DNA from: Candidatus Rifleibacterium sp.
GTDB taxonomy: Bacteria; Muiribacteriota; Ozemobacteria; Ozemobacterales; Ozemobacteraceae
Assembly (NCBI GenBank): GCA_035362315.1
Contig: DAOSDJ010000014.1
Location: forward strand, 9,419 to 73,418
Direction: 5' to 3'
DNA length: 64,000 nucleotides
Part shown: positions 1 to 64,000 of the stretch, one piece after another
How the letters are laid out: every line of letters starts with the position of its first letter
How positions within the stretch are numbered: the stretch's first letter is position 1
Made by a program: the position numbers and the translations under genes
Notes under the pieces: model-generated
Seen by the model: only the letters and a program-made list of their open reading frames with translations
Told to the model about the DNA's origin: nothing
Databases searched by the model: none

Positions 1-70
1 AGCCTCAGGGATTACCGCAAAATATGAAGTCAGGCTCGAAACCACTGACACAACCCCTGCCATCAAAGAT

Positions 71-331
71 ATGCCGACTGATTTTGGCCCGGCAAAAATG
101 CTCAAACTGTCGATTGCCGGTCTTGAAGAAGCTTCCGGGACCATACAGATTCTTCAGGAAGACAAGCGTCTGCCAAAAAGCCGCGCCTATCCGCTTTCTT
201 ACCAGGTTCGCCGGGTAACCAGCTGCAAAGACGGCATTGTCGTGATCGTTTCTTACACCAGCCCCGGCTTTGAAGGCCCGAACTTCCGCTATATGGCGAT
301 CAGCGGCAAATTCACCCCGGCGCAGCAATAA
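71..331 (+). CDS. hypothetical small protein (86 aa)
   Basis: ORF follows an in-frame stop at 47-49 and has no recognisable motifs. The competing antisense ORF 5..358 looks like junk. Confidence 0.25.
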   Translation: MPTDFGPAKMLKLSIAGLEEASGTIQILQEDKRLPKSRAYPLSYQVRRVTSCKDGIVVIVSYTSPGFEGPNFRYMAISGKFTPAQQ

Positions 332-372
332 CAGCAGATACAGCTGACAAAATTTCACATGGAGAAAAAAAT

Positions 373-948
373 ATGATCAACACCAGATTCACAACCGTCG
401 CTCTCGCATTCATCGTGGCAGCAGCCTGTCAGAGCTTTGCCGGAGTCGAAGTCAAACCCGCCGCAGCCACAGCCGCAGCAGTAGAAACTGCATCAACAAC
501 CGCAGTCACAGCTGATGTCGCCAGCGCCACGGCAGAATTTCCGCTGATGCTGAAGGGAACCGAAGTCTTCATCGGCAGAGACGCCACTCGCGATGACCTG
601 GCTGCCAAATTGACGCCGATTCTCGGCGAAGCTACCGAAATGGAAGAAGCAAACAGACTGCAGTATGACTTCCAGATTGCAACCGAATCAGCCCCGGTAA
701 CCCTTTTTGTCGACTGGAACGAAGCTGGTAAAATCGCCGAAATCTGCATCGATGGCGAAGAAGTTCCGACCAGAGAACTGCAGGCATGGCTTGAGAAAAA
801 TGCCGGAGCCGGCAAAGACGGCGAAAAAGAAGAGGGCTACAACAACACCGTCTGGGAACACCAGGGCTGGAAATTTACACTGCGCACCGGTGGCGATAGC
901 GAAGATACCGCTTATTCCTTCACCGTCGTGCCGCTGTCGGCAAAGTGA
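373..948 (+). CDS. secreted hypothetical protein with N-terminal signal peptide
   Basis: N-terminus MINTRFTTVALAFIVAAACQSFA is a Sec signal. RBS ggag lies upstream. Ala/Thr-rich linker. Confidence 0.6.
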   Translation: MINTRFTTVALAFIVAAACQSFAGVEVKPAAATAAAVETASTTAVTADVASATAEFPLMLKGTEVFIGRDATRDDLAAKLTPILGEATEMEEANRLQYDFQIATESAPVTLFVDWNEAGKIAEICIDGEEVPTRELQAWLEKNAGAGKDGEKEEGYNNTVWEHQGWKFTLRTGGDSEDTAYSFTVVPLSAK

Positions 949-986
949 TCAGAACCTTTACAGCACGATCTGAAATGGAGAACTCA

Positions 987-1949
987 ATGAAAAAAATCCT
1001 GACTTTACTGGCAGTAATCATGACCGTGGCCTCGATGGGTCTGGCAGAGCCGATGAAGCTCGAACCAGCTCAGCAGAAAAATCTGAACGTATTTTTCAGC
1101 AACTTCTCTGAAGCCCAGGTTGCAAGCTTTTCTCAGGGCGCGCTGACCGATCAGACCATCGTCGACTTCGCTCTTCGGCACCTGTATCTCAACAAGTTCA
1201 AGTCGCTGAAACCTTCCAAAGACGGGCTTTCAGTCACGGCGACCACTGAGCAGGTCGACACGGCTGCGATAAAATACTTCGGGCAAAAGCCGGCGCAGCA
1301 CAAGGAAAAGACTTATTCAATCCCGCTTGCCGACGGCGAGGCATTCTTTTTCTCGCAGCTCGACACGCTCGAAGACATTGGCAGCGACACTTTCAAAGCC
1401 AGCGGCACCATTTACAGCACCGGTTCAGGCGGCACTCCCGACGTGCATGCAACTCCCGCAGACTGGGAAAAAGCCGGTGAAGAAGTAAGCGTCGCCGGCA
1501 AGTTCTCAGCTTTGATCAAAGCTCAGGATGAGCGCCACATTCTCGTCGAATATCTTCCGACCGAAATCGTTGCCGACGACGCCAGTACCGGCCCGATGAT
1601 CTGCGAATCAATTACCGACCCGCTCGAAGGTTCTGAAGCACCGGCGGCAGAACCTGCCAAAAAGGCAGACAACGCCCCGAAACTCGACAAGGAGCACGTC
1701 AAAAACCTTGTGACGAAAGATATTTTCGACTGGCAACTCCTCGACGAAGCCGGCAAAATCGCCCTCATACAGCAGATCAAACAGGTCTGGCGCGCCAATG
1801 GGCACGAAACCGATGCCAACGCAATGGAAGCCGGCGCCATCATTGAAAAAATGGTTCTCGGAGATCAGGCGAACGTGTTTGAATCTGCGTGCAAAGCGGC
1901 CGGCATCGACATGGAACCATATTGGAAAACCTATAACGATCAGGAGTAA
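987..1949 (+). CDS. secreted hypothetical protein
   Basis: Internal start MKKILTLLAVIMTVASMGLA is a signal peptide, preceded by ggag 8 nt upstream. The ORF-track start at 945 lacks an RBS. Confidence 0.55.
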   Translation: MKKILTLLAVIMTVASMGLAEPMKLEPAQQKNLNVFFSNFSEAQVASFSQGALTDQTIVDFALRHLYLNKFKSLKPSKDGLSVTATTEQVDTAAIKYFGQKPAQHKEKTYSIPLADGEAFFFSQLDTLEDIGSDTFKASGTIYSTGSGGTPDVHATPADWEKAGEEVSVAGKFSALIKAQDERHILVEYLPTEIVADDASTGPMICESITDPLEGSEAPAAEPAKKADNAPKLDKEHVKNLVTKDIFDWQLLDEAGKIALIQQIKQVWRANGHETDANAMEAGAIIEKMVLGDQANVFESACKAAGIDMEPYWKTYNDQE

Positions 1950-1954
1950 TTATC

Positions 1955-2821
1955 ATGCCTTCACTAAAACAGGTATGTGCTCTGCTTATCGCTTTTGCGA
2001 TCGGCTCTTCGGTTTCAGCACAGGCCGAAACATACAAACATCTGTCAGAGGCCCTGGCTAACCCCGAAAAAGCTACAAGACTGGATCTTGGGGCAGTATA
2101 TCAGGAAGATGCGGCTGAACCGGTCGAAGAAAACAACCCGGACTTTTCTCTGAAACTTTTGCCCGAAGCCTTTGGCAGCCTGACCAATCTGAAAGAACTG
2201 AATATCGGCGGCCTTGAAGCACTGGAAGAACTGCCAAAGGAACTCGGCAATCTCAAGAACCTTGAAAGCATCGTTATCGACAACGGCAACGGCTACCAGA
2301 TGAATGTCTCGCTGCCTGAAACGATTGCCGGTCTTGAGAAGCTGAAAATTCTGCGTCTCTACGGGGCTTTTGACGCTTCGGGTATTATGGAAAACGAAAA
2401 AGGCGAACCGGTTAAGGCAAAAAAGCTGCCGCAGGCTCTGGGAGCTCTTCAAAATCTTGAAGTTTTCGATATTGGCAGAAACGGGCTCAATGAAGTGCCG
2501 CCGCAGGTTGCCTCTCTTGCAAAACTTGTCACCCTGAATCTGGATTATAACGGCATCAAAGAACTGCCTGAGTTTGTCGGAAACCTCAAAAATCTGAAGA
2601 ATCTGACGATCAACTGCAACGGCGGTACCAGACTGCCTGATTCACTTAAAAATCTGAAAGGCCTCAATATTGCCATGGGCAATGCGGCATTGAAGCTTAA
2701 AGATCAGGAAGAGCTGCGAAAACGTTTTCCTGATGCCGTTTTCGATTTTTCCAGTGAATTCGACGACGAGACCGCCAACGAAATGATTCCGGAAGCTCCT
2801 GCCGACAACCAGGACAACTGA
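1955..2821 (+). CDS. secreted leucine-rich repeat (LRR) protein
   Basis: Signal peptide. Repeated LxxLxxLxLxxNxL units, for example LTNLKELNIGGLEALEELPKELGNLKNLESIVI and LAKLVTLNLDYNGIKELPEFVGNLKNLKNLTI. Confidence 0.7.
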   Translation: MPSLKQVCALLIAFAIGSSVSAQAETYKHLSEALANPEKATRLDLGAVYQEDAAEPVEENNPDFSLKLLPEAFGSLTNLKELNIGGLEALEELPKELGNLKNLESIVIDNGNGYQMNVSLPETIAGLEKLKILRLYGAFDASGIMENEKGEPVKAKKLPQALGALQNLEVFDIGRNGLNEVPPQVASLAKLVTLNLDYNGIKELPEFVGNLKNLKNLTINCNGGTRLPDSLKNLKGLNIAMGNAALKLKDQEELRKRFPDAVFDFSSEFDDETANEMIPEAPADNQDN

Positions 2822-3011
2822 CTCGACCTGATTCTTTTTCGACACTTTAACCAGTCTGTAAAAGCCATTATGGCTGACGCAGACTAAACTCTCTCTGCCA
2901 AGAACCCGGTCAGCAAGACTGTGCAGTTCGGCTTTAAATTCAGCGAGCGATTCGGCAGCGGCAGGCCCCTTTGGCACATTTTAAATTGAGCGCTCAAGCT
3001 CGATAGATAAT

Positions 3012-4289
3012 TCAGGCCGGGTCGAGAACAGTCAGGAATTTGTCGACGGCGGTGAAAAGCTCACCGGTCAGTTTGAGCATAAAAAAGCGGTCTTTGAGGT
3101 TGCCGGCGGTGATAAAGGTCTTTTCCTGGTCGGCAAGGCGAAAAATCGAAGGATCAGACTCGCGGAATGCTGTCTGCATTCTTGTGATGAAGTTGCGATA
3201 ACGGCTTTCGATCTCGGCGGCCGGCACTTCGTCACTGAAACTGCGGTTGGCAAAAAGAATGCGGTTGATGTTGAAAAGCCGTATAACCAGCTGGCGCTGG
3301 TGTTTCGGCGATCGGGTATTTTTGCTCTGCTGCTCGTAACGTTCAGCAACCCTGAAAAGACAATTGAAAAACAGGCGGCGCAGCTGACGATAAAACAGGC
3401 CGCCGCGTTCGATGCGGCTCTCAACGACGTATTTCTCAGGCTTCGGAACGGCAGCAAGAAAGCTGATCTGCTTGTTTGCCTCTTCGGCATGACCTTTGAG
3501 ACTCATCATCAAGCGCAGCAGGTCTCTGGCAAGCTCAAAATACATGCGAGTACACTTTTCGTAATCTTCAGACGCAGGAGATGAGACAATTTCTAAACTG
3601 CGGGCCTTCTGGTAGCGTTCTTTAAATTCAGCTGAGTTAAGCCAGTCGTTACAGGCATAATATACATGGCCAATATCAAGCAGCAGTTTTTCGGCACCGG
3701 CACTGCTGACTTTGCTGCCAAGGGCGGCACCCGGGGCATTGAACACATCTTTTACCAGTCGATTTTTCACCTCGGCATCTGATAGAGCGAAGGTTGTCAG
3801 CACTTCCTTTTCGCCGGTAAACGAAAGAATTCTCGTTGATGTAAGCGAACCACCCTTGCCCGAAGCAGCTTTCCAGTTAAAACCGGCGTTGATTTCATAG
3901 AATCCGGTAGTTTTTTTTCCGGAAACCTTGAGATTGAAGTTTTCCTTGAGAAGTTTGTGCAGGTTTGGGGTTTCGGTGTCGGTTATGCCCGGGTTCGAAA
4001 AGAAAATTGTCTCTCTGTCAGTCACAAAGGTCGAAAACGGGTAGAGCGCGCCGTCGGCATCGGCCAGACCGATCGCCTGCAGGCCATGCGGGTTCAGGTC
4101 GGCCTCCTGGTAGCATTGCTCGAGCACTTTCTCAGTCAGAGAAGCCGCGAGGAAATTTTCCGAAGTGAAGGTGGTTTCTTTTTTAAAGCTGTGCATGGCC
4201 TGAAAAAAAATAATCGAGGCCGAAACCAGCAGAAAAAAGCCGATCAGCAGTTCAAGCAGTGTCATACCACGGTTTGCTCGCTGGTTCAT
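3012..4289 (-). CDS. large type IV pilin-like / pseudopilin protein with prepilin N-terminal cleavage-methylation motif
   Basis: N-terminus MNQRANRG|MTLLELLIGFFLLV has G at -1 and E at +5, followed by a hydrophobic helix. 425 aa. Confidence 0.6.
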   Translation of the reverse strand: MNQRANRGMTLLELLIGFFLLVSASIIFFQAMHSFKKETTFTSENFLAASLTEKVLEQCYQEADLNPHGLQAIGLADADGALYPFSTFVTDRETIFFSNPGITDTETPNLHKLLKENFNLKVSGKKTTGFYEINAGFNWKAASGKGGSLTSTRILSFTGEKEVLTTFALSDAEVKNRLVKDVFNAPGAALGSKVSSAGAEKLLLDIGHVYYACNDWLNSAEFKERYQKARSLEIVSSPASEDYEKCTRMYFELARDLLRLMMSLKGHAEEANKQISFLAAVPKPEKYVVESRIERGGLFYRQLRRLFFNCLFRVAERYEQQSKNTRSPKHQRQLVIRLFNINRILFANRSFSDEVPAAEIESRYRNFITRMQTAFRESDPSIFRLADQEKTFITAGNLKDRFFMLKLTGELFTAVDKFLTVLDPA

Positions 4290-4858
4290 TCAACAACTCC
4301 CGAATTCTGCAGGCCAATCTCGAACATTGTCTGAAATTCGGCGCGCTCGGTCGCGAAACTGGCGGTAACATTGACCGTATTGGCGCTTGAAACGCGAAAT
4401 TTGATGTCTTTAACATACTCGGCAACCGTCGACGACATTTTCGGGTCAGATGCCGGGCTGCTGCTATTAAAGCCTTTCGTTTCAACCTTTTGATGAACGA
4501 GCTTGTACAAAGTTTTGCCGGTGCGTTTTGACAGTTCTTCGTCTTTCTGCTGATAGAGCACCCTGATGTTATTTTCACTGTCAGCAAAAAAGAGGGCAGC
4601 CGACTCTTCACCAAGTTCGGGCAGAATAAAATCGATGCCTTCTCTGACCGCTCTTACGATGCGATTTTGCGAGTTAAGTATCATTGCCTGCATCTGCATG
4701 TCGGTCGAAACCTTCTGCTGGTTGGAACTGGTCGTAGAAAACATGCCGAATACCATTGCCGCCAGCAGAGCCATTATGCCGACGACAACCACGAGTTCCA
4801 ATACCGTAAAACCGCTACTTGCGGCCGTTAAAGAACTTCTGTCAGATCGATTTTTCAT
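4286..4858 (-). CDS. pseudopilin (prepilin-type N-terminal cleavage/methylation domain protein)
   Basis: ...SSG|FTVLELVVVVGIMALLAAMVFG is a classic class III signal. 190 aa. Overlaps the downstream pilin-like gene by 4 nt. Confidence 0.65.
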   Translation of the reverse strand: MKNRSDRSSLTAASSGFTVLELVVVVGIMALLAAMVFGMFSTTSSNQQKVSTDMQMQAMILNSQNRIVRAVREGIDFILPELGEESAALFFADSENNIRVLYQQKDEELSKRTGKTLYKLVHQKVETKGFNSSSPASDPKMSSTVAEYVKDIKFRVSSANTVNVTASFATERAEFQTMFEIGLQNSGVVE

Positions 4859-4890
4859 AGTCGGTAACTCAAACTCTGCTGCGGCTGTAA

Positions 4891-5979
4891 CTAACTTGAT
4901 GTGGATGAAAGAACGAATTCGACGCGGCGGTTTTTCGTCTGACCGGCCTCTGTGTCGTTGCTGGCGAGCGGTTTTTCGCGCCCAAAACCTTTAACTGTGA
5001 GCCTTTCAGCTGCAATACCAACATTGATAAGATAGTCGGCCACGTTCTGTGCCCGCTGAATCGAGAATTCAAGATTGCTTTCGGCGGTACCAACCAGACC
5101 GGTCGTATGGCCACGCAGCTCGATTTTAATCTCGGGCCGGTCGGCAAGAATTTTAGCCATAGCGTCGAGCAGGTCTTTCTGTTCTTCGGTAAGCACTGCG
5201 ACGTCACCACCAAAATGAAAATCTTTGATTGCAAAGACCACTTCAGGGTCAGCACCGGTAGCCAGGGTCGCGATATCTTTCAGCGTCAGCGGAGTCGGCG
5301 CAGTCGGCGCAGTCGGCACCGTTGGGGGCGCTGGTCTTGGCTTGTCGGCATCCTTGACTTTGTCGGGTTTGATGCCGATTTTTTGCAGTGCCTCCTTAAG
5401 AGTCGGCGTCGCTTTGATGGCCTTGGCGATCTCTTCGGCCTTCTCACGGTTCTCTTCACGGGTTTCGAGCATATCATCGACGATTGCATCGATATCGCCA
5501 GGCGCCGCACCAGACTCATCGAGCATGTCATCATAGCAGACAGGTATGAAAAGATTGGTAAAATCGAGCAAATTCGGGTTGTATTTCATGCGCCAGTAGA
5601 ACAGGTGATTTTTGTTTTTAAAGCTCACCCTGACTTTAACATTGAACAGATACTGCGCCACATCATGGTCAGCCACTCTGAGATTGTAACTGCCGCCGAA
5701 CAGGCTGGCAGACTTGTCTTTTGGCCCGGATTTAAAAGAACGGTTGTTCCACTGCTTCGCCTGAATGTCGGCCAGCACTTCGACAAGTGCCGACCAGGCG
5801 ATGTTAAATGCACCCTGGTAGTCGTTGAGATGCTGAAGCTTGACTCGATTCGCTGATTGATACTGGGTAAGCGTCAGAATAAACAGGCCAACCGCCAGGG
5901 ATGAAAAAAGAATCAGCGGAAAAACGAAACCGCTGTTGCGCGGGCAAACGCAGGTTAACTGCCGCTCAAAGCATGACAT
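4891..5979 (-). CDS. membrane protein with C-terminal OmpA/MotB-like peptidoglycan-binding domain
   Basis: N-terminal TM helix and a Pro-rich linker PAPPTVPTAPTAPTP. The C-terminus ...NRRVEFVLS matches the OmpA_C-like fold. Confidence 0.7.
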   Translation of the reverse strand: MSCFERQLTCVCPRNSGFVFPLILFSSLAVGLFILTLTQYQSANRVKLQHLNDYQGAFNIAWSALVEVLADIQAKQWNNRSFKSGPKDKSASLFGGSYNLRVADHDVAQYLFNVKVRVSFKNKNHLFYWRMKYNPNLLDFTNLFIPVCYDDMLDESGAAPGDIDAIVDDMLETREENREKAEEIAKAIKATPTLKEALQKIGIKPDKVKDADKPRPAPPTVPTAPTAPTPLTLKDIATLATGADPEVVFAIKDFHFGGDVAVLTEEQKDLLDAMAKILADRPEIKIELRGHTTGLVGTAESNLEFSIQRAQNVADYLINVGIAAERLTVKGFGREKPLASNDTEAGQTKNRRVEFVLSSTSS

Positions 5980-6084
5980 GACTTTGCAGAACTTGAAACT
6001 TTCAATGTATTGCTTTAACTATAACCTTTTTTGGCACTCAGATTCAAATAAAACCTGCCAAAAAACAGAACCGGCAAAAAAGGC

Positions 6085-6774
6085 CTATTTATCTGCATCT
6101 GATGCATCTGACGACTGGCGATGACTGAAAAACAGAACGATCAGAACCGCCACTGAGATCAGAATCAGACCGACCATGCCGGCCAAAGCGATCTGAAGAT
6201 TTTCTGCCCGCTCATCGACAGGCATTTTAACACCAGCAACCTTTGCTATGGCTTTATAATACGGTTCAATCGTGCCATGTCGCCGGCAATAAACTATGCC
6301 ATTTTTTGTCAGATCACCAAAACTGAAATATTCACAGTCGGATTCAGGCGGGCGAATCCCATTCTTAAGGTAAAGGCCCCTGACCAGCGCTCCCGAGGCC
6401 ATAACGGCGTCGTCGTGCCGCAATGTTTTCATCATCGTTGCGTTGTCCATGTTGTACATTTCAATCGCACCGGCGATTACCCGCTGGTTTGCGTGGCAGG
6501 CCTTACCTCTCGCGGTCGCATAGGTAACCCTGAAGCCCAGAAAATTGTTCCAGATACGATTAAATTTTTCACGAATCGTTAGCTCAGTGTTTACAGGGTC
6601 GCGCGGCCTGGCAACCGCCTCAGGGAAAGGGCCAGCCTCAGCGAGCAGTTCGCGCATCTGTTTCTCGATATCATCTGCCTGCAATGGCTGAGGTTCAACA
6701 GCCAGCACGAGAAAAAGCACTGCCAGCAACAGCACGACTTTCAGACTTTTTCTGGGCGATAATGAAAAGGTCAT
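6085..6774 (-). CDS. secreted protein with C-terminal TM anchor and a pilin-like core motif
   Basis: Start chosen at MTFSLSPRKSLKVVLLLAVLFLVLA (signal peptide, RBS agggaag). Motif ACHANQRVIAGAIEMYNMDN. C-terminal hydrophobic helix LAGMVGLILISVAVLIVLFF. Confidence 0.5.
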   Translation of the reverse strand: MTFSLSPRKSLKVVLLLAVLFLVLAVEPQPLQADDIEKQMRELLAEAGPFPEAVARPRDPVNTELTIREKFNRIWNNFLGFRVTYATARGKACHANQRVIAGAIEMYNMDNATMMKTLRHDDAVMASGALVRGLYLKNGIRPPESDCEYFSFGDLTKNGIVYCRRHGTIEPYYKAIAKVAGVKMPVDERAENLQIALAGMVGLILISVAVLIVLFFSHRQSSDASDADK

Positions 6775-6926
6775 AAGATTTCTTCCCTGTCTGAGCAAAA
6801 TTATGCAGACGATTGTAACAGAAATACCCGAAGCGGAAAACCGGGCAGTCCTATCAGAAAATAGTTGCATAAACGCTTCTTTACAGGCAAGCTTAAGTAA
6901 AGAGAACATTAACAAGGAAAGCCGCA

Positions 6927-8192
6927 ATGACAAGAAAGTGGGCCATATTCTGGGTTCTGGCGATTGCCTATTTCTTTGTCATGTTTCATCGGTTCTGCAC
7001 TGCGGTAATGGCCGGCGACCTCACCGCCGACCTTGGCCTTGAACCGGCAGCACTCGGTTTTCTCTCATCGATGTATCTGCTTGGCTATGCAACGGTACAG
7101 ATACCGGTCGGCATCCTTTCAGACCGCTGGGGTGCCCGCAAGACCATATCACTGTTTCTGCTGCTGGCAAGCCTCGGCGCCTTTGCTTTCGGCAAGGCGG
7201 CTTCATTCGAAACGGCGGTTCTATCGCGCTGGCTGGTCGGTGCCGGGGTCGGCTGCGTTTATGTGCCGGCGCTCAGACTTATGGGCTGCTGGTTTGGCGG
7301 CGAATCTTTTGTATTTATGACCGGCATGATGCTGGCAGTAGGCAACCTTGGCGCCCTGAGCTCGACTTGGCCTCTGGCAGTTATAAAAAGCGTCTGGGGC
7401 TGGCGGGCCACCATGGAAATAGTCAGCGTCATCACCCTGCTTCTGGTGGTATTTATCTGGCTCGTGGTCAAAGACCAGCCTTCAGAAGCTGAAAGCCCAA
7501 AAGAAAGCACAACCGGAGCCGCTTCTGAAAAGCAGCCTGAACCTGACGAAGCGGTACCGCCGGCAGAGCGCACCGGCCTTCGCAGCATGCTTAAGTCAAA
7601 GAGATTCTGGGCCGTGACTCTCTACTTTTTCGCTTTCGAAACCACGATAATCAGCTTTCAGGGGCTGTGGGCCGGCCCTTTTCTCAAGCGCATCTACCAG
7701 ATGCCAGACACATCGGTCGGCTATGCCCTGACCTGGCTGGCTCTCGGCCTGATGGTCGGTGCCATCGCCTCTGGAGTTCTCGCAGGAAAATCGGTCAGAA
7801 GACGACATACGGTATTGACAGCCGGAATGTTTGGTTATCTGTTGTGCTGGGTACCGCTGGTTTTCGCCACTTCGACAATGCAGAGCTATCTGCTCCCATT
7901 GCTTGCCTTCATGGGCTTCTGCGCCGGCTTTTTCTCAATCAGCTTCGGCATTGCCAGAGAGTGCTTTTCGGCCTCGATGGCAGGCACGGCCCTTGGCGTC
8001 TACAATTTCACCGGCTTCGTCGGTGGCGGGCTCGGCATGTGGATCATGGGCCTGATCATCGGCTGGGTCTCTCCTGACGGCACCAGAGAAGTCGCCGCTT
8101 TTCAGGCCGCTTTCGGCCTTGCCCTTTTATTGATGCTGATCGGCTGGCTGATGCTCGTGCTTCTACCACGTGCCTGGTCGAACCAGAAATAA
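6927..8192 (+). CDS. MFS transporter
   Basis: Twelve predicted TM segments. MFS signature GILSDRWGARKTISL after TM2. Confidence 0.8.
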   Translation: MTRKWAIFWVLAIAYFFVMFHRFCTAVMAGDLTADLGLEPAALGFLSSMYLLGYATVQIPVGILSDRWGARKTISLFLLLASLGAFAFGKAASFETAVLSRWLVGAGVGCVYVPALRLMGCWFGGESFVFMTGMMLAVGNLGALSSTWPLAVIKSVWGWRATMEIVSVITLLLVVFIWLVVKDQPSEAESPKESTTGAASEKQPEPDEAVPPAERTGLRSMLKSKRFWAVTLYFFAFETTIISFQGLWAGPFLKRIYQMPDTSVGYALTWLALGLMVGAIASGVLAGKSVRRRHTVLTAGMFGYLLCWVPLVFATSTMQSYLLPLLAFMGFCAGFFSISFGIARECFSASMAGTALGVYNFTGFVGGGLGMWIMGLIIGWVSPDGTREVAAFQAAFGLALLLMLIGWLMLVLLPRAWSNQK

Positions 8193-8269
8193 TCAAACTG
8201 CTTGTGGCATCAGAATTTAAGTGATATTTTCTCTGACCGGTTCTAAATAAAAGCGTTGGCAGGAGTTTT

Positions 8270-9289
8270 ATGTTTGGGTTTCAGTGGCATCTGACCGATT
8301 TGTGCAATCGCCGGTGCCGGCATTGCTATCAGAGCGCCCATGAAGAAGCAGACCCGATGGCTGGTGCCGCTAAACGACGCCTGGCGGCCGATGCGATTCT
8401 GGCGGCAATTCCGAATGAGCCGGTAACTATCAATCTCACCGGCGGCGAACCGCTGATGCTGCCTGATCTTACCGACCTGATCGCCTATCTTGAAAATTAC
8501 GAAAATCTGGCCGAAATAAATATCATTACCAACGGCACCGTCGAAGACCGCAAATTGCTGACGAAGCTCGGCAGCTTTGCCCGGCTGCGCTCATTCAGAA
8601 TTTCTCTCGAATCCGGCGACGAAAAAATCAACGACTTCATTCGCGGCAATGGTTCTCTCGCAGGTCTGCGCCGCACGATTCCGCTCTACCGCGAAATCAC
8701 CGGCAAATCGGTGACGCTGATGATGACACTCTCGCGCCTCAACTGTGAAACGATAAAAGAAACGGTCGACTTCGCCAGAGAAACCGGCGCTGACGACATT
8801 CTCTTCGAGCGCTTCATACCGTTGGGCACAGGTCTGGACATTTCAGAGTCATTGTTGTCGGCAGATGACTGGTATAAAGCCATAAGAAGCATCGGCGCCG
8901 CTGCCGGTCTCGAAATCGACCCCGACGAACTGGCCGCATGCCGGGCTTTTGGTCTGATAACCAATGGCGAAGCAGAACCCGAAGACATTCTCGAAGCCGC
9001 TTTATGTAATCTCGGCCCCGAATCGATGGCTTTGATGCCAGACGGCACCGTTTTTCCGTGTCGCCGACTGCAGATTCCGGTCGGCAATATCCTGCATGAG
9101 CCATTCTCTGCAATCAGACTGCGGCTGGCAGAATGGGAATGCAGCCGCATAAGGCCAAAGCTGCATGGCATAGCCTGCGGCTCATGCCCATACGACGACT
9201 GCCCTGGGTGCCGGGCTCTGGCGCGAGCCCTTTCGGGCGACCCGCTCGGCGACGACCCACAGTGCGTTCTCAACCGCAAAGACAGCTGA
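8270..9289 (+). CDS. radical SAM / SPASM-domain enzyme (putative peptide or protein maturase)
   Basis: CNRRCRHC (CxxxCxxC) radical-SAM cluster motif near the N-terminus. Cys-rich C-terminus (CRRL...CGSCPYDDCPGC...QC) is typical of SPASM auxiliary clusters. Confidence 0.8.
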   Translation: MFGFQWHLTDLCNRRCRHCYQSAHEEADPMAGAAKRRLAADAILAAIPNEPVTINLTGGEPLMLPDLTDLIAYLENYENLAEINIITNGTVEDRKLLTKLGSFARLRSFRISLESGDEKINDFIRGNGSLAGLRRTIPLYREITGKSVTLMMTLSRLNCETIKETVDFARETGADDILFERFIPLGTGLDISESLLSADDWYKAIRSIGAAAGLEIDPDELAACRAFGLITNGEAEPEDILEAALCNLGPESMALMPDGTVFPCRRLQIPVGNILHEPFSAIRLRLAEWECSRIRPKLHGIACGSCPYDDCPGCRALARALSGDPLGDDPQCVLNRKDS

Positions 9290-9597
9290 CAGGCAAAATA
9301 GATCTCAAATGCACAATCAAACATACAGGCACGAATGTTACGAATACCCTACCGAAGCGCATGGATTCAGACAGATGGCCAACCTCGTCGATTCTCTCGA
9401 AAAAGAGGCGATCTTCTTCAGAAAGGTTCTTTCCGGCACCTGAGAATGCGACCGAATATGCCGTAGATAAAAAAAGACACCGGAACTCAACCGGTGTCTT
9501 TTTATAAGCGACATTTCAGAATCTATCTGCCCACGTGCCTTTCAATGCCCGCCCTGCTTTCTCGCTCCAGAGCGTTATCAATCCGGAATCAATTGTT

Positions 9598-10872
9598 TTA
9601 CCGGATCAAACCATCGATGGCCTCCTGGAGGCTGAACTGCTTTTCGTATACTTTGGAGAAGTCCGGCAAAATTGCCCTGGTAAGAATGTTGTCACGGCCT
9701 TCATAATCATTTTTCATCGCTTTCAGATTCTCGACAAGGCCTGATTCGAGCGGATCGCACGCCATGACCTTGTCGAAATACTCATGAACTTCTTTAACAT
9801 CTTTGGCAAGCCTGCCCGAAGAGAGGTATTCTTTGGCTTTGGCTTCAAGTTCAGGGTTTATAGCCGGTTTAACTTCTTCCTTTTTCTCTACAGGTTTTTC
9901 GGGGTCGGCACCACAGCTGCAGCTGACCTTAAAATCGTCTTCCTTGATAAATTCGATCTTGTATTCACCCTTGTCAGGGCAAACCGGTGCCGCTTTCAGA
10001 TACTGCTTCTTAACCAGTTCTCCAATGATTTCTGCGGCAGGTTTTCCGGGTTCAAACTTCAGACCATCCATCAGCGCCATTTCAACAGCCCCCATAAGAA
10101 CCCTCTGATAAGCGACACAGCTGAGCGACTGCTCACCCACCGGCTTTGTCTCATCACCGACAGACTTCAGCAGTTCGACAACCCCCTCTGTGCTGCTGGC
10201 AAGCATATCAAGTGTTTTAACAAAATAAATTCTTTCCCAGACCAGGCTGTCTCTGGCGTTAAAAGCTGGCCTCGGCAAGGCTTTTAGATAATCAGTGATG
10301 ATTTTCTTCGCTTCTGCCTTGTAATCGCCAGCAAGAACATTTTTCATCGAATTCAGGGCAATGTGTCTGATACCGAGACCAACCATGTAACCAACCAATG
10401 GCTGGTATTTTTCAGAATCGGCACCAAACTTGAACACGTATACCAGCAATTGTGCGCCCTTTTCGTGGTCTCCCCCGGAAATTGCCTGCCAGGCACCGGC
10501 ATTCACATATCTGGCGAAAGTGCGAAGCGTTCGATATGGGGGAATGAGATCCTGGGGTTCGAAATTGCTGTCTGGCACAAAAGTGCATTCTGTGCAGGCT
10601 GCTGCCGCCCTAAGCTGGTTAAAGATGTTCTGGGAACCGGCTTCAGCCACTTTGCGCTTTAACGCGCCGGGCAACGCCGAAAATGCCTCTGCGCTACTGA
10701 TATCAGTCAGCAGTTTCACCTCATCTTCGGTAAGTTGCGGCATACGGCCCATTGCCATCAGGTAGCGCAGAGCGGCATTCGGGTCACGGTAAGGCTCTGG
10801 GAATTCAGCGAAGGCGGCAACAGAAAGAGACAGAAGCATCACAGCAGTGATCAGCATGATATTTCTAAACAT
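9598..10872 (-). CDS. secreted hypothetical protein, last gene of the ECF sigma/anti-sigma operon
   Basis: Signal peptide MFRNIMLITAVMLLSLSVAAFA. Contains SCVAYQRVLMGAVEMALMDG, a motif shared with the 6085..6774 protein. Confidence 0.6.
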   Translation of the reverse strand: MFRNIMLITAVMLLSLSVAAFAEFPEPYRDPNAALRYLMAMGRMPQLTEDEVKLLTDISSAEAFSALPGALKRKVAEAGSQNIFNQLRAAAACTECTFVPDSNFEPQDLIPPYRTLRTFARYVNAGAWQAISGGDHEKGAQLLVYVFKFGADSEKYQPLVGYMVGLGIRHIALNSMKNVLAGDYKAEAKKIITDYLKALPRPAFNARDSLVWERIYFVKTLDMLASSTEGVVELLKSVGDETKPVGEQSLSCVAYQRVLMGAVEMALMDGLKFEPGKPAAEIIGELVKKQYLKAAPVCPDKGEYKIEFIKEDDFKVSCSCGADPEKPVEKKEEVKPAINPELEAKAKEYLSSGRLAKDVKEVHEYFDKVMACDPLESGLVENLKAMKNDYEGRDNILTRAILPDFSKVYEKQFSLQEAIDGLIR

Positions 10873-10900
10873 AATGCTCTCCTTGAAATGAATTTATGAA

Positions 10901-11317
10901 TCAAATGTTGTCCAGTTCGCGCGAGGAGCCCAACATTAAAACACCTGTTTTATCTTCAGCAAAAGAAAGATTGAAATCATCGTCATAGTGGCGCAGAAGT
11001 CTGGCGACGCCGATTTTCTCGGGAAATTCGGCAGAAGCGATTACCGGCGGCGGTACCGGAACGACCTTTTCAATTACCGGAACCGGCTTTTCGCTGCCTT
11101 TAACCTTTTCAGGCACATTACTGTCGCTGATATTGCCGACAACGATAGCCAGCAGGGCCAGAATCAGCAACAGCGGCAAGGCAAATCTACCGGGCCCCGC
11201 GGGCCTGTTCCAGACGGCTTCTTTCTGCAGACGGTTGAAGACTTCGACTGACGGTTCTTCAGTCGGCCGGTGAGCTTCGAGATATTTTTCAAATTGATCC
11301 TTGTTCAGCGGTTCCAT
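10901..11317 (-). CDS. membrane-anchored anti-sigma factor (putative)
   Basis: Start MEPLNKDQFEKYLEAH... overlaps the sigma-factor stop by 13 nt. Single TM helix LPLLLILALLAIVV. Its position next to the ECF sigma supports the call. Confidence 0.5.
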   Translation of the reverse strand: MEPLNKDQFEKYLEAHRPTEEPSVEVFNRLQKEAVWNRPAGPGRFALPLLLILALLAIVVGNISDSNVPEKVKGSEKPVPVIEKVVPVPPPVIASAEFPEKIGVARLLRHYDDDFNLSFAEDKTGVLMLGSSRELDNI

Positions 11318-11826
11318 GGGATCAACTCCTTTAATCTGGCAATTGCATAACGGTACCTTGATGCCACCGTCTGCAGCGAGCACTGCTGGACTTCGGCAAT
11401 TTCTTCAAAGGTCATGTCGGTCCAGACTTTTAAAACCACGGCTTCTTTCTGCTCTTCCGGCAGGGCTGAGAGGGCCCGGCTGATGAGCATGGCATCTTCG
11501 ACCTGATTCTCATGCCCATGACTGGCCGGCTCAACTGTCACCGACTGTTCGCGCGGCTGCGCCCGTTTTTTCAGCGCCGCATTTCTGGCGCTGGTGAACA
11601 GGTAGGCTGTCGGGTTTTCGACAGTGGCGAATTTCTGCGGGTTCTGCACCCATGGCAGAAAGACGTTGTGCAGTATGTCTTCAGCCTCTTCACGCGACAG
11701 CGTGAATGAGTTGCGCAGATAGCGAAAAACCGGGGCCGAAAACGCCTGATAGATCAGGGCAAAACCCTTTTCCGGGTTCTGCCGGTAGATTTCGAGCATT
11801 TCGGTTATCTGGTTGTGGTTTTTCAT
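11305..11826 (-). CDS. ECF-type RNA polymerase sigma-70 family sigma factor
   Basis: Sigma region 2 (FRYLRNSFTLSREEAEDILHNVFL) and region 4 HTH (FEEIAEVQQCSLQTVASRYRYAIARLKE). Confidence 0.8.
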   Translation of the reverse strand: MKNHNQITEMLEIYRQNPEKGFALIYQAFSAPVFRYLRNSFTLSREEAEDILHNVFLPWVQNPQKFATVENPTAYLFTSARNAALKKRAQPREQSVTVEPASHGHENQVEDAMLISRALSALPEEQKEAVVLKVWTDMTFEEIAEVQQCSLQTVASRYRYAIARLKELIPWNR

Positions 11827-12000
11827 GGTTTCACAAATCAAGAGTCAAGTTTCGCACAGATTTATTTAAAAATTTTAAAATTCTTCATTTAATTAATTTT
11901 CGGGCAAGCAGCTTGAATTAATGGGCACTTTGTGGTTATGCTGCTTTCACAGGAGTCTGTTTTTCGGGTAAAAACTGAACCCGAAAGAAAGGGGAAAATA

Positions 12001-12804
12001 ATGACTTCAAAATCTCTCTTCAGAAGTATCGTATTGTTAACTGCCTTTGTACTGGTCTTGTCTTCGGCTTATGCCATGATCGGCCGTAACATCTGCGGCA
12101 AGTGCAACTGGATCAACAAAGCTGAAACCATTCTCTGCGAAAACTGCCAGAACCCGCTCAACCACTGCCTCAAATGCGGTCACGACAACATGGCCAAGGC
12201 TGACTACTGCGCCAACTGTTCTATGCCGCTTGCCGAAATGCGTGTGCTCGCCACTATCGCACCCGAAGTAAGAACCCAGCTCAAGCTCGGTGAATCTCCG
12301 CGGGCCGTTGCCGACCTCGAAATCAAGCGCCTTGAATACCTGCTGCAGACCGACGCTGAAAACGCCGAAAAGCACCTGTTCAACCTCGCCATGACCCACA
12401 AACGCATTGATTTCTATTCACGCGAATCTGCTCTCTGGCTCGATTTCCTGCAGAAGTATCCGAATTCGGAAAAAGCCGCCGAAGCCAAAGTTAACGGTTC
12501 AGACTCTCTGCGCAAATGGAGCTACCTGCTTTACTCTCAGGGCTCATACGCCCGCGCCGTCGAACTTCTCAACGAATCGCTGCGCCTCAACCCCGCCAAC
12601 AAAGAAGCCCAGAAGTGGCTTAAAATCGCCCGCGGCGGTATGAAGAAGAGTGGCCAGACTGCTGTTGCAAAACCTCAGGCTGTCGAAGCCACCGAAGCCG
12701 CGCCGCAGATGGAAGAAGCCCAGCCGGCCCCAAAAACTGAAGCAACCCCGGCAGTAGAAGCCGCTCCAGCAACTGAAGCCGCACCACAGACCGGTAATCC
12801 ATAA
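12001..12804 (+). CDS. membrane-anchored double zinc-ribbon protein with TPR-like C-terminal region
   Basis: RBS aaagggg. TM/signal LFRSIVLLTAFVLVLSSAYA. Cys pairs CGKC...CENC...CLKC...CANC. Helical repeats follow. Confidence 0.6.
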   Translation: MTSKSLFRSIVLLTAFVLVLSSAYAMIGRNICGKCNWINKAETILCENCQNPLNHCLKCGHDNMAKADYCANCSMPLAEMRVLATIAPEVRTQLKLGESPRAVADLEIKRLEYLLQTDAENAEKHLFNLAMTHKRIDFYSRESALWLDFLQKYPNSEKAAEAKVNGSDSLRKWSYLLYSQGSYARAVELLNESLRLNPANKEAQKWLKIARGGMKKSGQTAVAKPQAVEATEAAPQMEEAQPAPKTEATPAVEAAPATEAAPQTGNP

Positions 12805-12832
12805 AACCAATCACCAACGTCTGACAAAACAA

Positions 12833-12875
12833 ATCAGCTCCGCTCGCCACAAGGCAAACGGAGCTGATTTTTTTC
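12833..12875 (+). terminator. rho-independent terminator between convergent genes
   Basis: atcagctccg - 16 nt loop - cggagctgat followed by a T7 run. Lies between the 12804 stop (+) and the 12924 stop (-). Confidence 0.7.
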
Positions 12876-12923
12876 CCCGGTTTTTTGTCCCATCCAGCCG
12901 GGGCCAGAATATTTGTCCTTACT

Positions 12924-13835
12924 TTACAGACGCAGTTTTTTAACCAGGACCCCGGGTTCGTTTCCGGGGGCTTTTTCGGCAAGCAGAATACTGCCATCGG
13001 GCGAGAGGCGACAGAAGCGCTGCATTTCAAGCCCGGACGGGCCGCTAATCTTCTTTTCAGCCAGAGTTTTGCCTTCGGCACTGACCGCATAGAGGGTAAA
13101 TTCACTGTCGAGTTCGCCACTGCCGGTGATTACAAGAAAAATACTGCGTTTCTGGTCATCACAGCCCAGAAACTCAACCGACTTCAGCACTCGCGGTAAC
13201 GCAGGCAATGGCGCTTTCCAGAAAATGCCGCCAGCCTGATGAATGACCACGCTGCCGACTGTCGAGCTGGCAGCCTCCGGCACCGGCGGCGGTATAATAA
13301 ATGGTTCCCCGCTCATGCCACAAAGCAGCGAAGCATGATTTGCCAGTTTTACCACCGGTTTTTCGTTTTCGAGAACCAGAGTATTGCCATCGGCATCACG
13401 GATGGCAAAACCGCTGCCGCGGCGATCGAGATTGAGGAGATTCAGGGCCGCCGCCTCAGGGTCCGAGGCTCTGACGATCTGGTATTCAGCCGGCTTTTCA
13501 AGATCGAGCACAAAAATCACCGGAAAAGCAAAACCGCAGAACCAGGCATTGTTGCCATCAACAACGAGGTCGCAGAAACGATCATCGGGCTTGGATTCAA
13601 CAACCGGAGGCAGAGTCAGTGCACTGCTGGCTCCGTCAGGAGCAAGGCGCACCAGCTGATGATCAGTGCCCAGAAGAAACACCGAACCATCACTCCGGCC
13701 AGCCAGTGAAAGAAAACTTCCCGGCACCAAAACACCGGCATCAAAAGCTGTCGCGGCGGCCGCGGCAGGTTCAGCGGCCGTTGTTGCAGAAAAAGGCATA
13801 AACAAAGCAAGTGCCATAATCATAAACTTGATCAT
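12924..13835 (-). CDS. secreted hypothetical protein (possible beta-propeller)
   Basis: Start MIKFMIMALALFMPFSATTAAEP with RBS ggag 7 nt upstream. Repetitive Gly/Asp-containing segments. Confidence 0.55.
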   Translation of the reverse strand: MIKFMIMALALFMPFSATTAAEPAAAAATAFDAGVLVPGSFLSLAGRSDGSVFLLGTDHQLVRLAPDGASSALTLPPVVESKPDDRFCDLVVDGNNAWFCGFAFPVIFVLDLEKPAEYQIVRASDPEAAALNLLNLDRRGSGFAIRDADGNTLVLENEKPVVKLANHASLLCGMSGEPFIIPPPVPEAASSTVGSVVIHQAGGIFWKAPLPALPRVLKSVEFLGCDDQKRSIFLVITGSGELDSEFTLYAVSAEGKTLAEKKISGPSGLEMQRFCRLSPDGSILLAEKAPGNEPGVLVKKLRL

Positions 13836-13852
13836 ATTTTTACTCCACGCCG

Positions 13853-15160
13853 TCAATTCAGGGTCATGGCTGCGTGATAACAGCCACCGCCGTTCCACCA
13901 GGCCGAGAAGCTGTCAAACGACCTGACCTGCGGCACCGGGTCTTTGGCGGGATCATTATAATAAATATTGCCGCTGTCATCCACACCGGTAATAACGACA
14001 TAGTGGTTGTAGACGTTGGCAATAACCGGCTTGCCGGCCTTTATCTGCTCGCGCACCCACGACAAACCAACGCTGTAATGCCATTTTGCATTCGGGAAAC
14101 CATTGGCCCTGGCCCCGGTGAGCATACCAGCATGCGAAGTGCCCGCTGCGCCGGTCGAGCCACAGGTATTCCAGAGCGTAGAGGCCAGAGCGCCGGCATT
14201 CTGCTTGTTGTGATAGGCAAGAGCCATGCCGAGAGAAGTTGGACCACAGGCAGACCACGGGTATGGGCATTTAACATAACCCTGGCACTGCTGCGGCACG
14301 GGCAGAACGACCTTGCCATTGGCACCGGCAGCCGGGGTCACCGGAGTAGTGGTGCCAGAAGAAGGCTTAGAAGAAGAAACATAGCTGGCATGGCAATAAA
14401 CGATGCGCCCGTTCCAGCTGACTCTGTACCAGTCACCTTCTTTGCCGACGATATCGATCTTCGTGCCATAATTGAAAGTGGTGAGAATCGAGCCCCACGG
14501 GGCACTTCTGACATTGAGAACATCGGCAGTGACATAACCAGCCGAGGTGGCAGGAGTGCTGGCAGGCTGAGCCGGCGCAGTCGAAGAAGCACTGTCGGCG
14601 TTGATATAGGCCGAATGGCAATAGCCAACCGCGCCATTATAACTGACCCGGTACCATTCACCTTCCTGGCCAAGAATAGAGACTCTGGCACCGTTGGCGA
14701 ATGAACCGACGATGCTTCCCCACGGGCCGGTGCGAACATTCAGGCCCGGCACAGCGTTGACAGTACCACCGCGGGCAGCTGATGCCGCCGGCGTCGAGCT
14801 CTGAGTTATATATGCTGAATGGCAATAACCAACCGTGCCATTATAACTGACTTTGTACCATTCGCCCTCCTGGCCGATTACGGTCACGCTGGCGCCATTT
14901 CCGAATGAGCCGATGATCGCCCCCCACGGGCCATTACGAATATTGAGGCCAGGTATGGCCCTGACTGTACCACTGAAGGAACCACCCATGCCTGATGGAG
15001 CAGTAGAAGCTTCGGGCTGGCTTTTTGCCGGGTCAGAGATGACGACGGAACTCTGTCCGAAGACATCTGCAGCCGTCTGGGCTTTCAGCAGGTCCGATCC
15101 TGCGAAAACAAACAGGGGCAGCAACAGTAAAACAAAGACAAAATAATTTATGGGTTTCAT
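13853..15160 (-). CDS. secreted protein with three tandem SH3b domains and a C-terminal C39-like (papain-fold) peptidase domain
   Basis: RBS ggagg. Signal peptide MKPINYFVFVLLLLPLFVFA. Three repeats of GLNxRxGPWGxIxGSFxNGxxVxxxGQEGEWYxVSYNG. The C-terminus CGPTSLGMALAYH...H resembles the Peptidase_C39-like fold. Confidence 0.65.
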   Translation of the reverse strand: MKPINYFVFVLLLLPLFVFAGSDLLKAQTAADVFGQSSVVISDPAKSQPEASTAPSGMGGSFSGTVRAIPGLNIRNGPWGAIIGSFGNGASVTVIGQEGEWYKVSYNGTVGYCHSAYITQSSTPAASAARGGTVNAVPGLNVRTGPWGSIVGSFANGARVSILGQEGEWYRVSYNGAVGYCHSAYINADSASSTAPAQPASTPATSAGYVTADVLNVRSAPWGSILTTFNYGTKIDIVGKEGDWYRVSWNGRIVYCHASYVSSSKPSSGTTTPVTPAAGANGKVVLPVPQQCQGYVKCPYPWSACGPTSLGMALAYHNKQNAGALASTLWNTCGSTGAAGTSHAGMLTGARANGFPNAKWHYSVGLSWVREQIKAGKPVIANVYNHYVVITGVDDSGNIYYNDPAKDPVPQVRSFDSFSAWWNGGGCYHAAMTLN

Positions 15161-15359
15161 TCCGGTTTCCTCCAGAGAAACGATTGATAACACAATCGGC
15201 TATATATCTAATACCGCAAAAAACATGAAAAGTTCTCCGCCAGGATGTATTTTTTCAAAACCATGCCGCTTTGCGTTTTATTTTTTTGCAATCCAGCATT
15301 ACAAAACCAGCATTAAAAGCCAATAGCATTGATTCTAGAAAATATTTTTTAAATTTTTA

Positions 15360-15388
15360 TTGACACATTGCAGCAAGATTGTTAATAT
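15360..15388 (+). promoter_or_regulatory. sigma70-type promoter for phasin-like gene copy 1
   Basis: TTGACA - 17 nt (cattgcagcaagattgt) - TAATAT. A near-identical promoter precedes copy 2. Confidence 0.55.
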
Positions 15389-15456
15389 AAATTCATAACG
15401 CAGCGATCAATCAAACCAAAAGTTCGAAATCAATACTTCAAACAGGAGTTTCTAAA

Positions 15457-15783
15457 ATGACTAACAACACTAACAAATGGATGGAATTCTCAAACGAATA
15501 CGCTCAGCTCATGAACGAAAATTTTCAGGTCATGAACAAATTCTGGAACGCCACCATGGAACAGACCACCGGCTACACCAGAAAGAACATGGAACTGTTC
15601 TTCGACCACATGAACCGCAACGTAGAAGTCATGCACGAAATCTACAACAACACCATCCAGGGCAATGACGAACTGAAAGCCATCTACAAAGCCAACATCG
15701 AAAAATTCAACACCCGCTTTCAGAAAATTTATGAAGAAACCATGAAGAATATCGCTCCGAAGACCCAGAACGCCGGTCAGTAA
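15457..15783 (+). CDS. small helical phasin-like protein, paralog 1 (108 aa)
   Basis: RBS caggag. About 85% identical to the 18582..18908 product. All-helical composition reminiscent of the phasin family. Confidence 0.6.
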   Translation: MTNNTNKWMEFSNEYAQLMNENFQVMNKFWNATMEQTTGYTRKNMELFFDHMNRNVEVMHEIYNNTIQGNDELKAIYKANIEKFNTRFQKIYEETMKNIAPKTQNAGQ

Positions 15784-15979
15784 GAGTTTCGATAAACTAA
15801 GTTCCAATCAACTCCAGTGCGGGGGCCCGTGTCAGTGACACGGGCCCCTGATTTTTATTTCCGACACTTACGGCCGCTGCCAATTTCTGCGACGCAACAA
15901 TCAGCAGGTAAATTTTCCGGTTGAAAAAGCACAGATTCCTGAATAACTTTGAAGATACAGTTAAAATAGAGGCGAATAC

Positions 15980-17353
15980 ATGAAAAAGCTGCTTCTGGGT
16001 CTGCTGCTTCTCGTCGCCGGGTCATGCCCCGGCGCCATTCCACACCCGCGCGACTACGACTGGGGCACAATAACCGTTCCCGAGAATTATTCGTATGCCG
16101 GCAGCCAGAAAATCAGCATCTACTGGGAAAAACTCAAAGCCACCGGTGCCGCACCTGAAGCGATCGTCATGATCAATGGCGGCCCCGGCATGCCGCACGA
16201 CAGCTTTCATCAACCCGCAGGCACCGGCTATAACCGCGACTGGTTCTCGGCTCTGCGCACCCATTTCGACGTTTACTACTTCGACCAGCGTGGTACCGGC
16301 AATTCAGCCGGCCTCAGCTACACCAACCTCAGCACCCGCAATTACCGCACCTACGGCACCCCCGATATCTGCCGCGACATCGAAGAACTGCGCAAAAACG
16401 TCATCAAAAAGAAGCAGATCGCGGTGCTCGGCGAATCTTACGGCGGCGCGGTAGCGCTGACCTATGCAATCATGTATCCGGCCAATGTTTCGAAGCTGAT
16501 AATCCATGATTCGACCCCAAGCAACGCCTATTTCACCAACATGCACATCAACATGTCGAATGGCCTGACCGCACTCGAAGAGGTGCTGCCCGGAGTCGAA
16601 GAGAACATGCTCAGCTGCATCGAAAAATTCGACAACGGCGAAGTATCCAACGCCTACGGCTACAACCTGACCTCAAACGACTTTCTTACACTCTGCCTGC
16701 CTTATACCTATTCGCTGAGGGGCCAGATTGCCATGGCGACGATGGCGCTGCAGATCGCACAGAATGGCCAGTCAGACATTCTCGACGCCATTCTCGCCCC
16801 GGCCAGGGAAATGGCCGCCCGGGCCGCCTACAGTTCTCTGCCGGTGTCAATCGTGCTGGTGCAGGGCATTGAAATGCTCGACCAGCGAGCCATCAGCTCA
16901 GCCGCTGACAGCTCGCCCTGGACCAAAGCCTGGGCCAGCGAACGCATTTTTCAGCCCAGACTGGCATTCATGAAAGATTACAACATCACGCATTTTTCAG
17001 GGTTCAACGTCATCAGCCGACTTGGACAGATCAAAGCACCGACACTCGTGGTTGTCGGCGAAACCGATTTTATCTGCCCGCCAGAATATGCCGAAGTCAT
17101 GTATGAAGGCATACCCGATTGTCGCCTGCTTAAGGTCAAAAATGCCGCCCATGGCGGCTTTATCGAGCAGAACACTTTTGTTGTCGGAAAAATCCGCAAT
17201 TTCCTGCTCAATCATTACCCTGAAGAAGACGAGCGCATCACGCCGGTTGAAGAATTGCGCAGCCGCAGCCCCGAAGAAGCGGTTCAGATATGGCTTGACG
17301 GCGTAACACGTCTCGGTCTGACCGACGACTTTCTCAAAGAAACTCTTAAATAA
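15980..17353 (+). CDS. secreted alpha/beta hydrolase (prolyl aminopeptidase-like, S33 family)
   Basis: Signal peptide MKKLLLGLLLLVAGSCPGA. Nucleophile elbow VLGESYGGAVAL (GxSxG). HGG-like oxyanion region INGGPGMP. Confidence 0.8.
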   Translation: MKKLLLGLLLLVAGSCPGAIPHPRDYDWGTITVPENYSYAGSQKISIYWEKLKATGAAPEAIVMINGGPGMPHDSFHQPAGTGYNRDWFSALRTHFDVYYFDQRGTGNSAGLSYTNLSTRNYRTYGTPDICRDIEELRKNVIKKKQIAVLGESYGGAVALTYAIMYPANVSKLIIHDSTPSNAYFTNMHINMSNGLTALEEVLPGVEENMLSCIEKFDNGEVSNAYGYNLTSNDFLTLCLPYTYSLRGQIAMATMALQIAQNGQSDILDAILAPAREMAARAAYSSLPVSIVLVQGIEMLDQRAISSAADSSPWTKAWASERIFQPRLAFMKDYNITHFSGFNVISRLGQIKAPTLVVVGETDFICPPEYAEVMYEGIPDCRLLKVKNAAHGGFIEQNTFVVGKIRNFLLNHYPEEDERITPVEELRSRSPEEAVQIWLDGVTRLGLTDDFLKETLK

Positions 17354-17406
17354 ACCCTGTCGAAAAGGCTTCTGGTATCGCCGCAAAAAACACTTGCAAT
17401 CTGATT

Positions 17407-17445
17407 CTTTTTTAGTATCATTTAAATTAAATGATACTAAAAAAG
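17407..17445. promoter_or_regulatory. 39-bp near-perfect palindrome (putative Rrf2/NsrR-like operator) overlapping the RBS of the RIC gene
   Basis: cttttt TAGTATCATTTAA a TTAAATGATACTA aaaaag. It is symmetric about position 17426. Confidence 0.5.
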
Positions 17446-17453
17446 GAGCGTTT

Positions 17454-18188
17454 ATGTTTAACCTGAATCAATCGGTCGGCGAAATTGTGGCCGTCAACCC
17501 CTCTCTCTGGAAACTTTTTGAACATTACCACATCGATTATTGCTGCCATGGCGACAAGCCTCTTGCTGAAGCCTGCCGTGAAAAAGGCCTCGACCCTGAA
17601 GCCGTTCTCAGTGAGATAGAAAACCTGCCGACAGGCAAAGATCAGGTACAGACAGAACTCCTGAAGATGACACTTACCGAACTGGCCAATCATATAGAGC
17701 AAACGCATCACGTCTATCTGTATCGCGAGCTTTCTGAGCTGATCAGTCTTGCCGGACGCGTGACAGCAACCCATGCAGCAAGAGATACCCGCCTGCATCA
17801 GGTTCTGCAGGGAGTGACACTGCTGCAGTCCGAACTGATGAATCATCTGGCCAAGGAAGAGCAGATTCTTTTCCCGATGATTCGAGAGCTCGAGGCCAGC
17901 AATTCCTTACCATCTTTTCATTGCGGTTCGGTAGGCAACCCGATCAGACAGATGCTGACTGAACATGATGATGCCAGCGAACTGCTGCAGAAACTGCGCC
18001 GTCTCACCGATGGCTATCAGTCGCCAGAATGGGCCTGCAGAAGCATGCAGACCCTTTTTACCCAGCTGCAGAATCTCGAACACGACCTGCATCGCCACAT
18101 TCACAAGGAAAACACCATACTTTTCCCGGCAGCCATCGCCCTCGAAGAACAAAAAAGAACCGGAAAAACCTGCGCAACAAACTGCTGA
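17454..18188 (+). CDS. ytfE: iron-sulfur cluster repair di-iron protein (RIC/YtfE/ScdA family)
   Basis: RBS aaggag. N-terminal ScdA_N motif HYHIDYCCHGDKPLAEAC. Hemerythrin-like H/E-rich C-terminal region (HHVYLYRE, HLAKEEQILFP, HDLHRHIHKENTILFP). Confidence 0.8.
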   Translation: MFNLNQSVGEIVAVNPSLWKLFEHYHIDYCCHGDKPLAEACREKGLDPEAVLSEIENLPTGKDQVQTELLKMTLTELANHIEQTHHVYLYRELSELISLAGRVTATHAARDTRLHQVLQGVTLLQSELMNHLAKEEQILFPMIRELEASNSLPSFHCGSVGNPIRQMLTEHDDASELLQKLRRLTDGYQSPEWACRSMQTLFTQLQNLEHDLHRHIHKENTILFPAAIALEEQKRTGKTCATNC

Positions 18189-18493
18189 ACTCTGTACAAA
18201 CAAAGCTCAACCTATCCGCCGGCAACGGCTCGCAAATTGGATTTGATTGCTTTGTCTCCATCCATTGGCCTGCCAAACTTGATGCAGATTGTCTGTCATT
18301 TCGTCGCCGGCCGCCCCTCCGGGGCATAAACGCAGAAATGACAGAGGACTATGCAATTCTTGTGTAACAGATGACTACCCCGCTGCTCTTGTAATTTGGC
18401 CTGCGCCCCGCGATGGCAACAGCCAGAAAAAGGTTGTCAGAACTCCTGTCAGGCAATGGTTTTTGCACTGCCAAAAAAATAAAATCTTTTTTC

Positions 18494-18522
18494 TTGACGC
18501 ATTGCAGCATTTTTGTTATATT
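18494..18522 (+). promoter_or_regulatory. sigma70-type promoter for phasin-like gene copy 2
   Basis: TTGACG - 17 nt (cattgcagcatttttgt) - TATATT. Duplicate of the copy-1 promoter. Confidence 0.55.
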
Positions 18523-18581
18523 TATTTTGCAACGCAGCGATGCGGAAAATCTGAAATCAATACTTCAACAGGAGTTTTAAA

Positions 18582-18908
18582 ATGACTAACAACACTAACA
18601 AATGGATGGAATTCTCAAACGAATACGCTCAGCTCATGAACGAAAATTTTTCGGTTATGAACAAGTTCTGGAACGCTACCATGGAACAGCAGAGCGGCCA
18701 CACCAGAAAGAACATGGAAATGTTCTTCGAACACATGAATCGCAATGCTGAAATCATGCACGAAATCTACAACAACACCATCAAAGGCAACGACGAAATG
18801 AAAGCCGTTTTCAAAACCGGCGTTGAAAAATTCAACACCCGCTTTCAGAAAATTTACGAAGAAACCATGAAGAATCTGACCCCGAAGACCCAGAAGGCTG
18901 GTCAGTAA
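18582..18908 (+). CDS. small helical phasin-like protein, paralog 2 (108 aa)
   Basis: The 5' UTR and the first ~100 nt of the CDS are nearly identical to copy 1. Confidence 0.6.
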   Translation: MTNNTNKWMEFSNEYAQLMNENFSVMNKFWNATMEQQSGHTRKNMEMFFEHMNRNAEIMHEIYNNTIKGNDEMKAVFKTGVEKFNTRFQKIYEETMKNLTPKTQKAGQ

Positions 18909-19092
18909 GTTTCTGCAATTCACTGTCAGCGGTTGTAACAGCTTCTGACGGGGATCCTTCCCGACAAAAAAATCAGGTGCCTTCAGACCCGCGCGGTGCG
19001 CGGGTCTTTTGCTGTCGGCAAAACCGGATGAGAACTTTCTGAGAGGTGAAAAAGTATGTTAAAATTGTACAGAGCAATGGTGGACGCAAATA

Positions 19093-19791
19093 ATGTTTCA
19101 GACACCTGAAGCATCTGTGTTCCGGGTGAAAAAAGTGAAAATAACCAGAAACGAACTGCCGAAAAACCCATACCAGACGAATAAAAACCCGTCTGAAGGC
19201 GGAGCTTTGTCTGCAGTCGCCGCCAAGAGCCCCGACCCCACAACAATGTCTGAATCTGGAAATGCTACAGACAGGCAAAAGCCCGCAACTGTCGGCAAAG
19301 AAAGCCCAACCAGCAGAATTGCAGACAACAGCACCGGCAAAGACCAGAAAAAAGATGCGAATGCAGCCCCGGGCAACCCGGCAAAAGAGCACGACCCCGA
19401 AGAACTGGCGGTCATAAACGAGCTGAAAAGCACAGATCGCGAGGTGCGCGCCCATGAAGCCGCTCACGTTGCCGCCGGCGGTCAGTATGTTCAGGGCGGC
19501 GCCAGTTTTGAATACAAGACCGGGCCTGACGGCAAGCGCTATGCTGTTGGCGGCGAGGTTCAGATAGACACTTCCGAGGTTCCTGATGACCCGCAGGCCA
19601 CCATCGAAAAAATGGAAGTGGTGAAACGGGCGGCACTGGCCCCCAAAAACCCGTCGTCACAGGACCGCTCCGTTGCCGCAGCCGCCAACCGGGCTCAGGC
19701 GCAGGCGCGCATTGAGCTGCAGACCGAAAAAAAAGAAGAATCTGAAGATGGCGGCAGAAAAACTGCCCCGAAAATCGACATCAAAGCCTGA
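19093..19791 (+). CDS. SprA-related family putative zinc metalloprotease (HEXXH)
   Basis: VRAHEAAHVAAGG carries the HEAAH motif in a context typical of PF12118-like proteins. The start codon is uncertain because there is no clear RBS. Confidence 0.55.
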   Translation: MFQTPEASVFRVKKVKITRNELPKNPYQTNKNPSEGGALSAVAAKSPDPTTMSESGNATDRQKPATVGKESPTSRIADNSTGKDQKKDANAAPGNPAKEHDPEELAVINELKSTDREVRAHEAAHVAAGGQYVQGGASFEYKTGPDGKRYAVGGEVQIDTSEVPDDPQATIEKMEVVKRAALAPKNPSSQDRSVAAAANRAQAQARIELQTEKKEESEDGGRKTAPKIDIKA

Positions 19792-19833
19792 AAAGACACA
19801 AGAAGCCAATAAGAACACAATAAGGAGAATCGA

Positions 19834-20415
19834 ATGAGAAAACCTTTCATGGCGCTGGCCCTTGCCGCCTTAATGTTCACCACAAGCCTTAACGCCGCTC
19901 AGACCGGCAGATTTCTTGATTCTGAAGGTAATGTCAGAGACAAGCCCGACAGCAAAGCAAAACTTCTCTTTTCTTCGACAGCCGGCGAAGAATTCACGGT
20001 TCTCGAACGCCAGGGCGAAAAATGGCTGAAAGTGCAGCTGAAAGATGGCCGTACCGGCTGGACCAGCGTCATCAATGTGAAACTCGATACCCCGGCCACC
20101 CCAAAAGAAGAAAAGAAAAACACCACCGCCTGGCAGGCAAGAAAAGAACCGTTGCCCACTACAGATAAAGACGAATCGGATTCGGACTCGGAACCCAATT
20201 CAAGCTCTGAGTCCGGGTCTGATCTTGCAACAGAAAACTCCCGCCTGAAAGATGAAATAGAAAAACTGCAGCAGGAAAAAATGATGATCGAAAGCAGCAC
20301 CCTGCAGTCGCAGGCACTTATCGACAAACTCAAAGACGACCTGCGCAAAATGACCGCCGCAAAAGAAAAACTTGAAGCCGAAGTCCGCCTGCTCAAGCAG
20401 TCACCCGGCAAATAA
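19834..20415 (+). CDS. secreted SH3-domain protein with C-terminal coiled coil
   Basis: RBS aaggag. Signal peptide. SH3b-like segment GRFLDSEGNVRDKPDSKAKLLFSSTAGEEFTVLERQGEKWLKVQLKDGRTGWTS. The C-terminus has heptad repeats. Confidence 0.65.
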   Translation: MRKPFMALALAALMFTTSLNAAQTGRFLDSEGNVRDKPDSKAKLLFSSTAGEEFTVLERQGEKWLKVQLKDGRTGWTSVINVKLDTPATPKEEKKNTTAWQARKEPLPTTDKDESDSDSEPNSSSESGSDLATENSRLKDEIEKLQQEKMMIESSTLQSQALIDKLKDDLRKMTAAKEKLEAEVRLLKQSPGK

Positions 20416-20526
20416 AGACTACTCCCCCGAAGAATAAGATTACTGACTGTTCCCGTGCCGGTAATGAGTGCGGCAATGACTGATAAATCCTTTAAAAATC
20501 AGGCGCTGCCGGCAATCAGGCAAGTT

Positions 20527-21819
20527 TCAGTCGATATCGACCGGAGCGATGTGCAGATCTTCTTTTTCGAGCGGCAGAAATGGCAGCAGCAGGATGCCGG
20601 GGGTTGCCAGCACCAGGGTTGCAATAAAGAAACCGACATAGCCGGTGCTCTGCTGCACGTAACCGCTGGTAATGCCGGCGGTCATTGCGCCCAGAGCCAT
20701 CAGGCCGGTTGAAATGGCGTAATGCGCGGTCGGGTATTTCGAATCCTGGGTGATGAACATCAGATAAACCATGTAGGCCGCAAAGCCAAAACCATAGCCG
20801 AACTGGTCGCAGCCAACGATCAGTGTCACCCAGATTTTGGCGGGCTGCACGGTTGCGGCCCAGATATAGAGGAGATTCGGCACGTTCATCGCCAGCACCA
20901 TCGGCCACAATGACTTCTTGATGCCGTATTTCGAAATGACCATGCCGCCGATAATGCCGCCCAGCGTCAGCGCCACTACCCCGACAACGCCGGTCACAAA
21001 ACCGACCTCAGAAGTGGTCATGCCCAGCCCGCCCTTTTCGACCGTATCGATGAGAAAAGGGTTCGACATCTTGCTGACCATCGACTCGCCAAAGCGATAG
21101 AGCAGAATGAAGCCAAGCACTATCGGCAGTTTCGCCTGCGAAAAATATTCGGCAAAAGCCTCTTTAAAGGGAAACGACTCATGCTTGTCAGCGTCTTTGC
21201 GCGGCTTCGGCATTGCCAGGTAACCGACAACGATAAAAAACAGGTAGACGAGCGCCGCGACGATCAGCACGTTGCGCCACGCAAGCGGGATCAGGGCACC
21301 AGGCATCGCTTCAAAGGTTCCTGCCAGATAAATCAGGCCGCCATTGCAGAAAACGTTGGCAAGTCGATAGGCTGTGCCGCGGATACCGACGAAGTAAGCC
21401 TGATCTTCAGGCGAAAGGGCGAGAATATAGAAGCCGTCGGCGGCAATATCATGGGTAGCCGAAAGAAACGCCAGAATCGTCAGAACCACGAGGGTCGGCG
21501 TCAGAAAGTTTTCCATGGTAATCGTCATCGAGACGCAGAGCATGGTGATAATGCCGAGTATCTGCGTGCCGACGATCCATTTGCGTTTCGTCGAGGTCGA
21601 TTCAACCAGGGGGCCCCAGAGCATTTTGAGAATCCAGGGCCAGGTGATAAGGCTTGTCCAGAGGCCGATTTCGGCGTTCGAAATGCCGAGGCGCTTGAAC
21701 ATGGTCACCGAAACGGTGCTGACGATAAAATAAGGTATGCCTTCGAGAAAGAACAGCGATGGCACAAAGAGCCAGGGGTTACCGGTGGTTTTCTTTTCTG
21801 CAACGGATCCGTTTTCCAT
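20527..21819 (-). CDS. MFS transporter (AmpG/PAT-like family)
   Basis: About 12 TM helices. N-terminal region LFFLEGIPYFIVSTVSVTMFKRLGISNAEIG resembles AmpG-type muropeptide permeases. Confidence 0.65.
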   Translation of the reverse strand: MENGSVAEKKTTGNPWLFVPSLFFLEGIPYFIVSTVSVTMFKRLGISNAEIGLWTSLITWPWILKMLWGPLVESTSTKRKWIVGTQILGIITMLCVSMTITMENFLTPTLVVLTILAFLSATHDIAADGFYILALSPEDQAYFVGIRGTAYRLANVFCNGGLIYLAGTFEAMPGALIPLAWRNVLIVAALVYLFFIVVGYLAMPKPRKDADKHESFPFKEAFAEYFSQAKLPIVLGFILLYRFGESMVSKMSNPFLIDTVEKGGLGMTTSEVGFVTGVVGVVALTLGGIIGGMVISKYGIKKSLWPMVLAMNVPNLLYIWAATVQPAKIWVTLIVGCDQFGYGFGFAAYMVYLMFITQDSKYPTAHYAISTGLMALGAMTAGITSGYVQQSTGYVGFFIATLVLATPGILLLPFLPLEKEDLHIAPVDID

Positions 21820-21957
21820 ATGGTTCTGCTTTCCTGTAAAACTGTTGACAAATAAACCGGCAATAGCGGATTAATAGAATGAATATATCAGAAATGACGT
21901 TCACCTGGCAGAACAGTTTTGTGGTTTTCAGACGAAAGTCAGGGGGGTGAGTAGGCA

Positions 21958-22671
21958 ATGAATGATAAAGAAATGCACTTTGATGAAAAGCCCGGAACAC
22001 CCACCCAGATAAAACTTGAGCTTCAGACACCGCTTGAAAAACTATTTTTCTGGCTTCTGGTCGCGGCGGGCTTTGTTCTTTTCAACGGCACAATTGCAAT
22101 TATTCAAGAGGGAAAAACCGCTTTTTCGATTGCAATGTTCGGCGTTGGCACCATATTCACGCTGCTTTTCTGGAACCTGAAAAAACACACCGATAACTTC
22201 TACATTCTCGATCTGCCGACCCGGCGTCTGTTTTATCATTTCAAGTTTTTCTTCATAAAAAGGGTGACAGTCTTCTGTAACTTTTCCGACCTTGCCGCAA
22301 TAACTGTGAGCGGGCAACATAATCGCAACAAAAGTCGTGTCTGGTGGACATATCAGATTCTCGCTCTCGACAAAAGGGGCAGAGTCTTCGCTCTCAGCGA
22401 CAATGAAAAAAGTGAAGACCGCCACAGCCTGATCGCATCAGCTGCTAAAATTGCAGATATCACCGGTGCCCGCTTTTTTGACATGCCGGGCGAAAAGATA
22501 GCCCGGGTCAGACATGTATACGGAAACTTTGAGTTCGACGCGGTTGAACACCGTGCCATAGACTCATTCATCGATTTTTTCAAAACTTTTGTCGCAGTAA
22601 TAGTTTTTCTGCTTACCACAACTGCCCTGATCCTGATTTTTCAGGCGGCCGTCAAATGGCTTGGTCTGTAA
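21958..22671 (+). CDS. hypothetical membrane protein
   Basis: Two N-terminal TM helices and one C-terminal TM helix. No recognisable motif. Confidence 0.45.
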   Translation: MNDKEMHFDEKPGTPTQIKLELQTPLEKLFFWLLVAAGFVLFNGTIAIIQEGKTAFSIAMFGVGTIFTLLFWNLKKHTDNFYILDLPTRRLFYHFKFFFIKRVTVFCNFSDLAAITVSGQHNRNKSRVWWTYQILALDKRGRVFALSDNEKSEDRHSLIASAAKIADITGARFFDMPGEKIARVRHVYGNFEFDAVEHRAIDSFIDFFKTFVAVIVFLLTTTALILIFQAAVKWLGL

Positions 22672-22678
22672 GCCGCCA

Positions 22679-23302
22679 TCAGTCAGTAAGGCGCTGCTGA
22701 AAAGCCTCGAGAAATCTTGCCACGTGCAGGCCGTCGACAAGGCCGTGGTGCACCTGAATTGCAACCGGCAGCAGCAGCTTGCCTTCATCTTCGTAAGTTC
22801 TGCCAAAGGTTATTCTTGGCACAGAATCGCTTGAATTGAGGGCTTTGGCAAAAGTCAGCCCCGAAAAGCGATGCCAGGGAATGCTTGAGTAATAGACCTG
22901 ATCAGCCCGATAATCGTTCTCCAGGCACATTCCGGTCGTTGCCATGACCTTTTCAATCTCGGCCGCTGCAACTCTGGCAAATTCGGCAAAATCATCGACG
23001 AATTCTATGAAGCAGCACCCGAAGGTCTCATCGGGGCGCATTACCGTCGTTGAAGCATGGACCCGGTCATAGCACACCACTTCTTCACCGACAATGCGCA
23101 TCCTCAGTTCTTCAACCTGATTAAGGGCCTGCAGTGACCGGTGCAGATAACTGAGAAAAAACGACTGCCCCTTATGTTTGCTGTTCCAGTAGGTTTTGCC
23201 GCAGTCGAGCGCGGTCGTAATGCCCCAGTAAGGGTCGGCAAGACCGCAGAAATACTGGTAGTGCTCGCGTCTTTTCCAGGTTGTCAGGTCGATTGTGTGC
23301 AT
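22679..23302 (-). CDS. cat: chloramphenicol O-acetyltransferase (CAT) family protein
   Basis: Aligns along its full length with type A CAT, for example WKRREHYQYF and PVAIQVHHGLVDGLHVARFLEAFQQ (catalytic His in the HHxxxDG motif). Confidence 0.8.
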   Translation of the reverse strand: MHTIDLTTWKRREHYQYFCGLADPYWGITTALDCGKTYWNSKHKGQSFFLSYLHRSLQALNQVEELRMRIVGEEVVCYDRVHASTTVMRPDETFGCCFIEFVDDFAEFARVAAAEIEKVMATTGMCLENDYRADQVYYSSIPWHRFSGLTFAKALNSSDSVPRITFGRTYEDEGKLLLPVAIQVHHGLVDGLHVARFLEAFQQRLTD

Positions 23303-23435
23303 TGGGCAACTCTCGCGGTGTTATGTCTGATTCTACTTCAATTCAGCGCCAATGGCAAAACTTCAGAAGTCTCAAACGGTCAGAAAGTCGTGTTAGAATT
23401 GTGCTATTCAGATTTTTACGGGAGTCGAATCATTT

Positions 23436-24344
23436 ATGACAAGAATCATGCTGCTCGCTTTTTTGCTTGTATGCTCACTGGCCACCGGGGAAAGCGCCAA
23501 GCCGGTCGTCAACCTCAAGAGCATGCGCGACCGCAACGAAGTTGAGAGCCTGATCAAAGGCGCCAAAGGTATGCCACCGCAGCGTCGCATCGAATTCATC
23601 TCAAAATATCTGCTCGGCCGCAAATATCACCCCGAAACCAGAACCCGCATCAAAAAGCAGCACGCGCCAAAGCCGGCAAAAAGAGAAGCGAACAACGAAA
23701 AGCCGCTGTCGGTAGAGTTTTTAAGATCAAACCTGACTTACCTCGACTGTATGACCTATGTCGAGCACGTTCTCGCCATGGCTGCCTCCCAGAAAGCTTC
23801 TTACACAGAATTTCTGCTGCGGCTCATCGACGTGATGTTCGATGCCGGCGGCAAACCCCTGATGAACCATCACCGCAATCACTTCACGTCATACTGGGGC
23901 GTCGTGAACGAGCGCAAGGGCTACCTCACCGATATCGCCAGGCACCACCCCAAGGCCCTCAGCCGCGGTCTCTATCTCAACCGGGTCGGCAATAACCGCA
24001 CCTACTACATCGAAGACCGCTTCATGATTGCTGCCGAACCAAGTCTGATGTGGTATTTCCCGGTGGCCGCAGTGCTCGATGGCTCGGCACCGCTTCAGTC
24101 AGGCGATATTGTGGCCATGGTGACCGACAAAGAAGGTCTCGACGTCACCCACATGGGTTTCTATATCGAGCAGAATCAGAAACGCTGGCTGCGCCACGCT
24201 TCGCTCAAACTCAACCGGGTCACCGATCAGGATCTTGCCGAATATCTGCGCGCCGGCAAAAATATCAAAGGCCTGATGGCATTCCGACCCCTGCTTAAAA
24301 CGGCCCCACCAGCTCTTTATCGTTTTCGCAATCTCGCCGAATAG
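23436..24344 (+). CDS. secreted DUF1460-family protein (N-acetylmuramoyl-L-alanine amidase-like fold, putative)
   Basis: Signal peptide. YLDCMTYVEHVLAMA and HMGFYIE segments are typical of DUF1460. Confidence 0.5.
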   Translation: MTRIMLLAFLLVCSLATGESAKPVVNLKSMRDRNEVESLIKGAKGMPPQRRIEFISKYLLGRKYHPETRTRIKKQHAPKPAKREANNEKPLSVEFLRSNLTYLDCMTYVEHVLAMAASQKASYTEFLLRLIDVMFDAGGKPLMNHHRNHFTSYWGVVNERKGYLTDIARHHPKALSRGLYLNRVGNNRTYYIEDRFMIAAEPSLMWYFPVAAVLDGSAPLQSGDIVAMVTDKEGLDVTHMGFYIEQNQKRWLRHASLKLNRVTDQDLAEYLRAGKNIKGLMAFRPLLKTAPPALYRFRNLAE

Positions 24345-24452
24345 CCCGGCGGATTTCGGCCATCAGATCGACCGCATAACAAAAATCTTGACTCACGAAC
24401 TATAATTCGTGTATTTTATATCGCGTAAAATTTTTCAGGTCAGGAAGCCGCA

Positions 24453-24812
24453 ATGGTCGAAAAAAGCGAACAAACCCATAAATGGACCTTTCTCACCAAC
24501 CATGCCCACGTAATCGTTTGCCTGAGCATAAATCCGGCAATGCGCATGCGCGACATCGCAGACCGTGTCGGTATTACCGAGAGAGCGGTTCAAAAAATCA
24601 TTGCCGACCTGACACACGAGGGCTATCTCGAAATTGACCGGCGCGGGCGTTGTAACAGCTATCGCCTCAACAGCGCGCTTCACCTGAGACACCCGATCGA
24701 ATCGGGGCACACTATCGGGGAACTGCTGCTGCTCCTGCTCAAAGGAGCACCAGAAATTCACAGTATACAGACAAAGCCCGGGCTCAACCCGGAGTCAGAC
24801 AAACAGGACTAA
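24453..24812 (+). CDS. winged-helix transcriptional regulator
   Basis: HTH MRDIADRVGITERAVQKIIADLTHEGYL. Its stop lies 4 nt from the start of the MFS gene, consistent with an operon. Confidence 0.6.
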   Translation: MVEKSEQTHKWTFLTNHAHVIVCLSINPAMRMRDIADRVGITERAVQKIIADLTHEGYLEIDRRGRCNSYRLNSALHLRHPIESGHTIGELLLLLLKGAPEIHSIQTKPGLNPESDKQD

Positions 24813-24815
24813 ACA

Positions 24816-26081
24816 ATGAAAAAATGGCTGGTTCTTGCCGCCGGTTTCGTCATTCAGACGGTGATGGGCGGAATCTATGCCTGGAGCGAATTTGCTGTAA
24901 AGCTGCACCAGAACTACAACCTTTCCCGTGGCGAATGTGGTGCCATTTTTGGCCTGACCATCGCCATTTTTACCCTGGCCATGGTCTACGCCGGCAGAAA
25001 ACTGCACACCTGGGGTCCCAAGATGACAGCATCAATCGGGGCCCTTTTTTTTATCGCGGGTTATCTGACCGCTTCTTTCTCACAGGGAAATTTCGCCCTG
25101 CTGCTGCTCGGTTTCGCCCTGCTTACCGGTGCCGGCACTGGCTTTGCATACGTCTGCCCGCTGACTGTCGGAATGAAATGGTTTCCTGACAACCGCGGGC
25201 TGGTCACCGGCTTTTCGGTGGCAGGCTTCGGCGGCGGTGCGATTGTGCTCAGCGCGGTCAGTGAATACCTGATCCACGATCTTGGCTATAACCTGATGGT
25301 GACTTTTCGCATGATCTCATTCATTTTTGGTGGCTGTGCACTGATTGCCGCCAGTTTTCTCAGTGAACCCTCTTCAGATGAAGAAAAACATCATGCGCAT
25401 ACCTGCAATATACCTCTGCATGAACTGATTCTGACGAAAAACTTTGCGCTGACAGCGTTCGGAATGTTTTCAGGCACCTTTGCCGGGCTTCTTATCATCA
25501 GCAATCTCAAATCAATCATGCTGGCTGCAGACTTCAGCGAATACTGGGCTACGATTTCGATAAGCCTCTTTGCGGCCGGCAATATTACCGGTCGTATTTT
25601 GTGGGGCCAGATTCACGACCGTATTGGTTCACGCAAAACTATTATAGCCGGAAATTTTCTCTTCATTATCTCGCTGCTGCCGCTCCTTTCTGAAGATCTC
25701 TCAACCTGGTCGCTGCCGGCTATCCCTTTAATAGGAATGGTTTTTGGCAGTTGCTTTGTCATTTACGCCTCCACCATCGTCGAAATTTTCGGGCACCGAA
25801 AATTTGCCGGCCTATACCCGTTCTGCTTCCTCGCCTACGGCTTTGCAGCCCTTACCGGGCCGGCCCTCGGCGGCCTGATTGCTGACCAGACCGGCTCTTT
25901 CAGCTATGGCATCATCACCGGCCTGGTCGCTCTGGCGATAAATCTGTTGCTTTTTGCCGTCGGATTCGGCAGAACGGAAACTTCCGCGCAGCCAGACAGC
26001 CCCAAAGAAAGCACTGTCGCGTGGTATAAGCCCGGCTGGACCATACTGCGACGTTTCTGGCTCCAGAAACAGGATTCCTGA
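24816..26081 (+). CDS. MFS transporter (oxalate/formate antiporter-like family)
   Basis: 12 TM helices. N-terminus MKKWLVLAAGFVIQTVMGGIYAWSEF is typical of the OFA/L-lactate-type MFS. Confidence 0.75.
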   Translation: MKKWLVLAAGFVIQTVMGGIYAWSEFAVKLHQNYNLSRGECGAIFGLTIAIFTLAMVYAGRKLHTWGPKMTASIGALFFIAGYLTASFSQGNFALLLLGFALLTGAGTGFAYVCPLTVGMKWFPDNRGLVTGFSVAGFGGGAIVLSAVSEYLIHDLGYNLMVTFRMISFIFGGCALIAASFLSEPSSDEEKHHAHTCNIPLHELILTKNFALTAFGMFSGTFAGLLIISNLKSIMLAADFSEYWATISISLFAAGNITGRILWGQIHDRIGSRKTIIAGNFLFIISLLPLLSEDLSTWSLPAIPLIGMVFGSCFVIYASTIVEIFGHRKFAGLYPFCFLAYGFAALTGPALGGLIADQTGSFSYGIITGLVALAINLLLFAVGFGRTETSAQPDSPKESTVAWYKPGWTILRRFWLQKQDS

Positions 26082-26176
26082 TCTTTAGCTTTTCGTGGCA
26101 GAAAGCAAAAACTTCCGGCCATTTTTCGGGTATAATTCTGGTATTACTTCGCAGATTAAGCAGGGAGTATATTCCT

Positions 26177-27790
26177 ATGAAAAAAACTTTCAGCCGGCTT
26201 ATCAATGCAACTGCGCTCGCGCTGGTGATGACCGCCGGGTTTTCGACAGATCTGGCGGCCCAGAACGCCCAGCAGAGCAACCCGTTTCAAGTCAACAATG
26301 TATACATTTCTGCGGGTAAGAGCTTCGATATCAGCCAGCTCAACGCCAGCGCCACTATCGAGCTCAGCGAAGAAGAACAGAAATTTCTCGACATGCAGCT
26401 GCTGCCTTACTACTACCCGGTTCTCAAAAGATGCGCCGAAGGCAAAGAGCCGTTCACCGGCAAAGACGGCGGACTGACGGCGGCCAAGAATCTCTGCAAA
26501 AGTTTCTACCCGCAGGGCAAGGGAAACTATTCGCGCGACTTCGGCAACCCGGTCAGAATGCTCGACTGGGCAAAGCGCTGGCATAAAGACGAAAAGATGG
26601 TAAAAATGGTCACCTCGGCAAAACGGGGCGATATTTTCCTTAACGGCCCAAAAGACAAGCAGGCAATCGACAAAAACTTTATCTGTCTGATGACCAAGGG
26701 CCCCTATTATCATGCGACAATGGTTGTCGACAGTGTACCGCCAATCATCATTGAAGCGGTCGGCATCACCGCCAACAAGTCTGACACAACCAGCGACAAG
26801 GTGCGCATGAGCACCTGGTATGAGGAAATGGGCGATTGGTGCAACTATCGCCTTGTCAGGCCAACGCACGGCCTGCCGGCGTCACAGACCAACGCCATCA
26901 TCGAAAAGGCAATCGGCTACGCTGAAGCGCAACTTGGCAAGCCTTACGATTACTCATTCTCGAACAGCGACGGTGACCGCGCCTTTTACTGCAGCGAGCT
27001 TGTCAGCAAAGCCTATTTCGACGGCGCCGGTTTCAAGGGCAATATCGCCCAGAAAGACCCTGAACGCGACAAGATCATCGTCGCCCTGCACTCGGTAATC
27101 GACGGCCTCGAACCGAAAAACAAGTATCAGCTCGCCGACAAGGTGATGAACTTTGCGGTTGCCTACAGCCACAGCCCCGATATCAACAAACTGCAGGAAT
27201 TCATCATCAACGATCTGGTTCCTGACTGCAAAACTCTCGATAAGGCCTTTCCGGGCCCTGAAGGACGGGCGAAGCTGAATAAGGTATTCAATAAAATCAA
27301 GAGCAACGAAGGCTTTAAAAGCTTTACCGCTGCCAACAAGTCATACGAAGACGATAAAAAAGCCGGAAAATTCAATGCCGGCTGGGGTATCGGCAAGCTG
27401 CGCGAGCTGAAAAGCAAGGCCAACGTCGGGCTGTCACTGCTGAAAGACATCGACAGGCTCGGCAAAGAAACCGGCGCCAGCCGCAAAGACCTGACCATGG
27501 TCGTCATGAAGCTTTTCATACCCGTGTATCAGAATCTCGGCACTTTCGGTGAAGTACTCGGCGGCATGGACAAAACCGATCAGGTCAGCCTGCCCGAAGG
27601 CGTCAAAACCGTGCTGAAAATCGTCGACTGGGGCGTCAGCAAACGTGAAAGCGTCAAAAACTGGCCGGTCATCGGCGGCACTCTTGCGAAACTCATGCCC
27701 GGCAACGGCGACGGCAAAATCTTTACTGACCTGACCAGTCCGAGTGACCTGGCCCAGGCCAGCCCCGGCTTCACCATCGACTACCCCTGA
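26177..27790 (+). CDS. secreted permuted papain-fold (C92/YiiX-like) putative amidase/peptidase
   Basis: Signal peptide. GDIFLNG...YHATMVV plus AFYCSELVSKAY (CSELV motif of YiiX/DUF830-like enzymes). Confidence 0.55.
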   Translation: MKKTFSRLINATALALVMTAGFSTDLAAQNAQQSNPFQVNNVYISAGKSFDISQLNASATIELSEEEQKFLDMQLLPYYYPVLKRCAEGKEPFTGKDGGLTAAKNLCKSFYPQGKGNYSRDFGNPVRMLDWAKRWHKDEKMVKMVTSAKRGDIFLNGPKDKQAIDKNFICLMTKGPYYHATMVVDSVPPIIIEAVGITANKSDTTSDKVRMSTWYEEMGDWCNYRLVRPTHGLPASQTNAIIEKAIGYAEAQLGKPYDYSFSNSDGDRAFYCSELVSKAYFDGAGFKGNIAQKDPERDKIIVALHSVIDGLEPKNKYQLADKVMNFAVAYSHSPDINKLQEFIINDLVPDCKTLDKAFPGPEGRAKLNKVFNKIKSNEGFKSFTAANKSYEDDKKAGKFNAGWGIGKLRELKSKANVGLSLLKDIDRLGKETGASRKDLTMVVMKLFIPVYQNLGTFGEVLGGMDKTDQVSLPEGVKTVLKIVDWGVSKRESVKNWPVIGGTLAKLMPGNGDGKIFTDLTSPSDLAQASPGFTIDYP

Positions 27791-27966
27791 GACAAAATCA
27801 GGGCGGCAGCAGTCACAAGTTCCCCGCCTGTTTTCGGTCCGGGCACAAACGCGGGGTGCCACAGCAGAGTCTGGCAGTTATCTGCCAAAATAGTATAAAA
27901 AGACTTTAACGACAACACCCCGCACTGCTGCGGGGTGTTGTGTCTTTGTGCGGCTGTGCTTAATGC

Positions 27967-29148
27967 TTATTTGCGGCGGCCGATAAAGAGGCGCAGCGGC
28001 AGATGTATTCTCTGCTTCCAGGAGGCTTCAGAATGGCTGCCACCCGAAAATTCGCGATAAACCAGGCCTTTGAAGGCCGGGCATTTCTGTTTTACGGTTT
28101 CGGCGAGCTGACGACTGAATCTTATCGCCTCTTCGCCTTCGCGCGTGCCCATATCGGCCCAGATCTTGCCCTGCCATGACGCCAGATCATTCTGCAGCAG
28201 CCATTCTATTATGCCGCCATTGGCCCACCAGATCGAAGGCGACATGGCGATGATCCCCGAAAACACCTCTGGCCGCGAAACCCCGATGTAAAGTGATATC
28301 AGGCCACCGAGTGAAGAACCGCCGACGAAGGTATTGCGGCGATCTTTGAGAGTCCTGAAACTGCGATCAACAAGGGGCTTGAGCTCTTCGACAAGAAAAC
28401 GGGCATATTTTTCACCATTGCCACCCTTGTGCTTCGGGTCCGGAAAAGGCGTATACTCGCTCATGCGGTCAGCGGTGTTGCCGATTCCGACAACAATGGC
28501 ATCGTTCAGTTCACCACGGGCGATGCCTTCGTCCATGGCCTCGTCGATACCCCAGTCGACGCCGCCGAAAGAGGTGCCCGGGTCGAAGAGATTGCCACCG
28601 TCGTGCATGTAAATAACCGGGTAACGACGACTCGAACTGCCTGGCTTGTCATAGGAAGGCGGCAGCCAGACGATCACATCACGCGCCGGCGCCAGAAATG
28701 CCGATTTCACCTGGCGAAGAACTTTATAGTTTCCGGTTATCATTGGCGGCTGGTTTGCAGAACCGCTGCCGGCCTGATCTGACCAGGCTTCGACCACAGC
28801 ACGTTCGACCATCTTGTCGCCCTTGACCAGCAGGCGGCGATTCGGTCTTTCGAGCCCCTGCGCCGTCTTTTCGACAGTGGCGAAGCTGCCGCGGGTAAAC
28901 TTGAATTCGAGCACCGTTCCCGCGGGGATCTCGCCACGAAACTGGTGCAGCCCGGGGCCGGTTTCTTTCAGAGGCACGCCGGCGCCCGCCCATTCGGAAA
29001 GAAGCTCATGATTGCCGGTAATGCAGACCTTTTCGGCATCGGGGGTGACAGCCGGAACATTGACGACAATCGTCAATTCTGTTGCCAGAGCGGCCGATGC
29101 CGACATGAACAGAACCGCAAGCGCCAGATTTTTCAGGTGTTTCATCAT
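27967..29148 (-). CDS. secreted esterase (PF00756-like alpha/beta hydrolase) with N-terminal beta-sandwich domain
   Basis: RBS aagga. Signal peptide. YPVIYMHDGGNLFD and GGSSLGGLISLYIG (GxSxG). Confidence 0.75.
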   Translation of the reverse strand: MMKHLKNLALAVLFMSASAALATELTIVVNVPAVTPDAEKVCITGNHELLSEWAGAGVPLKETGPGLHQFRGEIPAGTVLEFKFTRGSFATVEKTAQGLERPNRRLLVKGDKMVERAVVEAWSDQAGSGSANQPPMITGNYKVLRQVKSAFLAPARDVIVWLPPSYDKPGSSSRRYPVIYMHDGGNLFDPGTSFGGVDWGIDEAMDEGIARGELNDAIVVGIGNTADRMSEYTPFPDPKHKGGNGEKYARFLVEELKPLVDRSFRTLKDRRNTFVGGSSLGGLISLYIGVSRPEVFSGIIAMSPSIWWANGGIIEWLLQNDLASWQGKIWADMGTREGEEAIRFSRQLAETVKQKCPAFKGLVYREFSGGSHSEASWKQRIHLPLRLFIGRRK

Positions 29149-29170
29149 TTCAGGTTTCCTTGTGCAATAA

Positions 29171-31087
29171 TCACTGCGTGGCATCGAGAATAAAGGTTTC
29201 AACACGCCTCAGAAGCTTGGTGGCCGCTTCGTCGTTGTCATGCACCACGCGGTGCTTGAGTGCATCGCGCATTGGCTTGAGATTGCCCGAAACAGAAAGA
29301 ATGAACGGGCGCCAGCGTTTCGTGAAGCTTTCTATTTTGGCAATGGCCATTTCAGCCCGCTGATACTCGCCGCCGCTGATTCCATCACAGACGATCTTCT
29401 GAACTTTGTTTACCGCCATTCTGAAAATATTGGCCTGGTTTTTCTGCTGAGTCGAATTCAGGCTTCCCTTCATGGCTTCGAGAGAGTTGTGCAGCAATTC
29501 AGTGTAATCGAGAAGACGGGTGAAATCTTCGATCTTTTCAGGGTTGAAAACCCATACGGTCGGATTGTTGCGCAGGGTCACGAACCTGTCGGAACCACCA
29601 CGTTCTGACACAGAGACCAGGACTGCATATTTCCCGGCAATTTCAGGGGCGGGAATCTGATTAAAGCGCAGCGACAAGCTTGATTTTGCCCCATTGCCCT
29701 GCAGGCCGGCGGTTTCGAGAATGAAGCCGTTACGGAAAAACCTGATTTTTTCGTCTTCGGTAGTATTGCGCTTGCCACGCAGCACTTCGACCGCACCGCG
29801 GCCAAGCCCGTCAACTTTCCAGCGAGCCGGATATTCGACTTTGATCTGGTCGATGTCGCGGCCATTGGCAAAAATATGCAGCTCGCCCATCGAGATCGGC
29901 TCGCCGGCAAAGGGCAGATCGGCGATCTGCATGAATGCGGCCGCATCGCTGAATTTTCCGAAGTATTCGGTGAATTCTTCGCGAAACATGCCGGCAATTT
30001 TTTTTGAGTGCAGAACCATGATGTTTTCATCGTTGGCGCGGTTACCGTTGGTAGAGGCGTTCTCCGAGCCGAGAACCACGCGCGGGTCCTTACCGTTGGA
30101 GTCGACCACAAAAACCTTGTGGTGAAATTTGCCTTCGTTTGGGTAGATTCTGACCGGAATACCGACCTCGGTCAGGTGTGAAAATTCGCCGAACGGGCCG
30201 GTGCTGCGGTAGAGCATGCGATCGAAAATGCCCTTAACATCGCAACCCGCTTTGAATTTTTTGATCAGCAGATCGCGAAGATCGTCAGCAGTAAAGGCAA
30301 ACTGCATAAAAAACACTTCTTTTTCGGCTTCAGAAATGGCCTCGGCAATGCGGGCATTCGGGTTATCTTCGGGTGCGAAAAATACTTCGATGTTGGTATC
30401 ATCGACTTTGACCATCTGACGCTCGGCATGGCGTGGCGAACTCGGGCCAAATGAGCGGTCGAAGAACATTTCTTTAAATTCGGCCGAGTAAATGGCGGCC
30501 AGCTCTTTAGACTTAACCTGAATGGCGTTGTTCGGGTTTTTGTAACTGCAGGTATCGGTGAGATTGAAGCTGCCGGTCCAGACAGATTCGCCATCGCGAA
30601 TACCGAATTTGTTGTGCATCAGGCTGGAGCGGTTGTTGTCATCTAAGACTTCAACGCCGGCAGCCAGAAGTCTGGCAATAAAAGGGTTGAGTTCAGGTTG
30701 AACCGGCTGAGCGCCATTGCGACGGGCCGGAGCCTTTATCGGGTGCGGTGTCAGCGAATCGACATCGTCCTGGGTTGCCGGATCGGGCGGCAGAAAGTAG
30801 TAGTTGTTGTCAACGACCAGCTTAACGTCAACGCCGCGTTTCTTCGCGCGAATGAAGGCATCGACAACCGAATCGAGACGAATTTCGAAAAAAGCTCCGT
30901 GCAGAGTTTTTCTGGCGCCATCGACGAATTTGATAAACTCAGTATCCAGGCCGGTTTCGCCCCGTTTAGAAGGGCCAAAGCCGATGCTGATATTTGGCGA
31001 CACCTGAGTCATCGGCCCGGCCATAACATCAGAAGGAGCAAAGCAGCCTGCAACCGCCAGCGAAAGGGCAAGAAAATATCTGCGCAT
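29171..31087 (-). CDS. secreted phospholipase D-family (two HKD motifs) protein
   Basis: RBS ggaggc. Signal peptide. HNKFGIRDGESVWTGSFNLTD and HHKVFVVDSNGKDPRVVLGSENAS HKD motifs. Confidence 0.75.
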   Translation of the reverse strand: MRRYFLALSLAVAGCFAPSDVMAGPMTQVSPNISIGFGPSKRGETGLDTEFIKFVDGARKTLHGAFFEIRLDSVVDAFIRAKKRGVDVKLVVDNNYYFLPPDPATQDDVDSLTPHPIKAPARRNGAQPVQPELNPFIARLLAAGVEVLDDNNRSSLMHNKFGIRDGESVWTGSFNLTDTCSYKNPNNAIQVKSKELAAIYSAEFKEMFFDRSFGPSSPRHAERQMVKVDDTNIEVFFAPEDNPNARIAEAISEAEKEVFFMQFAFTADDLRDLLIKKFKAGCDVKGIFDRMLYRSTGPFGEFSHLTEVGIPVRIYPNEGKFHHKVFVVDSNGKDPRVVLGSENASTNGNRANDENIMVLHSKKIAGMFREEFTEYFGKFSDAAAFMQIADLPFAGEPISMGELHIFANGRDIDQIKVEYPARWKVDGLGRGAVEVLRGKRNTTEDEKIRFFRNGFILETAGLQGNGAKSSLSLRFNQIPAPEIAGKYAVLVSVSERGGSDRFVTLRNNPTVWVFNPEKIEDFTRLLDYTELLHNSLEAMKGSLNSTQQKNQANIFRMAVNKVQKIVCDGISGGEYQRAEMAIAKIESFTKRWRPFILSVSGNLKPMRDALKHRVVHDNDEAATKLLRRVETFILDATQ

Positions 31088-31232
31088 AAAAGCCTCCACC
31101 CCAGAATACTACCTGAGCCATTAATTATACTGACAGAGAGAAATTGCGCAATCGGCAGTCGTAAGAAGCAGGTCAGACACACTAAAACGCCTTAATATTG
31201 GCAATTGGGGCAAAAGATACATGCCATAAGCA

Positions 31233-32384
31233 TCAGCGGGGTATTTTAACGGCCACCATCGTCAGGTCATCAAAAAATGGGCCCGGAACGACGAAACGGC
31301 GGTAATCTTCGAGCAGTGACTCGACGAACTGCCGGGCATCGCAATCAGCCAGACGAGAGACGCAGCGCATCAGCTCGGCCTCACCGAACGATTCTTTTGC
31401 GGCATTGCGGCCATCCCAGAGGCCGTCAGAATAAAACAGAATAATATCACCCGGCGCAAAAGTCAGACAGCTCTGCTCGAAAGGCCGCCTGAACGGCAGG
31501 CCGACCGGGCCGCCATTTCCTTTAACCTCACGCCAGACCTTTTCTGCGGCAGAATACCAAAGAACCGGCGCATGCCCGGCATCGACGAAGGTCATCAGTT
31601 GCTGCGACATATCAAAGCTGGCATACATCATGGTGATAAATTTCTGAACCTGATTCAGCCCTGATTCCATTACATGCCTGAAAGAATTCATTATTTTAGC
31701 CGGCTCAAGGTCACGGGTTTCATCACGCAATGAAAGCTGCCAGAGCACCCGCGCCAGCTGGTTGCGGGCACCGGCACCGACCATGGCGGCGTGCAGTCCC
31801 TTGCCCATGACATCGCCGACTACCAGGTCGAAGCGATTATCGTTGAACCTGAAAAAATCGATAAAATCGCCATCGACATCTTTTGAAGGCACGGTAACCG
31901 CCGCAATATCAAGGCCGTTGACTTCAGCCGGCACCTTTTCCATCAGCAGTGTACTCTGAATTTCGCCGGCAATGACGAGTTCCTGCTGATGCGCTTCTTT
32001 TTCGAGCTGCTGCAGGCGATACTGGCGATAGGCTTCGTGCAGCAGGCGATTGAGCTGTTCAAGCTGGCAGGGCTTGGTAATGAAACGAAAAATATTGCCT
32101 TCGTTCACCGCTTTGGTGGCAATGTGAAAGTCGCCTTCACCGGTCAGCATCATGCGCACGCTTTCTGGCGACAATGCAATGGTTCTGGCAAGAAAAGCGA
32201 TGCCATCCATGCGCGGCATATTGAAATCGGCAACGATAACGGGAAACGGGCCATGCTGTTCGACAGCCCGCAAAGCTTCTTCACCGCTCAGAGCGGTTAC
32301 CAGCTCCCAGTCTTTGCGCAGCCCGCGGCTGTAAGAGTGAATGATATTGGGTTCGTCGTCAACGAAGAGAACTTTTGGCTTCAT
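31233..32384 (-). CDS. response regulator with PP2C/SpoIIE-type serine phosphatase output domain
   Basis: REC domain (VLFVDDE...VIVADFNMPRMDG). PP2C motifs GDVMGKGLHAAM ... ILFYSDGL. Confidence 0.8.
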   Translation of the reverse strand: MKPKVLFVDDEPNIIHSYSRGLRKDWELVTALSGEEALRAVEQHGPFPVIVADFNMPRMDGIAFLARTIALSPESVRMMLTGEGDFHIATKAVNEGNIFRFITKPCQLEQLNRLLHEAYRQYRLQQLEKEAHQQELVIAGEIQSTLLMEKVPAEVNGLDIAAVTVPSKDVDGDFIDFFRFNDNRFDLVVGDVMGKGLHAAMVGAGARNQLARVLWQLSLRDETRDLEPAKIMNSFRHVMESGLNQVQKFITMMYASFDMSQQLMTFVDAGHAPVLWYSAAEKVWREVKGNGGPVGLPFRRPFEQSCLTFAPGDIILFYSDGLWDGRNAAKESFGEAELMRCVSRLADCDARQFVESLLEDYRRFVVPGPFFDDLTMVAVKIPR

Positions 32385-33598
32385 CAGGCTGCTTCCCTGT
32401 TGCTTTCAAGATAGAGAACTCCGGCCCGCTTTTTCCAGGCATCGAAAAGCCTTTTGACGTGCACTTCGGCGGCGATACCAGGGTCGATGACCGCCGCCTC
32501 ACCTGCCGCCATGCACAAAAAGGCATTTGCCAGGTGAGTAGCAACCAGCACGGTCGATTTTTCGAGTTTCAGCTGGCCGGGCCGGTGGTGGCAGGCAACG
32601 GCCTCGACAACCGGATCGGGCAGACCCCAGAGGCCAAGAAGGTAGGCCCCGATCTCTGCGTGAGAGACGCCGAAGGTTTTGTATTCAGCTTCAGAAAATT
32701 CTTTTTCGGAATTACCCGACATCGGCTGCAGCACCCGGCTAAAATAGCGCGGATGATCGAGCAGCAGCAGTTTGCCGACGTCGTGCAGCATGCCGGCAAG
32801 GAAGGCGTCTTCCTGGACACTTGGCGGGGAATTCAGATTGGTGGCGATTTCGCGACTCAAGCGCGCCGTCAGAGAGCTGTGCAGCCAGAGCTTATCGAGT
32901 GACAGGCCGGGCATGATGATGTCGGGGGCCGCAAAAAAGAGCTTCACATAGCATACAAGCGATTTGATGACGTTGATGCCGAGAAGAACCACCGCTGTCT
33001 GCGGGTTTGAAACCTGGCGCGGCAGGCCAAAAAATGCCGAATTGACCAGATGCAGCACTCTGCCGGTCATCGATACATCGCGGGCGATAATTTCGCCAAT
33101 TTCACTGAGTGATATCAATGGCGACTCAACCGCCCGCACCAGTTCATGATAAAGTTGCGGCAGACTCGGCAGATACGGAATGCCGCTGATTATTTCAAGA
33201 AGCTCGCGGCTGTTGAGCAGGCGTCGCAGGCTGCCCGCCTTTTCGATCTGTTCGAGCAGAATCTCGCCTTTGCAGGGCTTTGCGAGAAAACGGTGTGCTG
33301 ACTGTGTCGATCTGAGAATCACTTCGGATTCGCCATCGGGCTCACTCGAAAGAACGATGCGGATAACCTCAGGGTAAGCCACCTGCACGGCCTTTAAAAG
33401 ATCAGAACCGTCTTCAAGCTTCATATTCAGTTCTGAGACAACGACTTCAGGACGGTAAAGGGTAATCTTGTTCATGGCCTCGCGTGCCGAAACCGCAAAC
33501 AGCAGGTTCCAGTCAGGCCTCAGAGCCCTGATCATGCGTCGATGCCCATCATGCACCTTCTGATCAGGGTCGGCGAACAGAATACTGTATGTTTTCAC
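32384..33598 (-). CDS. response regulator with HDOD domain
   Basis: REC (ILFADPD...VVVSELNMKLEDG). HDOD (GMLHDVGKLLL). Confidence 0.8.
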   Translation of the reverse strand: MKTYSILFADPDQKVHDGHRRMIRALRPDWNLLFAVSAREAMNKITLYRPEVVVSELNMKLEDGSDLLKAVQVAYPEVIRIVLSSEPDGESEVILRSTQSAHRFLAKPCKGEILLEQIEKAGSLRRLLNSRELLEIISGIPYLPSLPQLYHELVRAVESPLISLSEIGEIIARDVSMTGRVLHLVNSAFFGLPRQVSNPQTAVVLLGINVIKSLVCYVKLFFAAPDIIMPGLSLDKLWLHSSLTARLSREIATNLNSPPSVQEDAFLAGMLHDVGKLLLLDHPRYFSRVLQPMSGNSEKEFSEAEYKTFGVSHAEIGAYLLGLWGLPDPVVEAVACHHRPGQLKLEKSTVLVATHLANAFLCMAAGEAAVIDPGIAAEVHVKRLFDAWKKRAGVLYLESNREAA

Positions 33599-33613
33599 GC
33601 TTCCTCCGCGGCT

Positions 33614-34507
33614 TTACAGATCTTTTTCATTGCGCCGGTGCGGCAGCAGAATTCTGAAGGTTACACCACACTGCGGCTCTGAAACAACACTGACACAGCC
33701 ACCGTGAGCTTCTTCGACTATCTTTCTGACAAGGCTCAAGCCAAGCCCGGTACCTTTGCCGGCAGGTTTGGTTGTAAAATCCGGTTCAAAGATCTTTGCC
33801 AGGTTTTCTGGCGGAATACCGGGCCCGTCGTCGGCAATTTCGATTTCGATACGGTCACCGGCAGCACGACTGCTGATTCTGATGTTACCGCGGCGGTAAG
33901 TGCCGGCAGCAATCTTCTCGCCAATCGCATGGGCAGAATTGACGATCAGGTTGAGCAGCACCTGATGCAGTTCATCGCGTGATCCGTAAATATATGGCAG
34001 GTCGCCGGCAAGGTCTGAATGCAGGTCTGCCAGGCGCTTCCATTCGTGCCGCGAGATGGTGCAGACCGTATCGATGCATTTATTAACATCTATCAAAGTG
34101 AATTCATGCAGCGAGGGGTGCGAAAAATCTTTCAATGCCAGAACCAGTCGCGAAACCATGTCGATACCTTCGAGCGATTGCTGCAGAGCATCAGCAAGTT
34201 CGGCCTGCAGGTATTCAGATTCGCTTTCAGATTCAATTTCGCTGAGCTCCTGCCAGTCGTGAGCTGACGGCATTCTGCCGGCTCTGGCGGTTTCGACGAG
34301 TTTTTTGTAACCATTGATCAACCGGATCAGATCATTGAACGATGACTTCATGAAGGTCAGATTGTTTTCAAGATAATGCATCGGAGTGTTGATCTCGTGC
34401 GTAATGCCAGAAATCAGCGCCCCGAGCATCTCAAGCTTTTTCTCTTCTGCCCGGGCATTGGCATCGGCAACCGACGGCGCTGCCATCTGCTGTTGTTCAG
34501 CCATCAT
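33614..34507 (-). CDS. soluble sensor histidine kinase (HisKA + HATPase_c)
   Basis: H-box ISGITHEINTPMHY. G2 box GTGLGLSLVRKIV. No TM segments. Confidence 0.8.
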   Translation of the reverse strand: MMAEQQQMAAPSVADANARAEEKKLEMLGALISGITHEINTPMHYLENNLTFMKSSFNDLIRLINGYKKLVETARAGRMPSAHDWQELSEIESESESEYLQAELADALQQSLEGIDMVSRLVLALKDFSHPSLHEFTLIDVNKCIDTVCTISRHEWKRLADLHSDLAGDLPYIYGSRDELHQVLLNLIVNSAHAIGEKIAAGTYRRGNIRISSRAAGDRIEIEIADDGPGIPPENLAKIFEPDFTTKPAGKGTGLGLSLVRKIVEEAHGGCVSVVSEPQCGVTFRILLPHRRNEKDL

Positions 34508-34566
34508 TAACCTCGATCAAAGATTCTGTAAAAAACTCATCGGGTTGATTATAACATGCAGCGTAA

Positions 34567-36894
34567 CTACAGATTATCCGGCATATCCGGCATATCCGCC
34601 AGAGTCATTGCCTGCAGCTTGCGCCAGCCCTTTTCGACAATTGCCGACCAGAGATCTTTCTCGGGTTGGCAATTGTTTTCGAGGTAGGTTTTAACCAGCA
34701 GCGACATCGCAAACTTTTCTTTGTCAGCTGGCGCGAGACCAGCCGGCGCCAGTGCCAGCTGTGCCGCAAAGTCGGCTTCACTGGCAGCGATAAGACTGAG
34801 AAGCTTTTCAGAGTGTTTGAACAAGCCATCTGAGCCGGCAAATACCAGGATTTCAACGATTCTGTCTTCTTTGCCGGCCGGGGCCGACGGAACAAACGGC
34901 ATTTCAATTGCAGATTTTGCGACCCGATCGGCACCAGTCCCGGAAGGCATCGAGCGACTGACCGGCGCAGAGTAGCATTTGCCCGAGTCTTCATTAAGAC
35001 TGCGCAAAATCGCCGGGGCCGGCGAAATACAGGCCACAAAAGAATCAGCAAGATAATTGCAGCACCGCGAAATGATGCCACCGCCAGCAACGCTGCCCAT
35101 AAAATCGCGACCGGCCGGCACCATAACCGGGATACGCCGCAGCTCGACCCGACCATCATTCTTTTCGCTTTTGCAGCGCTCTTCTATCCCTATGTAACTG
35201 GTTTTCGAGCAGATGATGCCGTATTCTTTCGACATTTCGATCATTTCAGCATCGGCATTCTTTGCTTTCTTTCGATTCTGATGACTACCCGAAGCAGTCT
35301 TTGCTTCGCCATTGTCGAGCATTTCGATGTATTTCTGCGCCCACCACAGTGCCGGAACGCTGCCGACTGACGACCGCGGCGCTTCGGCCGTATAAACCAG
35401 CTTTTTTGCACCACACATTGCCGAAAGAGTTACCTTCAGATCGGATGGCAATGGCTTGCCAGACTCTGCCCGGGCGGCAAACCGTATCACCTCACCAGAA
35501 AACAGCCTATTGAAGGACAACGGAGCACTCTCAAGTCCTCCACAGCTCCAGTCAGCGGTTATTTCTGAAAGAATCGGCGCCGATAGCCGTTTGAACTGAC
35601 GCAGCACCTTTGGCTCGATGCGTTCGCCCGGAAAAACAAACTCGGCGGCACCACCACTGCGATCGGCAACCCCACGCACCAGCGATTCGCTGACGCCATT
35701 GCCGATACCGAACGAAAATACCCGGCAACGGCTGCGACTGCTGACCGCAAAGTCGATCACTTCTTTTTCGTTACCGACTTCACCGTCGGTAAAAAGCACC
35801 AGACTGGCAAATTCGGTCTGCAGGCCTTCAACAGCAACCTGCATGGCCGGCAGAATCTCAGTGCCGCCCATATCAGCCCCGATGCCAGAAATCAGGCGGG
35901 TAGCTTCTTCCAGCGACTGGTCATGTAAAACCTGCGGCTTTTTGAAAAGGCGCCTGAAGCTGCTGCCAAAGCAGACAATCTGAAAATAATCGCCCTCATT
36001 CAAAGATCTGACACAAAGCTGCAGAGCATTAACCGCCTCTCGAATCGAATCACCCTGCATTGACCCCGAGCAATCGACCACAAAAACGACTTCTTTCGGC
36101 GCCGCCGGCTCTTCGGTCTCGATTTCGGGAAAAAGTTCGACCAGCAGATGCTCACGGCCGTTGAAAACACAGTGCGTAACAGACGGTTTGATTTTTTCGG
36201 CCAACGAGAAGGTGACCACAATATCTTTATCAGGCATTACCGAAGCCTGTGCAAGACACACATCGGCCTCATTCTGACCCAGTTCAACTCTGATCGGGTG
36301 ACTCGGTGACTCTACGGTGCGCAGCGCCGAATTCTGCATTACCTTGAGATTGAAACTGAAGCCATAAGGAACCCGTGCGGCATAATCGGGAGTGATTCTC
36401 TCCCACTCAGACATCTCGGCAGCACTCGCGGCCGGAAAATATCTGGGCACGATCACCACCGGAAAAGAAACTCTTGCTGAATCTGCCTGAGCCTCGAGCA
36501 GCTGAAACATGCCCAGCTGAATTTCAACCTGCTGGCCGGGCAGAAGGTTGCCAAGACTCATTACAAAAAGATCCGGGCGTTCCTGGTCGAGCAAAAAAGC
36601 TCCATCGCCCTCGCTTATTGCTTCGTCATACTTTTCGAACGCCTTCTCACGTTCTTCGGCAACCGCAGTAATAACCCGATCGCCGGTAAGGATTCTAAGA
36701 GAGCCCAGAGTTGCCCCTGCGGGCAGCGGAAAGGAAAACACCGCTTCAATCGCTTTTTTTTCGTTATTGGTGAAACGCTGGGTTATCTGCCAGCTCACCG
36801 AAAGGCCGTTTACCACACCCTTTACGGCTACCGCCTGCAACGGAACAAGCCTGTCGTTGGTTTTGTCGTGCAATGAACAGTAAATATTACTCAT
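34567..36894 (-). CDS. VIT + von Willebrand factor A (vWA) domain protein
   Basis: RBS gggagagg. N-terminal VIT-like region. vWA MIDAS VFVVDCSGSM ... SFGIGNG. Start set at MSNIY..., which removes the overlap with merR. Confidence 0.7.
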   Translation of the reverse strand: MSNIYCSLHDKTNDRLVPLQAVAVKGVVNGLSVSWQITQRFTNNEKKAIEAVFSFPLPAGATLGSLRILTGDRVITAVAEEREKAFEKYDEAISEGDGAFLLDQERPDLFVMSLGNLLPGQQVEIQLGMFQLLEAQADSARVSFPVVIVPRYFPAASAAEMSEWERITPDYAARVPYGFSFNLKVMQNSALRTVESPSHPIRVELGQNEADVCLAQASVMPDKDIVVTFSLAEKIKPSVTHCVFNGREHLLVELFPEIETEEPAAPKEVVFVVDCSGSMQGDSIREAVNALQLCVRSLNEGDYFQIVCFGSSFRRLFKKPQVLHDQSLEEATRLISGIGADMGGTEILPAMQVAVEGLQTEFASLVLFTDGEVGNEKEVIDFAVSSRSRCRVFSFGIGNGVSESLVRGVADRSGGAAEFVFPGERIEPKVLRQFKRLSAPILSEITADWSCGGLESAPLSFNRLFSGEVIRFAARAESGKPLPSDLKVTLSAMCGAKKLVYTAEAPRSSVGSVPALWWAQKYIEMLDNGEAKTASGSHQNRKKAKNADAEMIEMSKEYGIICSKTSYIGIEERCKSEKNDGRVELRRIPVMVPAGRDFMGSVAGGGIISRCCNYLADSFVACISPAPAILRSLNEDSGKCYSAPVSRSMPSGTGADRVAKSAIEMPFVPSAPAGKEDRIVEILVFAGSDGLFKHSEKLLSLIAASEADFAAQLALAPAGLAPADKEKFAMSLLVKTYLENNCQPEKDLWSAIVEKGWRKLQAMTLADMPDMPDNL

Positions 36895-37297
36895 CAGAAA
36901 CCTCTCCCTGGGTTGAATTTGTGCCAAACAGCTGATGAACGAACTTCTGCAGTTTTCTGATTCGGGCCGGGGTCACCGGATAAACGCCCCCCTGAATATT
37001 CAGTTCGATACCCGGGCCGACCTCGATGCGAACCCAGGCAGTCGGCAACGGGTAAGCCGCAGAATCGGGCTCATTCTTGCCACGCAGCTGCCCGGCCACT
37101 TCTTCGAGACTGAGATTGTTTTCTTTGAGGGTTTTTATGCGCAACAGGTCACGCAGATGGTCTTCGGTGTAGTAATGGCCGCGCCCGGCGCCCAGAGGCG
37201 GCTGCAGCAGACCATTCTGCACGTAAAACCTGATGGTTCGGCGGCTGACGCCGCTCAATTCAGCGAGCTGCCCGATATTTATCTTTTTTTCTTCCAT
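36887..37297 (-). CDS. MerR-family transcriptional regulator
   Basis: NIGQLAELSGVSRRTIRFYVQNGLL is a MerR HTH. Confidence 0.8.
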   Translation of the reverse strand: MEEKKINIGQLAELSGVSRRTIRFYVQNGLLQPPLGAGRGHYYTEDHLRDLLRIKTLKENNLSLEEVAGQLRGKNEPDSAAYPLPTAWVRIEVGPGIELNIQGGVYPVTPARIRKLQKFVHQLFGTNSTQGEVSDE

Positions 37298-37485
37298 AAC
37301 CAGAATATAATCACTTTTTCGACATCTGTCAATATGACACTTACTGTATAAATAATTTCACTTGTGGTGCAGTCGCCATAAATGCCTTATAATTAACAGA
37401 AAGAAGCAGAGAACTGGATCGAAAAAAACATGATTCAAACCACATCACCAGATCTGCAGACAGGGCTTTTACCAGACAAGGTACA

Positions 37486-40400
37486 ATGAAAATTCTTGAA
37501 TCATTCAAGGCACGGGTGTTTTTCCTGACAACAGCGCTGGTATTGATCACTGCGCTGTCGATTTCGATATTTCAGCAGATTCAGGCCGAGCGCCACACTG
37601 TCGAACTCGAACTCAACAATGCGAGAAGCATGCTGCAGCTGGCAGCGACCCAGATTGAAAATCAGTATGACAGTTATATATTTCATCGCGAATCGCTGAC
37701 CAGAGAGCGTAAGCAGAATCTGCAGAACATCGTCGAAATCACCAGCCGCATGGCAGAGAGTTACCAGCAGCAGATTATCAATGGTCAGCTCGACGAGGCG
37801 ACCGCCCAGCAACGTTTTCTGCATAGAATCCGGCATTTCCGCTATGCCGACGGCACCGGCTATATATGGGTCAACACCGCAGAAAGCCCACATCCACGGG
37901 TTATCGCTCACCCGGCAATGCCGGAACTTGAAGGGCAGAGAATGGACAGCAACGATCCGCTGTTCAACAATGCGCTGGGTCGCAAAGAAAACCTGTTCAC
38001 CGCTTTTGTTCAGGCCTGTTCTAAAGATGGCGAAGGTTTTGTCGACTATCTCTGGCCAAAACCAACCGCATCAGGAACCGCCGAAACAAAAGCCAAGCTT
38101 TCTTACGTGAAGCTCTTCAAACCCTGGAACTGGATCATCGGCGCCGGCATCTACATGGACGACATCGAAACCGACAGTCAGCTGCGCATCGACGCCATAA
38201 TCAAAGAACTGAAAAAGGCATTTGGCAAGGTCAAAATATCTGAAAACAGCTACCTGTTTCTTTTCGATTCCAGCTTCAACATGCTTGTTCACCCCGATTA
38301 CGAAGGCAAGGGGCCCGAAGGTTTTCAGGACCCGGAGCACGAAAAAACGATTCTGCGGCAGCTGGTACAGATTGCCGGGCAGCCTGGCGAAATGCTCTCT
38401 TACAGATGGCAGAAACCCGGCAGCGACAAAAAGGCACTCTTCGAGAAAACAGCCTGCGCTTTTCATTTTAAACCACTCGACTGGTATGTCGTCGCATCCG
38501 TATATACAGAAGAGCTGAAAAGCCCGCTCTATCGCCTGCGCTGGAAAATCCTGCTGATTCTCACCCTGCTCCTCTCGCTGTCATCAATACTCGCATCGAT
38601 GCTTGCAGACAGCCTCAGCCGGCCACTGCAGGAACTCGCGGCGGCGGCGGCCCGCATCGAATCAGAAGGAATTGGCGCTATCGAGATTCCCAGAAGCGGA
38701 ATCAGGGAAATCAACAAGCTCGGGCGTTGCCTGAACTCGATGGTCACCTCGATAAAATGCGCAATTGAAGACCGTGACCAGCTGTTCGAAGAGATTAAAA
38801 GCGAAGAAGAAAAGCACCGTACAACTCTGAATTCAATCGCCGATGCGGTGATTTCGACCGATACCAATGGCGCGATCAAAGGCATGAACCCGGCTGCCGA
38901 AGAAATAACCGGCTGGAAACTTGAAGAGGCTATCAACCGCGATATAAGCGAAGTTTATCAGGTCAACCCGGGTTCAACACTCGAAAGGTGCAAATCTGCC
39001 GTTCAAAAAGCCGTTCAGAACACCAGACATTTCAGGACTTCTGAAGACATAATTCTGATAAACAAGAATGGCGATGAACACCATATTTCCGAGCAGGCCT
39101 CTCTCATTCACGACGAAAACGGGAAACTGAAGGGCATGGTTGTCGTTTTCAGAAACATAACCGAAGAGTACCTGATTCATCAGAAGCTGAAGGAAGCCGA
39201 GTGGAAATTCAACGCGCTGTTTGAAAATGGGCCGCTCGGGGTTGCCTATCATCGCATGATCTATGATGAAAATGGCAACCCGTTTGATTACCATTTCATC
39301 GATGCGAACAGAAATTATGTGAATCTGACCGGTGTCGACCCGCGCGGCAAAACCGTCAGAGAAGCCTTTCCCGGCATAGAAAACGACCCGTTCGACTGGA
39401 TAGGCAACTATGGCAGGGTCGCCAGAACCGGCAAAACCTTCAGATTCAGACAGCATCTGCCGCTGAACAACCGCTGGTATGACGGGCTGGCCTTTCAATA
39501 TAAACCCGATCATTTTGTCGTCGCCTTTTTTGAAATTACCGAACAGCGCAAGCTTGAACAGCAGCTGCAGCAGGCGCAGAAAATGGATGCGGTCGGCCAG
39601 CTCGCCGGCGGCATCGCTCATGACTTCAACAATGTTCTGGGCGGCATCATGGGTGCAGCCGAACTTCTGTTCATGGAAGCCGGCGACAACCCGCGGCAGA
39701 AAAAATTTCTGAACATTATTCTCGATTCTTCGCACCGGGCTACCGACCTGATAAAGAAACTGCTCACCTTTGGCCGCCAGAAGCCTCTCAGCACGGTTCC
39801 GGTAGACGTTCATAATGCGGTGCATGAAGCCATCGCTCTGCTCGAATGCAGCATCGACAAGAAAGTCAGAATCGAGCAGCAACTGCAGGCGCCCCACTCG
39901 ATCGTCAACGGCGATCTTTCACAGCTGCAGACGGTTTTTATAAATCTCGGCATAAATGCCAGCCATGCAATGCCCGACGGCGGCACCCTGTCATTCAGCA
40001 GTTCGTGCATTCAGCTCGACGAAATCGCCGCGCACGCGCACGAGCTTGAGCCCGGCCTCTACATAAAGATTCAGGTGCGCGACACTGGCATCGGCATCAG
40101 CCCCGAGAATATTTCGCGCATTTTCGAGCCGTTCTTCACTACCAAACCCTCAGGCAAGGGCACCGGGCTTGGCCTGGCAGTCAGCTTCGGCATTATCAGG
40201 CAACACCTCGGCGCCATTTCCGTCTACAGTGAACCAGGCAATGGTGCGGTTTTCAACATTCTTCTGCCATTGTCGAATCTTCAGTGCCACGAAGAAGACA
40301 CAAATGAAGCCATTCACCGTGGCAAGGGCACTATTCTCGTCATTGACGACGAAAAAATCATCAGAGAAACCGCCGCCGACATTCTCAGACACTTCGGCTA

Positions 40401-40686
40401 TGAGGCAGTAACCGCAGCCTCGGCCAGTGAAGGCATCGAAGCTTTCAAAGCCGACCGGCAGAATATCAGGCTGGTGCTGCTCGACATGATCATGCCCGAA
40501 ATGAACGGTCGCGAATGTTTCGAGCGCCTGCAAAGCATCTGCCCCGACGTCAAGGTCGTTCTCGCCTCGGGCTTTTCAAAGGAAGAAGACATCGAAATGA
40601 TGCAGGAAAAAGGCCTGTGCGGCTTTATTCACAAGCCCTACAGCCTGCGCGAGCTCAGCCATCTGCTCAATCGCATTTTTGTCTGA
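37486..40686 (+). CDS. hybrid sensor histidine kinase (TM - Cache sensor - HAMP - PAS x2-3 - HisKA - HATPase - REC)
   Basis: Two TM helices flank an ~300-aa periplasmic region. H-box GGIAHDFNNVLGGI. HATPase GTGLGLAVSFGI. C-terminal REC ILVIDDE...LLDMIMPEMNG. Confidence 0.85.
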   Translation: MKILESFKARVFFLTTALVLITALSISIFQQIQAERHTVELELNNARSMLQLAATQIENQYDSYIFHRESLTRERKQNLQNIVEITSRMAESYQQQIINGQLDEATAQQRFLHRIRHFRYADGTGYIWVNTAESPHPRVIAHPAMPELEGQRMDSNDPLFNNALGRKENLFTAFVQACSKDGEGFVDYLWPKPTASGTAETKAKLSYVKLFKPWNWIIGAGIYMDDIETDSQLRIDAIIKELKKAFGKVKISENSYLFLFDSSFNMLVHPDYEGKGPEGFQDPEHEKTILRQLVQIAGQPGEMLSYRWQKPGSDKKALFEKTACAFHFKPLDWYVVASVYTEELKSPLYRLRWKILLILTLLLSLSSILASMLADSLSRPLQELAAAAARIESEGIGAIEIPRSGIREINKLGRCLNSMVTSIKCAIEDRDQLFEEIKSEEEKHRTTLNSIADAVISTDTNGAIKGMNPAAEEITGWKLEEAINRDISEVYQVNPGSTLERCKSAVQKAVQNTRHFRTSEDIILINKNGDEHHISEQASLIHDENGKLKGMVVVFRNITEEYLIHQKLKEAEWKFNALFENGPLGVAYHRMIYDENGNPFDYHFIDANRNYVNLTGVDPRGKTVREAFPGIENDPFDWIGNYGRVARTGKTFRFRQHLPLNNRWYDGLAFQYKPDHFVVAFFEITEQRKLEQQLQQAQKMDAVGQLAGGIAHDFNNVLGGIMGAAELLFMEAGDNPRQKKFLNIILDSSHRATDLIKKLLTFGRQKPLSTVPVDVHNAVHEAIALLECSIDKKVRIEQQLQAPHSIVNGDLSQLQTVFINLGINASHAMPDGGTLSFSSSCIQLDEIAAHAHELEPGLYIKIQVRDTGIGISPENISRIFEPFFTTKPSGKGTGLGLAVSFGIIRQHLGAISVYSEPGNGAVFNILLPLSNLQCHEEDTNEAIHRGKGTILVIDDEKIIRETAADILRHFGYEAVTAASASEGIEAFKADRQNIRLVLLDMIMPEMNGRECFERLQSICPDVKVVLASGFSKEEDIEMMQEKGLCGFIHKPYSLRELSHLLNRIFV

Positions 40687-41299
40687 GGCGCACCTGAAAA
40701 TTCTTGATCTGCACAAAGATTTCCTTGAGAATTTTCTGATCGATCGAAGTCAGCAGGTCGGGGCTGACAAAATTGTCGGGCGACAGCCCCTGGTCGATCG
40801 AAACGGCCTGCTTGTCGAGTCTGATGCGCATCAGATAACTCAGCGCAATTTTCAGCTCGTAATAACTCTGATCAGAAAAAATACCGGCTTCTCGCAGGGC
40901 CTTCAGCCGCTCATGCGTGTTGCGTTCCTTCAAACCATGTTTCAGGGCATAAATCCGGGCAAAATCGACAACCAGGTTCATGACCGACTTGATGTCGAGC
41001 ACATCGGTTTTATGCCTTTTATTTTCGACAATAAAGTTACCAAAAACACCGATCGGCGGCCGCCCAAGCTTGCCAACAGCAAGCTCTATCGCCCGCACCA
41101 TGGTCATGTCAGCAAAATCGGTGATCAGGCGATTGTCCTGACTGACTGCCGTTTTATTGTTGATGAGAATGCACGCCAGTTCAGGCAGAATACCGGCACT
41201 TCTGGCCAGATTGTCGTTGTCGGGTGCTGCCTGAATCTGCCGCAGCGCCACCGTTGGCGAATAGCGCTGCAGCGAAATAGAACTGCGATAGTTCATCAT
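40667..41299 (-). CDS. protein resembling the C-terminal substrate-binding domain of DUF294-type putative nucleotidyltransferases
   Basis: The start ATG lies 2 nt after the stop of the upstream PAS gene, suggesting translational coupling. Low-confidence family assignment. Confidence 0.4.
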   Translation of the reverse strand: MMNYRSSISLQRYSPTVALRQIQAAPDNDNLARSAGILPELACILINNKTAVSQDNRLITDFADMTMVRAIELAVGKLGRPPIGVFGNFIVENKRHKTDVLDIKSVMNLVVDFARIYALKHGLKERNTHERLKALREAGIFSDQSYYELKIALSYLMRIRLDKQAVSIDQGLSPDNFVSPDLLTSIDQKILKEIFVQIKNFQVRLRQKCD

Positions 41300-41301
41300 T
41301 C

Positions 41302-41978
41302 TCAGCTCGCCGGCTGCATTGCGAAAAAATACCGGCCAATTTCTTCTAGAGAAGCGGTCTCAGGGCAGATGACTGCCGGCAGAGTATCCATGTCGGTTAC
41401 CCACTGGTGAAAATACAGCAGGCTCTGCTGCAGTTCTTCGAGCAGGCAGTCCTGTCTGATCACCCGTTCCTGCTGCGAAGTGAGTTCAGAGGCGATCATC
41501 AGAAAGCCGGGCATGTCACCCTGCGGAATACTCGACAGCGAGATCATCACATGATGTCTGACACCGTTTTTGCCGACCAGATACGACTCATACTGAATCG
41601 GGCTGAGTTCGCCACTCATCATCGCAACCGGAAAAGACCGCCCCTTCTCGATCTCGGCAGCCGACATCTCGACCACCTGAGAAATATCGAGGCGCGCAAA
41701 CTCTTCGGCACTGTAACCGAGAAGACCAAGCATGCTGCAGTTGGCGAAAAGCTTCTGGGCCCCAAGCGACATGATCATGTATTCACCTGCCGATTCAACG
41801 AGCAGGCGGTATTTCTCTTCACTCGCACGCAGACTGGCTTCGGCCCGCTCTCTCTGTCTTTCGTTCTGGTAGCTGCCGGCAACGAGAAAGGCCAGTTTTT
41901 GCCTGACGGGCAAAATAGAACGAAAGGCCGAGAACCAGGCCGACAAAGGCAGCAAACAAGACTACGGGCATTACTTCC
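41302..41978 (-). pseudogene. membrane PAS-domain sensor protein with an apparent frameshift separating the N-terminal TM helix from the PAS domain
   Basis: The ATG at 41978 opens frame A (MEVMPVVLFAAFVGLVLGLSFYFARQAK..., a TM helix) and ends at 41817. Frame B (41955->41302) encodes the linker and PAS domain. The shift is likely at a T5/A5 homopolymer near 41885-41900. Confidence 0.4.
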
Positions 41979-41981
41979 ATG

Positions 41982-42203
41982 TCATTCACCCACCTTTTCG
42001 CTGCCGGAAGCCATCAACGCAGCCTCTCTGGCATTGCAGGCCTGATTGTAGATCAGCGCCATGATCAGGGCCAGAAAGATCAGGCCAAAACCGTAGACTA
42101 CGGCCAGGTTCAGACCCCAGAATACTTCTTTTTCCATGGCCAGCGGGCTGATGACGTTAATACCGATAAAACCGGCGTAAACAAGGGCGTAAACGACAAA
42201 CAT
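41982..42203 (-). CDS. small two-TM membrane protein (DUF485/DUF4212-like)
   Basis: 73 aa with two hydrophobic helices. Its stop lies 1 nt from the next ATG. Confidence 0.4.
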   Translation of the reverse strand: MFVVYALVYAGFIGINVISPLAMEKEVFWGLNLAVVYGFGLIFLALIMALIYNQACNAREAALMASGSEKVGE

Positions 42204-42619
42204 TTTGCCCCCAGCAGGGTCTTGAACGAGGCAGCCGGATCTTTGCCGCTTTGTGCGGCAGGTTCGTGAAACATGATTCCTCCTGGGGCTTTTTTATGCC
42301 CTCTATAGTTTGGCGAACAGCAATATCCCTGTTAAACCTGCGATGCAGGCTTAATCCGTGCACAATGGCAGAAAAACCAATTCCTCAACACTTCATAAAA
42401 CTTTAATAAGGGCATACTGACGTATCTGCAAAATGTTCCGCAATTCAAAAATTGCAAAAACTGCCGCTGATTTGCAAAATACATCCGCATTTCAACGGAA
42501 AATTTTCACAAACAATTGCAACGGCAAAACTGGCGGCGGATATTTTTTTCGGGTCTAACGTTTATCATTTTAAAAATGTATGATTTAATGAACTGATGAT
42601 TTATTCAGAGGGGTTCAGC

Positions 42620-43624
42620 ATGAAAAACAGAATTAATCTGCTGCTTGCCGCAATGATGTTTTGGGGAAGCGGGCTCGCGCTTGCCGGTGAGTCGGCGGTA
42701 ATTGCTGCTGCCAGCGGGCTGAGCCTGCGTGAAAAACCAGCGAGAAATGCAAAATTGATCGTAAAACTGCGGCAGGGAACAAAAATCGAGGTAATCGACA
42801 GAAACGGCCCTGAAGAGCAGATCGAGGGCAAACGCAGCAACTGGTTCAAAGTCAGTTCGGGTGCCCACACTGGCTGGGTATTTGGCGGCTTTGTCCAAGA
42901 AAATTCATCGCAACCGGAACCCCGCAAGACTGAAACCACCGGAAAAGTCGCGGCCAAATCGGCAACAGCAGATGCAGACAAAGATTCAGAGAATCCACCG
43001 GCCGACACGGATTTTGTCGACAACGAGGCCGAAACTGACGAAAAGACAGTTCTGCGACGGTTTTCGGCTAAAGTAGTCAGAAAAGGTAAGACACTGCGCC
43101 TGAACTGCGCCGGTGACCGCAAAGTGGAATTCACCAGCGATGACAGCGGCGGTGAATCGCATGTAATGTATTACTGCATCGATTATGTTCAGCCTGAGGG
43201 GCTGTTTCTGATTTATGCCCAGCTGTATGAAGGTTCTGAGCACTTTTTTGTCAGCGAAGCCACCGGAAAAACCTTCAACCTCGGAGATCGCCCGATCTTT
43301 TCGCCACAGCGCAGCCGGGTTGCAGTCGCCGGTCTCGATATTACCGCGGCCTACGATTTTAACGGTCTGAGAATTTTTAAAGTCGAAAAAGACGGCCTGC
43401 AGCTCGAGTTCGAGCTTGAACCCGAAAACTGGGGCCCCGAAAACTTCAAATGGGAATCAGAGACCGCTGCCAGCTTTGCCAAAGTCAGCATGAACGAAAA
43501 GACCGAATTCGAAAGTGTTCCCGCCCGTCTTGAATTGCCGGCGGAAAGCAAAAACTGGCTGATAACCGAAACCGCCGCCAAAACGGCGGCGGGCAAAAAC
43601 CGGCCGGCTAAAAAGCGTAATTAG
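42620..43624 (+). CDS. secreted protein with N-terminal SH3b-like domain
   Basis: RBS gagggg. Signal peptide MKNRINLLLAAMMFWGSGLALAGE. SGLSLREKPARNAKLIVKLRQGTKIEVI...WFKVSSGAHTGWVFGGFV. Confidence 0.6.
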   Translation: MKNRINLLLAAMMFWGSGLALAGESAVIAAASGLSLREKPARNAKLIVKLRQGTKIEVIDRNGPEEQIEGKRSNWFKVSSGAHTGWVFGGFVQENSSQPEPRKTETTGKVAAKSATADADKDSENPPADTDFVDNEAETDEKTVLRRFSAKVVRKGKTLRLNCAGDRKVEFTSDDSGGESHVMYYCIDYVQPEGLFLIYAQLYEGSEHFFVSEATGKTFNLGDRPIFSPQRSRVAVAGLDITAAYDFNGLRIFKVEKDGLQLEFELEPENWGPENFKWESETAASFAKVSMNEKTEFESVPARLELPAESKNWLITETAAKTAAGKNRPAKKRN

Positions 43625-44427
43625 CCTTTTGTCGAAACTTTCGGGTCAACCGGGGTCTGAATCTCGCCGTTGGCGTTGTAGGCAACCGCATTTGTCTGCT
43701 TCAGACTGCGGGCAAGCTGTGCCGCCGATTCGCGGCGATAGGCTGCAATTTTCTCAAAAACACCACCCGACCGGGCCTTTTCGGGATCGATACCGTTTTT
43801 CACAAAATCATCGAGACCGGCAAAAACCAGTGAGTTGGTTTTATCGATACCGGCTTTGACGTCCTCCGGCAGCTCGCCGAGAATTGCCCTGGCCTGACGA
43901 AAACCCTCACTGATGGCACCACCGATAAAATCGGCAAATTTCTGACGGGAGGCTTCACTTTCGCCTTCGGCTTTAAAAACCTCGCTCAGCGAAAAAAAAC
44001 TGGTTGCCACGTCTAGAATACGACGGGCGGTATTTTCTGGAGAAAAATATTCCTGCAGGGCGGTCAGCTGATCTTCTTCGCCAGTTTCTTCGGTTGCCGG
44101 GGTGTCGCTGCCTTCCCGGACCGGCACGGTCGCCTCTTCACCAGAGGCACGCTGCATGAATTCATAGGCAGAGCGGAAAGAAAAGGTTTCCCGTGAGGTC
44201 TCAAAACCGTTAGCTGAGTTAACCGAGCGCAGAACCTGATAATTCAGCTCGAACTGCGACCGGGCCCAGATCACCTTGTTTTTTGCATCGCCGGAAAGAC
44301 CAAATTCATCAACATTCAGATTTTGAAGAGCAGCGCCACCGGAGCCCTTGTCGGCGTTTCTGCCTTTACCTGACGCTTTGCCGTGGTTCGTAACCGAACC
44401 GGGTACAAGCTGAATCTTTTCAACCAT
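43621..44427 (-). CDS. hypothetical protein
   Basis: Long ORF with coding-like composition. Stop codons overlap with the convergent gene. No family recognised. Confidence 0.5.
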   Translation of the reverse strand: MVEKIQLVPGSVTNHGKASGKGRNADKGSGGAALQNLNVDEFGLSGDAKNKVIWARSQFELNYQVLRSVNSANGFETSRETFSFRSAYEFMQRASGEEATVPVREGSDTPATEETGEEDQLTALQEYFSPENTARRILDVATSFFSLSEVFKAEGESEASRQKFADFIGGAISEGFRQARAILGELPEDVKAGIDKTNSLVFAGLDDFVKNGIDPEKARSGGVFEKIAAYRRESAAQLARSLKQTNAVAYNANGEIQTPVDPKVSTKG

Positions 44428-44558
44428 AGCTGCCCCCCTTTTTGTGTTCCTCTTTAAAAAGTATCACATTTCTCAAAAAATCATAGCAGAAACGAAGCAT
44501 GGCTTGCAGGACAAACTCACTAAATTTTGTGATATTATCGTTTTTGGAACTTTATCAA

Positions 44559-45482
44559 ATGAGGTACCCCGTGAAAAAATTAATGCTGCTCGCAGTCATG
44601 CTGATAACCGCCATAACCGCTTCTGCCCAGGAAATACCCGCCGGCCTGCTTTTTGTCGGCGTCGTCAATGAATCTTCAGATATATACCTTTGGGTTCCCG
44701 AAGCGAACGGCGGCAGGGCTGTCAATCTGTCTAAAACCCCGCAGAAAGAAGGAAATGCCTGCTGGTGGCAGCAAAAAGAGCTTATTCTGGCATCGAGAGG
44801 GCAGCAGAACGGCAATTACGGTCTGGTGGCACTCGACAGCCAGGGCAAAACCGTCTGGGAATTGAACGACCCGTTCGGCAGTCTCGGCTGGCCGGTTCCG
44901 TCGCCATTTGACGACCGCATTCTCTGCGTCAGAGCTCTCAGCAACGGCTTCGTTCAGACCGGTGTTGTCAATTACCCTGATGGCGGCTTCGAACCCTTCG
45001 AATTTGAAGATCTGGCCGGCGGCCAGCTGGCGTGGCTGAACCCTGATCTGATAATGCTGTCACGGGTTACCAGTGAAGGTTTTACTATCAACCACCGCGA
45101 GCTCAGCAGTGGCAATGAGCAGACAATCGTCAGGGGCGGGCAGAACTGGCAGAGTCATGTCAACGCCGCGACCGGCCGCATGTTTTTCGTCAGAAGAGTC
45201 GGCCAGACCGGCAGCGTTTTCGAACTTTCCAAAGACACCACCGGCCACTGGGAATACGAAAACATCACCAACGGCCGCATGTATGACTGGCAGCCTTCGA
45301 CCAGTTCTGACGGCAGCACTCTCATCTACCGCTCGCTCAGAGACGGCCGTTTCGAAACGATCGTCCGCGATCTGGCAACCGGCAGAGAAAAACAGATCGA
45401 CATGCCCGGCTTCACGCAGATCTATTTCCCGACCATTCTCGATCAGGCCACCTGCACGGCCCTGCAGCAGCAAACCCGCTAA
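44559..45482 (+). CDS. secreted TolB-like beta-propeller (PD40 repeat) protein
   Basis: Signal peptide MLLAVMLITAITASAQE. An alternative GTG start at 44571 has a better RBS gagg. PD40-like repeats (GRMFFVRR, DGSTLIYRSLRDG). Confidence 0.55.
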   Translation: MRYPVKKLMLLAVMLITAITASAQEIPAGLLFVGVVNESSDIYLWVPEANGGRAVNLSKTPQKEGNACWWQQKELILASRGQQNGNYGLVALDSQGKTVWELNDPFGSLGWPVPSPFDDRILCVRALSNGFVQTGVVNYPDGGFEPFEFEDLAGGQLAWLNPDLIMLSRVTSEGFTINHRELSSGNEQTIVRGGQNWQSHVNAATGRMFFVRRVGQTGSVFELSKDTTGHWEYENITNGRMYDWQPSTSSDGSTLIYRSLRDGRFETIVRDLATGREKQIDMPGFTQIYFPTILDQATCTALQQQTR

Positions 45483-45506
45483 AAAGTTACTCTTAGCAGA
45501 AAAAAT

Positions 45507-45821
45507 CTAGAAGCCGGTAAAAAGAAAATCGAGCGCAGAAATAATGCTCTGGCGATGCTCCTTTAAGGAAGTAACGAACTTCCCAAGGGCCTGGACCGGA
45601 ATGCCTGCCAACTCAGATGTTGACAGGAAAACAGCCTTCTTTTTGACGCGAAATTTTGGCTGGAGATACTCGACGGTCCTGCTCTTCGGAGATACATATG
45701 CAAGCGGCGCGACCACCCGGGTAGCAAGCCCATCAAGGAGATCGGACTGAAGATCGAGAAGATAAGGAAAATTCTTCTTCGATTGCTCATTCGGATTCTC
45801 ATACACATCAAACTGTGCCAT
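45507..45821 (-). CDS. ccdB: CcdB-family toxin (DNA gyrase poison)
   Basis: MAQFDVYENP...YLLDLQSDLLDGLATRVVAPL...ALDFLFTGF aligns with F-plasmid CcdB (MQFKVYTYK...VDVQSDIIDTPGRRMVIPL...NLMFWGI). Confidence 0.75.
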   Translation of the reverse strand: MAQFDVYENPNEQSKKNFPYLLDLQSDLLDGLATRVVAPLAYVSPKSRTVEYLQPKFRVKKKAVFLSTSELAGIPVQALGKFVTSLKEHRQSIISALDFLFTGF

Positions 45822-46066
45822 TAAAAACTCCTCAAGCCATCACTGAATACGCCAGTCGCGACGTGGCTGTTATATTGCTCTATGGCCTCGCGGTTGTCTT
45901 CCTTCCATTTACGACGTTTTTCCTCTAGCAATAGCTCTGCAAGGCGATGTTCCAGAGCCCTGGAAAGATTTATCCCACTCTTCTTTGCCAGCATCAGGAG
46001 ATCGCTGTTTATACTAAGATTGGTGGGCTTCTTCGGAGCTTTTTGATCAAATATATTTAAGTTCAT
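45821..46066 (-). CDS. ccdA: CcdA-family antitoxin
   Basis: RBS aggag. MNLNIFDQKAPKKPTNLSINSDLLMLAKKSGINLSRALE...WKEDNREAIEQYN matches the CcdA pattern. Overlaps ccdB by 1 nt. Confidence 0.7.
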   Translation of the reverse strand: MNLNIFDQKAPKKPTNLSINSDLLMLAKKSGINLSRALEHRLAELLLEEKRRKWKEDNREAIEQYNSHVATGVFSDGLRSF

Positions 46067-46351
46067 ACAACACTCCTGTGCGCATATATTATACACATAT
46101 AATAGCAATTATTATGCGCATAAGCAAGCCGTTTCCTGCAGGTGGTCGGTTTCATAAATTAAAGATGGGCGCTTATAATTGTCTGAGTTATCTGGTTCAG
46201 GATGACGAAAAGCATACTTTTGCTCTGTCTGTGATGAAAAAATTTGCTTAATAGCGGTTTAACGGTATAATTCAGGGGTTCATACACACCGACCGCCATT
46301 CATCACATAGAAACACCCGGGCGGTAGAGGCTTAAACAGGGAGAAACCCGG

Positions 46352-47509
46352 ATGATTGAAAGTGGCTTTGCATTCATTGCGGCACTGCTGTTCATTGCAG
46401 CCGTAATCGTGCAGCTCGACAAGAAATTTCGCACTTTTTTCGAATATGTGCCCGGCATCGTCGTGCTGTATTTTCTGGTGATGACACTGTCGACTCTCGG
46501 CTTCTGGAAACAGACCGACGAAATCAACTTTTACTACACCCAGCTCAAAAACAACATTCTGCCGGCAATGATCTTTCTGATGCTGCTGCACTGCGACCTG
46601 AAGAAGATTCTCAAACTCGGGCCGCGCATGCTGCTTGGCTTTTTCTCAGCCTCTTTCACGATCGCCGTCGGCTTTATCGTCGTCTATTTTCTTTTCAAAG
46701 GTCACTTTGAGCCGCATACCTGGAAAACCTTCGCAGCTCTGTGCGGTTCCTGGATGGGCGGTACCGGCAATATGGCCGCAATTCAGCTGGCACTCGGAGT
46801 CGCAGACTCACAGATGGGTTACACCCTGATCATGGACTCGGTAAACTATGCGGTCTGGGTTATGCTGCTGCTGATGGTGGTGCCCTATGCCCGCCATTTC
46901 AACAACTGGACCAAAGCCGACACCAGCCAGATCGACGCGGTCGGCGCCAGCCTGATGAGCGAAAAAACCGACCAACCGTTGCCAACTACCTTTCATGATC
47001 TCATTCTGCTGCTCGGAAGCAGCTTTATGGTCGCTGCCGTTGCACAGTATCTGGCACCGATGCTGCCGACCTCGTCGTTCGTTTCGACCTACAGCTGGGT
47101 AGTTCTCATCGCCACCGCCGCCGGCATCATTGCGGCACTCACCCCGCTTGGCAGGACCTCGGGCATCTCGATGCTCGCCAGCCTGATGCTTTATCTGATC
47201 GTGGCCCTGATCGGCTCACGCGCCAATTTTGCCGAATTATCACAGGCGCCGTTTTACATTTTCTGCGGTTTTCTGATTCTGGTCATTCATGCGGTTCTTC
47301 TGGCACTGATTGCAAAAATCTTTAAACTCGACCTGTTCACCTGCGGCGTCGCCAGCCTGGCCAACATCGGCGGCGTTGCCTCGGCACCGATTCTGGCAGC
47401 CGCCTACAGCGAAGTGCTTGTGCCTGTCGGCGTTCTGATGTCGATGGTCGGCTACGTTATCGGCACCGGCGGCGGGCTGCTCGTCGGCAAAATCCTGTCA
47501 ATGATCTGA
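46352..47509 (+). CDS. DUF819-family integral membrane protein (putative transporter)
   Basis: About 10-12 TM helices. N-terminal FAFIAALLFIAAVIVQLDKKFRTFFEYVPGIVVLYF is typical of DUF819. Confidence 0.6.
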   Translation: MIESGFAFIAALLFIAAVIVQLDKKFRTFFEYVPGIVVLYFLVMTLSTLGFWKQTDEINFYYTQLKNNILPAMIFLMLLHCDLKKILKLGPRMLLGFFSASFTIAVGFIVVYFLFKGHFEPHTWKTFAALCGSWMGGTGNMAAIQLALGVADSQMGYTLIMDSVNYAVWVMLLLMVVPYARHFNNWTKADTSQIDAVGASLMSEKTDQPLPTTFHDLILLLGSSFMVAAVAQYLAPMLPTSSFVSTYSWVVLIATAAGIIAALTPLGRTSGISMLASLMLYLIVALIGSRANFAELSQAPFYIFCGFLILVIHAVLLALIAKIFKLDLFTCGVASLANIGGVASAPILAAAYSEVLVPVGVLMSMVGYVIGTGGGLLVGKILSMI

Positions 47510-47526
47510 GCAACGGAGCAAATGCG

Positions 47527-48969
47527 ATGAAAACTGTTAAAACCTTGTTAAAAATATGTGTTCCGATTCTGGCAATCTTCGGCTGCTGCCTCACCGCCTC
47601 AGCTGCTGCATGCCGGCCGAACAGCGAAAAACACTTCGTGCAGTTTGAGCTCAATATTCCCGGGGTTAGCGAAGAGATGCTCTACGCCTCATTCTGGCTC
47701 GACGGCATTGCCAACCCTGACGCCATAATAATGACACCGGCTCAGATCGAACGCTACAATCGCCGCGGTTTCAAGGAATGCGAAGTTCTCAAGGACCTGC
47801 GCACCTACCCCGCTGCCGTCAGCGGCGACAAGCTCAGGGAAATGATCGGCAAAGTCAGTGCCCGCCCGAAAAACAAGCGCTATCTCGCCGGCAATGAGGT
47901 TGGCGAAGAATTTTACGCCGCCCTCGAAAAGCAACTCAATCTTGAAAAAATCGCCAATCTTACCCAGGTCAGGTTCGGCATCACCATCAGGCGCACCGAA
48001 ATGCGGGCTTTCCCGACCGCTGAGCGGGTCTTTTCAGAACCGAAAGACTTCGAAAGCGACATGTTTATCGAAACCGCTCTCTACCCGGTCGAACCCCTGG
48101 CAATTCTGCACACCAGCGCCGACGGAAAGTGGCTGTTTGCACAGTCATACAATTATCTGGCCTGGCTTCCGGCAGAAGCGGTAGCCTTTTCTGAGCGCAA
48201 ACCCCTCTTCGACTATCTTGACGCGAAAAATTTTCTGGTCGTTACCGGCAAAGGCATTTTTACCGGCTACAACCCGCTGCGCCCTGAAATTTCAGAGCTG
48301 CAGCTGGATATGGGCGCCAGAATTCCTCTGGCCGAAGCCGCTGAAATACCCATGGATATCGACGGCCAGCACCCGGCAGGCAATTACGTGGTTAAACTGC
48401 CGGCACGTGGCACTGACGGTCAGCTCGAATTCAGAATCGGCCTGATTGCCCGTTCCGAAGACGTGCGCGTCGGCTATCTGCCGCTGACCAGGCGCAATAT
48501 CATTACCCAGGCCTTCAAATTTCTCGGGCAACGCTATGGCTGGGGTGGCATGTTCAACACCCGCGACTGTAGTGCCTTCATCATGGACAACTACCGCAGC
48601 ATGGGCGTTCTGCTGCCCCGAAACGCTGGTGAGCAGGGCAAACAGGCAGTGGGCATAACCCACACGCTTACAAAAGAAATGACTCTCGAAGAACGTCAGG
48701 CGATTTTCGACCGGCTGCCGGCCGGCACACCGATTTACATGGCCGGCCATGCCATGCTCTATCTGGGTAAACGCAGCGACGATTACTACATAATCCATGA
48801 TTTTGCCGGTTTCAGAGTTCCTGATGCTGATGGCAAGCTCAAGAGTTCGACCGCCAGATGTGTTTTCGTGACCCCGCTGCTGGCAACTTTCCTATCTGAC
48901 GGAAAAAAATACCTCGAAGGCATCTATGCCGCGCGTGAATTCGTGCTTGGCGAAAGCCCGAAACAGTAA
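47527..48969 (+). CDS. secreted SH3b + NlpC/P60 (C40) peptidase, YkfC-like gamma-D-glutamyl-L-diamino acid endopeptidase
   Basis: Signal/lipoprotein N-terminus. C40 catalytic Cys in RDCSAFIMDNY and His in HAMLYLG. Adjacent to the YkfB-like epimerase. Confidence 0.7.
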   Translation: MKTVKTLLKICVPILAIFGCCLTASAAACRPNSEKHFVQFELNIPGVSEEMLYASFWLDGIANPDAIIMTPAQIERYNRRGFKECEVLKDLRTYPAAVSGDKLREMIGKVSARPKNKRYLAGNEVGEEFYAALEKQLNLEKIANLTQVRFGITIRRTEMRAFPTAERVFSEPKDFESDMFIETALYPVEPLAILHTSADGKWLFAQSYNYLAWLPAEAVAFSERKPLFDYLDAKNFLVVTGKGIFTGYNPLRPEISELQLDMGARIPLAEAAEIPMDIDGQHPAGNYVVKLPARGTDGQLEFRIGLIARSEDVRVGYLPLTRRNIITQAFKFLGQRYGWGGMFNTRDCSAFIMDNYRSMGVLLPRNAGEQGKQAVGITHTLTKEMTLEERQAIFDRLPAGTPIYMAGHAMLYLGKRSDDYYIIHDFAGFRVPDADGKLKSSTARCVFVTPLLATFLSDGKKYLEGIYAAREFVLGESPKQ

Positions 48970-48984
48970 AACCGGAGAAAAAAA

Positions 48985-50073
48985 ATGCATATAACCAATA
49001 TCAAGACAGGCCTGATCTCTGTACCGCTGCGCACCCCGTTCAAGACATCGCTGCGCACCATCGACAGTATCAAATCGGTTGTCGTCTCAGTCGAGACCGA
49101 CGCCGGCATAACCGGAATCGGTGAAGCACACCCGACCGGGCCGATCACCGGTGAATCGATCGGCAGCGTGCGCGGGGCGATTCATGAATTCATGCTGCCG
49201 AAACTGAAGGGCAAAGAAATCGCCAATCTCGAAGACACTCTCAATACGCTCGACAGCTCGATGGTCAAGAACACCAGCGCCAAAGCCGCTGTAGAAATGG
49301 CGATTTACGACCTGTTCGGCAAGAAATACCAGATACCGCTTTACCGTCTACTTGGCGGTTACCGCAACCAGGTCGAAACCGATCTGACCATCAGCGTCAA
49401 CAGCCCCGAAGAAATGGCACGCGACAGCAGAATCGCTATCGATAGAGGCTTCAGAATCCTCAAGCTCAAGGTCGGCCTCAACCCGGCCCTCGATATCGAA
49501 AGAATCATGGCGGTTAAAGAGGCCTGCGGGCCGATGACCGTGCTGCGACTCGACGCCAATCAGGGCTGGAGCGCGCGCGAAGCCGTAAAAATCATGCACG
49601 AGATCGAGTCAGAAATCAGCGGCATCGAACTGCTCGAACAGCCAGTGCTGGCGCATGACCTCGAAGGCCTGCGCATGGTCAAAGAAAGCATCGAAACCCC
49701 GGTATTGGCTGACGAAGCGGTTTTTTCAGCCATCGACGCCGAAAAGATCATCTCGATTGGTGCCGCTGACTACATCAACATCAAGCTGATGAAAACCGGC
49801 GGTCTGCGTGGCGCCATGCGCATCTGCGCTCTCGCCGAAATGCACAACGTCGAGTGTTTCCTGGGCTGCATGATGGAAACCAAGATCAGCGTCACCGCTG
49901 CCGCGCACCTCGCCTGCGCCAGAAGCATCATAACCAGATGCGACCTCGACAGCCCCGCCCTCTGCTCGACCGACCCGGTACACGGCGGCATCGAAATCGA
50001 AGGACCCTGGCTGAAAGTCTCAGAAGCCCCCGGCCTCGGCATCGACCACGTCGACGGCATCATCTGGGACTGA
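48985..50073 (+). CDS. L-Ala-D/L-Glu (dipeptide) epimerase, enolase superfamily (YkfB-like)
   Basis: MR/MLE signatures. KLKVG Lys, DANQGW, and metal ligands D..E..D across the barrel. RBS ggagaaaaaaa. Confidence 0.8.
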   Translation: MHITNIKTGLISVPLRTPFKTSLRTIDSIKSVVVSVETDAGITGIGEAHPTGPITGESIGSVRGAIHEFMLPKLKGKEIANLEDTLNTLDSSMVKNTSAKAAVEMAIYDLFGKKYQIPLYRLLGGYRNQVETDLTISVNSPEEMARDSRIAIDRGFRILKLKVGLNPALDIERIMAVKEACGPMTVLRLDANQGWSAREAVKIMHEIESEISGIELLEQPVLAHDLEGLRMVKESIETPVLADEAVFSAIDAEKIISIGAADYINIKLMKTGGLRGAMRICALAEMHNVECFLGCMMETKISVTAAAHLACARSIITRCDLDSPALCSTDPVHGGIEIEGPWLKVSEAPGLGIDHVDGIIWD

Positions 50074-50317
50074 CGACTAACCCCAAAATAACTGCTGATC
50101 CTGCAGGTTCGGCAAATCGCACAACTAGCAGCTTCAATAAGAGGCAACAGCTAAAAACCTTACAAACAAAGGTTTCTGGCTATTGCGAAAATCTTATCGA
50201 ATATGCTGGGCAATAACCGTATAATGCTTTTTATAAATTATTTATCTTTTTGTCACTGTATTAAAGCCGGTAAAATGGCTTTCTATTAAATAAAATTCAG
50301 AAATGTGAGTGATAATC

Positions 50318-53197
50318 ATGCCCTTGAGCTGGAACGAGATCAAAAGCCGCGCCGTAGCCTTTTCAAAAGAATGGGAAACCGAATCATCAGAAGACGCCGA
50401 AGCCAAATCCTTCTGGGACGGCTTTTTTAACGTTTTTGGCATTACCCGCAAACGCGTTGCCTCATTTGAAGAGCCGGTCAAAAAACTTGGAGCAAAGCAG
50501 GGCTTCATCGACCTTTTCTGGAAAGGCATTCTTCTGGTCGAACACAAATCACGCGGCAAGAATCTAGACCGCGCTTACACACAGGCTCTCGACTACTTTC
50601 CAGGCATTGAAGAACGCGACCTGCCGAAATACATCCTGGTCTCTGACTTTGCCAGATTTCGGCTCTACGACCTTGTCGAAAAAGAGCAGCACGAATTCAA
50701 CCTGAAAGATTTTCACAAAAATGTTCATTTGTTCGGCTTTGTTGCCGGCTATCAGAAACATAAAATTCGCGAAGAAGATCCGGTCAATATCAAAGCCGCC
50801 GAAAACATGGGCCGGCTTCACGACCAGCTAAAGGAAATCGGCTACGACGGTCATCAGCTTGAACTTTACCTGGTACGCCTGTTGTTTTGTCTATTTGCTG
50901 AAGATACCGGCATTTTTGAGCGCCGCATTTTTCAGGACTACATTGAAGAACGAACCTGCGAAGACGGCTCTGACCTGGCTCACCACTTAAGCACTGTGTT
51001 TCAGATATTGAACACACCGGAAAACAAACGCCTCAAAAATCTTGATGAACAGTTGGGCGCGTTTCCTTATGTTAACGGTAAGTTATTCGAAGAATTGCTT
51101 CCAACCGCCAGTTTTGACCAAAAAATGCGCCAAACTCTGCTTGACTGCTGCGCGCTCGACTGGAGCCGCATCTCACCTGCAATTTTTGGCTCATTATTCC
51201 AGTCGATCATGGACAAAACCGCACGCCGCAACCTTGGCGCACACTACACCAGCGAAAAGAACATTCTCAAGCTGATCAAGCCGTTGTTCCTCGACGAACT
51301 CCAGGAAGAATTCAACAAAGTAAAAACCAACAGGAACAAATTGGCTGAATTTCACCAGAAACTGCGTTCGTTGAAATTTCTCGACCCGGCCTGCGGCTGC
51401 GGAAACTTTCTGGTTATCGCTTATCGCGAACTGCGCCTGCTGGAACTGGAAGTAATAAGGTCATTACATGACAAGCGCCAGCAGATTCTCGATGTTCAAT
51501 CTCTTATTAAACTCGACGTTGACCAGTTTTACGGCATAGAAATTGAAGAATTCCCGGCCCAGATCGCTCAGGTAGCTTTGTGGCTGGTTGACCACCAGAT
51601 GAACATGCAGGTTTCTGAAGAGTTCGGCCTGTATTTCGCCCGCATACCTTTAAGGTCCAGCGGCACTATTGTGTGCGCTAACGCCCTGCAGATTAACTGG
51701 CAGAATCTTCTAAACCCGGTCAGCGCTCTAGATGCAACAGCGAAACATACGAACGTCTATTTAGTGAAAGATCCCGATGCGACTTATGAGACCATAAACG
51801 TTCACACGAAATCACTCAAAGTCCATAAGGGACCTGCTCCCACCGCATCAAAACCGGTTATTTTTGACTACATCATGGGCAATCCGCCTTTCATAGGCAA
51901 AAATTATCGTTCAAAAGAGCAAGATGCAGATATGCGCCGGGCCTTTAATAATGCTACCAATATTGAGCCTGTTAAATTGTACAAAAGCCTTGATTTTGTC
52001 GCTGCCTGGTATTATCTGGCGACAGATTACCTACACAAAAATAAAGACACGCGCGCGGCATTCGTCTCCACAAACAGCATTACTCAGGGCGAGCAGGTTT
52101 CTATTTTATGGTCGCCACTTTTAAAGGCCGGTCTGAAAATTAATTTTGCGCACCGCACATTCAGCTGGAATAGCGAAGCTAGAGGGAAAGCGGCTGTGCA
52201 TGTAGTAATCATTGGCTTTGGGCTGGTAGAAAATAAAGAAAAAAAACTGTTTGTTTATGATGACATCAAAGGCGAGCCACACAGTCTGGTTGCTAAAAAT
52301 ATTAATCCATACCTGCTTGATGCACCAAACATCGTTGTAGTTGCCAGAAAAAAACCAATAAGTAAAGTTCCTGAGATGGTAAATGGCAGTAAGCCAACTG
52401 ATGGTGGAAATTTACTGATGAGCGAAGAAGAGAAAGCCAAATTTCTGGAAATCGAACCAAAAGCAGCCCAATTTGTAAGGCGCTTCATGGGGTCTGAAGA
52501 GCTTATAAACAACCTACCCCGGTTTTGTATTTGGTTGGTTGATTGCCCACCGCACGCGCTCAGAGAAATGCCACATCTGATGAAACGTGTTGAAGCTGTT
52601 CAAGCAATGAGAAAAGCCAGCAGCAAAGAAGCGACGCAAAGAGATGCCAATAAGCCCTCATTATTTGCCGAAATTCGGCAACCAAGTTCAGATTTTATCG
52701 CAATACCAAAAACTTCTTCGGAAAAGAGATATTATAGCCCTGTTGCCCTTCTAGACAGGAACGTTGTTATAAGTACCGAACTCTTCTCGGTTGAAAATAC
52801 AACTCTTTACCATTTTGGAATTCTGGCCTCAACAATGCATAACGCTTGGCTACGTTCCGTAGCCGGGCGGCTAAAAAGCGATTATCGATATTCAGCCAGT
52901 CTGGTGTACAACAATTTTCCCTGGCCTACTAAGCCGTCAGAAAAACATATAGAAGAAGTTGAAACAGCCTCGAAAAAAATCCTTGAGGCCCGCAGCAAAT
53001 ACCACGAAAGCTCTCTGGCTGACCTCTACGACCCGAGATCAATGCCGCCTGACCTGGCAAAAGCCCACCAAAATCTTGACAGGGCAGTCGACACGGCTTA
53101 CGGCAAGTCCACCTTCAAAACAGAAGCCGACCGCGTTGCCTTCCTGTTTGAGCTTTATCAACGGTATGTCAGTGAAGCCGACACCGATTCTAAATAG
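50318..53197 (+). CDS. MmeI-family type IIL (IIG) restriction-modification enzyme (fused endonuclease-N6-adenine methyltransferase-TRD)
   Basis: N-terminus MPLSWNEIKSRAVAFSKEWE...FWDGFFNVFGI...GFIDLFWKGILLVEHKSRGKNLDRAYTQALDYF is nearly colinear with MmeI, including the D-x9-E-x-K nuclease motif. MTase motif I FLDPACGCGNFLV and motif IV GNPPFIGK. The low-GC gene is flanked by AT-rich DNA. Confidence 0.85.
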   Translation: MPLSWNEIKSRAVAFSKEWETESSEDAEAKSFWDGFFNVFGITRKRVASFEEPVKKLGAKQGFIDLFWKGILLVEHKSRGKNLDRAYTQALDYFPGIEERDLPKYILVSDFARFRLYDLVEKEQHEFNLKDFHKNVHLFGFVAGYQKHKIREEDPVNIKAAENMGRLHDQLKEIGYDGHQLELYLVRLLFCLFAEDTGIFERRIFQDYIEERTCEDGSDLAHHLSTVFQILNTPENKRLKNLDEQLGAFPYVNGKLFEELLPTASFDQKMRQTLLDCCALDWSRISPAIFGSLFQSIMDKTARRNLGAHYTSEKNILKLIKPLFLDELQEEFNKVKTNRNKLAEFHQKLRSLKFLDPACGCGNFLVIAYRELRLLELEVIRSLHDKRQQILDVQSLIKLDVDQFYGIEIEEFPAQIAQVALWLVDHQMNMQVSEEFGLYFARIPLRSSGTIVCANALQINWQNLLNPVSALDATAKHTNVYLVKDPDATYETINVHTKSLKVHKGPAPTASKPVIFDYIMGNPPFIGKNYRSKEQDADMRRAFNNATNIEPVKLYKSLDFVAAWYYLATDYLHKNKDTRAAFVSTNSITQGEQVSILWSPLLKAGLKINFAHRTFSWNSEARGKAAVHVVIIGFGLVENKEKKLFVYDDIKGEPHSLVAKNINPYLLDAPNIVVVARKKPISKVPEMVNGSKPTDGGNLLMSEEEKAKFLEIEPKAAQFVRRFMGSEELINNLPRFCIWLVDCPPHALREMPHLMKRVEAVQAMRKASSKEATQRDANKPSLFAEIRQPSSDFIAIPKTSSEKRYYSPVALLDRNVVISTELFSVENTTLYHFGILASTMHNAWLRSVAGRLKSDYRYSASLVYNNFPWPTKPSEKHIEEVETASKKILEARSKYHESSLADLYDPRSMPPDLAKAHQNLDRAVDTAYGKSTFKTEADRVAFLFELYQRYVSEADTDSK

Positions 53198-54244
53198 CTG
53201 ATTTTGCCCAAACACCAGTCGCTTTTTACTTTTAGCCTGGAAAAGTATGTAATTTATCCTTGCTACGTAGACGAACACGCATCCTGAAAACCATTCTAAA
53301 TATAAAGTCATCGGCTATGCATGCTCTAATGGTTCGGAGGTGAGTTCGGAGAAAATATTTCGCTTACTGTGAGAATTTCTCGTCACTTACCATGAATAGA
53401 TAGTTGAACGCTAAAAGACAATGGCTCGGATGAAAGCAAACAGGCTGCTTCGAAGGCATAAAACCTTTTCTTTACGCACAGTATAAGGGCAAAAGGGCGT
53501 TTTGAAAAGCCCACCGAAGAAATTTTCCCTGCAAAAAATTTTTACAGGGCTGCGTAAAGGAATTTTTCCCCGGCAATGTTTTTCAGCGGGTTGCGCGACG
53601 TTTTTGTCGCACAACCGGACTGGCTGTAACGACATTATTGGCGATTTTTCAATTTTTCGAGCTTGCCGCATGCGAGATTTTTCACAATACCGGCCACGCT
53701 GCAGCCGCCCCGGGAAGAGTGTAAACCTTTCGAATATTTTGCGACGGATAAATGGCTTCAGTGTCGATGGGTTTTTATGATTTTGTCGGTTGCGGGCGTT
53801 TATGTAGCACAACCGAATAACCTTATCAAGAGCGAGTTCGCTACGCTCATCGCCTTTGGCGACCCTTGACAATGTTATTCAGTTGTTCAGCATCGCAACT
53901 ATCGGCTGCTAAGCAGCCTTTTGCCAAAGGCCAGATTCATTATTACCGGGTTTATTGACCGGCAAACCGTCAAAAACGCCCACCGTCAATGAAGAATGGG
54001 TATAAATCTTGCGGGATACAGGGCGGTATCATTTGTAAGATTATTTCACAAACCTAGAGAGACAAAAGCAAGAGCGACATTAAGGCGTGGGGGCAGGCAA
54101 TGAAAAAAAAAGAGATCGATCACAAGAAGGTTTCGAAGAATGGCCAAGATTATGCAGTTCTTCCTTACTCAGTGTTTCTCGACCTGATAAAAGCATCGAC
54201 GGTTAACCTCGAAGGAGCAGACCTGAGTCACATGAATCTCGAAG

Positions 54245-54436
54245 ATGACCGGACGCGTTCTTGTCAGTGAATGGCGTAAATGCCTGAACCTCACCCAGGA
54301 AGAAGTGGCCGGCAAGATGGGCATTCCTGTGGTAGCCCTTGACCTGCTCGAAAAATCAGGGGCGAAACTGCGAAGAACAACGATCGAACAGCTCGCCGAA
54401 TCTTTAAACCTTGCACCGGCAAAGGCTTCCGAATAA
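54245..54436 (+). CDS. small XRE-type HTH protein (possibly the 3' part of a frameshifted ~110-aa antitoxin-like gene beginning at 54100)
   Basis: HTH LNLTQEEVAGKMGI. An upstream overlapping ORF 54100..54270 (MKKKEIDHKK...) lies in another frame. Confidence 0.45.
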   Translation: MTGRVLVSEWRKCLNLTQEEVAGKMGIPVVALDLLEKSGAKLRRTTIEQLAESLNLAPAKASE

Positions 54437-54458
54437 ATCACCGGTACAGGCGAAAAAA

Positions 54459-54492
54459 GCGCAGAGGGATTCAACATGTTGAACCCCTGCGC
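54459..54492. terminator. bidirectional hairpin terminator between convergent HTH and MVP genes
   Basis: gcgcagaggg attcaacatgttgaa cccctgcgc, flanked by an A6 run upstream and a T-rich run downstream. Confidence 0.6.
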
Positions 54493-54511
54493 TTATTTCA
54501 TACAGGCAATG

Positions 54512-64000: not shown

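What the first reader, a model, noticed from the sequence alone, without database searches (positions are those of the whole stretch)
15360..18908. Duplicated promoter plus small phasin-like gene flanking an alpha/beta hydrolase and a RIC di-iron gene (3.1 kb direct repeat)
Two 108-aa paralogs (15457..15783 and 18582..18908, ~85% identical protein) are each preceded by a near-consensus sigma70 promoter sharing the spacer core cattgcagca (TTGACA-17-TAATAT and TTGACG-17-TATATT). The 5' UTR and the first ~100 nt of the CDS are nearly identical in the two copies. They form direct repeats that bracket a secreted S33-type hydrolase and ytfE. This layout predicts very high expression of the small helical proteins and a recombination-prone segment. 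The proteins look like phasin or other granule- or surface-coating helical proteins, but the family assignment is uncertain.
Basis: seen in the sequence. Interest (0 to 1): 0.55.

Follow-up and report, generated by a model that had tools for sequence, protein, structure and literature searches.

The report
Duplicated PhaR-controlled phasin-like genes
The two small duplicated genes are most likely unannotated coat proteins (phasins) for bioplastic storage granules in a Riflebacteria genome, switched on by the known granule-sensing repressor PhaR; this is a useful annotation of a known kind of system, not a new kind.

Summary
Two 108-aa ORFs (15457..15783 and 18582..18908) are 83% identical. Each has a 10/12 sigma-70-like promoter, a strong RBS and its own terminator. 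They flank an S33-like alpha/beta hydrolase and a RIC/YtfE gene. The repeat is about 430 bp (promoter, UTR and CDS) with a 3.1-kb period; it is not a 3.1-kb repeat.

The window comes from Candidatus Riflebacteria (Ozemobacteraceae). The proteins belong to a small, unannotated family. All 21 loci with a 102/104-aa member and readable downstream DNA place it directly upstream of phaB-phaC-phaE-phaA, some with phaR upstream. Members only about 30% identical also follow phaR.

All family promoters share one architecture. Two boxes match the footprinted PhaR operator TGCRNYGCASMA: one overlaps the -35/spacer and one covers the expected start site. A conspecific MAG carries phaR and the PHA cluster on other contigs.

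Pfam Phasin_2 stays below threshold (19.8 and 15.3 vs 24.9 bits), and a profile-profile test against PhaP1 failed. The phasin call therefore rests on context, operator, amphipathic helices and codon bias, not on proven homology.

The duplication is old, stable and under purifying selection. It is neither an assembly artefact nor visibly recombination-prone. This is a new member of a known kind, of modest interest.

The parts
15360..15388 (+). Promoter of copy 1: TTGACA-17-TAATAT with TG before the -10, preceded by an A/T-rich tract
   Evidence: 10/12. The same architecture is conserved in 43 unique family promoters.
15364..15375 (+). PhaR-box-like site A of copy 1 (CACATTGCAGCA, 10/12 to TGCRNYGCASMA). 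It overlaps the end of the -35 and the spacer.
   Evidence: consensus from PMC6201568.
15394..15405 (+). Degenerate site B of copy 1 (CATAACGCAGCG, 8/12 by my own count; below the 10/12 listing threshold of the scan). The TGC half-site is lost. It lies just downstream of the -10.
   Evidence: Sequence (D4). The degenerate state is conserved in the copy-1 orthologues of L001, L010, L012, L013 and L014.
15457..15783 (+). Copy 1: 108-aa phasin-like protein, with RBS AGGAG at 15444-15448
15820..15850 (+). Intrinsic terminator of copy 1 (14-bp stem, 11 GC pairs, T-run)
15885..15899 (.). PhaR-box-like palindromic site upstream of the hydrolase gene: TGCGTCGCAGAA 12/12 on the - strand, TGCGACGCAACA 11/12 on the + strand
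   Evidence: The TGC and GCA halves are conserved while the R-N-Y positions vary in L001, L010, L012 and L013. Function is inferred only.
15980..17353 (+). Alpha/beta hydrolase, S33 proline-iminopeptidase-like, with an N-terminal signal or lipobox-like sequence (LLLLVAGSC) and a GESYG nucleophile elbow. It is a neighbour, not shown to be part of the system.
   Evidence: The signal peptide and the GESYG motif are my own readings of the translation.
17454..18188 (+). RIC/YtfE di-iron repair protein. It is a neighbour, is absent between the copies in L012, and is not part of the system.
   Evidence: TIGR03652, 222.5 bits vs cutoff 204.7.
18494..18522 (+). Promoter of copy 2: TTGACG-17-TATATT with TG before the -10
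   Evidence: 10/12.
18498..18509 (+). PhaR-box-like site A of copy 2 (CGCATTGCAGCA, 11/12). It overlaps the -35 and the spacer.
18528..18539 (+). PhaR-box-like site B of copy 2 (TGCAACGCAGCG, 11/12). It starts 6 nt after the -10, over the expected transcription start.
18582..18908 (+). Copy 2: 108-aa phasin-like protein, with RBS AGGAG at 18570-18574. This is the ancestral position, directly upstream of the SprA-related gene.
18985..19007 (+). Intrinsic terminator of copy 2

Best explanation
Both ORFs encode small, all-helical, amphipathic phasin-type proteins that coat polyhydroxyalkanoate (PHA) granules. They are dispersed paralogs of the phasin gene that sits in the organism's phaP-phaB-phaC-phaE-phaA cluster elsewhere in the genome.

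Proposed mechanism:
- Each copy is a monocistronic unit with a near-consensus sigma-70 promoter, a strong RBS and its own terminator.
- Two PhaR operator boxes flank the core promoter. One overlaps the -35 and spacer, and the other covers the expected start site.
- Without PHA, PhaR sits on these boxes and blocks RNA polymerase.
- When PHA granules form, PhaR is titrated onto the polymer. The promoters then fire and the protein is made in bulk to cover the granule surface.
- Copy 2 keeps two good boxes (11/12 each). Copy 1 has lost half of the downstream box (10/12 and 8/12), so it is predicted to be leakier.

Shown here: gene structure, family membership, genomic linkage, box matches and their conservation, purifying selection, codon bias, and presence of phaR and the PHA cluster in a conspecific MAG.

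Inferred: granule binding, PhaR binding, the titration mechanism (carried over from Proteobacteria) and the regulatory difference between the copies.
For: Gene neighbourhood:
- All 21 distinct loci with a 102/104-aa family member and readable downstream DNA have it immediately upstream of phaB-phaC-phaE-(PhaC-like hydrolase)-phaA. Some also have phaR (PF07879) directly upstream.
- Members only about 28-30% identical (P0057, P0052) also lie directly downstream of phaR, and P0052 is followed by an SDR phaB-like gene.
- 15 of the 16 MAGs with a 108/112-aa-type paralog also carry the cluster-linked type.

The window's own species:
- MAG JANJUX01 contains L014, which is 98.1% identical to the window over 12.6 kb.
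- The same MAG contains the PHA cluster with a third paralog (L034) and phaR (JANJUX010000040.1).

Promoter and operator:
- 43 unique family promoters share TTGAC(A/G)C-nnTGCAGCAA ... -10 ... TTGCAACGCAGCAA.
- The DNase-footprinted Bradyrhizobium PhaR consensus TGCRNYGCASMA (PMC6201568) matches 12/12 in 21 of 43 promoters and at least 11/12 in 37 of 43. Background is 0.46 hits per kb.
- The sites also fit the S. meliloti palindrome YGCRNYGCR, for which point mutations abolished EMSA shifts (PMC12542648).
- The same layout persists in L048, where the protein is only about 31% identical.

Protein properties:
- The AlphaFold2 model has three helices, at residues 2-34, 42-69 and 71-99 (mean pLDDT 72.6).
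- Hydrophobic moments are 0.41-0.56, above shuffled sequences.
- There is no signal peptide.

Weak sequence signal: Phasin_2 is the most frequent weak Pfam hit. 37 of 49 members match at E<=0.1, and distant members reach 24.1, 24.0 and 23.5 bits against the 24.9 cutoff.

Expression proxies: 10/12 promoters with TG, an AGGAG RBS, and a C-ending codon fraction of 0.81 against a median of 0.53 for 40 window ORFs, with GAA 23:0 and CAG 13:0.

Both copies are functional genes: dN/dS is 0.22-0.28 between paralogs and 0-0.13 between orthologs.
Against: - No member reaches the Pfam Phasin_2 gathering score.
- NCBIfam phasin models score far below their cutoffs.
- hhalign against a narrow Cupriavidus PhaP1 alignment gives 0.9% probability.
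- PDB sequence and fold searches give nothing significant.
- The two window copies are themselves not next to any PHA gene, and none lies in the 64-kb window.
- The PhaR consensus comes from Alphaproteobacteria. It is short and is not enriched in the window as a whole: 26 matches at up to one mismatch against 27 expected.
- Copy 1's downstream box is poor (8/12).
- No expression, proteomic or granule-binding data exist for Riflebacteria.
- The loci compared are phylogenetically related, so the counts of promoters or loci are not independent events.
Confidence: 0.8

Rival explanations
1. The proteins belong to the PhaR regulon and the PHA gene neighbourhood but are not structural granule coats. 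They might be small regulators or adaptors, such as a depolymerase activator like ApdA, a synthase modulator, or a chaperone-like stress protein. The two dispersed copies could serve roles unrelated to granules.
For: - Sequence homology to recognised phasin families is unproven.
- The dispersed 108-aa copies sit in varied, non-PHA contexts.
- Paralogs differ mostly by amino-acid changes: 22 nonsynonymous vs 14 synonymous differences.
- The phasin review describes activator and chaperone-like roles for some phasins (PMC5658603).
Against: - Position between phaR and phaB, small size, an all-amphipathic-helix build, a very strong promoter and codon bias are the classic profile of a bulk structural phasin.
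- The known adaptor proteins of this sort are themselves granule-bound phasin-family proteins (my own background knowledge), so this rival overlaps heavily with the main reading.
Confidence: 0.13
2. They are small Met/His/Asn-rich helical metal- or nitrosative-stress proteins that work with the neighbouring RIC/YtfE di-iron repair gene. The conserved DHMNRN..MHE motif would act as a metal ligand set.
For: - Adjacency to RIC in the window and in L001, L010, L013 and L014.
- H51, M52 and M59 are invariant and H60 is nearly invariant (at least 90%) within the close family.
- Met makes up 8-10% of the residues.
Against: - RIC is missing between the copies in L012, and is not adjacent to the small gene in L016, L021 or in any other context.
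- The His/Met motif is not conserved in distant members. Only F49 is invariant in A2.
- RIC has its own promoter-like site and a conserved palindromic operator, and copy 1 ends in a strong terminator.
- The family's conserved partners are phaR and phaBCEA, not RIC.
Confidence: 0.04
3. The duplication is an assembly artefact or a very recent, unstable, recombination-prone repeat.
For: In one fragmented MAG (DAOQWI01) the contigs break between the two copies (L013 and L011). This is the behaviour expected of repeats in short-read assemblies.
Against: - Four independent assemblies carry both copies on one contig (L001 of 1.25 Mb, L010, L012, L014).
- The copies are only 89% identical in DNA, with unrelated flanks and different terminators.
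- Orthologs are much closer than paralogs, and both copies are under purifying selection.
- No single-copy recombinant is seen among close relatives.
Confidence: 0.03

Closest known systems
Phasins of the Pfam Phasin_2 family (PF09361), such as Cupriavidus necator PhaP1 and the Bradyrhizobium and Sinorhizobium PhaP proteins, with their PhaR/AniA repressor circuit
   Same: - Small, cytoplasmic, all-helical, amphipathic proteins.
- The gene lies next to phaR and the PHA synthesis genes.
- There are several dispersed paralogs per genome.
- The strong promoter carries two PhaR boxes of the TGC-N3-GCA type around the core promoter elements (PMC6201568, PMC12542648).
- Phasin_2 is the most consistent weak Pfam hit.
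   Different: - No member passes the Pfam or NCBIfam thresholds, and the profile-profile comparison with PhaP1 relatives fails.
- The composition is Asn/Met/Glu/Phe-rich rather than Ala-rich.
- The host is Candidatus Riflebacteria with a class III-type PhaC-PhaE synthase.
- The boxes lie at the -35/spacer and at +1, whereas in the rhizobia they flank the -35.
Phasins in class III PhaC/PhaE gene clusters (for example Allochromatium vinosum and Synechocystis PhaP); this comparison is from my own background knowledge and was not tested here
   Same: A short phasin of roughly 100 aa or a little more is encoded together with phaC-phaE, phaA and phaB.
   Different: No sequence comparison was made here. 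Regulation by a PHB_acc_N-type PhaR is not established for those systems, to my knowledge.
Multi-phasin systems with differential PhaR control (C. necator PhaP1-7, B. diazoefficiens PhaP1-5)
   Same: Paralogous phasin genes are scattered in the genome with PhaR sites of differing quality. PhaR represses phaP1 but acts differently on phaP3 in C. necator (PMC12849132 title and abstract).
   Different: Here two of the paralogs form a 430-bp direct repeat, 3.1 kb apart, around unrelated genes. No expression data exist.

Membership tests
Pfam Phasin_2 (PF09361) and NCBIfam phasin models (TIGR01985 and relatives) | Score at or above the curated cutoff of the family HMM | tested here: not met
   - Copy 2 scores 19.8 bits (E 9e-4) and copy 1 scores 15.3 bits (E 0.024), against a cutoff of 24.9.
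- The best score among distant relatives is 24.1 bits.
- TIGR01985 gives 12.6-14.4 bits against a cutoff of 99.7.
- Phasin_2 is nonetheless the most frequent weak hit, in 37 of 49 members.
Pfam Phasin_2 (PF09361) | Profile-profile similarity to bona fide members | tested here: not met
   hhalign of A2 against an alignment of 27 PF09361-annotated PhaP1 relatives gives probability 0.9% and E 0.064. That alignment is narrow (at least 72% identity), so the test is weak. The broader Pfam seed could not be used.
Phasin (functional class: PHA granule-associated protein) | Small, non-enzymatic protein that is predominantly alpha-helical and amphipathic | tested here: met
   The proteins are 108 aa. 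The AlphaFold2 model has three helices covering about 83% of the chain. Maximum hydrophobic moments are 0.41-0.56, with a shuffle fraction of 0.02-0.13. There is no enzymatic domain.
Phasin (functional class) | Gene linked to PHA synthase or phaR genes, and the organism has a PHA pathway | tested here: met
   This is met for the family: 21 loci have the small gene followed by phaB-phaC-phaE-phaA, and distant members lie downstream of phaR. The window's two copies are unlinked to PHA genes. The conspecific MAG JANJUX01 has the cluster (L034) and phaR (L072).
Phasin (functional class) / PhaR regulon | PhaR operator in the promoter | tested here: met
   This was tested by sequence match only. Copy 2 has two 11/12 matches to TGCRNYGCASMA, at the -35/spacer and at +1. 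Copy 1 has 10/12 and 8/12. The boxes are conserved in position across 43 promoters. Actual binding was not tested.
Phasin (functional class) | Physical association with PHA granules and abundance that follows PHA accumulation | not testable with these tools
   No expression, proteomic or biochemical data are available, and no literature on Riflebacteria phasins was found.
RIC / YtfE (TIGR03652), for the neighbouring gene 17454..18188 | Score above the equivalog cutoff, with an ScdA_N plus hemerythrin-like architecture | tested here: met
   222.5 bits against a cutoff of 204.7. ScdA_N has E 6e-23 and Hemerythrin has E 3e-19.
Peptidase S33 / proline iminopeptidase family, for the neighbouring gene 15980..17353 | Alpha/beta-hydrolase fold with a GxSxG nucleophile, and a score above the subfamily cutoff | tested here: inconclusive
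   Abhydrolase_1 (E 7e-24) and Hydrolase_4 are above their cutoffs. A GESYG motif is present (my reading of the translation). TIGR01250 gives 92 bits against a cutoff of 167.65. The best PDB relatives are proline iminopeptidases at E 7e-12. The protein is an S33-like hydrolase whose substrate is unknown.

The most novel reading that the evidence does not exclude
This may be an unrecognised sequence family of phasins, effectively a fifth family beside PF05597, PF09602, PF09650 and PF09361. It would be confined to Riflebacteria and a few neighbouring lineages.

Its promoters show that the PhaR operator code (TGC-N3-GCA) and the granule-titration switch are conserved from Alphaproteobacteria to a deeply separate candidate phylum.

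In the window's lineage the PhaR regulon would also reach beyond PHA. The dispersed paralogs and a conserved PhaR-like box in front of a secreted S33-like hydrolase would tie carbon-storage status to other functions.
Probability: 0.35. Interest if true: 0.45.

Novelty: new member of a known kind. Interest (0 to 1): 0.3.

Why it matters
- It gives a concrete, testable function to a family annotated only as 'hypothetical protein' (one source name is even 'nucleotidyltransferase'). It also shows that Riflebacteria/Ozemobacteraceae, which are common in anaerobic digesters and subsurface samples, encode a complete PhaR-phasin-PhaCE PHA system.
- It shows that curated HMM thresholds miss real phasin-type genes in candidate phyla. 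Gene neighbourhood and operator conservation can recover them.
- The apparent conservation of the PhaR box across phyla would allow prediction of PhaR regulons in uncultured bacteria.
- Small, strongly expressed amphipathic phasins also have practical uses as PHA affinity tags and biosurfactants (PMC5658603).
- For specialists the result is expected rather than surprising.

Tried and rejected
1. PDB sequence search with the family profile returned nothing below E 0.06.
2. Foldseek of the AlphaFold2 model against the PDB returned no hit at E<=0.001, only generic helical hairpins and bundles.
3. hhalign against a PhaP1 alignment gave no support.
4. An Rfam scan of 15200-19100 at E<=1 returned nothing, so the conserved 5'UTR is not a known RNA element.
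5. The window-wide count of PhaR-box matches is not enriched (26 vs 27 expected). The argument therefore rests on position and conservation, not on density.
6. tblastn of PHA proteins against the window found no PHA genes within the 64 kb.
7. The exhaustive HMMER search of 1.84 billion representatives found only 17 hits and no bridge to canonical phasins. One hit, P0051, is a eukaryotic VWA-repeat protein and was judged spurious.
phaR in the window's species was found through cluster look-ups instead.
10. A search for a PhaR box in the phaR operon's own upstream region found none at 11/12 or better, so there is no support for autoregulation.
11. Gene conversion between the two copies was considered and rejected, because orthologs group by copy.
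12. The metal-binding or RIC-partner idea was rejected, because both the adjacency and the motif are not conserved.

Full report
**1. What is in the sequence**

The window carries two 108-aa ORFs on the + strand, at 15457..15783 and 18582..18908. They are 83% identical and 94% similar without gaps. At DNA level they are 90% identical over 300 nt, with 3125 nt start-to-start spacing.

Each ORF is preceded by the best-scoring promoter-like site in the region: TTGACA-17-TAATAT at 15360-15388 and TTGACG-17-TATATT at 18494-18522. Both score 10/12 and have TG before the -10. Each has an AGGAG ribosome-binding site 8 nt before the ATG, and each is followed by its own, different, intrinsic terminator (15820-15850 and 18985-19007).

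Similarity starts a few bases upstream of the -35 and stops at the stop codon, and the flanks are unrelated. The repeat is therefore a unit of about 430 bp (promoter, UTR and CDS) present twice, 3.1 kb apart.

Two genes lie between the copies:
- An alpha/beta hydrolase at 15980..17353. It matches Abhydrolase_1, its nearest PDB relatives are proline iminopeptidases, and by my reading of the translation it has a signal or lipobox-like N-terminus.
- A RIC/YtfE gene at 17454..18188, which scores above the TIGR03652 cutoff.

The first 69 nt of the CDS are identical, but the UTR is only partly similar.

**2. Source organism and family**

All 49 homologues found by the word-indexed search are 58-98% identical, and those that carry a source name come from Candidatus Riflebacteria or Rifleibacterium MAGs. 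None has a precomputed Pfam domain. Source names are 'hypothetical protein', plus one 'nucleotidyltransferase'.

An exhaustive HMMER profile search of 1.84 billion cluster representatives found only 17 representatives at E<=0.001. The family is therefore small and lineage-restricted. A few members have diverged to about 20-30% identity.

**3. Not an artefact, and not unstable**

The same layout (small gene, hydrolase, RIC, small gene) occurs contiguously in three independent assemblies: L001 on a 1.25-Mb JGI contig, L010 and L014. L012 also carries both copies but lacks RIC. L014 (MAG JANJUX01) is 98.1% identical to the window over 12.6 kb.

| Comparison | DNA identity | dS | dN/dS |
|---|---|---|---|
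| Orthologous copies across MAGs | 96-98.5% | 0.06-0.23 | 0-0.13 |
| The two paralogs within a genome | 87.5-89% | 0.32-0.42 | 0.22-0.28 |

The duplication predates the divergence of these MAGs, the copies do not homogenise each other, and both are under purifying selection.

The more distant relatives L016 and L021 have hydrolase, one small gene and the SprA-related gene. Copy 2 therefore sits in the ancestral position and copy 1 is the derived one. No sampled genome shows a deletion between the repeats. RIC is an indel inside the unique spacer.

**4. Direct family tests**

- Pfam Phasin_2 is the top hit for both copies but stays below the gathering score (19.8 and 15.3 vs 24.9 bits).
- It recurs as a weak hit in 37 of 49 members. 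It reaches 24.1, 24.0 and 23.5 bits in distant members.
- NCBIfam phasin models score far below their cutoffs.
- A profile-profile comparison with an alignment of 27 PF09361-annotated PhaP1 relatives gave 0.9% probability.
- The AlphaFold2 model (mean pLDDT 72.6) has three helices. Fold and sequence searches of the PDB are uninformative.

Homology to a recognised phasin family is therefore unproven.

**5. Gene neighbourhood**

A 64%-identical 104-aa member in a 5.2-Mb Ozemobacteraceae chromosome lies inside a full PHA cluster. The order is lipase-like gene, phaR (PHB_acc_N), small gene, phaB, phaC (PhaC_N plus Abhydrolase_1), phaE (PHA_synth_III_E), a PhaC-like hydrolase, and phaA. A second genome shows the same order.

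A scan of GTDB species genomes gave 38 loci. tblastn with the PHA proteins showed that every one of the 21 distinct loci with a 102/104-aa-type gene and readable downstream DNA has phaB-phaC directly downstream, followed by phaE, the PhaC-like hydrolase and phaA wherever the contig extends that far. Of the 16 MAGs with a 108/112-aa-type paralog, 15 also hold the cluster-linked type.

Two very divergent members (about 28-30% identity) also sit immediately downstream of phaR, and one is followed by an SDR phaB-like gene.

The window itself has no PHA genes. The conspecific MAG JANJUX01 has the PHA cluster with a third paralog on another contig (L034). It also has phaR on a third contig (JANJUX010000040.1, L072). 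In L010/L035 the third paralog lies about 70 kb downstream on the same contig, just beyond the end of the window.

**6. Promoter and operator**

Aligning the 130 nt upstream of 43 unique family genes shows one architecture in both the cluster-linked and the dispersed types. It runs: A/T tract, cTTGAC(A/G)C, nnTGCAGCAA, GATAAT or TAATAT, TTGCAACGCAGCAA.

The boxes match the PhaR operator defined by DNase I footprinting in Bradyrhizobium diazoefficiens, TGCRNYGCASMA (PMC6201568). They also fit the palindrome YGCRNYGCR, which was validated by EMSA and mutation in Sinorhizobium meliloti (PMC12542648).
- The consensus matches 12/12 in 21 of 43 promoters and at least 11/12 in 37 of 43. Background is 0.46 such hits per kb across 757 kb of loci.
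- Copy 2 in the window has CGCATTGCAGCA (18498-18509, 11/12), overlapping the -35 and spacer. It also has TGCAACGCAGCG (18528-18539, 11/12), starting 6 nt after the -10.
- Copy 1 has CACATTGCAGCA (15364-15375, 10/12) and a degraded CATAACGCAGCG (15394-15405, 8/12 by my count). This state is conserved in its orthologues.
- The same layout persists in L048, where the protein is only about 31% identical.

Caveats: the consensus is short, it was taken from another phylum, and it is not enriched in the window overall. The weight of the argument lies in the fixed position and the deep conservation.

**7. Further properties**

- The three helices are amphipathic, with maximum hydrophobic moments of 0.41-0.56, above shuffles. 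This fits the general phasin description in PMC5658603.
- Codon usage is strongly biased. The C-ending fraction for Asn, Phe, Tyr, His, Asp and Ile is 0.81, against a median of 0.53 in 40 window ORFs. GAA:GAG is 23:0 and CAG:CAA is 13:0. This holds despite lower G+C (43% vs 52%), and it fits high expression.
- No Rfam family matches the region.

**8. Interpretation**

The most likely reading (about 0.8) is that both ORFs are phasin-type PHA granule coat proteins. They are dispersed paralogs of the cluster phaP, transcribed from strong promoters that PhaR blocks until PHA granules titrate it away.
- Gene structure, linkage, box matches, selection and the presence of phaR and phaCE in the species are shown here.
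- Granule binding, PhaR binding and the predicted leakier control of copy 1 are inferred.
- The hydrolase and RIC are neighbours and not demonstrable parts of the system. A conserved PhaR-like box at 15885-15899 upstream of the hydrolase deserves a test.

Rivals are a PhaR-regulon protein with a non-structural role (0.13), a RIC-linked metal or stress protein (0.04), and an artefact or unstable repeat (0.03).

**9. Comparison with what is known, and novelty**

Functionally this is the familiar PhaR-phasin circuit with multiple phasin paralogs, as in Cupriavidus, Bradyrhizobium and Sinorhizobium. As a sequence family it fails the Phasin_2 membership tests. It is either a very divergent Phasin_2 branch or a separate family.

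No paper in the searched library that mentions Riflebacteria, Rifleibacterium or Ozemobacter also mentions phasins; the one paper linking Riflebacteria to PHA only lists a PhaC.

I rate it a new member of a known kind. It is useful for annotation and for predicting PhaR regulons in uncultured phyla, but it would not surprise a specialist (interest 0.3).

Noticed in passing
window 17394-17447: An inverted repeat with 20-bp arms (TTCTTTTTTAGTATCATTTAAATTAAATGATACTAAAAAAGGA) overlaps a promoter-like site (TTGCAA-16-TATCAT) directly upstream of the RIC/ytfE start codon. It is conserved in L001, L003, L013 and L014, and partly in L010. It looks like the operator of an NO- or redox-responsive repressor; the regulator was not identified.
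   Followed up: partly
window 15885-15899: A PhaR-consensus-like palindromic site (12/12 on the - strand, 11/12 on the + strand) lies between copy 1's terminator and the hydrolase start. In L001, L010, L012 and L013 the TGC and GCA halves are conserved while the degenerate R-N-Y positions vary. The secreted hydrolase may belong to the PhaR regulon.
   Followed up: partly
L012 9600-9908 vs window 17335-18489: The relative CAZFUG01 has both small-gene copies and the hydrolase but lacks the RIC gene. About 1.15 kb of the window is replaced by about 0.3 kb. RIC is therefore an indel in this locus.
   Followed up: partly
L005 5923-7720; L009 5769-7572; L060-L072 about 1656-3591: In Riflebacteria, phaR overlaps by up to about 20 nt the 3' end of a roughly 435-455-aa lipase-like gene (Lipase_2, DUF7379 and Palm_thioest weak hits) that has an N-terminal hydrophobic segment. 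This holds whether or not the pair is next to the PHA cluster. It may be a PHA-related esterase or depolymerase. No PhaR box of 11/12 or better lies upstream of this operon.
   Followed up: no
L023 (JAKQXK01), L024 (SABV01), L036 and L042 (DYKG01): MAGs labelled Spirochaetota, Erysipelotrichia and Candidatus Methylomirabilis carry Riflebacteria-type small genes and PHA clusters at 65-78% protein identity to L005. This suggests mis-binning, mislabelling or horizontal transfer.
   Followed up: no
P0051 / L050 (GCA_910592395.2, 21-Mb chromosome): A 2693-aa eukaryotic VWA-repeat protein matches the family profile in 12 stretches (E 7e-23). This is probably compositional or repeat-driven, but it remains unexplained.
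   Followed up: no
window 15425-15433 and 18552-18560; many loci: A conserved (C/T)GAAATCAA motif occurs in the 5'UTR about 25-35 nt before the ATG in many family members. No Rfam family matches it. It could be a translation or stability element.
   Followed up: no
window 13853-15193 (-): A secreted protein with three SH3_3 domains and a C39-like peptidase domain contains internal DNA repeats with a period of 204-225 nt (D2, D3, D5). It is a conserved upstream neighbour of copy 1 in relatives.
   Followed up: no
L005 10705-11763 and equivalents in all PHA clusters: The PHA clusters carry a second 352-aa alpha/beta hydrolase that is about 29% identical to PhaC and has a weak PHB_depo_C hit. It lies between phaE and phaA. 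It could be a second synthase-like subunit or an intracellular depolymerase.
   Followed up: no

Follow-up and report, generated by a model that had tools for sequence, protein, structure and literature searches.

Among restriction enzymes whose specificity can be read and re-programmed, the MmeI family is the best understood, and tag-based sequencing makes use of the long reach of its cutting. MmeI itself, from Methylophilus methylotrophus (PDB 5HR4), is a single polypeptide of five domains that recognizes TCCRAC and cuts 20/18 downstream. Its nuclease residues are D70, E80 and K82 (MmeI numbering), together with E25 and E51, and the source that describes them also gives the roles of the helical arm and of W287 adopted here (PMC2731913). 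The family is defined by motif I, (F)xDPACGCGxFL, motif IV, NPPF, and two absolutely conserved residues, His314 and Trp570 of MmeI (PMC4833311). Described relatives include CstMI from Corynebacterium striatum pTP10 (AAGGAG, 20/18), NmeAIII (GCCGAG) and RpaB5I (CGRGGAC); enzymes that read 7 bp typically carry a 7-aa insertion and a 4-aa deletion in the target recognition domain (TRD), and the 6-bp branch has neither.

Here we analysed a window, the whole 64-kb stretch of Candidatus Rifleibacterium DNA under study, in which one gene belongs to this family. Very probably, the locus encodes a restriction-modification (R-M) enzyme of the MmeI family (type IIL/IIG) that is complete, stands alone and is probably active, and a foreign low-GC segment of about 3.4 kb brought it into a Candidatus Riflebacteria strain. 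The family is well studied and its understanding is unchanged by this locus; what is new here is the predicted recognition sequence CCGGAG, the mosaic ancestry of the gene and a conserved 46-aa insert.

Gene, domains and catalytic residues

The open reading frame at 50318-53197 is an intact, full-length gene for an MmeI-family type IIL R-M enzyme. It could start at 50309 (GTG) or 50318 (ATG), with the stop codon ending at 53197 on the + strand; the ATG yields 959 aa, and its M1 is invariant across an alignment of 117 family sequences, which settles the start on 50318, as an earlier note on this DNA had it. The gene and its parts are as follows.

50318..53197, + strand: R-M gene, MmeI-family type IIL, 959 aa plus stop without interruption (ORF list, Pfam, PDB, PADLOC)
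50348..50836, + strand: MmeI_N, N-terminal PD-(D/E)XK endonuclease domain, aa 11-173 (Pfam and alignment)
50852..51088, + strand: MmeI_hel, helical spacer ("arm") domain, aa 179-257 (Pfam)
51314..52252, + strand: gamma-class N6-adenine methyltransferase domain, aa 333-645 (Pfam and alignment)
51377-51415, + strand: motif I, FLDPACGCGNFLV, aa 354-366
51713..51868, + strand: segment without alignment to MmeI, aa 466-517 (the HMMER alignment splits at 466/518)
51881-51892, + strand: motif IV, NPPF, aa 522-525
52319..52930, + strand: MmeI_TRD, target recognition domain, aa 668-871, ending in FPWP at aa 867-870 (Pfam)
52940..53173, + strand: MmeI_C, C-terminal helical bundle, aa 875-952 (Pfam; AF2 pLDDT >90)

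All five MmeI Pfam domains were found in order, each far above its gathering score (E 1e-26 to 8e-92), giving the succession of PD-ExK nuclease, helical spacer, gamma-class m6A methyltransferase, TRD and C-terminal helical bundle that characterizes the MmeI family. HMMER matched the protein to MmeI chain 5hr4_C over its full length (E=0, 1209 bits), colinear except for one insert, Foldseek returned 5HR4 as the best match (E=8.5e-77, TM 0.85), and the PADLOC REase_MTase_IIG model matched at E=0. The earlier note's assignment to type IIL thus holds, as does its claim of an N terminus nearly colinear with MmeI, the peptide that it quoted being present. More than 8,000 homologs were detectable, and the identical protein occurs in the same gene context on 7 contigs from independent metagenomes.

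The catalytic residues are in place. The nuclease motif D-x9-E-x-K, noticed before, reads D65...E75-H-K77 (D65, E75 and K77 lie at nt 50510-50548), and none of E25, E51, D65, E75 and K77 varies among the 122 aligned sequences. A conserved Trp after the spacer, the invariant W282, corresponds to W287 of MmeI, and the base-stacking residues H309 and W617 are kept, as is the N522-P-P-F525 motif, so that every invariant residue listed here is retained. Both methyltransferase motifs named in the earlier note lie within an intact gamma-class domain; an inactivating disruption of either was looked for, and both proved intact. The TRD, which had been put at residues ~600-850, occupies a nearby range and closes with F867-P868-W869-P870, a (nearly) invariant counterpart of the family's "FPFP"-like motif. 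Family membership and the integrity of domains and motifs are therefore directly visible in the protein, from which we infer that the enzyme is probably active.

Compared with MmeI, the protein is the same colinear five-domain polypeptide (identity: nuclease 63%, spacer 75%, methyltransferase domain 66%), with the same catalytic and base-flipping residues; it differs in a 46-aa insert ahead of NPPF, in a TRD that is 41-52% identical and in its minor-groove residues, K-N-Y rather than K-S-K. BpuSI, DrdV and BREX PglX share the gamma-class methyltransferase and TRD architecture and a distant similarity of fold, but they are 10-12% identical, differ in reach, oligomerization or need for partners, and their family models score far below cut-offs.

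By analogy with the MmeI family (PMC2731913, PMC4833311), the TRD and methyltransferase domain would close around an asymmetric site of 6 bp and flip its fifth base, an adenine, out of the helix. N6 of this adenine would be methylated in the presence of AdoMet, on one strand only, and this would be the entire host protection; the predicted product is 5'-CCGG(m6A)G-3'. On unmodified DNA, two site-bound molecules would join their N-terminal PD-(D/E)XK domains at the end of the helical arm and cut about 20/18 nt downstream, leaving a 2-nt 3' overhang. That cutting would depend on AdoMet, reach ~20/18 and need two sites is suggested by the identity of the nuclease and arm to those of relatives (96-98%) and of MmeI (63-75%). 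The cut distance, like the recognition sequence and the mode of DNA arrival treated below, is what we infer.

The predicted recognition sequence

The residues that would set specificity in the TRD are N689, K692, K770, A784, E785, K798, T799, T820, E821, L852, K853, D855 and R857. Nine of the 11 variable ones differ from MmeI, and the two position-5 contacts (T, L) are unchanged. Over TRD residues 621-825 the alignment with MmeI contains a single gapped column, so the enzyme should fall into the 6-bp class. We applied the published residue-to-base rules (PMC4833311, PMC2731914), mapped through the family alignment, by which K770/E785 would read C1, K692 C2, K798/T820 G3, E821/R857 G4 (as in RpaB5I) and K853-x-D855 G6. 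The most likely site on this reading is approximately 5'-CCGGAG-3', compared with TCCRAC for MmeI. The same mapping, calibrated on the pTP10 sequence of CstMI, returned the published AAGGAG of that enzyme. The alignment with members of known specificity that the earlier note had proposed, run against MmeI and CstMI, thus reads CCGGAG rather than TCCRAC and favours that note's suggestion of a possibly new specificity.

Individual positions have precedents of different kinds. CstMI, ~37% identical overall, agrees in the residues that together give GGAG (K at 751, R at 810 and K-x-D at 806/808); it differs in its position-1/-2 residues, A/Q and F/M for AA as against K/E and N/K for the predicted CC, and has D and L in place of T820 and E821. 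RpaB5I, compared by its published description, is the precedent for Glu at 774 with Arg at 810 reading G4, but it belongs to the 7-bp class, is 1184 aa long and has indels in its TRD. NmeAIII, likewise compared by published description, is the source of the K-x-D rule for G6, which has been validated by mutagenesis. T820 (the N773 position of MmeI) and N689 (the Y642 position) lie outside the residues tested in the published rules, and covariation at position 1 was described in the MmeI specificity work as "not simple", engineering at that position having failed.

The complement of the predicted site, CTCCGG, contains no adenine, which fits the one-strand m6A protection of type IIL enzymes. 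In the host sequence CCGGAG occurs 19 times against 18.7 expected under a fourth-order Markov model, that is, it is not avoided, a count uninformative on the predicted site. An apparent depletion against dinucleotide shuffles (19 versus 30.5) was set aside as an effect of composition, gone under the fourth-order model. Searched for in the literature as an established R-M or methylome motif, CCGGAG turned up just in primer sequences and one unrelated phage paper. If the prediction is true, the enzyme would be a natural data point extending the residue-to-base code, adding Thr at N773, Asn at Y642 and, for C at position 1, where engineering had failed, a K/E pair, and it could offer a new reagent specificity.

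The 46-aa insert and mosaic ancestry

The insert and the mosaic ancestry of the gene were both absent from the earlier note. The insert follows motif III and precedes the strand that runs into NPPF, inside aa 466-517. Exactly 46 extra residues are found in only five of the 120 top homologs (P0001, P0002, P0003, P0011 and P0023), with identical length and a conserved residue pattern down to 66% overall identity, which suggests a tolerated structural element. In an AF2 model built from the 117-sequence alignment, three short strands are predicted in the segment at pLDDT <50; confidence is <50 for aa 463-524 and 27-50 across aa 420-524, such that the insert is not placeable relative to DNA or AdoMet. 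By its position directly ahead of NPPF, it may have an effect on catalysis.

The two halves of the protein compare differently with its nearest uncharacterized metagenomic homologs. Homologs that match its nuclease and spacer at 96-98% identity reach about 45% in TRD-C, and four-fold-site divergence is 0.34 versus 0.70. P0002 and P0003, from Ca. Rifleibacterium, are 79% identical overall, share the insert and are also solitary, at other loci; P0004-P0006 are 77-78% identical, with nuclease and spacer 96-98% identical. In all five, TRD-C is just 43-49% identical, the specificity signatures differ and the genomic loci are unrelated. The gene is thus a recombinant mosaic, whose nuclease half and recognition half have separate histories. 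Strong purifying selection on the nuclease and spacer is indicated by comparison with the homolog at L016, to which their protein sequences are 96-98% identical despite a four-fold-site divergence of 0.29-0.34.

These observations bear on what the gene product does. Several natural MmeI homologs (NmeAIII, DraRI and ApyPI) are disrupted in their hosts (PMC2731913), and one might read the present gene in the same way, as an inactive relic or a methyltransferase-only protein whose reading frame has yet to decay: the insert abuts the catalytic loop in a low-confidence part of the model, and 18 of the 21 nucleotide differences from the L007 allele, including all 8 amino-acid changes, fall in codons 450-626 around it. 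We consider this quite unlikely, given 959 codons free of stop or frameshift, the retention of the catalytic and invariant residues, the constancy of the insert among the five homologs and the selection on nuclease and spacer; moreover, an active nuclease would be lethal to a cell without methylation, so the intact nuclease residues argue for intact methylation as well. That the protein is instead the methyltransferase or specificity subunit of a multi-gene system (BREX PglX, DISARM DrmMI or a nuclease-less homolog of the YeeA-YeeB-YeeC type) seems to us barely credible. PglX and DrmMI models do match its methyltransferase core weakly and in part, and Foldseek also finds PglX/BrxX and DrdV (E 1e-7 to 1e-9), but NCBIfam PglX models give 15-35 bits against cut-offs of 400-900, and the PADLOC DrmMI/PglX matches are partial where a true member would match a full-length model beside Brx or Drm genes. 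The YeeA group, defined by lack of the PD-ExK domain and by neighbouring YeeB helicase and YeeC GIY-YIG genes, differs from this protein with its full PD-ExK N-terminal domain, and within +/-10 kb we found no separate methyltransferase, helicase, GIY-YIG, BREX BrxA/B/C/L or DISARM Drm gene, the foreign segment holding the R-M gene alone. An MmeI isoschizomer cutting at TCCRAC is very improbable: the 63-75% identity of the nuclease, spacer and methyltransferase domains would allow it, but TRD-N and TRD-C are 41% and 52% identical, and the nine differing specificity residues include the experimentally validated switches E806K/R808D (C6 to G6) and E751K (C3 to G3).

A complete, self-contained type IIL enzyme thus remains the preferred account. 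A fuller joint reading, which we offer as a speculation with the odds against it, would have a natural type IIL enzyme of uncatalogued specificity CCGG(m6A)G cutting 20/18 downstream, in which the beta-rich insert is a functional add-on (for example, tuning methylation versus cleavage, or dimerization) and not a neutral loop, and in which the gene is a TRD swap onto a nearly fixed nuclease-arm module, caught in the act.

The low-GC cassette and its slot in related genomes

The gene lies on foreign DNA: the segment has a GC content of 0.448, the gene a GC3 of 0.494 against 0.63-0.73 in five neighbouring genes, and the gene is absent from the same slot in three closely related Riflebacteria genomes (L008, L009 and L010), in which the flanking proteins have 91-100% identity to those of the window. 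The features of the segment and its surroundings are listed here.

50119..53510, no strand: foreign low-GC cassette with the R-M gene (blastn and alignments against MmeI-less L008, L009 and L010)
50220..50225, + strand: exact TATAAT hexamer, 93 nt before the ATG; candidate -10 box lacking a consensus -35
53527..53549, no strand: palindromic hairpin CCCTGCAAAAAATTTTTACAGGG, a terminator-like site in the native DNA that adjoins the cassette on the right
53756-53994: MITE-like insertion, 239 bp

The left edge of the cassette falls at 50076 against L008 and at ~50119 against L009/L010, and the right edge at 53510 and 53518, respectively. Among all segments of 3,435 bp across the 64 kb (mean GC 0.517, sd 0.019), the one at 50076-53510 is lowest in GC, and the 242 bp upstream of the ATG have a GC of 0.347. 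The AT-richness of the gene and its upstream DNA was thus rightly noticed before and is no chance effect, and composition together with absence from the relatives bears out the proposed horizontal acquisition. For the wider 50.1-54.2 kb, which the earlier note had singled out for comparison of composition, low GC was confirmed but not unity: the zone is a composite of the cassette to 53510, native intergenic DNA (53511-53755 and 53995-54099) and the MITE-like insertion. No further copy of that insertion was found in the window or the fetched loci, and its sole metagenome 21-mer match (L019) was an unrelated chance match, in a collection that also missed known JGI copies.

The upstream neighbour, called "ykfB-like" before, is consistent with that label: it encodes an MR_MLE-type (L-Ala-D/L-Glu-epimerase-like) epimerase and is preceded by an SH3/NlpC-P60 peptidase gene. 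Within +/-10 kb, the gene content is limited to sensor, TA, peptidoglycan-recycling, MVP-like, CorA and ABC genes. A helix-turn-helix (HTH) gene considered as an R-M controller (C protein) was ruled out, being native and both present and intact in MmeI-less L008-L010. Promoter and terminator scans gave sites no more frequent than in shuffles, which leaves the TATAAT hexamer as a lead only. We found no tRNA, Rfam family, integrase or transposase at the locus, no repeats, direct or inverted, bordering the cassette, no sharing of the non-coding flanks with the homolog loci L016 and L017, and no close relative of the gene in the viral contigs searched. Since mobility genes and repeats are missing from the cassette, it probably arrived by homologous or illegitimate recombination after DNA uptake.

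The slot lies between the epimerase stop codon and the conserved hairpin, and the gene is polymorphic there for presence and absence: L008 is empty, L009 and L010 hold a 73-aa ORF, and the window holds the R-M cassette. The 73-aa ORF has a hairpin of its own, of which the window keeps the left arm only; this partial arm and the other occupant of L009/L010 fit a history in which the cassette replaced a state like that of L009/L010. The event could be a gain in the window's lineage or a loss in L008. L008 and the window share the right-junction octamer CACCGAAG, which L009 and L010 lack, and an empty L008 could accordingly be a deletion from a cassette-bearing ancestor, as would be the case had the gene been ancestral at the slot and then lost from all three relatives. 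This alternative, which concerns origin only and not function, we regard as unlikely: the gene is compositionally far from its host, the remnant hairpin arm fits replacement, homologs in other Riflebacteria sit at unrelated loci and, even with a loss in L008, the first arrival would still have been horizontal. With its three alternative states, the slot offers a clean natural case, from the uncultured phylum Riflebacteria, of an R-M gene carried as cargo that varies between strains. The hairpin immediately right of the cassette is conserved in L009 and L010, and in L008 it stands ~30 nt past the epimerase stop; it is probably a terminator, now located downstream of the R-M gene.

An MmeI-family gene and its protein

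The restriction-modification (R-M) gene is the single long ORF in its region. M1 of the 959-aa product translated from the ATG (N-terminus MPLSWNEIKSRA) is the same in all 117 family sequences that were aligned, so the coordinates 50318–53197 of the earlier note are right. All five MmeI-defined Pfam domains are present in order, each far above threshold.

Coordinates and domains of the R-M gene
50309 (GTG) or 50318 (ATG) to 53197, plus strand: R-M ORF
aa 11–173: MmeI_N
aa 179–257: MmeI_hel
aa 333–645: MmeI_Mtase
aa 668–871: MmeI_TRD (target recognition domain, TRD)
aa 875–952: MmeI_C

The sole match among all PDB sequences was MmeI (5hr4_C; E=0, 1209 bits), with which the protein is colinear over residues 1–466 and 518–952, and the PADLOC type IIG R-M model matched end to end (E=0). 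An AlphaFold2 model (mean pLDDT 73.6; >90 in the TRD and C-terminal bundle) ranked 5HR4 first in the PDB (E=8.5e-77, TM 0.85 on target), with CamA, BpuSI, DrdV and PglX far behind. The domains and these matches uphold the MmeI-family type IIL assignment made in the earlier note, whose observation and interpretation we judged right overall. The motifs it had listed were also found: the nuclease motif as D65-x9-E75-x-K77, the gamma-class methyltransferase motif I as FLDPACGCGNFLV (aa 354–366) and motif IV as NPPF (aa 522–525); motifs I and IV were inspected for disruption and are intact. Nuclease residues E25, E51, D65, E75 and K77 (the last three being MmeI D70, E80 and K82) are kept, as are W282 (MmeI W287), H309 (H314) and W617 (W570), and the TRD ends in FPWP (aa 867–870), the family 'FPFP' motif. 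The catalytic and invariant residues, taken from published lists (PMC2731913, PMC4833311), are identical in 122 of 122 aligned sequences, except for the known F/Y alternative within NPPF. A BREX PglX identity was rejected, the NCBIfam PglX models scoring 15–35 bits against cut-offs of 400–900, and the N-terminal PD-ExK domain rules out the nuclease-less YeeA group (PMC2731913). The locus is a new and probably active member of a family that is large (more than 8,000 homologs at E <1e-20) and well understood; it gives a sound annotation and might yield a reagent but is no surprise.

The protein has exactly 46 residues more (within aa 466–517) than MmeI and 113 of the 120 top homologs; they separate 'NALQINW' in the motif III region from the strand leading into NPPF. 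Homologs P0001 (a 99% allele), P0002, P0003, P0011 and P0023, the last just 66% identical overall, have an insert of the same length and with the conserved pattern P-x3-[IL]-D-x2-A-x3-N-[IV]...P-x3-Y-x2-[IV]-N...S-[FL]-x-V. Because length and pattern are conserved across homologs, we regard the insert as a stable structural element and not damage, and it is a minority variant within the family; AlphaFold2 suggested three short strands in it at pLDDT below 50. The window allele and that of L007, another locus with the gene, show 21 nucleotide differences, of which 18, including all 8 amino-acid changes, fall in codons 450–626 and form a local patch around the insert.

Predicted specificity and mechanism

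The crystal structure and mutagenesis of MmeI (TCCRAC 20/18) assign each base pair of the site to a few residues (PMC4833311, PMC2731914). We rebuilt the MmeI numbering from an alignment to the PDB sequence, checked it and mapped it to the R-M protein through two independent MAFFT alignments.

Specificity residues of MmeI and their counterparts in the R-M protein
Position 1: A723/F737/Y738 to K770/A784/E785; Lys/Arg at 723 with Glu at 738 is a C-reading pattern
Position 2: Y642/K645 to N689/K692; Lys645 correlates with C
Position 3: E751/N773 to K798/T820; Lys/Arg at 751 with Asp/Ser at 773 reads G
Position 4: A774/R810 to E821/R857; Glu with Arg reads G, as proposed for RpaB5I
Position 5: T752/L805, unchanged; flipped adenine
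Position 6: E806/R808 to K853/D855; K-x-D pair

Thr at the 773 position (T820) falls outside the published rule set, yet may by analogy behave as Ser, another hydroxyl residue. The K-x-D pair switches position 6 from C to G, as mutagenesis in both directions established (PMC4833311, PMC2731914). Aligned with that of MmeI, the TRD shows just one gapped column, which indicates a 6-bp enzyme. Applied as a control to CstMI (plasmid pTP10), the same mapping returned A/Q, F/M, K/D, L/R and K/D, that is, AAGGAG, its published site.

The residues point to 5′-CCGGAG-3′, methylated at the adenine, as the predicted site; the exact hexamer is tentative. Of the single positions, G6 and A5 are read with high confidence, G4 and G3 with fairly high and C2 and C1 with moderate confidence, and the site is almost certainly not TCCRAC. 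Its complement, CTCCGG, is without adenine, which fits lone-strand protection. CCGGAG was absent from the recognition sites of 21 enzymes in a 2009 table, and this prediction agrees with the possibly new specificity that the earlier note had read into the TRD. Among the 122 aligned sequences we counted 74 different specificity signatures, that of the R-M protein being matched only by P0001. The MmeI family is known for rapid diversification, and this count is in line with it.

By analogy with the family (PMC2731913, PMC4833311), the TRD and methyltransferase would clamp the site, and A5 would swing out to sit between H309, F525 and W617 in the NPPF pocket. AdoMet-dependent N6 methylation of one strand would protect the host, and at unmodified sites the flexibly tethered PD-ExK domains of two bound molecules would pair and cut ~20/18 nt downstream.

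A strain-variable slot and a mosaic gene

The window comes from an uncultured Candidatus Riflebacteria bacterium. Seven contigs of independent ENA, JGI and Logan metagenomes encode an identical R-M protein in constant gene order: DUF819, SH3/NlpC-P60 peptidase, MR_MLE epimerase, R-M gene, HTH, MVP-like and CorA. Within ±10 kb of the gene there is no methyltransferase, helicase, BREX, DISARM, integrase or transposase gene. Three related genomes (L008, L009 and L010), whose flanking proteins are 91–100% identical overall to those of the window (94–100% for core genes), do not have the R-M gene at this position.

Elements of the slot
about 50119–53510: foreign DNA of the cassette, holding the R-M gene
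53527–53549: palindromic hairpin in native DNA right of the cassette, conserved in all strains
L009 11090–11530 and L010 2728–3180: slot segment with a 73-aa ORF of no known family

L008 has 10 bp where the window has 50076–53510, and L009 and L010 carry a different segment of ~440 nt with its own hairpin. The first ~45 nt past the epimerase stop in the window still align to the left arm of that hairpin, which places the left end of the foreign DNA at about 50119. The slot between epimerase stop and conserved hairpin therefore has three states, namely empty, small ORF and R-M cassette, and the strain-level presence/absence polymorphism of the gene is well resolved. The AT-rich islet of the earlier note was recovered in the base composition: GC is 0.42–0.48 across 50000–54250 versus 0.52–0.61 on either side, 50076–53510 (3,435 bp) is the lowest window of its size in the 64 kb (0.448; mean 0.517, sd 0.019), and GC3 is 0.494 in the R-M gene versus 0.63–0.73 in five neighbours. 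This deviant composition, together with the missing gene in L008, L009 and L010, supports the proposed horizontal acquisition.

No repeats border the cassette, its surroundings hold neither a tRNA nor an Rfam family, its non-coding flanks have no counterpart at the homolog loci, and viral contigs held no close relative; we infer arrival by recombination after DNA uptake. L008 may have lost the cassette or never had it, since it has the right-junction octamer CACCGAAG in common with the window. The Riflebacteria homologs P0002 and P0003 (79% identity) are solitary at unrelated loci, one among housekeeping genes and one beside HicAB and other toxin–antitoxin genes, in agreement with the finding that no gene consistently accompanies MmeI-family genes (PMC2731913).

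Identity to homologs P0004–P0006 is 96–97% in the nuclease, 97–98% in the spacer, 85% in the methyltransferase, 70% in TRD-N and 43–46% in TRD-C, and DNA identity to the homolog locus L016 drops from 89% (up to nt 51700) to 70% (past 51869). Four-fold degenerate-site divergence is ~0.34 over aa 1–466 (169 sites) versus ~0.70 over aa 621–872 (66 sites); this unevenness implies different histories for the two halves, by recombination and not constraint alone, and indicates a mosaic gene. Because its protein divergence is very low at 0.3 synonymous divergence, the nuclease arm is under selection, which argues for a working endonuclease.

Transcription may proceed by read-through from the upstream DUF819, NlpC-P60 and epimerase genes, the right arm of whose hairpin was removed by the cassette. 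The gene may also have its own promoter; a perfect TATAAT lies at 50220–50225, to which a promoter scan gave no statistical support.

Other variable features of the region

Features around the cassette
about 45507–46066, minus strand: CcdB/CcdA toxin–antitoxin pair (mapped from metagenome contig L001, 5190–5749)
53332–53355: 24-nt unit GTTCGGAGGTGAGTTCGGAGAAAA (two 12-nt half-units)
53411–53872, minus strand: 153-aa ORF
53756–53994: MITE-like insertion
54100–54436: native HTH_3 gene
54512–57061, minus strand: 849-aa MVP-like protein

The 24-nt unit lies in the 3′ non-coding tail of the cassette; the window has a single copy and the L007 allele two (about 3820–3870). Several metagenome annotations list the 153-aa ORF as a gene; it is chimeric and spurious, since it crosses the cassette/native (53510) and MITE (53756) junctions. 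The MITE-like element (234 bp) ends in imperfect inverted repeats, CTTCAGTGTCGATGGG / CTTCATTGACGGTGGG, and has duplicated 5 bp of its target (AATGG). Its single-stranded DNA folds strongly (z=−3.8), and it is missing from L007 and L008, which are otherwise 98–99% identical. Of six R-M-bearing metagenome contigs, four break off within it and one more stops at its right edge (53797–53994). No second copy was found in the window, the fetched loci or a metagenome collection that also missed known JGI copies.

L007–L010 have an intact HTH_3 gene, of 111 aa in both L007 and L008. The copy in the window and L001 has an additional C (54249/54250; GATGACCGG for GATGACGG), which breaks it into two ORFs of 56 and 63 aa. 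As a native gene outside the cassette, HTH_3 is unlikely to encode an R-M controller protein. The MVP-like protein combines Vault_3 repeat and Major Vault Protein shoulder domains with a long coiled coil at the C-terminus and weakly resembles SPFH/Band-7 proteins; its gene lies beside CorA in several Riflebacteria. Between its HTH and MVP genes, L008 has an insertion of 2.3 kb (11855–14197) that codes for a membrane protein of 735 aa, in which a spermidine-synthase-like domain is weakly recognisable. In another Riflebacteria MAG (L017, 4657–9243), the gene for P0003 (79% identical) lies just past the MVP–CorA pair, with HicB, HicA-like, HTH_37 and 'Unstab_antitox' genes as neighbours; the MVP–CorA neighbourhood may be a recurrent landing zone for defence/addiction genes in the phylum. 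The CcdB/CcdA pair sits in a second local GC dip (0.41–0.43 at 45750–46500) and may mark another small acquired islet ~4 kb upstream of the cassette.

In the host part of the window, the hexamers that fall furthest below the expectation of a 4th-order Markov model are the palindromes CTCGAG (10 observed versus 46 expected, z=−6.8) and TTCGAA (60 versus 88, z=−4.3), which suggests that the lineage was long exposed to XhoI-like and AsuII-like restriction systems.
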